Part shown: piece by piece, positions 1-19,635 of the stretch
How positions within the stretch are numbered: the stretch's first letter is position 1
Layout of the letters: each line of letters begins with the position of its first letter
NCBI GenBank assembly: GCA_002269645.1
Contig: NIVC01005231.1
Location: forward strand, 1-19,635
Source of the DNA: Macrostomum lignano
Lineage: Eukaryota
Direction: 5' to 3'
Length of the DNA: 19,635 nucleotides
Notes under the pieces: model-generated
What the model was told of the DNA's origin: nothing
The model's database searches: none
Seen by the model: only the letters and a program-made list of their open reading frames with translations
Made by a program: the position numbers and the translations under genes

Positions 1-295
1 ATCAATGTCACTCTATTGTATCAATGTCACTCTATCGACATCAATGTCACTCTATCGACAATGTCACTCTATCGTATCAATGTCACTCTATTGGTATCAA
101 TGTCACTCTATTGGTATCAATGTCACTCTATCGTATCAATGTCACTCTATCGGTATCAATGTCACTCTATCGATATCTCAATGTCACTCTATCGTATCAA
201 TGTCACTCTATCGGTATCAATGTCACTCTATCGGTATCAATGTCACTCTATTGGTATCAATGTCACTCTATCGGTATCAATGTCACTCTATAGTC
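1..295. repeat. Tandem minisatellite, 19-20 bp unit (GGTATCAATGTCACTCTATC), truncated by the window start
   Basis: CAATGTCACTCTAT recurs every 19-20 bp, about 15 times. The repetitive ORFs 5..586, 16..801 and 24..293 begin as translations of this repeat. Confidence 0.97.
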
Positions 296-334
296 AGCAA
301 TGTCAATCAACCCTCCCAATTCCTCCAAACCCAG

Positions 335-757
335 GCCATCAGCTCGCTGTCGGCCTCACTAGGCCTGCCCTGGCGGCCTTCGCCCAGTCTGCTGCGCCTA
401 CACGGCCTGTGCGGCCTGGCCATCCTGCTGCTGAACGGAGCCGGCCTGGCAGGCAGAATCACCCGCGCCACCGAGGAAATCTTCAACCTGTTCGTTGCCA
501 TCTTCTTCCTGCTGCGCCCGACTGTGCGCATGTTCGCCCAGCTGGCCGGCGAGTCCTGCGCCGCCTCCGCCGCCGCGCCTTCCTGACGCTGGCCACGGCG
601 CTGCTGGCGCTGCGAATTATGCGCTTTAAACGGGGCAATTATTTAGGGCGTCGAAACCCGGGACCTCATAGCCGGATTGAACGTGCCGCTGGCCATCGCA
701 GCGGTCACCCTGCTGTCGAATACTGCAATGCGGCATCACGAACTGGCCACGCTGCAG
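335..757 (+). CDS. SLC4-family (bicarbonate/anion transporter) exon, N-terminal part of the membrane domain, with 3 apparent frameshifts
   Basis: Pieces in changing frames match SLC4 motifs in order: GHQLAVGLTRPAL (cf. GQPLxxxGxxGP), ITRATEEIFNLFVAIFF (cf. TRFTEExFxxLISxIF), ALRIMRFKRGNYLGRR (cf. LRKFKNSxYFPxxxRR) and RDLIAGLNVPLAI (cf. RRVIGDFGVPISI). Acceptor ...aaacccag| ends at 334; donor cag|gtatgg starts at 758 (phase 0). Confidence 0.8.
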
Positions 758-861
758 GTATGGGTGTTTTATTGAGATGCTCCATTGTGCGGGGTATTTA
801 GCTTTAGCGCTGAGAGGTTAATTGGGACTATTTCACTCACATGGGATTTCAAATTATGGGT

Positions 862-1137
862 AAGAGAGAGAGAGAAAGAAAGGAGAGGAGAGGGGAGAGA
901 GAAGAAAGGAGAGGAGAGGAGAGGAGAGGAGAAGAGAAAGAGAGGAGGAGAGAGAAGAGAGGAGAGAAGAGAGGAGAGAGAGAAAGAGGAGAAAGAGAAG
1001 AGAGGAAAGAAAGGAGAGGAGAGGAGAGGAGAAGAGAGGAGAGAGAGTAGATGAGAGGAGAGAGGAGAGGAGAGGAGAGCAGAGGAGAGGAGAGGAAAGG
1101 AAAGGAGAAGAGTGAGATGAAAGGAGAGAAGGGAGAA
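862..1137 (+). repeat. Near-pure polypurine (GGAGA/GA)n low-complexity tract in the SLC4 intron
   Basis: About 275 bp of almost only A and G. It gives rise to the spurious R/E/G-rich and L/S/F-rich ORFs at 769-1314. Confidence 0.95.
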
Positions 1138-1297
1138 TGGATGACTAACCACCATGCAGGGGAATTTTCCCTTTCTCAGCTGACTCATTCCGGCACAAAT
1201 AAATCCCGCGTAAATCGCCATTCCAATTTCCGAGATCGCCCTCAGTTTTGCCGAACTGATCAAACCTAAAGAAGGCACCGGCATGGCACTCCCGCAG

Positions 1298-2065
1298 CTC
1301 AGCGGCAATCTCACTCAGCTGCTGTCGGCCTGTCGCCACGCCTGCCCAGCGCAGCCGACCTGGCCACCGTTGGCGCCTTCGGCCACCTCATCGCCCTGCT
1401 GATCGGCTGCTGCACCGCCGTGGTGCTGTTCACCGAGACCGGCCTGTGCGACAGCGGCCTGGAGCAGCGCCTGGCCAAGCCGGCTGGCCGTCACCTCAGC
1501 CTGGCTCTCATCGCGTCGCTGGCGCCGCCGCTGCACGGCCTGCTGGGCTGGCCGCTGCTGACAGGGGCCACCATCCGATCGCACACGCACGTCCGGGTGC
1601 TGACGCTGGCGGATCCGGCTAACCCGATTCCCGGCTGTCCGAGGCGCGTCCTTGGCGTGGCCGAGCAGCGGGTCAGCGGCCTGGCCGTGGGGCCCTGCTG
1701 GTGGCCTCGGTGCTGGCGGCCCGGCTGCTGCGCCTCATCCCGCTGGCCGCCATGGACGGCATGTTCCTCTGCATGGGCCTGGCCGCCCTGGCCGACCTGC
1801 AGCTGGCCGACCGGCTGTTCAACCTGCTGAAACTGAAGAAGAATCGCCAGCCGAAGCCCTACTTGGACGTGCCGAGCGCTGTGCTGCTGGCGTTCACGGC
1901 TCTGCAGCTGGCCCACGTGCTGCTGCTGCTCACGCTGAACTGCCTGGCCCAGTTTCTGCAGCTGGCCTACGCAGCCCTCGCCTTCCACTGGTCATTCTGG
2001 CCTTCGCCTTGCAGCGCCACCTGCTGCTACCGCGCTGGCGGCTCATCTCTAAACACCTGGCCAAG
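1298..2065 (+). CDS. SLC4-family exon, C-terminal half of the membrane domain, with 3 apparent -1 frameshifts (~1320, ~1691, ~1975)
   Basis: GHLIALLIGCCTAVVLFTETGL, GWPLLTGATIRSHTHVRVL (cf. ATTVRSVTHANAL), VLGVAEQRVSG (cf. VxEQRxSG), LLRLIPLAAMDGMFLCMGLAALADLQLADRL (cf. LxxIPLAVLFGIFLYMGVxSLxGIQLFDR), LAFTALQL and LPLVILAFALQRHLLLP. Acceptor cccgcag| ends at 1297; donor aag|gtaatt starts at 2066. Both are phase 0. Confidence 0.88.
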
Positions 2066-2079
2066 GTAATTGTGTACAG

Positions 2080-2191
2080 TGTTATACCTATTGCATGTTG
2101 GGCTGCTCTGATAGCGGGCCAAGCACGTAGGCTTTGGGTCAGGGCCATAAATATAAATACGGTATCTCATCATCTATACCATCTGCCCTTT
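2080..2191 (-). mobile_element. Possible polypurine tract plus short 3' LTR of the Gypsy remnant
   Basis: On the - strand, AAAGGGCAGA (2191-2182) is followed directly by TGGTATA...TATAACA (2181-2080), an imperfect TG..CA terminal inverted repeat, just after the integrase tail. No second LTR was found to confirm it. Confidence 0.3.
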
Positions 2192-2249
2192 AAAGTCATT
2201 GTTCCTTATTTACTCGACGAACAGAACTTTCGGCTGCCCCAGTCGGCTG

Positions 2250-2614
2250 CACTGAAACCGAACTGGTGGGATATTTTTTGTCGATCTGGCACTAACGCGA
2301 GGTCTCTCCTGTGGCCTTTGATCCTCAAGTCTCCGTCATTGTCCGTCTTGGTACATTCTCGATCCACCAGCTTGCTAGTCGCCTGGTGCAGATCATCGGC
2401 ATTCCATTAGTGCCGGCCGGATGCAGATACGAGTTCTCCGTAGTATTCGGCCACTAGTTAGCTTGATCAGGTATATGTAGTCGCGGTGTTTGCCTACCTC
2501 CACCACCACGCCCCTCCGTTGCCACAGCTTGGTTGTCGGGTCTTGTAGAACCACAGTCGAGCCAATTTTGATTCGGTCCAGACTTTTCTTGGACTTGTTG
2601 TACTGCTGCATCAC
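2250..2614 (-). mobile_element. Ty3/Gypsy-like (K02A2.6/Mag-type) integrase C-terminal remnant
   Basis: IKIGSTVVLQDPTTKLWQRRGVVVEVGKHRDYIYLIKLTSGRILRRTRICIRP fits the SH3-like integrase C-terminus (W..G.V...RxY.....GR.LRRNR.xLR). The downstream RVSARSTKNIPPVRF resembles the RxSxRxxxPPxRF tail. Confidence 0.72.
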
Positions 2615-2985
2615 TGTCTTGTGGTTTCAGATGCAGTCTGCTCCATCTGTTGAATTTTGCTGTACACTCGGGGTTAAAGCTTCGTCAATGAGCAGGGGGA
2701 TCCCTTGTCGGGTGTCCATACAGCATGCTGGAGGGAATGCGTCCATCGTATTGTACAAGAGCGTCAGAATGAAAAGCGTACATAAGAACGTACAGCGAAA
2801 TATTGTAGAAGGGCGCACGTACTGAACAGGGTAAAAACGCCACCTCCAAAACACTGAATAAAGTACATGCAAACAACACTAACAACAATTAGCCCAGCCA
2901 AGTCATCAAACTACTCTTTAGTCAACCCATTACTCTTAAAATTGAAATTGTAGCTGAAATTTCCTCCATTGTTTTTTTGACGTTT

Positions 2986-3190
2986 CTAAAATCGGTTTCT
3001 CTCCACGATGATGTTAACTTGTTTTAGGACGTGCTGTCTGATGTAATCCATGACGATCCCAGAGCTCTTGAATTGTTGACCCGTCAGAGGCAAATTCTTA
3101 TACATCGAGAAGGTCGCAGATGTAAATGCGTTTAACATGCAAGCCCTTCGAGCTGCCGTTTTCTTCTGTGTAACGTGTACGCTGTCTGCG
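2986..3190 (-). mobile_element. Ty3/Gypsy-like gag fragment
   Basis: RRACMLNAF...YKNL...IVMDYIRQHVLKQVNIIVERNRF resembles the N-terminal gag pattern of K02A2.6-like elements (A.LL...Y..L....L..H....N..xER..F). Recognised by eye only. Confidence 0.5.
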
Positions 3191-3269
3191 TCATCGCGTC
3201 GGATTTTGACTGGCATTGCGGCAGAAGGAGAGTAGGCCAAATACGACAGGTAGGGCTCTGGAGCGCGCG

Positions 3270-4127
3270 AGCAGCGACTGAGAGTGGGCACCAGAAGCGA
3301 GCCAATGGAGAGCGCAACGGGGAGCGGCGAGCTTCTCATTGAAGGAGCTGGTGAGAGCGCGCCCGGGGCAGAGATGTGCCACACCACTTGGGGGGGGGGG
3401 TCACCCGTGCAGATGACCACAGAGAAACCGCCGTTGGTGGTGCCCTCAGTGGCGGAGCCGTCGCAATAGATGCTGACGATGGCGGGGCGGGAGGAGGCAG
3501 AGCGGGTGTCAAGTGGTTCGCGCAACTATCGCTCCGGTGGCAAAGTGGCGAGCAGGTTGGAAGCGTGCCGCCTCTGGCCGAGCGGTGGTTGACCTGACCA
3601 GTCGCCATGTCGCTTGTGGTACAGAAAGAGCAAAGCAAAAACTGGCCTCGATGCGCAGCGCTTCAATCGGCGTTGAGCGATGATTCGGGAGCGGCGTTTT
3701 GCGAACGTTGGAGCTTCTCAAAAGTGGTGCCGTCTAGCCAAGGGTGACAGGCGGGGTCGGCGTACAGCATGATACTCCGTTGCATGGCGATAAAAGTGCG
3801 CTTGAGGGCGTCTTTCTGCCATTCCCAATCGCGCGCGGCGAGGCAGACCAGCATGCGATTGCGCGAATGCACCTTCCTGCAAACTCCTTCCGTGTGCGTG
3901 CTGAAGGTGAGGATCCGATCGTAAGTAAGGCCGAGCAGCCGCGGCGTGAGATTGCGCTTGAGTGGGGCTTGGCCGAGGCTAAGACGCGGGGACCATTTTG
4001 CCTTCACCGGGTAGATGGAGAAAAAGGCAGCCTCGCTCTTGGTAGGATTAAGGGCGAGCTTGCGGGAGGCGCACCACTCGGTCACGGCGTCGAGGCCAGC
4101 CTGGACCTCGGCTTCTGCGATCCGCTT
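3270..4127 (-). mobile_element. Degenerate, 5'-truncated non-LTR retrotransposon fragment (I/Ingi-like): RT C-terminus/thumb plus RNase H
   Basis: VQAGLDAVTEWCASRKLALNPTKSEAAFFS, PRLLGLTYDRILTF, LKRTFIAMQRSIMLYADPACHPWL...KLQRSQNAA, STPIEALRIEA, then RNase H IYCDGSATEGTTNGG. Several frameshifts and internal deletions. Confidence 0.85.
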
Positions 4128-5655
4128 CGCAGCCATATGGCGTGATTTCTTTTTGGTACACTCGAACTAAAACACTAACTCTAAGGGTCAGGAGGCACAC
4201 AAAATCCGCTCACTAAGAAGTGGGGCGACTACAAGATAAAACTAGAAGAGTGGGGAAATAAATGTACAGTGGAATGGACGGAGGGGCTAGCGTATGTACT
4301 TTGAGATAGAGCTAAACTATTCAAAGTCTATTGTACCCTTTGTAAGGGTTGCACAAATCAGAGTACATGTAATTCTCGTTGAGAGTACCTCATCACGGAA
4401 ATCTTTGTTAAAACGAGGTGCCGTAAAAACTTAGCGTAGATCAGTTCCGAAAAACTCCGCCGCACACTTAAACACTTGAAATTGGTGTTGCGTGCGTCCT
4501 ATGGGCTTGCGATCACGCTCTAGAGGGAATTGACAAGCAATGTTTTTGCTTCATTAGTACAATTTCTTGGAAGGGGTTTCACAAATCAGGGAACACTCTT
4601 TGAATTTGAATGTTCCTCTTCACGGAAATCGTTGTTAAAACGAGGTGCCGTAAAAACGGGTACATATCTGTTCGGAAGAACTCTGCCGCTGTATTATTGT
4701 TTTATTTAATCGAAAGAATTTAAATATTTACAGGTGATAAAAATAAGGAAATCTAAAAAATGCGTGCTGGATTTTTAAGAGCCTGTTAAAGGCAAAAAGA
4801 GGCTATTGAGTAAAAAATGAAATCAAACGCCAGAGCGCATGTTCAGATAAAATTTTATAGGTAGTATATCATTGGTATAAAAACAGCCAGGGGTATTTGT
4901 AAAAGCTGTCAAAGAATACAAATAGTTTGAATAAAGTAAATTTTCACAGGGAGATTACAGATCATACAAGGGTCCTATCATCCGATCTCTCTGGCTCAGG
5001 CAGCATAAATAGTCTTTTTAATGCATTTCAGCGCGTGCTCACTTCGGGTCTGGGAGACTGTCGACCAGCCTAACCTTGGATTAGGAATCCCCTGTTTCTT
5101 TCCCGAAGCCTTATGGCATCCTACAGAGCAGAGGGTCGCCTCTGAGATCTCGAAAGGCACGTCAGGTGTGACAAATGTGATGACTGGCTGCTGCTGGACT
5201 CTGTCGGGCCCTGTATGGGTTATCCAGCGGTCGGGCTCTGGATGGATGTTCAAGCAGCTTTTCCTCACGCAGCGCGCCGCCCAGGAAGACATTGTAGTCT
5301 TGCCCCGACGCCGGCAATACGAGGTAGGCCGGCTGATTCGCCATCTGCGCAGTGTTGACGCCGCGGCTTCACCAGCAAAAAATTTGCCTGTACGAGCAGC
5401 CAGACAATATAGGGCACCAGCTTGTTGGCCGCGACCTGTTACACTTTGAAAACCACCGGCGGGATGGCAGCCTGAGGCCTGCATTCGATTTAGATATTGA
5501 AAGAATATTGAAATAAAAGTTTAAATAAATAAAACTATTTTTCAATATTTGGAATTTCTTTGCATACATTTGGAGTTTGAAAAAGTAGACAAATACTGCA
5601 CACAGAAGGGGTCTGATAAAAATGAGGAAATCTAAACAAATACGTGCTGGATACA
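4128..5655 (-). mobile_element. Mosaic of diverged fragments of the AlkB-LINE family (5'UTR+ATG 4128-4406; mini unit 4407-4630; 3'UTR 4631-5150; ORF1 middle 5160-5484; 3'UTR piece 5485-5655)
   Basis: Clear block similarity: 4128-4406 to 6876-7170, 4631-5150 to 7171-7830, 5160-5484 to 11570-11880 (MANQPAYLVLPASGQDYNVFLGGALREEKLLEHP), and 5485-5655 to 7280-7450. Confidence 0.85.
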
Positions 5656-5663
5656 ATTGTATG

Positions 5664-6884
5664 AGTCTCGCGTCGCCTGCTGCCCCCGAGGCCTGTCATC
5701 GTCCTTGCCGCCTTGGTCGTCGCCGAAGGGACCACCGTTAAGCGGCTGGCTGTAGGTCGGGTCATCCGGCAGAGCCCGCTTGCGCCACAGCTCCGGCTTG
5801 GTGACGCGGAAGGTTAGCGAGATGCAAACACCATTCTGAGAGTGGGCGGCGGGCGCCTGGTGCTGCAGGCGCTTCTGGCAGTTTCCTGCCATCAGAATCA
5901 GCGAGCCTGGCAGCGTTGGAAAGCGGTGCGTCACGTTGCCGTCCCGACGGCGCAGCATAAACAGCCGCTCAGCGCCGAAGGACACGTTTGCGATCGTCGG
6001 CCCGTCGCCGAGCTCGTCCTCATCATCCGAGTGCCAGGGAATCCGGTCTCCCGGCTCGGTGTAGAAGTTCACCAACACGGAGTTGAACTTCGGGACATCG
6101 AACTGGGTATCATGGTAAATGAAGTCACGAATGTCTTCAATTACCTGATGCCAGTCTAGATTTTCCTTCAGCTCAACCCCGCTGTAGGTGTACGACGGGC
6201 CGATCCAGTAGACGCGGCGCTGCTCACTCGGACGATGCTGAAAGGCCAGAGGCAGCAGGTCGGTGATCAGGCGCTCGTAGACTTGGTCCGCGACCTCGCT
6301 CAGGAACTTGGGCGCATAGATGATGGTGCTGTCGCTGGCGTAGATCGTCTGCTGACAGTCAGTCAAGTCAGGCTCATCAGGGAAGATGATTTGACTGATG
6401 TCAGCGTCCAGTTGCTCGGCAGCGGCTTTGGCAGCGTCGAGGCCTGGTCTGCAACCGATTGCTGGCGCTCCTCAGACGTCGGCGCTGCCGCTGCCGCACT
6501 GAGCTCGCTGGACTCGGCAGTTGGTGGCTCGGTGGTTGCTGCGGCCTCGTTGGATGGCAGGGCGCTTGTCTGGCTTGGCTCGTCGCAGTCGAGAGACATG
6601 CGCTGCTCTGCCTCTGCGCCTGCAGCCTCCGGCAGCTGCTCATTCTCTCGCAGGATCTCCTCTGCGTTGCGCAAGAGCTCGCCGGCCGGTGGGCTGATCG
6701 AGTGGCGGCCTTCCAGACTGCGTCGAGCTCGCATCTGGCCTGCTGGCGGCGGGCTCGCGGTCGATGGCTCAGCTGTCGGCGTCAGTCCAAGAAGCTGGCG
6801 ACCGTAGGCTTCGTTCGGACGATACCGGTGCTCAAGAGAGGGCCGGCAGTCCATCTTTTTAGCGCTGGCGCGATTTGCAGCCAT
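5664..6884 (-). pseudogene. Truncated ORF1 copy with a complete AlkB-like domain (~5800-6330); 1-bp frameshift at ~6423; first 2OG-binding Arg changed to Cys
   Basis: ORFs 6363..6884 and 5632..6366 are the two frames of the same protein as 13347-12080. The motif reads WHSDDE...LQHQ...CISLTFR, versus RISLTFR in the full-length copy. Confidence 0.85.
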
Positions 6885-7170
6885 ATGGCGTGATTATTTG
6901 GGTGCACTCACACTAAACTAAACTAGACAACTACTAATGAGTCAGGAGGCACACAAAGTGCGCTCGCTGAGAGGGGTGGGGCGACTGCAAGATAAGACTA
7001 GGGGTGGGGTAGAGATAAAAACAAATGTACAGTGGAATGGAAGGCTAACTAAAGTACTTTAAGAGCTAAGCTAGGCTAGTCTAAACTATTCAACTTCTAA
7101 TAAGCCTTTCTAGGAAAGGCCTGCAAAAACTAGAGAATTCTCCTAAGAGTATCCCTCCACGGAAATCTTT
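5664..7170 (-). mobile_element. Second, 3'-truncated tandem copy of the AlkB-LINE (5'UTR plus N-terminal half of ORF1)
   Basis: Colinear with 12080-13634. About 98-99% identical over most of 6030-7170 and more diverged below 6030. Confidence 0.93.
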
Positions 7171-7225
7171 GTTGTTGTTAAAACGAGGTGCCGTCGAAAC
7201 CGGCGCGGGTCAGTTCCGAAGAACT
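7171..7225 (-). other. LINE 3' terminus: AGUUC-UUCG-GAACU stem-loop (7225-7212) followed by an (AAC)3 tail (7179-7171)
   Basis: Perfect 5-bp stem closing a cUUCGg loop, ~32 nt before the tail. Variants occur at ~4443-4456 and ~4669-4682. Confidence 0.65.
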
Positions 7226-7812
7226 CTGCCGCAGTTATATTTTGTATTTGATCGAAAGAATTAAAAATATTTACAAGATTTCGATTTGAATATTTAATAC
7301 GAATATTGAAATTAAAAATATACATATATAAAACTATTTTTCAATATTTTGCAGAATTTTGCACGCATTTGGGGATAAAAAAGAGGGGAGGGAATCCCAC
7401 ACAAAGAAGGGATCTAATAAAAACAGGACATCTAAAAAATACGTGCTAGATATTTGAAGGCCTATTGAGAATAAAAGCAAGACATTTAAGTAAAAAATAG
7501 AGATTAAAAATGCAATAGCGCATATTTGAATTTAGTTGTAAAAATAGAATGAATATAGTAAAGGTGTAAAAAAGCAATTAGTGATATTTGTAGAGCAGTT
7601 GGGTAAAAAACACAGTTGGGAAAATTGTAAAAAGAAACGCGAGGAGACATAGAGATTACCTAATCAGTCCTAATGACTGATCAACCGATCTCTGTCTCAG
7701 GCAGCAAGTTTAGTTTTATTAGTTGCGTTTCAGAGCGTGGTCACTTCCGGTTTGGAAGGCTGGTAGCCAGCCTAACCCTGGGGTGGGATTCCCCTGTTTC
7801 TTTCCCGACGCC

Positions 7813-10547
7813 TCATGGCATCCCAGAGGACATTGAGGACGGGGTTCGGCCCGGAGCCCGAGGGGCTTCCGGCTCAATGTGGAAGCTGTGGAGCTTGGCT
7901 GCCCTCATCTTGAGCAGCCAAGCCACCCCCAGCTGCTTGACTCTGTCTGCGAGCATCGGCATACCTGCCAGCTTGTGCAGGTATTCAATGCTGATGTAGG
8001 ATGGCACACCATAGCAGATACGGAGAGCCAGGTTTTGAATTTTTGCAATTTGATTTGGTTAGTCGCACAAATTTGGCTCAGGATTGGCGCTCCATAGGTG
8101 AGAGCGCTTTCTCCGTATGCCCTGTACAGCATTCTGAGGGTGGTGCTACTCAGCTTAGTCATTTTTGCAATTCTGCACAGTGACATTACAATGGCTCTGC
8201 TGGTATCTGCCATGTTGTCCACATGTTTGTTCAGGCAGAGGCTCTGGTCAAGGAGGACACCCAGGAATTTCACCTCCTGACAGTACGGAACCTCAGTGTC
8301 CCCCAGATACAGTTTGGGTCGCAAGTCCATGCGCCTAGTGGGTTTGTAGTTGAAAGCGATTGCTTTGCTTTTCCCGGCATTCAGTCTAATGCCCTGTTTA
8401 CCGCACCAGTCAAAGACTCGTCTGAGGTAGCTTTGAAGGGATGTTCGGAGCCCCGCAAAGGTGTCTGCTGAGGCCCAGACGGCCATGTCGTCTGCGAATT
8501 GACTGCGTTTGACGCTTGAGATGGTGGGAGTCGGCATTGAGCTGACGAAGAGGAGGTACAGGAGAGGGCTCAGAATGCCTCCCTGAGGGACGCCAGCCTG
8601 GATGGTGTGGGGATCGCTTAGGGCCCCCTCGATTCGAACCTGGATCTGTCTGTCTCGCAGGTAGTCAGACAGGATTCGCATGAGCATAGGTGGAAAACCA
8701 TCAGTGAGCATGCTATGCCTGATCTTGTCGTGCCAGGTGGAGTCAAAAGCTGCCTCTGCATCCAGGAAGACTGCAGCGGACTTTTTAGCTTTGCACTTTG
8801 CTACCATGACATCTTGTGCCAGACGGCACAGGTTGTCATACGTGGAGTGAATTTTGCGGTAGGCGCATTGGTCATCTCCTAGGGTCTTATTATCCTCAAG
8901 GTGCTTGGTGAGTCTTTTTGCTATAAGCTTCTCAAACACTTTGCCCAGACATGAGGTCAGGCTGATTGGTCTGTAGGAGTTGGGGTGTTCGGGCGGTTTG
9001 TCCGGCTTGGGGATCATTGTCACCACAGCTTTCTTCCAGGCGCTGGGGAAAATCCCTCGACCGTAGCAGGCGTTGAAGAGGTTAGTGAGTCTCGTGATTG
9101 CCACCCCCTCTAAGCCCAGCTTGAGGACGCAGTTGGGAATCTTGTCCAGCCCGGGTGCTCCATCAGGCCTGAGGTGCTCCAGTTCCCACACTGTGTCTGC
9201 CACAGAGAATGCAGCATCAAGTGGGTGGGTCTCGAATGGGTTCGATTCCCTCAGGAACGGGGTAGAATGAGGTGAGCTGTGCCACATCGGCCACCTCACG
9301 TTTGAGCTGTTCGCATGTGGAAGGGACTGGGCGCATCTTTGAGTCCAGAGTCTCGGCTAGAAGGTTAGCCTTCTCCAGATCTGTGTGCGCAGTTGTTTGA
9401 CCCAGGGTGAGGCTGGGGATGGAGGTTGGCTTAAATTTGCCCAGCAGCTTTTTAGTGTCGTGCCAGAAATTCTTCACTTTCTTGTTCTTGCTATTTTCAA
9501 CAATACTCTCACAGACTTTGGTGAGCTTTCCATTCTGGAAGGCGCTAATTTCTCTCTTTATGCGATTTGCGAGCTGGTTTGCTTGGGTTTTGAAATTTTG
9601 ATCCCGTGTGCTGAAGAAGAGGCGTCTGAGTCGTCTGCGCTCTTTGATCAGGTCGAGGATGTACTTGGGTAGGGCGTTTTTGGCACCACAGTCTGGTACT
9701 GTGGAGTCAATCACGGTGTGAATGGCCTTTGTGATGTGATCCACTTCGGCATTGATTTGGTCAGCATTTGATAATTTAATATTCTGATCTGAGCTCAAAG
9801 CTTCACTGATTTTGAGTCTGAACTCGTCCCAGTTTGTTTTTGAGAAGTTTTTGGGTCTGGGGGGACCAGCCCATTTCTTCGACTGAATATTGAGCGTGAG
9901 GATTATAGGTAAGTGGTCACTGCCCAGGTCAGGACCCACCTCAAAGTCCTGCACAAATGGGAGAAAGTCCTCAGTGGCCAGGGCGAGGTCCAAGACATTC
10001 CTAGAAATCAGCCCGTTTTTGGTGGCCAGTCTGGTGAACTGACCGGCCTGATTGAGAATGGTGGGCGAGTGGGGCCCTCAGACAGCCAGTCGTGCAGCTG
10101 GTAGCCAGCCATGTTGTTGCTGCTGTCACCCCCGAGGAAGCGGTGTCTGGCATTGAGGTCACCCATGAGCACACTGCGCCTACGGAGAGAAGATTTTTGA
10201 GTAGGTTCAGGTTCAGATGGTACGGTGCTGGAGACCTGTACACCAGAGCGAGATTGAAGTCAGGACCAGAGTTGTCAGACAAGCTCACGGTGCAAGAGAT
10301 GGCTTCATGGTTGACATTGTCATACTGCAAGCGCACATTTGTGAGTTTGACGCGAGGAGAGTGGCAAGGAGAAGCCCGCGTTTGACTTGCGGGGTATCAT
10401 ACCGAATGATGGAGTACCCGGGAATCTGGACAGTGTGACAACTTTTGAGAATGGTCTCAGAAAGAGGGCAATGTCTAGCTCCTGACTGACGACCCACTGT
10501 GTCAGCTCTCTGATTTTCGGGTTGAATCCCCTGCAGTTTAAATGCAT
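7813..10547 (-). CDS. LINE ORF2: APE endonuclease (~10547-9890) plus reverse transcriptase (~9170-8270) and thumb; 6 frame breaks; no RNase H seen
   Basis: APE motifs: HLNCRG, LFSET, GYSIIRYD, VYRSP, MGDLNARH, LDLAL, GSDHLPI. RT motifs: APGLDKIPN, SYRPISLTSCLGKVFEKLI, FLDAEAAFD, GVPQGGILSPLLY, QFADD, FLGVLLD. Breaks near 10460, 10350, 10180, 10065, 9250 and 8040. Confidence 0.93.
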
Positions 10548-10640
10548 AATCTTCAGGGCTGTGGTTTGATTGTTTGAGTCTACAGTTAACGCACTGAAGT
10601 TTCAATTCAAGTCTTGAGTTTAGCTGCCTGAGACTAGGAC

Positions 10641-13347
10641 TCAGTGGTCATGCCCGGCACTTCCTGCCATGCCCGGCACTTCCTGGAGTGCAGCCCGCAC
10701 AATGTCCTCAACCATTTTACTGGTTGATTCCACAGTGAGGACCTCCCCAGGCGGTCGGGACAGGGCCTGCACAACCACTTGAGTCAGAGAGCGGGTGATC
10801 AGGGGCAACAGCATGCTCACCACCGACATAAAGTCACTAAGCTGCAGCTGCACCGCCTGGCCGGCATCAGCTGACGGAGCAGTCGCATTGACATCAGACT
10901 CGGTCTCTGCCGCCGGAGCGCTCCTGGCATCATCGGTCACGATGACAAGCGGCCGGATCGCGGCGGGTACCGGCACCGTGCGCCTGCCTCGGCGGATCAG
11001 CCAGCCGCTGTCGGAGTCGTCGTCGGCGGCGGCGTCGTCGGTCTCACTTGACACTGGGGCAGCAGCGGCCGCAGCTTCCGCAGCTCGCGCCGCGGCTTTG
11101 GCCTCAGCAGCCGCTCTGGTCGCCTTGTCGTGCTCCGCCTTGGCGACGGTGCAGGCTCGACTGGTGGTTCGGTGCGAGCCGCCGCAGTTGGCGCAGACCG
11201 CTGGGCCCTCGTGCTGGCACTCCTTCCAGGAATGCTGGCCGCCGCAAATCCGGCAGCGCTGCTGCCCCCGACACTGGGCAGCGCGGTGGCCGAACTCCTG
11301 GCAGCGCTGGCATTGCAGAGCGCGGACCGGCTCGTCTGTGCGGCTGTCCTCGCAGTTGAACTTCAAGAAGTCGGTGCAGATGCCATCGCGGAGGCACTTC
11401 TCGTAGGTCATCGCCGACTTTGTGAAGATGCGCACGAACTGGGTTGCCTTCCCAGTCGCTCTGGCTCGGATTCTGTGGACGCTGACAATGTCCAGCTTGA
11501 GCGTGCGCGCAACAGGGTCGCGAAGTCAGCCTCCGAGAATGCGAGGGGCACCTCAGTAGCGACGAAGGTGCGTACCGGCTGCTGCTGCACTCTGTCGGGC
11601 CCTGTTCTGTTGTCCAGCGGTCGGGCTCGGGCTGGACGGCGCTTTACGGGATGCTCGAGCAGCTTCTCCTCGCGCAGCGCGCCGCCCAGGAAGACGTTGT
11701 AGTCCCGCTCCGACGCTGGGAACACGAGATAGGCCGGCTGATTCGCCATCGGCGCAGTGTTGACGGCTCTAGCTTCGCCGGCAAAGTTGGTCTGCAGCCA
11801 GGCAACGAACTGCATCAGCTTGTTGGCCGCGTCCCGGTGCACCTCAAAAACGATCGGCGGGATGGCAGCCTGGGGCCTTCTGGGCGGCGCAGGGCGCGCC
11901 GCAACCTGCGCGTAGGGCCGCGCTGCCGCAGCCGCCTGCGCGCTTGTCGCCGAAGCCGCCGCCGCACCGGCCGGCCAGGAAGCCGCCGAAGCCGCCGCCG
12001 CACCGGACGCCGCGCCGCGACCTCCTCGCCTGCCTCGCTGGTGGCCGCCACGGCCGCGCCGACCCCGATCGCCTTCGCGGTCTCGCGTCGCCGTCGCCTG
12101 CCGCTCCTGGGGCCTGTCGTCGCCCCGGCCGCCCTGGTCGTCGTCGTGGCCGCCTTGGTCGTCGTCCCGACCGCCTTGGTCGTCGCCGAATGGGCCGCCG
12201 TTTAGCGGCTGGCTGTAGGTCGGGTCATCCGGCAGAGCTCGCTTGCGCCGCAGCTCCGGCTTGGTGACACGGAATGTTAGCGAGATGCGGACGCCATTCT
12301 GAGAGTGGGCGGCGGGCACCTGGTGCTGCAGGCGTTTCTGGCAGTTTCCTGCCATCAGAATCAGCGAGCCTGGCAGCGTTGGAAAGCGGTGCGTCACGTT
12401 GCCGTCCCGACGGCGCAGCATGAACAGCCGCTCAGCGCCGAAGGACACGGTCGCGATCGTCGGCCTGTCGCCGAGCTCATCCTCATCGTCCGAGTGCCAG
12501 GGAATCCGGTCTCCCGGCTCGGTGTAGAAGTTCACCAACACGGAGTTGAACTTCGGGACATCGAACTGGGTATCATGGTAAATGAAGTCACGAATGTCTT
12601 CAATTACCTGATGCCAGTTAGATTTTCCTTCAGCTCAACCCCGCTGTAGGTGTACGACGGGCCGATCCAGTAGACGCGGCGCTGCTCACTCGGACGATGC
12701 TGAAAGGCTTGAGGCAGCAGGTCGGTGATCAGGCGCTCGTAGACTTGGTCCGCGACCTCGCTCAGGAACTTGGGCGCATAGATGATGGTGCTGTCGCTAG
12801 CGTAGATCGTCTGCTGACAGTCAGTCAAGTCAGGCTCATCAGGGAAGATGATTTGACTGATGTCAGCGTCCAGTTGCTCGGCAGGGGGCTTTGGCAGCGT
12901 CGAGGCCTGGTCTGCAGCCGATTGCTGGCGCTCCTCAGACGTCGGCGCTGCCGCTGCCGCACTGAGCTCGCTGGACTCGGCAGTTGGTGGCTCGGTGGTT
13001 GCTGCGGCCTCGTTGGATGGCAGGGCGCTTGTCTGGCCTGGCTCGTCGCAGTCGAGAGACATGCGCTGCTCTGCCTCTGCGCCTGCAGCCTCCGGCAGCT
13101 GCTCATTCTCTCGCAGGATCTCCTCTGCGTTGCGCAAGAGCTCGCCGGCCGGTGGGCTGATCGAGTGGCGGCCTTCCAGACTGCGTCGAGCTCGCATCAG
13201 GCCTGCTGGCGGCGGGCTCGCAGTCGATGGCTCAGCTGTCGGCGTCAGTCCAAGAAGCTGGCGACCGTAGGCTTCGTTCGGACGATACCGGTGCTCGAGA
13301 GAGGGCCGGCAGTCCATCTTTTTAGCGCTGGCGCGATTTGCAGCCAT
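10641..13347 (-). CDS. LINE ORF1 (~902 aa after restoring 1 nt each at ~12618 and ~11500): low-complexity N-terminus, AlkB domain, DDQGG/RGG/Ala linker, gag-like region, 3 CCHC knuckles
   Basis: Joined from ORFs 12604..13347, 11408..12541 and 10641..11435. The base missing at 12618 is present in the second copy (GAAAATCTAGACTGG). The span of 2707 nt plus 2 gives 903 codons. Confidence 0.87.
11151..11312 (-). other. Three CCHC zinc knuckles of ORF1
   Basis: CQRCQEFGHRAAQC, CRICGGQHSWKEC and CANCGGSHRTTSRAC (CX2CX4HX4C, CX2CX3HX4C, CX2CX3HX6C), the spacing typical of Jockey/I-group ORF1. Confidence 0.95.
12262..12790 (-). other. AlkB-family 2OG-Fe(II) dioxygenase domain (ALKBH2/ALKBH3-like) inside ORF1
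   Basis: YTYSG, FNSVLVNFY, WHSDDEDELG (HxD at 12496-12488), IATVSFGAERLF, GSLILMAG, LQHQVP (His at 12325-12323) and RISLTFR (12289-12269). Confidence 0.93.
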
Positions 13348-13824
13348 ATGGCGTGATTATTTGGGTACACTCAAACTAAACCTAAACTACAACTAACTAA
13401 TGAGTCAGGAGGCACACAAAGTGCGCTCGCTGAGAGGGGTGGGGCGACTGCAAGATAAGACTAGGGGTGGGGTAGAGATAAAAACAAATGTACAGTGGAA
13501 TGGAAGGCTAACTAAAGTACTTTCAAGAGCTAAGCTAGGCTAGTCTAAACTATTCAACTTCCAATAAGCCTTTCTAGGAAAGGCCTGCAAAAACTAGAGA
13601 ATTCTCCTAAGAGTATCCCTCCACGGAAATCTTTAGTAAAAGGCGAAAGATTTAATCGTGGAATGAAGAGAAACCAGAGTTGAAGTTAAACAAGTCTGGG
13701 TAGCTTTTTTTGTAGAAAATTCTGTAACCGCTTTAATTAAACATTCGTTTTCATAAAGCATTCGTTCCTGGAATGCCAATCTCTCTACTGACATAAGTGG
13801 AACTATTTGCGCATGAAAGTTAGT

Positions 13825-14764
13825 TTTTGTCTACGCAGTTTTTTTCTATGCTGTAGAGAGTGGGAGGATAGGCAGTAAAATTTCGGTAATTTTTTTAAAA
13901 CTTCATAGTAAGTCTTTTCTGAAGTAGCCACTGGTTAGCGAGGGTGATGACCTCTTCTTTGGACTCGAAGCGGTGCCACGGAGTGGCCACTTGAGCTGAC
14001 GGAATAGATGAAAATCGGAGGGTGCCAGGTCTGGTGAATAGGCCGGATGTGGGAGGATTTCGAACCCCGCAGTGGTGGCAGCATTCACCGCAACCTGGGC
14101 AGTGTGAGCTGAGGCATTGTCGTGAAGCAGCAAGGGGGCCAGCACTCAGCTTCCCCCGCTTCTTCTGGACCACTGCCTGACGAAACCGGCCCAGCTGTTC
14201 GGAGGACCAGACACCTGTGACAGTGTGCCTAACAGACAGGTACTCGGCGAGCAGGATCCCCTGAAAGTCCAGAAGAAACAGCCCTGGAATCTCGCTTAGA
14301 CACGGGGGTCCATAGTGGCAGATCCAGCACTCATCCCCAGTAATGATTCATCGCTCAAATCCATCCAGGTTCTCATTGTAGAGGTCAGGCAGTAGTCCCG
14401 ACGAGAAAGCATTCGGGGCGCTACTGCCTCAACTTTTATGGCTCACCCTGCCACGCTTGAATTCGTTGTAAAGTCGCTCGATGGTGCGCAGAGAGGGACA
14501 AGTTGTGGGGTACAGACTTTATCTTCTCCTCAATTGCAAAATTTAATATGAGGGCTCGGTATTTCTGCTTGTGTGTGCATTTTGCGGAAAATTCAGGGGG
14601 TGCTTAAAGTTCGTGCAGAAAAGATACAGTTAAAAAGACATGAAAAGAAAACACTGCACCCTATAAATTCTATATAAAAGTACTTTAAAAAGCCGAAAAA
14701 AATATTAAAAAAAAGCTTTTGAAATGGCTGAACGGCAAAACTATAGATTTGAACCACCCTCGTA
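13825..14764 (-). mobile_element. Degenerate mariner (DD34D) DNA transposon with one TIR
   Basis: RTIERLYNEFKRGR (HTH), IITGDECWICHYDP, LLLHDNASAH and HPAYSPDLAPSDFHLF. The 5' end on the - strand reads TA-CGAGGGTGGTTCAAA (14764-14748), a mariner-like TIR with a TA target dinucleotide. Stops, frameshifts and deletions are present. Confidence 0.88.
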
Positions 14765-15284
14765 TTTGACAATTGACAAGACGGACTGACTAATGGGCGC
14801 CCCCCACCCAGTTAATAATTTGGAGTTATTGCGCAACACTTAGTCGTGTTTGAACAGTGTCATGGAATTACGAGCTACATGGTGTATGCTAATACCCTAT
14901 AATTACATATCTTAGCTATGCGTGTATAATATAGGCCATTCTTAACTATTGTTCCAGCCTATAGATTGGCTCACGATCGCTTTCTTTAATCAATCCAGCT
15001 CTTGCCTCAAGTAGTGTCGATTGCCATCATTACAATCAATCTATTGTCAACAATGGTCAGAGCAAACTTATTAGTCGCCTAACTTATTAAAATTAATTCT
15101 TGTAGTTTCAAGATCTTACGCTTGAGCTGTTGAATTTTAGAAATATGTTGATGAGTTTTAAAATTATTAGAAATTGTTGCTAAGGCGTGTAAGGAGTAGA
15201 ACCAGTTGATAAATTCGACTTGGTTGCCACAATGGCGCCACGGTTTGTCTCAGTTCAGCTAATGAGGAATCTCTGAGGAAGCCA

Positions 15285-16001
15285 AGAGAGACAGAATTGC
15301 AGAGAGACAGAATTGCAGAGAGACAGAATTGCAGAGAGACAGAATTGCAGAGAGACAGAATTGCAGACAGACAGAATTGCAGAGACAGAATTGCAGAGAG
15401 ACAGAATCGCAGACAGACAGAATTGCAGACAGATAGAATTGCAGAAATACAGAGTTGCAGACAGACAGAATTGCAGGCAGACAGAATCGCAGACAGATAG
15501 AATTGCAGAAATACAGAGTTGCAGACGGACAGAATCGCAGACAGACAGACTTGCAGACAGATAGAATTGCAGAAATACAGAGTTGCAGACAGACAGAATT
15601 GCAGACAGACAGAATTGCAGACATACAGAATTGCAGACAGACAGAATTGCAGACAGACAGAATTGCAGGCAGACAGAATCGCAGGCAGACAGAATTGCAG
15701 GCAGACAGAATCGCAGGCAGACAGAATTGCAGACAGACAGAATCGCAGGCAGACAGAATTGCAGACAGACAGAATTGCAGACAGACAGAATTGCAGACAG
15801 ACAGAATCTCAGGCAGACAGAATTGCAGACATACAGAATTGCAGACAGAAAAAATTGCAGACAGACAGAATTGCAGACATACAGAATTGCAGACAGACAG
15901 AATCGCAGGCAAACAGAATCGCAGACAGAAGCAGACAGGCGGCACAGAAGCAGACAGGCGGCACAGAAGCAGACAGGCGGCACAGAAGCAGACAGGCGGC
16001 A
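15285..16001. repeat. 16-bp minisatellite (AGACAGACAGAATTGC variants), ending in four 19-bp units (CAGAAGCAGACAGGCGGCA, 15926-16001)
   Basis: Period read directly from the sequence. It accounts for all the repetitive ORFs at 15255-16326. Confidence 0.97.
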
Positions 16002-16519
16002 GAAATTGCACCGCAGCGCAAGGGAAATCCAAGCCGCAATCCGCAGCTCACGCACAGCATCAGCAAAGTTAATTCGGCTTCAGCAGGCGGCCCGTTTCCA
16101 TCTAGCTCTATCAAAGCCAGGCACAAATGAAGCCAGCTTGTTGGTGCATAATGAGCTGAGCTCCAATTCTCGTGGGGATTTATCTCCCCCAATATACGCT
16201 CGTACATATTTAGCATACAGGACCTATGGGATAATTCCATTCCGGTCTTCGCCCGCGCCTTCCCCACTTGATTTGGCCCCTTCTCCCCTCTCTAAAAGCC
16301 AAATATTGCGCAGGAGGAAGCTTTAGCGGGGTTGACGGGAGGGCCGGAGACAAAAAATAGGTCTTTGTCCCCCCCCCGAAATCCCCCGCGCCCAACCCGA
16401 TCCTTGCGAACCCCCCGCCGCCACAGCTTGCCAATTTTCCCTTTCGATCCCGTTTGGCCTCTTTTACTCCTCAACTATTTTTAATCATTTGGCCGCTTTA
16501 CTGTTTCACTGGGAATTTG

Positions 16520-16920
16520 CAGCATCTGACACGGATGACACTTACAGCATCTGACACAGATGGACACTTACAGCATCTGACACAGATGGACACTTACAGC
16601 ATCTGACACAGATGGACACTTACAGCATCTGACAAAGATAGACACTTACAGCATCTGACAAAGATAGACACTTACAGCATCTGACACAGATGGACACTTA
16701 CAGCATCTGACACAGATAGACACTTACATCATCTGACACAGATGGACACTTACAGCATCTGACACAGATATGACACTTACAGCATCTGACACTGATAGAC
16801 ACTTACAGCATCGGACACAGATGGACACTTACAGCATCTGACAAAGATGGACGCTTACAGCATGACAAAGATGACACTTACAGCATCTGACACAGATAGA
16901 CACTTACAGCATCTGACACA
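16520..16920. repeat. 26-bp minisatellite (GACACTTACAGCATCTGACACAGATG), ~15 copies
   Basis: CTTACAGC recurs at 16541, 16567 and onward with period 26, with a few shortened units. Confidence 0.97.
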
Positions 16921-17194
16921 AATGGTTTTCGTAGCGCTTTGATACAGTTTGACATGAATTGGGAATATTTGAGCATCGGATATGTACCGTTTTAAAAAGC
17001 GCTTTGTTTCATTTCATTTGTTTAATGCTATTAAGTACCGATATAGCCATCAAATTTTCCTTTTTGGCTTGTATTATTTTGTGCCAACTTTTCAAAAAGG
17101 ATGAAGTCTGAATCTTACTACTGTCAGTAGGTAAAAAGTTATATATAAACATATACTCGTAAATAAACAAATTAACTACTCGTATATACCACAG

Positions 17195-17482
17195 CTAGAC
17201 GAAACTAAGCAGCCAGCGCAGACAGACGAGCTGCAGCGAATCGGCAGAGACGGTGCCAGCTGCGAGCACGGCAGGCACCATCGCCGCCAAGTCAGACACC
17301 GCCGGCATCACAACTATCGCATGCCGCCAGCTGAGGCGCCAATCAAACAACAGCGGCAGCCGCTATTGGAGTCTGACGCAGAAGCAGCTGGAGAGAGTGC
17401 CGACAGAGGCAAGCAGGGCGGAGGAGGTCCGAGTCTTCGACTGCCGACACTTTTCAAGCGTTCGACCAACTCTGCCAGGTGA
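17195..17482 (+). CDS. Candidate downstream SLC4 exon (cytoplasmic C-terminal tail, begins LDETKQ)
   Basis: GC-rich island in AT-rich DNA. Acceptor ...taccacag| ends at 17194, followed by a 95-codon open frame to TGA at 17480-17482 (alternative donor ag|gtgaat at 17479). A phase-0 join gives ...LLLPRWRLISKHLAK-LDE, matching the conserved SLC4 LLP...L..LD. The rest of the tail is not recognisable. Confidence 0.42.
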   Translation, partial: LDETKQPAQTDELQRIGRDGASCEHGRHHRRQVRHRRHHNYRMPPAEAPIKQQRQPLLESDAEAAGESADRGKQGGGGPSLRLPTLFKRSTNSAR

Positions 17483-17580
17483 ATAATTTCAACTACTGCA
17501 AGTAGCATGATGCAGAAAAATCGTTTTTTATACATTCGGTATATTCGCGCGTAAAAATATTGCCAATTATCTTTAAATAG

Positions 17581-17760
17581 AAGCGTCGCTGCCGCGGTCG
17601 CCGTAGCTTCTGAGCTCGTGTTCTTAACTCTGAAAGCGGCACCGACTTAGCCGGCTGCGACTGCGACGCTGGCGAGGACTGCGGTCGCCGACAGTTAGCA
17701 TTAGCAAAGGACGCCAATGCCTCTGCCGAGCCTGCTCCGAATTTAAATTTTCCGTTTTAA
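17581..17760 (+). other. Possible further small exon (GC-rich block) after a 102-bp intron
   Basis: Donor at 17479 and acceptor ctttaaatag| at 17580 are phase-compatible (AG+A). No homology support. Confidence 0.22.
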
Positions 17761-18327
17761 TTTTATGTTGGCTACTTACAGTAGGACAGTTGAGACTTTT
17801 TGTGCGGTTTACCACAACAACGGAAAACACGGCTGACTTTAATATCATTTTTATACTTTTGAATACACCTACAGTATTGTTTACTATTATACTCTACACT
17901 AAGTGCAATTAAAACTACTGCGGTAGATTTAGATTATTACGAGAGAGACAATAAATAAACGAATAAATAACGTCGCAGTGACTTCCTAATCGTAATTGAC
18001 AACTTCTGCTGGATAAACAAGTTGACGTGTATTTTATTAGTGGCAAGTTAGTAGTATACCCAGAATATTTACTCTTTAATTTACTCAGGAAATCAGCCAT
18101 ACGTCTAGTAATAGAGCGAAGTAAGAGTAGAAAAAATAAATTACAGAAAGCGCATTTTTCAATTTCATATCATTTTAATTCTGCGAAGCGATAAGCCACT
18201 AACAAAGGTTCTAATGCTGTCACGGAGGTGTATTAGTGAAACTGACAAGCCTGCTTAGCATGGAGCAATAGAGCATATCATAGTGTATATTGGTCGAGTA
18301 AGTACATTGCTGGCTTTTAATTTCAAG

Positions 18328-19536
18328 AACTCCAGCTCCCCAACTCCAGCTCCCCAACTCCAGCTCCCCAACTCCAGCTCCCCAACTCCAGTTGCCCAAC
18401 TCCAGTTCCCCAACTCCAGCTCCCCAACTCCAATTCCCCAACTCCAGCTCCCCAACTCCAGTTCCCCAACTCCAGCTCCCCAACTCCAATTCCCCAACTC
18501 CAGTTCCCCAACTCCAGTTCCCCAACTCCAACTCCCCAACTCCAGCTCCCCAACTCCAGCTCCCCAACTCCAACTCCCCAACTCCAGCTCCCCAACTCCA
18601 ATTCCCCAACTCCAGCTCCCCAACTCCAATTCCCCAACTCCAGCTCCCCAACTCCAATTCCCCAACTCCGATTCCCCAACTCCAGCTAACCAACTCCAGT
18701 TCCCCAACTCCAGCTCCCCAACTCCAGCTCCCCAACTCCAACTCCCCAACTCCAGCTAACCAACTCCGATTCCCCAACTCCAGCTAACCAACTCCAATTC
18801 CCCAACTCCAGTTCCCCAACTCCAGCTCCCCAACTCCAGTTCCCCAACTCCAGCTCCCCAACTCCAGTTGCCCAACTCCAGTTCCCAACTCCAGCTCCCC
18901 AACTCCAATTCCCCAACTCCAGCTCCCCAACTCCAGTTCCCCAACTCCAGCTCCCCAACTCCAATTCCCCAACTCCAGTTCCCCAACTCCAGTTCCCCAA
19001 CTCCAACTCCCCAACTCCAGCTCCCCAACTCCAGCTCCCAACTCCAACTCCCCAACTCCAGCTCCCCAACTCCAATTCCCCAACTCCAGCTCCCAACTCC
19101 AATTCCCCAACTCCAGCTCCCCAACTCCAATTCCCCAACTCCGATTCCCCAACTCCAGCTAACCAACTCCAGTTCCCCAACTCCAGCTCCCCAACTCCAG
19201 CTCCCCAACTCCAACTCCCCAACTCCAGCTAACCAACTCCGATTCCCCAACTCCAGCTAACCAACTCCAACTCCCCAACTCCAGCTCCCAACTCCAATTC
19301 CCCAACTCCGATTCCCCAACTCCAGCTAACCAACTCCAATTCCCCAACTCCGATTCCCCAACTCCAGCTCCCCAACTCCAATTCCCCAACTCCGATTCCC
19401 CAACTCCAGCTAACCAACTCCAATTCCCCAACTCCGATTCCCCAACTCCAGCTAACCAACTCCAATTCCCAACTCCAATCCCCAACTCAAATTCCCAACT
19501 CCAATTCCCCAACTCCAACTCCCCAACTCCAACTCC
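18328..19536. repeat. 14-bp strand-asymmetric satellite (CCCCAACTCCAGCT; - strand AGCTGGAGTTGGGG), ~85 units
   Basis: TCCAGC recurs at 18331, 18345 and 18359. The variable 4-mer is agct, agtt, aatt, aact or gatt. It accounts for the W/G/E-rich ORFs at 18220-19569. Confidence 0.97.
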
Positions 19537-19635
19537 TAACTTCAGTTCTGTGCTCAGTGGAAACAGCAAATGATGTGGACTAGAGAGATCATAAGGAATC
19601 CGAATAAGCAGAATTAGCTAGCTTAATTAAAATTA

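What the first reader, a model, noticed from the sequence alone, without database searches (positions are those of the whole stretch)
7150..7200. Recurring head-to-tail junction: (AAC)n tail abuts the family's own 5' end three times
Seen on the - strand: CCTCGTTTT-(AAC)3-AAAGATTTCCGTG (7187-7158), -(AAC)2-GATTTCCGTG (4645-4621) and -(AAC)1-AAAGATTTCCGTG (4418-4394), in copies that are otherwise clearly diverged. The outermost unit begins at the same AAAGATTTCCGTG (13634). Established: Drosophila HeT-A/TART form head-to-tail arrays and TART has long internal repeats. Inference: this family either targets the 5' end of its own copies or is transcribed as terminally redundant or read-through RNA. 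That could be an unusual array-building mode.
Basis: partly seen in the sequence, partly recalled or inferred. Interest (0 to 1): 0.75.

Follow-up and report, generated by a model that had tools for sequence, protein, structure and literature searches.

The report
LINE arrays built inside U5 snRNA genes
The repeated "tail meets its own head" junction is a retrotransposon's 3' end joined to the second half of a U5 spliceosomal RNA gene, so this flatworm (Macrostomum lignano) element appears to insert again and again at one spot in U5 genes and stack into arrays, as R1 elements do in ribosomal genes.

Summary
Three exact junctions, GGCACCTCGTTTT-(AAC)1-3-(AAA)GATTTCCGTG, lie on the minus strand; none is expected by chance. 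The interpretation needs one correction. The "family's own 5' end" is U5 snRNA. Rfam finds an intact U5 gene at 13682-13567(-), and AAAGATTTCCGTGG... is U5 from the 3' edge of loop I to its 3' hairpin.

The element is a 6.45-kb APE/RT LINE. Its ORF1 carries an ALKBH3-like AlkB domain. Every 3' tail, in the window and in four regions of three other M. lignano contigs, abuts U5 position ~47. Each array is headed by an intact U5 or a U5 5' part.

Two U5 genes with unrelated upstream DNA carry elements that differ by 0.4%. One contig holds a 5'-truncated copy flanked by a 14-bp duplication of the U5 site.

The best reading is a U5-gene-specific LINE. It re-inserts at the U5 site kept at the head of resident copies, and recombination then reshapes the arrays. 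This matches R1 tandem arrays in 28S rDNA and the U2-targeting Keno and Utopia elements.

It is not telomeric. It is not one inherited duplication. It is not a new array-building mode. Interest is moderate: a new member of a known kind, with an unusual AlkB ORF1.

The parts
13683..13762 (-). Promoter-like block just upstream of the U5 gene (includes TGCTTTATGAAAACGAATGTTT).
   Evidence: It is 69% identical to the -80..-1 region of a second U5 gene (L003). DNA further upstream is unrelated, at 48%. Reading it as a PSE-type snRNA promoter element is inference.
13567..13682 (-). Intact U5 spliceosomal snRNA gene that heads the array.
   Evidence: Rfam RF00020: 83.7 bits against a gathering score of 40, E 2e-13, model positions 1-117. 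It folds into the long stem-loop I with loop CGCCUUUUACU plus a 3' hairpin.
13567..13634 (-). U5 positions ~47-117: 3' side of stem I, Sm site AGUUUUUG and 3' hairpin.
   Evidence: The same 68 nt recur after every A-type tail.
7180..13566 (-). Element A, full length. 5'UTR 13566-13348. ORF1 13347-~10641, with an N-terminal region, AlkB, an RG-rich stretch, an RRM-like part and 3 CCHC knuckles. ORF2 ~10556-~7776, with APE endonuclease and RT. 3'UTR down to 7180, with a UUCG-capped hairpin near 7215-7240.
   Evidence: Pfam finds 2OG-FeII_Oxy_2, zf-CCHC and RVT_1. The intact 926-aa ORF2 of the sister copy in L003 has Exo_endo_phos plus RVT_1. Fold. The frames are interrupted in this copy.
7171..7179 (-). 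(AAC)3 tail of element A.
7103..7170 (-). Second copy of U5 positions ~47-117. This is junction J1, the reported finding.
   Evidence: 98-100% identical to 13634-13567.
5695..7102 (-). Element B: only the first ~1.4 kb of an A-type copy (5'UTR, ORF1 N-terminal region and AlkB).
   Evidence: 97% identical to 13566-12158. AlkB domain E 1.1e-19. It differs from the other A-type units by 1.6-2.6% substitutions.
4637..5694 (-). Mosaic of older-type element fragments: 3'UTR-like, ORF1-like, and ORF2-end with 3'UTR. It ends in the canonical 3' end.
   Evidence: 73-80% identical to pieces of element A. Sequence.
4631..4636 (-). (AAC)2 tail, junction J2.
4557..4630 (-). Diverged U5-like 3' part (C type). 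It starts at GATTTCCGTG without the AAA, with Sm-like GAUUUGUG and a degenerate hairpin.
   Evidence: Alignment A1. The L005 counterpart keeps a perfect hairpin, CCCCTTC/GAAGGGG.
4410..4556 (-). Body and 3' end of mini-unit C. The whole unit is 212 bp: a U5-like head, a short body and the LINE 3' end.
4407..4409 (-). (AAC)1 tail, junction J3.
4333..4406 (-). Diverged U5-like 3' part (D type), with Sm-like GAUUUGUG and hairpin ACCCTT/AAGGGT.
4123..4332 (-). D-type 5'UTR and the ORF1 start codon (ATG at 4136-4134). Similarity to the family ends here.
   Evidence: 70-71% identical to 13566-13334 and 7102-6871.

Best explanation
The window (Macrostomum lignano) holds a 6.45-kb APE-endonuclease/RT LINE that integrates sequence-specifically into U5 snRNA genes. 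The integration point is the 3' edge of the conserved loop I, between ...CGCCUUUUACU and AAAGAUUUCCGUGG.... Shown here: every 3' end of the family, ...GGCACCTCGTTTT(AAC)n, is joined to U5 position ~47. Each array starts with an intact U5 gene or a U5 5' part. Each unit is preceded by U5 positions ~47-117. Inferred mechanism: the endonuclease nicks the bottom strand at this site, and target-primed reverse transcription starts on the (AAC)n/AAAG end of the RNA. The top strand is cut about 14 bp downstream, which gives a 14-bp target duplication AAAGATTTCCGTGG in 5'-truncated copies. Full-length RNAs probably carry U5 sequence at their 5' end because they are co-transcribed from the U5 promoter. 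The cDNA then anneals to the target's U5 5' part, and second-strand synthesis restores an intact U5 in front of the new copy. Because the U5 target site is regenerated at the head, and is also carried between units next to a tail that resembles the natural upstream context (CnTTTTA), later copies can land there again. That gives head-to-tail arrays with the youngest units towards the 5' end. Unequal exchange and gene conversion then change copy number and make the units mosaic. The 'head-to-tail junction' is therefore an element/target junction.
For: Full-length U5 heads the arrays in L003 and L005, and a U5 5' part heads the one in L004. All 12 distinct tail junctions, in the window and in four regions of three other contigs, are followed by U5 position ~47. 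The tails vary: (AAC)1-3, extra A's, an extra T, or a missing AAA. This is the small variation expected of separate priming events. The window's U5 gene and that of L003 have unrelated upstream DNA (48% at -200..-81, 69% at -80..-1). Yet the U5 genes are 98% identical, the element 5'UTRs 100%, and the whole units differ by 0.36%. Between the paralogous loci W, L004 and L005 the flanks differ by 2.4-3.4%, but the units by only 0.45-0.8%. L004 has U5 1-60, then an 8-nt filler, then the last ~577 bp of the element, a unique tail (AACAAC+AAAAAAG), and then U5 47-117. That is a 5'-truncated insertion with a 14-bp target duplication. The element encodes an APE endonuclease and RT, and one copy keeps an open 926-aa ORF2. 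Neighbouring units are not always each other's closest relatives. Precedent comes from R1 tandem arrays separated by the 14-bp 28S target duplication, formed by insertion into the duplication at the 5' end of resident copies (PMC2718515). Utopia and Keno sit in U2 genes, and Utopia is sometimes tandem (PMC4640811). One Tx1 family is listed with target 'U5 snRNA' (PMC4494074).
Against: Only arrays reachable through annotated AlkB proteins could be fetched. All of them lie near the same 16-bp and 26-bp satellites, so they may trace back to a small set of related loci. A genome-wide census of 3' ends and of U5 genes was not possible. No empty U5 site and no single insertion outside an array was seen. 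The L004 'target duplication' could also be produced by a deletion that starts inside the U5 part of a full-length unit. The head units of three loci share a 5' haplotype while their 3' parts group by array. This shows strong recombination or conversion, which could by itself spread arrays between U5 paralogs. Downstream flanks differ between loci, and one array ends in an assembly gap, so misassembly of this PacBio-era genome cannot be excluded for copy numbers. No copy has both ORFs open in the assembly. Two related LINEs from other organisms (L002, L010) show no U5 in their contigs. Transcription from the U5 promoter is inference only.
Confidence: 0.78

Rival explanations
1. One old event followed by DNA-level amplification only. 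A single LINE landed in or next to a U5 gene once. One tandem junction arose, and all present junctions descend from it by unequal crossing-over, segmental or whole-genome duplication, and gene conversion between U5 paralogs. There is no site-specific retrotransposition.
For: All fetched arrays lie near the same satellites. Copy number differs between paralogous loci: 1.2, 2 and at least 5 units. Informative sites are mosaic, and the head units share a haplotype. R1 arrays in D. melanogaster did expand this way (10.1101/158386).
Against: Divergence drops sharply at the U5 boundary, from 31-52% upstream to 0-2% in the U5 gene and element, between the window and L003. Units are 3-6 times less diverged than flanks among W, L004 and L005. 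Tails differ at individual junctions, and one junction has a unique tail with a 5'-truncated copy, a filler and a 14-bp duplication. Diverged subfamilies (A, C, D and L005 mini-units) all have the junction at the same U5 nucleotide but carry different U5-like heads with compensatory hairpin changes. The family encodes an endonuclease and RT, with 1.2% or less divergence between units.
Confidence: 0.12
2. U5-LINE chimeric retrocopies. The reverse transcriptase switches template from the 5' end of the LINE RNA onto U5 snRNA, as in mammalian U6/L1 chimeras. It stops in the heavily modified loop I, so each new copy acquires a U5 47-117 head wherever it inserts. On this reading the arrays are secondary.
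For: Each unit starts with the 3' part of U5 and not the whole U5. snRNA/LINE chimeras are documented in mammals (PMC4476161, listed).
Against: The heads of the arrays are complete U5 genes with a conserved promoter-like upstream block at two different loci. All 3' ends, not just 5' ends, abut U5 at the same nucleotide. The truncated copy in L004 lacks a U5 head of its own, yet it sits inside U5 with a target duplication.
Confidence: 0.05
3. HeT-A/TART-like end-healing arrays at or near a telomere, or a terminally redundant RNA that targets the family's own 5' end.
For: Head-to-tail orientation, with younger units at the 5' side. The nearest named RT relatives are annotated as jockey/BS-like, and jockey is the clade of HeT-A/TART (from memory).
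Against: The junction nucleotide is fixed, with no variable 5' erosion. There are no telomeric repeats. Non-repetitive DNA lies on both sides, including a host gene fragment. The junction sequence is U5, not element sequence.
Confidence: 0.02
4. Assembly artefact. The tandem structure or its copy number comes from collapse, expansion or chimeric joining of long repeats in the assembly.
For: L004's array runs into a run of N. Downstream flanks disagree between loci. Many indel differences between units look like long-read errors.
Against: The same junction occurs at 12 distinct places in four independent sequences with small, junction-specific differences. It also occurs between old, diverged mini-units that are too short to confuse an assembler.
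Confidence: 0.03

Closest known systems
R1 elements of arthropod 28S rDNA, including their tandem arrays (Stage & Eickbush 2009, PMC2718515; McGurk & Barbash, 10.1101/158386)
   Same: An APE-type LINE with a rigidly fixed 3' junction in a multicopy RNA gene. It makes a 14-bp target duplication. Head-to-tail arrays have units separated by target sequence, are formed by re-insertion into the target copy at the 5' end of a resident element, and are later expanded by unequal exchange. Some R1 lineages carry upstream target sequence on their transcripts and use it for precise 5' joining.
   Different: The target here is a Pol II snRNA gene (U5 loop I), not 28S. The spacer between units is ~68-71 nt of U5, not 14 or 33 nt. 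An intact target gene is restored at the head. ORF1 carries an AlkB domain. ORF2 has no C-terminal Cys motif that I could see. Clade membership was not tested.
Keno (Tx1 clade) and Utopia (restriction-like endonuclease) LINEs that target U2 snRNA genes (Kojima & Jurka 2015, PMC4640811)
   Same: Specific insertion at one conserved site of a spliceosomal snRNA gene. The 3' junction is precise and the 5' junction variable. Disrupted snRNA gene fragments lie next to element 3' ends. Utopia-1_NVit is occasionally tandem in U2 genes.
   Different: A different snRNA (U5) and site. Utopia has a different endonuclease type. Here every full-length unit keeps the 3' part of the snRNA as a leader.
Tx1-clade family listed with target 'U5 snRNA' in Kojima 2015, Fig. 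3 legend (PMC4494074)
   Same: A LINE recorded as targeting U5 snRNA genes, so U5 as a LINE target is not unheard of.
   Different: Only a figure-legend mention could be read. The family name, host and site are not available here. The present element's named relatives are annotated as jockey/BS-like, and its ORF2 C-terminus lacks a CCHC motif. It is probably not Tx1, but no phylogeny was possible.
Drosophila HeT-A/TART/TAHRE telomeric arrays
   Same: Head-to-tail LINE arrays with the newest units at the 5' end of the array.
   Different: Those attach to chromosome ends with variable 5' truncation and oligo(A) tails. Here there is a fixed internal target nucleotide in a gene, (AAC)n tails, an endonuclease, and no telomere.
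SINEU (snRNA-headed SINEs; Kojima 2015) and R2-derived SIDEs (PMC3414825)
   Same: The mini-units here are 115-212 bp and consist of a U5-like head, a short body and the LINE 3' end. They resemble snRNA-headed or internally deleted non-autonomous partners that depend on the flanking gene's transcription.
   Different: They are seen only inside these arrays, and independent mobility is not shown.
AlkB domains in other retroelements and viruses (orchid Ty3/Gypsy AlkB, PMC9289625; plant Flexiviridae, from memory)
   Same: A 2OG-Fe(II) AlkB-type demethylase captured by a reverse-transcribing or RNA element.
   Different: Here it sits in the ORF1 of an animal LINE and is most similar to ALKBH3 among solved structures.

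Membership tests
Target-site-specific non-LTR retrotransposon (R1/Keno/Utopia-type behaviour) | Encodes its own endonuclease and reverse transcriptase. | tested here: met
   Exo_endo_phos/Exo_endo_phos_2 at residues 1-217 and RVT_1 at 513-765 in an open 926-aa ORF2. RVT_1 in the window copy.
Target-site-specific non-LTR retrotransposon (R1/Keno/Utopia-type behaviour) | The 3' junction falls at the same nucleotide of the same target sequence in separate copies. | tested here: met
   All 12 distinct junctions are followed by U5 position ~47, give or take 3 nt. The target is identified as U5 by Rfam.
Target-site-specific non-LTR retrotransposon (R1/Keno/Utopia-type behaviour) | Copies occupy independent copies of the target, with different flanks. 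| tested here: inconclusive
   Two U5 genes with unrelated proximal upstream DNA both carry it. However, all loci share more distant satellites, and only four sequences were available.
Target-site-specific non-LTR retrotransposon (R1/Keno/Utopia-type behaviour) | 5'-truncated copies lie in the target with a target-site duplication. | tested here: inconclusive
   One case is L004 9071-9708, with a 14-bp AAAGATTTCCGTGG duplication and an 8-nt filler. A deletion could mimic it.
Target-site-specific non-LTR retrotransposon (R1/Keno/Utopia-type behaviour) | Genome-wide restriction of insertions to the target. | not testable with these tools
   The M. lignano genome could be reached only through annotated AlkB proteins.
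R1 clade | RT phylogeny places the element within R1, and ORF2 has a C-terminal Cys-His motif. | not tested
   No reference set was available. The last 170 residues of ORF2 show no CCHC motif, which is a lead against membership, judged from memory of the clade's features.
Tx1 clade (includes Keno and the listed U5-targeting family) | RT phylogeny places the element within Tx1/L1. | not testable with these tools
   Named hits are annotated 'jockey'/'BS' at 33-36% identity. Among solved structures, L1 ORF2p and R2 score alike, E 7e-18 against 2e-16.
HeT-A/TART-type telomeric retrotransposon array | Units are joined tail to variably truncated 5' ends, at a chromosome end, without a fixed target sequence. 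| tested here: not met
   The junction nucleotide is fixed. There are no telomere repeats. The array is flanked by ordinary DNA.
U5 spliceosomal snRNA gene (the head of the array) | Matches the U5 covariance model over its full length, above the curated threshold. | tested here: met
   83.7 bits against 40, model 1-117. 83.8 and 83.5 bits in L003 and L005.
AlkB/ALKBH 2OG-Fe(II) dioxygenase (ORF1 domain) | Pfam PF13532 above threshold, with the HxD...H iron triad and RxxxxxR present. | tested here: met
   E 1e-19 and 2e-16. ALKBH3 (2iuw) E 1.3e-23, with WHSDDE, QHQVP and RISLTFR aligned. Activity was not tested.

The most novel reading that the evidence does not exclude
The element lives as a U5 passenger. 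It is transcribed from the U5 snRNA promoter as a U5-headed RNA that keeps the Sm site and 3' hairpin. It may therefore use snRNP biogenesis and import. At each insertion it rebuilds an intact U5 gene in front of itself, so the target is never destroyed and arrays grow from the head. On this reading the ALKBH3-like domain in ORF1 clears RT-blocking base methylation from this snRNA-like template. That would be a self-healing, promoter-borrowing LINE strategy not described for snRNA genes.
Probability: 0.2. Interest if true: 0.75.

Novelty: new member of a known kind. Interest (0 to 1): 0.5.

Why it matters
The finding turns an apparent new array-building mode into a recognisable one: site-specific re-insertion into a multicopy RNA gene. 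That is still useful in three ways. First, LINEs that target snRNA genes are few. [quoted passage not shown] A well-resolved U5 loop-I case in a laboratory flatworm adds a tractable example of how a LINE endonuclease reads a short conserved site. Second, the restored U5 head and the U5-derived leader bear on how site-specific LINEs obtain transcription and make precise 5' junctions. Third, the AlkB-bearing ORF1 shared with LINEs from other organisms points to RNA or ssDNA demethylation as a retrotransposon function in animals. For genome annotation, it warns that M. lignano 'Fe2OG dioxygenase' gene models (BOX15_Mlig027759, Mlig005735, Mlig027526) are LINE ORF1s. It also warns that U5 gene counts there are confounded by element-linked half-genes.

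Tried and rejected
1. Ribozyme at the unit's 5' end. I suspected an HDV-like or hammerhead ribozyme that would process a read-through transcript. Rfam at gathering and at E up to 10 found none, only U5 and a chance SmY-like match to the U5 half.

2. Penelope-like pseudo-LTR or terminal redundancy. The 97% repeat 7170-5695 / 13634-12158 is the start of a second unit. In sister loci the second unit is full length.

3. Telomeric repeats: none.

4. (AAC)n as a targeted microsatellite. This was rejected because the outermost 5' flank has no AAC repeat and the flank is U5.

5. Microhomology deletion as the origin of L004's truncated copy. Both GATTTCCG copies are retained, so it is not a simple microhomology deletion. 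A non-homologous deletion remains possible.

6. U5 next to related LINEs in other organisms (L002 with 67% RT identity; L010/L011 and L012 with AlkB proteins). No U5 sequence or tandem junction was found.

7. A search with the post-AlkB part of ORF1 in the word-indexed database found only self. The exhaustive HMMER search did find relatives.

8. Clade assignment of the RT was not achievable without reference sets.

9. The literature on AlkB in LINEs turned up only orchid Gypsy elements.

10. The supplement of PMC4494074 that would name the U5-targeting Tx1 family is not held.

11. Early BLAST tables for 'L004' and 'L001' mixed several loci because one file holds several records. I recomputed them per locus.
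Full report
OBSERVATION.
- J1: GGCACCTCGTTTT (7192-7180), (AAC)3 (7179-7171), AAAGATTTCCGTG (7170-7158).
- J2: the same 13-mer (4649-4637), (AAC)2 (4636-4631), GATTTCCGTG (4630-4621).
- J3: the same 13-mer (4422-4410), AAC (4409-4407), AAAGATTTCCGTG (4406-4394).
- The outermost AAAGATTTCCGTG is at 13634-13622.

The composite pattern occurs 3 times, against 0 in 200 shuffles. Self-comparison shows a 6,463-bp direct repeat: 5695-7170 matches 12158-13634 at 97%. It also shows weaker (71-80%) similarity that runs across the junctions.

WHAT THE UNITS ARE. The minus strand between 13566 and 7180 is a non-LTR retrotransposon.
- ORF1 starts at 13347. It contains a 2OG-Fe(II)/AlkB domain (PF13532, E 2e-16; E 1e-19 in the second copy), followed by CCHC knuckles.
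- ORF2 has an RVT_1 domain (E 4e-37).
- A sister copy keeps an open 926-aa ORF2 with an APE-type endonuclease (residues 1-217) and RT (513-765). It has no RNase H, and no Cys motif in the last 170 residues.
- Protein searches identify the organism as Macrostomum lignano. The ORF1 fragments are annotated there as 'Fe2OG dioxygenase domain-containing' hypothetical proteins.

THE KEY RESULT. Rfam finds one family above threshold in the window: a full-length U5 spliceosomal RNA at 13682-13567(-), with 83.7 bits against a gathering score of 40, E 2e-13, model positions 1-117. It is U5 from the 3' edge of the invariant loop I (CGCCUUUUACU|AAAGAUUUCCGUGG) through the Sm site (AGUUUUUG) to the 3' hairpin. 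That stretch is 68 nt, 13634-13567. So the outermost 'unit' does not start at 13634. An intact U5 gene runs straight through that point. Each internal junction is the LINE's 3' end joined to U5 position ~47.

RELATED LOCI. Through the annotated AlkB proteins I fetched four regions of three other contigs of assembly GCA_002269645.1.
- NIVC01002892.1 holds at least 5 tandem units with a ~6.45-kb period (L003, L006).
- NIVC01003829.1 (L005) holds U5, a unit with internal deletions, a full unit, and then mini-units.
- NIVC01002030.1 (L004) holds a U5 5' part, a truncated copy, a full unit, and the start of a next unit that runs into a run of N.

Rfam finds full-length U5 at the head of the arrays in L003 and L005, and U5 positions 14-63 at the head in L004.

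All 12 distinct tails are followed by U5 position ~47. The tails differ slightly from junction to junction: (AAC)1, 2 or 3, AACAAC+AAAAAAG, TTTTTAAC, or loss of the AAA.

In L005 the A-type tail is followed by a diverged U5-like head. After 115 bp there is a still more diverged junction, ACCTCATTTTAAC-AAT-AATTTCCATGG.

The diverged heads (window C and D, L005 C') keep GATTTCCGTG and an Sm-like GAUUUGUG. Their terminal hairpin stems differ from the A type by paired changes: GCCTTTC/GAAAGGC, CCCCTTC/GAAGGGG and ACCCTT/AAGGGT. The U5-derived part has therefore evolved under structural constraint and has not simply decayed.

ONE INHERITED DUPLICATION, OR REPEATED INSERTION? Several results favour insertion.

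(i) The window's U5 gene and that of L003 are different genes. Upstream identity is 69% at -80..-1, with one well-conserved block that I read as a promoter element. It is 48% (unrelated) at -200..-81. The U5 genes are 98% identical, the element 5'UTRs 100%, and the whole units differ by 0.36% in substitutions.

(ii) Among loci that do share flanks (W, L004, L005), the flanks differ by 2.4-3.4% but the units by 0.45-0.8%.

(iii) L004 reads U5 1-60 (...AAAGATTTCCGTGG), then TGATTTCC, then the last ~577 bp of the element, a unique tail, and then U5 47-117 and a full unit. This is what a 5'-truncated target-primed insertion into the head U5 would leave, with a 14-bp target duplication and a short filler. 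R1 makes the same duplication length. A deletion starting within the U5 part could mimic this, so I count it as supportive and not decisive.

(iv) Neighbouring units are not always each other's nearest relatives.

Recombination is clearly also at work. Copy number differs between paralogous loci. The 39 informative sites are mosaic. The head units of W, L003 and L005 share a 5' haplotype (for example TTATTGGAAG just after U5, against TTATTAGAAG in internal units), while their 3' parts group by array.

MECHANISM (inferred). The endonuclease nicks the bottom strand of the U5 gene at position 46/47. Reverse transcription is primed on an RNA that ends in (AAC)n, or in read-through AAAG. The top strand is cut about 14 nt downstream.

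Full-length RNAs probably begin with U5 sequence because the element sits directly behind a U5 promoter and lacks an obvious promoter of its own. The cDNA end can then anneal to the target's U5 5' part, and second-strand synthesis rebuilds an intact U5 ahead of the new copy. This gives exactly the observed layout: U5(1-117), element, tail, U5(47-117), element, and so on. The target site is never lost.

The tail next to each internal U5 part (TCGTTTTAAC|AAAG) also resembles the natural site (GCCTTTTACT|AAAG). Internal junctions may therefore be hit as well.

The same logic is documented for R1. Its tandem arrays are separated by the 14-bp 28S duplication and are formed by insertion into the duplication at the 5' end of resident elements. 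Some R1 lineages carry upstream 28S tags that give precise 5' joins (PMC2718515). Later expansion is by unequal exchange (10.1101/158386).

COMPARISON WITH KNOWN FAMILIES. snRNA-gene-specific LINEs are known for U2: Keno and Utopia. Utopia-1_NVit is occasionally tandem in U2 genes (PMC4640811). A Tx1 family with target 'U5 snRNA' appears in a figure legend (PMC4494074), but I could not learn its name or site.

The present element's named relatives are annotated as jockey/BS-like, at 33-36% identity. I could not run a clade phylogeny.

The telomere analogy is not met. The junction nucleotide is fixed, there are no telomeric repeats, and ordinary DNA lies on both sides. Upstream are a weak mariner-type transposase match and satellites. 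Downstream is an HCO3-transporter exon fragment.

OTHER ANATOMY OF THE WINDOW.
- Element B (7102-5695) is only the first 1.4 kb of an A-type copy. It differs from the others by 1.6-2.6% and is joined to a mosaic of older-type fragments (5694-4637).
- Unit C is a 212-bp mini-unit: a U5-like head, a short body and the LINE 3' end.
- Unit D keeps only the U5-like head, the 5'UTR and the ATG (4406-4123). It then gives way to an unrelated 5'-truncated LINE with an RT C-terminal part and an RNase H-like DGS motif (4115-2986; 27% amino-acid identity to the closest RT relative).

SIDE FINDING. The ORF1 AlkB domain has the HxD...H and RxxxxxR motifs. Among solved structures it is most similar to human ALKBH3 (E 1.3e-23). 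An exhaustive HMMER search found unnamed 757-962-aa proteins from other sequencing projects. They share the AlkB domain and also the downstream RRM-like and CCHC part of ORF1 (30-34% identity over ~250 aa). One sits in a complete LINE with an EN/RT ORF2 (L010). An AlkB-bearing LINE lineage therefore exists beyond this species. That relative shows no U5 or tandem junction in its contig.

VERDICT. The head, however, is host U5 sequence. The thing is a U5-gene-specific LINE that builds R1-style arrays, and I rate it a new member of a known kind.

Two limits apply. Only a few related loci could be examined, so genome-wide specificity and the co-transcription step remain to be shown. Copy numbers depend on an old long-read assembly.

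Noticed in passing
window 12270-12800(-) and 5800-6366(-); L003, L004, L005: ORF1 of this LINE carries an ALKBH3-like AlkB (2OG-Fe(II)) domain with intact catalytic motifs. Unnamed 757-962-aa proteins from other organisms share both the AlkB domain and the RRM-like/CCHC part. One of them (L010) lies in a complete LINE. I found no paper describing AlkB in a LINE ORF1, only in orchid Gypsy elements.
   Followed up: partly
window 1-305, 863-1136, 15285-16001, 16520-16925, 18328-19536: Five tandem-repeat blocks surround the array: a 20-bp unit x15, GA-rich low complexity, a 16-bp unit x40 plus a 19-bp unit x4, a 26-bp unit x16, and a 14-bp unit x87 (AACTCCAGCTCCCC, with strong C skew). The 16-bp and 26-bp satellites recur upstream of the arrays in the other contigs.
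   Followed up: partly
window 13930-14290(-): A remnant that resembles a mariner/Tc1-type transposase (...PDLAPSDFHLF...) lies ~250 bp upstream of the U5 gene. The Pfam Transposase_1 match is weak (E 0.009, below the family's cut-off). It is absent from the L003 U5 locus.
   Followed up: partly
window 1420-1827(+): An ORF fragment matches the HCO3- transporter membrane domain (PF00955, E 5e-10). It is probably an exon of a host anion-exchanger gene downstream of the array.
   Followed up: no
window 2986-4115(-): An unrelated 5'-truncated LINE fragment (RT C-terminal part and an RNase H-like DGS motif) replaces the body of unit D straight after its start codon. No 3' end of it was identified.
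   Followed up: partly
unit positions 70-600 after each U5 head (window 13560-13030; L003 2600-3130; L005 1240-1770): The head units of three arrays share a 5' haplotype that internal units lack, while their 3' halves resemble their own array. This is a mosaic that needs recombination or conversion, or a recent wave of head insertions.
   Followed up: partly
window 7215-7240(-), also 4680-4660 and 4455-4435: A conserved 3'UTR hairpin, AGUUC-UUCG-GAACU, lies ~40 nt before the tail. It is kept in the A, older and C-type ends, and it is a candidate RT-binding signal.
   Followed up: no
L005 12240-13300: Downstream of the array in NIVC01003829.1 lies a different repeated family (~500-bp units with tctaatcttc motifs). 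It is unrelated to the window's downstream DNA, so the arrays have different 3' neighbourhoods.
   Followed up: no
L004 16548 onward: The array in NIVC01002030.1 ends in a run of N, so its true length is unknown. Many single-base indels between units look like long-read assembly errors, so the frameshifts in the ORFs may not be real.
   Followed up: no

What the first reader, a model, noticed from the sequence alone, without database searches (positions are those of the whole stretch)
10641..13347. LINE ORF1 carrying an intact AlkB-type oxidative demethylase fused to a gag-like nucleocapsid
Seen: one reconstructed ORF links an ALKBH2/3-like domain (HxD, distal His, RxxxxxR) to RGG repeats and three CCHC knuckles, directly upstream of APE-RT. 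The domain is present in two tandem units. Established: ALKBH2/3 and E. coli AlkB remove m1A/m3C; these lesions block Watson-Crick pairing and impede reverse transcription; some plant RNA viruses (e.g. Flexiviridae, Closteroviridae) carry AlkB in their replicase; typical Jockey/I ORF1 proteins lack such an enzyme. Inference: an ORF1p that coats its own RNA would deliver a demethylase in cis, repairing or erasing methyl marks on the template or cDNA, possibly as counter-defence. I cannot confirm whether this fusion is already catalogued.
Basis: partly seen in the sequence, partly recalled or inferred. Interest (0 to 1): 0.9.

Follow-up and report, generated by a model that had tools for sequence, protein, structure and literature searches.

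The report
Flatworm LINE whose ORF1 carries AlkB
A jumping gene (LINE) of the flatworm Macrostomum lignano has an AlkB-type demethylase of the kind that repairs methylated DNA and RNA bases built into its RNA-coating protein, and several distantly related elements keep the same fusion intact, which suggests that the element cleans its own template.

Summary
Confirmed, with corrections. The feature lies on the minus strand of a Macrostomum lignano window.

**ORF1 layout (13347-10641).** It reads: disordered N-terminus, ALKBH2/3-type AlkB domain, DDQGG/RGG linker, two RRM-like domains, three zinc knuckles, C-tail. ORF2 (APE+RT) follows 93 nt downstream.

**State of the window copies.**
- ORF1 is split by two 1-nt deletions, at about 12619 and 11507.
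- ORF2 carries six frameshifts.
- The second unit (7170-5695) keeps only the leader, the N-terminus and AlkB.

**Sister copies** in assembly GCA_002269645.1:
- One has AlkB through the knuckles in a single 731-codon open frame.
- Another has an intact 926-aa ORF2.

**Other families.** At least five diverged families (35-43% AlkB identity) encode intact 757-962 aa ORF1s with the same architecture. One sits in a complete element.

**Evidence for a working enzyme.**
- The iron and 2-oxoglutarate ligands are invariant.
- Between two families whose synonymous sites are saturated, AlkB is as constrained as the RNA-binding domains.

AlkB is therefore a selected part of this LINE lineage. Cis repair of m1A/m3C-type lesions on element RNA or cDNA is the most likely role, but it is untested. 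I found no published LINE-ORF1 AlkB. The closest precedents are the orchid Gypsy ALKBH5-like ORF and the plant-virus AlkB domains.

**Side finding.** The array starts inside a U5 snRNA gene.

The parts
7171..13634 (-). LINE unit 'copy 1', full length (6464 nt): leader, ORF1, ORF2, 3'UTR, (AAC)3 tail
   Evidence: Self-BLAST repeat boundary and junction sequences. About 99% identical to three tandem units in L008.
13348..13634 (-). 5' leader. Its first 68 nt (13634-13567) are nt 49-117 of a U5 snRNA.
   Evidence: Rfam U5 hit at 13682-13567 spans the unit boundary. Alignment of the junctions.
10641..13347 (-). ORF1 (about 903 aa after repair of two 1-nt deletions near 12619 and 11507)
   Evidence: Single-frame versions exist in L001 and L008.
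12254..12792 (-). AlkB (ALKBH2/3-type Fe(II)/2OG dioxygenase) domain. NxY lies within 12550-12524, HxD at 12496-12488, distal His within 12331-12314, RxxxxxR at 12289-12269.
   Evidence: Pfam. PDB sequence search, best hit ALKBH3 at 1e-21. AF2 model plus Foldseek against ALKBH3/ALKBH2. Coordinates.
12014..12187 (-). Low-complexity linker: DDQGG repeats (12187-12116) and RGG box (12073-12014). Specific to this family.
   Evidence: TRF 21-nt repeat, translation. Other families have Q-rich or other linkers.
11612..11863 (-). First RRM-like domain ('mid' domain, IPPIVFEV...KRRPARARPLD)
   Evidence: Conserved block in six families. AF2 model of a homologue gives a beta-alpha-beta-beta-alpha-beta fold. 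Foldseek hits tandem-RRM proteins.
11340..11572 (-). Second RRM-like domain, interrupted in this copy by the 1-nt deletion at about 11507
   Evidence: In frame in L001 copy A and L008 unit 3.
11151..11312 (-). Three zinc knuckles: CX2CX4HX4C, CX2CX3HX4C, CX2CX3HX6C
   Evidence: Translation. The first knuckle matches Pfam zf-CCHC only below its curated cutoff (E 0.007, 16.9 bits against a cutoff of 20.8). The profile of the family matches retroviral NC-type knuckles in the PDB only weakly, at E about 1e-3.
7775..10547 (-). ORF2 (APE + RT), degraded here by six 1-nt frameshifts. YxDD box at 8501-8475.
   Evidence: RVT_1 4e-37. tblastn with the intact L001 ORF2. Indel list. The intact 926-aa version hits Exo_endo_phos_2 and RVT_1.
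7171..7774 (-). 3' UTR, AT-rich, with terminal hairpins and an (AAC)3 tail at 7179-7171
   Evidence: Sequence.
5695..7170 (-). LINE unit 'copy 2': U5(49-117) head, 5'UTR, N-terminus and single-frame AlkB domain, then broken off
   Evidence: 97.2% identity to 13634-12158. Translation, differences.
13567..13682 (-). U5 spliceosomal snRNA gene, complete, overlapping the start of copy 1
   Evidence: Rfam RF00020, 83.7 bits (gathering score 40), model positions 1-117. The same gene is in L001 and L008.

Best explanation
This is a non-LTR retrotransposon (LINE; APE+RT ORF2) of Macrostomum lignano. Its ORF1 protein is a natural fusion: a disordered N-terminus, an ALKBH2/3-type Fe(II)/2-oxoglutarate dioxygenase, a low-complexity (RGG) linker, two RRM-like domains, three CCHC knuckles and a C-terminal tail.

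Shown:
- The fusion is real.
- It is in one frame in sister copies.
- It is shared by several deeply diverged LINE families with intact ORFs.
- It has been kept under purifying selection with all metal and 2OG ligands intact.

Inferred:
- ORF1p binds the RNA that encoded it, the cis preference usual for LINE ORF1 proteins.
- It thereby brings a demethylase to the element's own RNP.
- There the enzyme oxidatively removes N1-methyladenine/N3-methylcytosine-type methyl groups from single-stranded RNA template and/or nascent cDNA. These lesions or marks block base pairing and stall reverse transcriptase.
- This raises the yield of full-length, correct copies.
For: Architecture and frames:
- (window).
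- (L001 copy A: N-terminus plus AlkB in one ORF, RRMs plus CCHC in one ORF, ORF2 926 aa intact).
- (L008 unit 3: AlkB through CCHC in one 731-codon frame).

Other families:
- The closest of 1.84 billion representative proteins are long proteins with the same layout.
- L002 is a complete element: ORF1 of 843 aa and ORF2 of 948 aa with APE+RT.
- Three more families come from M. lignano itself, or probably so (for P0047, assigned only from its UniParc identifier range).

Enzyme class:
- Pfam 2OG-FeII_Oxy_2.
- PDB sequence search: ALKBH3 1e-21, ALKBH2 5e-15.
- AF2 core pLDDT mostly above 90.
- Foldseek: ALKBH3 9e-18 and ALKBH2 1e-15, TM 0.75-0.81. ALKBH5, FTO and E. coli AlkB are far weaker.

Catalytic residues:
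- N..Y, HxD, H and RxxxxxR are invariant in six families and in 56 AlkB homologues.

Constraint:
- P0051 versus P0049: AlkB pN 0.25 against pS 0.81 (saturated). The first RRM is 0.22, CCHC 0.19, the second RRM 0.30, and linkers 0.41-0.44.
- AlkB identity between families (35-43%) tracks ORF2 (40%) and exceeds the RRMs. This points to co-divergence with the element.

RNA-binding half:
- Tandem RRM-like folds. The knuckles match retroviral NC-type knuckles only weakly.

Analogy (established knowledge, not tested here):
- ALKBH3 repairs m1A/m3C in ssDNA and RNA.
- AlkB domains of plant Flexiviridae replicases repair RNA.
Against: - No biochemical or expression data exist. The substrate and the cis action are inference.
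- Every copy in this window is broken, and copy 2 has lost one 2OG-binding Arg.
- The nucleotide-recognition hairpin (W..x..FGK..PR) found in bacterial and ALKBH2/3 enzymes is shortened in the retroelement versions. Substrate preference may therefore differ from ALKBH2/3.
- In human L1, m6A promotes retrotransposition and ALKBH5 suppresses it (PMC7873242, listed). Demethylation is therefore not automatically pro-element.
- The organism behind the intact Logan contigs is unknown.
Confidence: 0.55

Rival explanations
1. Epitranscriptomic eraser or counter-defence. The domain removes host-deposited regulatory marks (m6A, regulatory m1A) from the element's RNA. This would let the RNA escape reader-mediated decay, silencing or sequestration. 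The role would not be repair of chemical damage.
For: - Precedent: an orchid Ty3/Gypsy lineage encodes an ALKBH5-like protein with in vitro m6A demethylase activity (PMC9289625).
- The domain is conserved across families, as expected for a function in host-element conflict.
Against: - Sequence and fold place it with ALKBH3/ALKBH2, not ALKBH5/FTO.
- In mammals m6A helps L1 (PMC7873242).
- Nothing is known here about m6A or m1A pathways in Macrostomum.
Confidence: 0.2
2. The enzyme acts on something other than the element's own nucleic acid. Candidates are host tRNA or mRNA (as ALKBH3 does on tRNA m1A/m3C), which would boost translation, or the DNA target site and nearby chromatin during integration.
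For: - ALKBH3-type fold.
- The fusion to general RNA-binding modules (RGG, RRM, CCHC) does not by itself impose specificity for the element RNA.
Against: - LINE ORF1 proteins generally act in cis on their own RNA (established knowledge).
- An effect in trans would benefit competitors equally, so it is harder to keep under selection inside an element.
Confidence: 0.12
3. Non-catalytic passenger. The AlkB fold serves only as a nucleic-acid-binding or oligomerisation module, or it is a captured gene fragment on its way to decay.
For: - All four copies of the window's own family carry at least one frameshift in ORF1.
- Copy 2 has R-to-C in the 2OG site.
Against: - Iron and 2OG ligands are invariant over families only 35-43% identical.
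- pN is well below pS.
- Intact ORF1s exist in five families.
- Several frameshifts sit at sites that are polymorphic between units. This pattern looks like a consensus artefact of assembling near-identical repeats.
Confidence: 0.06
4. Artefact. The AlkB and gag-like parts belong to different genes joined by misassembly or by the reader's frame repair.
For: The window needs two frame repairs.
Against: - The same junctions occur in an independent assembly.
- They also occur in independently assembled contigs from at least eight sequencing runs.
- Uninterrupted ORFs of 757-962 aa exist.
Confidence: 0.02

Closest known systems
Orchid (Phalaenopsis) Ty3/Gypsy elements encoding an ALKBH5-like m6A demethylase (PMC9289625)
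   Same: A retrotransposon that has acquired an AlkB-family dioxygenase with conserved HxD...H and Arg ligands. The proposed role is in handling methylation of the element's RNA.
   Different: - That element is an LTR element; this one is a LINE.
- There the enzyme is a separate extra ORF. Here it is fused in frame to the RNA-binding ORF1p.
- That enzyme is in the ALKBH5 (m6A) subfamily, this one in ALKBH2/3.
- That acquisition was recent and within a single plant genus. This one is shared by families as diverged as 35-43% identity.
AlkB domains in replicase polyproteins of plant RNA viruses (Flexiviridae, Closteroviridae)
   Same: An AlkB domain embedded in the replication machinery of an RNA-templated genetic element. 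RNA repair of m1A/m3C is the accepted role (established knowledge).
   Different: - Viral matches are structurally weaker (15-28% identity, Foldseek E 1e-16 to 1e-10) than human ALKBH3/2 (30-34%).
- In the viruses the domain sits in the replicase. Here it sits in the nucleic-acid-coating protein.
- No specific relationship was seen.
Human ALKBH3 and ALKBH2 (m1A/m3C oxidative demethylases)
   Same: Best sequence and structure matches. All iron and 2OG ligands and the NxY motif are present.
   Different: - About 30-34% identity.
- Lacks the ALKBH3 insertion between the core strands.
- Has a shortened lid hairpin without the FGK finger.
- Fused to RRMs and knuckles.
- Host M. lignano ALKBH-like genes (P0054, P0057) are not its nearest relatives.
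LINE ORF1 proteins with RRM plus CCHC knuckles ('type I' ORF1p; Jockey, I factor and relatives)
   Same: The C-terminal half has RRM-like domains followed by three knuckles with spacing CX2CX4HX4C / CX2CX3HX4C / CX2CX3HX6C. ORF2 has APE+RT and no RNase H.
   Different: - Those proteins have no enzymatic domain, as far as I know.
- The known accessory enzyme in LINE ORF1s is the esterase of CR1/L2-like elements, not a dioxygenase.
- Clade membership by RT phylogeny was not tested.
snRNA-gene-targeting LINEs (Utopia/Keno in U2, PMC4640811; Tx1 families listed with a U5 target in PMC4494074)
   Same: The array begins inside a U5 snRNA gene. Each 3' tail abuts U5 at nt 49, or nt 52 in the third, diverged junction.
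   Different: - Those are R2/NeSL-type or L1/Tx1-type elements.
- This element has I/Jockey-group-like RT motifs.
- Target specificity here rests on one locus only.

Membership tests
AlkB family Fe(II)/2-oxoglutarate dioxygenases, ALKBH2/3 subgroup | Double-stranded beta-helix fold of AlkB type | tested here: met
   AF2 model core pLDDT mostly above 90. Foldseek: ALKBH3 9e-18 and ALKBH2 1e-15, target TM 0.75-0.81.
AlkB family Fe(II)/2-oxoglutarate dioxygenases, ALKBH2/3 subgroup | HxD...H iron triad and RxxxxxR plus NxY 2OG-binding residues | tested here: met
   Invariant in six retroelement families and in 56 homologues. Window coordinates. Window copy 2 alone has R-to-C.
AlkB family Fe(II)/2-oxoglutarate dioxygenases, ALKBH2/3 subgroup | Closer to ALKBH2/3 than to ALKBH5, FTO, ALKBH1/4/6/7/8 | tested here: met
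   PDB sequence search returns only ALKBH3 and ALKBH2. Foldseek ranks ALKBH6, ALKBH8, FTO and ALKBH5 at 1e-10 or weaker.
AlkB family Fe(II)/2-oxoglutarate dioxygenases, ALKBH2/3 subgroup | Nucleotide-recognition lid hairpin (W...FGK..PR) as in bacterial AlkB and ALKBH2/3 | tested here: not met
   In alignment A2 the retroelement protein has gaps across this hairpin and no FGK. This may mean a different substrate grip.
AlkB family Fe(II)/2-oxoglutarate dioxygenases, ALKBH2/3 subgroup | Oxidative demethylation activity on m1A/m3C | not testable with these tools
   Needs biochemistry.
APE-type non-LTR retrotransposon (LINE) | ORF2 with apurinic-like endonuclease followed by reverse transcriptase | tested here: met
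   Exo_endo_phos_2 2e-11 and RVT_1 1.6e-36 on the intact 926-aa ORF2 of L001. The same holds in L002.
APE-type non-LTR retrotransposon (LINE) | Multiple copies, no LTRs, simple 3' tail | tested here: met
   Two units in the window and at least three in L008. (AAC)n tail. Classical target-site duplications could not be defined.
Type I LINE ORF1p (RRM + CCHC) | RRM fold(s) followed by CCHC knuckles | tested here: met
   AF2 model of the P0043 C-half shows two beta-alpha-beta-beta-alpha-beta domains. Foldseek top hits are tandem-RRM proteins at E about 3e-5 with low TM. Knuckles. The model is of a 36%-identical homologue, not of the window protein.
Jockey / I clades specifically | Placement by RT-domain phylogeny with reference elements | not tested
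   No reference set (Repbase/Dfam) was available. The only hints are motif-level (YRPISL..K..EK...RL, no RNase H, Exo_endo_phos_2 scoring above Exo_endo_phos).
Target-specific (U5 snRNA gene) LINE | Independent insertions at the same nucleotide of the target gene | tested here: inconclusive
   Three tail|U5 junctions at nt 49 to 52, two of them in different subfamilies, but all in one array. The same locus appears in a second assembly. Logan families show no U5.

The most novel reading that the evidence does not exclude
A retroelement-specific clade of ALKBH2/3-like dioxygenases was acquired once. It has since travelled with, and perhaps between, retroelements of flatworm-like hosts. It is fused to the RNA-coating ORF1p of a whole LINE lineage, and it also sits in the upstream ORF of a probable Penelope-like element (L013). 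Under this reading, self-delivered nucleic-acid demethylation is a recurrent and previously unrecognised retrotransposon strategy. In the window's family it is combined with insertion into U5 snRNA genes in a way that rebuilds the U5 gene upstream of each new copy.
Probability: 0.4. Interest if true: 0.85.

Novelty: new variant of a known kind. Interest (0 to 1): 0.72.

Why it matters
LINE ORF1 proteins are thought of as chaperones and coats. The only accessory enzyme I know of in them is an esterase.

A conserved, apparently active AlkB fused to ORF1p would mean that base methylation of the RNA template or cDNA limits retrotransposition enough for an element to carry its own eraser. Plant RNA viruses and one orchid LTR element reached this solution independently.

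The finding offers a tractable test of whether m1A/m3C (or other marks) restrict reverse transcription in vivo, because M. lignano has transgenesis (PMC5730564).

It also flags a set of 'Fe2OG dioxygenase domain-containing proteins' in public flatworm proteomes that are in fact transposon proteins.

Tried and rejected
1. **Intron reading of the first frame break.** A GT...AG pair spaced 42 nt apart lies at 12607-12566. I rejected it because 42 nt does not change the frame, the AlkB alignment runs straight through, and copy 2 and L001 differ by one G.
2. **Homology search with the whole 903-aa reconstruction**. It returned 8000 candidates and no hits, probably because low-complexity words swamped the candidate list (my inference).
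3. **Profile search with conserved blocks of six ORF1s**. It returned only about 200-aa bacterial AlkBs. It found no AlkB-less ORF1 relatives and did not even return the query families, so it says nothing about taxonomic spread.
4. **NJ tree of 89 AlkB domains.** timed out. In one search the backbone was unresolved: the retroelement clade without the window had 47% support, and the window paired with the host-like P0054 at 26%. I relied instead on reciprocal phmmer ranks, where every retroelement AlkB has the others as its top hits and P0054 shows no special affinity.
5. **Recent capture of a host ALKBH gene.** Not supported.
7. **Organism of the Logan runs** (SRR31628392-437, SRR19430222). 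It could not be identified. There were no papers, no nucleotide similarity to M. lignano loci and no named cluster members.
8. **Small ORF between ORF1 and ORF2 in L002 and L006.** Not conserved.
9. **Within-family syn/nonsyn counts**. Unusable after the frame tie.
Full report
**Observation**

The window is from Macrostomum lignano. A 381-aa NCBI protein (BOX15_Mlig027759g7) is 100% identical to the query. Its contig NIVC01002892.1 (GCA_002269645.1) carries a 98.6-99.3% identical locus.

The feature is on the minus strand. From the ATG at 13347, three overlapping reading frames (13347-12604, 12541-11408, 11435-10641) together spell one protein. The frame changes are single-base deletions near 12619 and 11507. 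This follows from the second unit in the window and from four sister units.

Pfam finds 2OG-FeII_Oxy_2 at three levels:
- 1.7e-16 on the raw ORF;
- 3e-21 on the repaired protein;
- 1.3e-19 on the uninterrupted copy-2 frame.

- HxD at 12496-12488;
- the distal His within 12331-12314;
- RxxxxxR at 12289-12269;
- the RGG box at 12073-12014;
- three knuckles at 11312-11151.

ORF2 starts 93 nt downstream, at 10547.

**Copies**

The window holds one full unit (13634-7171) and the 5' 1.5 kb of a second (7170-5695, 97.2% identity).

Copy 2 has AlkB in one frame. It also has its own upstream deletion and an R-to-C change in the 2OG site, and it breaks off after AlkB. Window ORF2 has six 1-nt frameshifts.

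In the other assembly the same U5-proximal locus has at least three full units:
- Unit 1 has N-terminus plus AlkB in one ORF, both RRMs plus the knuckles in one ORF, and an intact 926-aa ORF2 with Exo_endo_phos_2 and RVT_1.
- Unit 3 has AlkB, linker, both RRMs, knuckles and tail in one 731-codon open frame.

Every junction of the reconstruction is therefore seen in frame in real DNA. Several of the 1-nt gaps fall exactly where the units differ by a substitution. That pattern is what I would expect from consensus errors in near-identical repeats, so some 'frameshifts' may not be biological.

**Beyond this family**

An exhaustive HMMER scan of 1.84 billion representatives with the copy-2 AlkB frame gave long proteins as the best non-self hits. 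Five of these clusters have the same order of parts: AlkB, linker, RRM-like, RRM-like, three knuckles, conserved C-tail.
- P0041 (962 aa), P0043 (757), P0049 (892) and P0051 (843) are uninterrupted ORFs on contigs assembled from at least eight sequencing runs of an unidentified organism.
- P0046/P0190 (with fragments P0042 and P0044) is from M. lignano itself, and the fragment P0047 probably is too.
- L002 is a complete element: an 843-aa ORF1 and a 948-aa APE+RT ORF2 that is 40% identical to the window family's ORF2.

**The enzyme**

Against the PDB, only ALKBH3 (1e-21) and ALKBH2 (5e-15) match by sequence. An AF2 model built with 55 homologues has a confident core. It superposes best on ALKBH3 (9e-18) and ALKBH2 (1e-15), with target TM 0.75-0.81. 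ALKBH6, ALKBH8, FTO, ALKBH5 and E. coli AlkB follow far behind. Viral AlkBs are weaker still, at 15-28% identity.

The NxY, HxD, H and RxxxxxR residues are invariant in six families.

One difference stands out. The lid hairpin carrying the FGK finger of bacterial and ALKBH2-type enzymes is largely missing. I read this as a hint of single-strand substrates, but that is inference.

**Selection and origin**

Between P0051 and P0049, synonymous sites are saturated (pS 0.7-0.8). Nonsynonymous divergence (pN) by region is:

| Region | pN |
|---|---|
| AlkB | 0.25 |
| First RRM | 0.22 |
| Knuckles | 0.19 |
| Second RRM | 0.30 |
| Linkers and tails | 0.41-0.44 |

Across families, AlkB identity (35-43%) equals that of ORF2 and exceeds that of the RRMs. 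This suggests the domain has diverged along with the element.

A crude NJ tree is unresolved. By reciprocal phmmer ranking, however, every retroelement AlkB has the other retroelement AlkBs as its top hits. The host-like M. lignano proteins P0054 (C2H2 plus AlkB) and P0057 (ALKBH3-like) are no closer than bacterial AlkBs. A single, old acquisition is the simplest reading. The donor is unknown.

**Mechanism**

Shown: a conserved, apparently catalytically competent ALKBH2/3-type domain is covalently tied to the RNA-binding part of ORF1p.

Inferred: ORF1p loads on its own RNA and demethylates m1A/m3C-type lesions or marks on template RNA or cDNA that would stall the RT.

Rivals:
- erasure of regulatory marks such as m6A, with the precedent of the orchid Gypsy ALKBH5-like protein (PMC9289625);
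- action on host RNAs or on target DNA;
- a non-catalytic passenger.

The fold argues against an m6A-specific enzyme. The invariant ligands argue against a passenger.

**Known or new**

Four full-text searches found no report of an AlkB domain in a non-LTR or Penelope-like element. The proteins sit in UniProt as 'Fe2OG dioxygenase domain-containing protein'.

AlkB in a retrotransposon (orchid Gypsy) and in RNA-virus replicases is known. I therefore rate this a new variant of a known kind: a different element class, a different AlkB subfamily, an in-frame fusion to ORF1p, and old. Repbase and Dfam could not be checked.

**Side findings**

1. *U5 snRNA gene.* A complete U5 snRNA gene (83.7 bits) lies at 13682-13567 and spans the start of unit 1. 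The unit begins in U5 loop I (...CGCCUUUUACU|AAAGAUUUCC), and the (AAC)3 tail of unit 1 abuts U5 nt 49 again at the start of unit 2. A diverged element further on has the same kind of junction, at 4630. This fits a U5-gene-specific LINE in which each insertion rebuilds U5 upstream, so that arrays grow at one site. Unequal crossing-over is an alternative. Tx1 families with a U5 target are listed in PMC4494074.
2. *Probable Penelope-like element.* In another sample (L013), a related AlkB (P0191) sits in a 1012-aa ORF upstream of an ORF with weak RVT_1 and GIY-YIG matches and LPKIHK-type motifs.

**Limits**

- There is no activity, expression or RT phylogeny.
- The organism of the intact contigs is unknown.
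- The RRM model is of a homologue, not of the window protein.
- Target specificity rests on one locus.

Noticed in passing
window 13682-13567 (-), with junctions at 13635/13634, 7171/7170 and about 4631/4630: A complete U5 snRNA gene (Rfam, 83.7 bits) spans the 5' boundary of LINE copy 1. Each unit starts at U5 nt 49 in loop I, and each (AAC)n tail abuts U5 nt 49 (nt 52 in the third, diverged junction). This suggests a U5-gene-targeting LINE whose insertion rebuilds U5 upstream, and it could explain the tandem array. The other assembly has at least three full units at the same locus (L008).
   Followed up: partly
L013 2120-5158 and 5266-7398 (Logan SRR19430222): A 1012-aa ORF with a related AlkB domain (Pfam 5e-31) and no knuckles lies upstream of an ORF with weak RVT_1 and GIY-YIG matches and LPKIHK/YIDD motifs. 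This is probably a Penelope-like element carrying the same kind of AlkB.
   Followed up: partly
window 12619, 11507, 10462, 10365, 10185, 10070, 9236, 8044; L008 units: The frameshifts are almost all 1-nt gaps. Several fall at positions where sister units differ by a substitution, which looks like consensus error in near-identical tandem repeats. The real copies may be intact.
   Followed up: partly
window 4123-5653 (-): Beyond copy 2 lies a patchwork of an older, 71-79% similar relative: a mid-ORF1 fragment (5480-5122), the ORF2 end and 3'UTR (5128-4977, 5653-5484), its tail and a further U5-like head plus 5'UTR (4630-4123). In this array the older copies lie further from the U5 gene.
   Followed up: partly
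window 1420-1830 (+): An ORF matches the HCO3- transporter membrane domain (Pfam PF00955, 5e-10). This is probably an exon of an SLC4-like host gene next to the LINE array.
   Followed up: no
window 1-305, 863-1136, 15285-16001, 16520-16925, 18328-19536: Five satellite or microsatellite arrays: 20-nt, GA-rich, 16-nt plus 19-nt, 26-nt and 14-nt units. The 16-nt and 26-nt arrays are also found upstream of the U5 gene in the other assembly.
   Followed up: no
window 13903-14145 (-): A short ORF reads like the C-terminal part of a mariner/Tc1 transposase (HDNA..H, PYSPDLAPSDFHLF). Pfam gave no hit at E<0.01, so this rests on motif resemblance only.
   Followed up: no
window about 10666 (-): A private 10-nt insertion (a short duplication) changes the last residues of ORF1 in the window copy (..MAGSAGHDH*) relative to the sister copies (..MAGMTTES*).
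   Followed up: no
P0054, P0057/P0320 (M. lignano proteins): Two host-like AlkB genes were seen: one with N-terminal C2H2 fingers and a Gly-rich insertion, and one ALKBH3-like. Neither is the closest relative of the retroelement AlkBs.
   Followed up: partly
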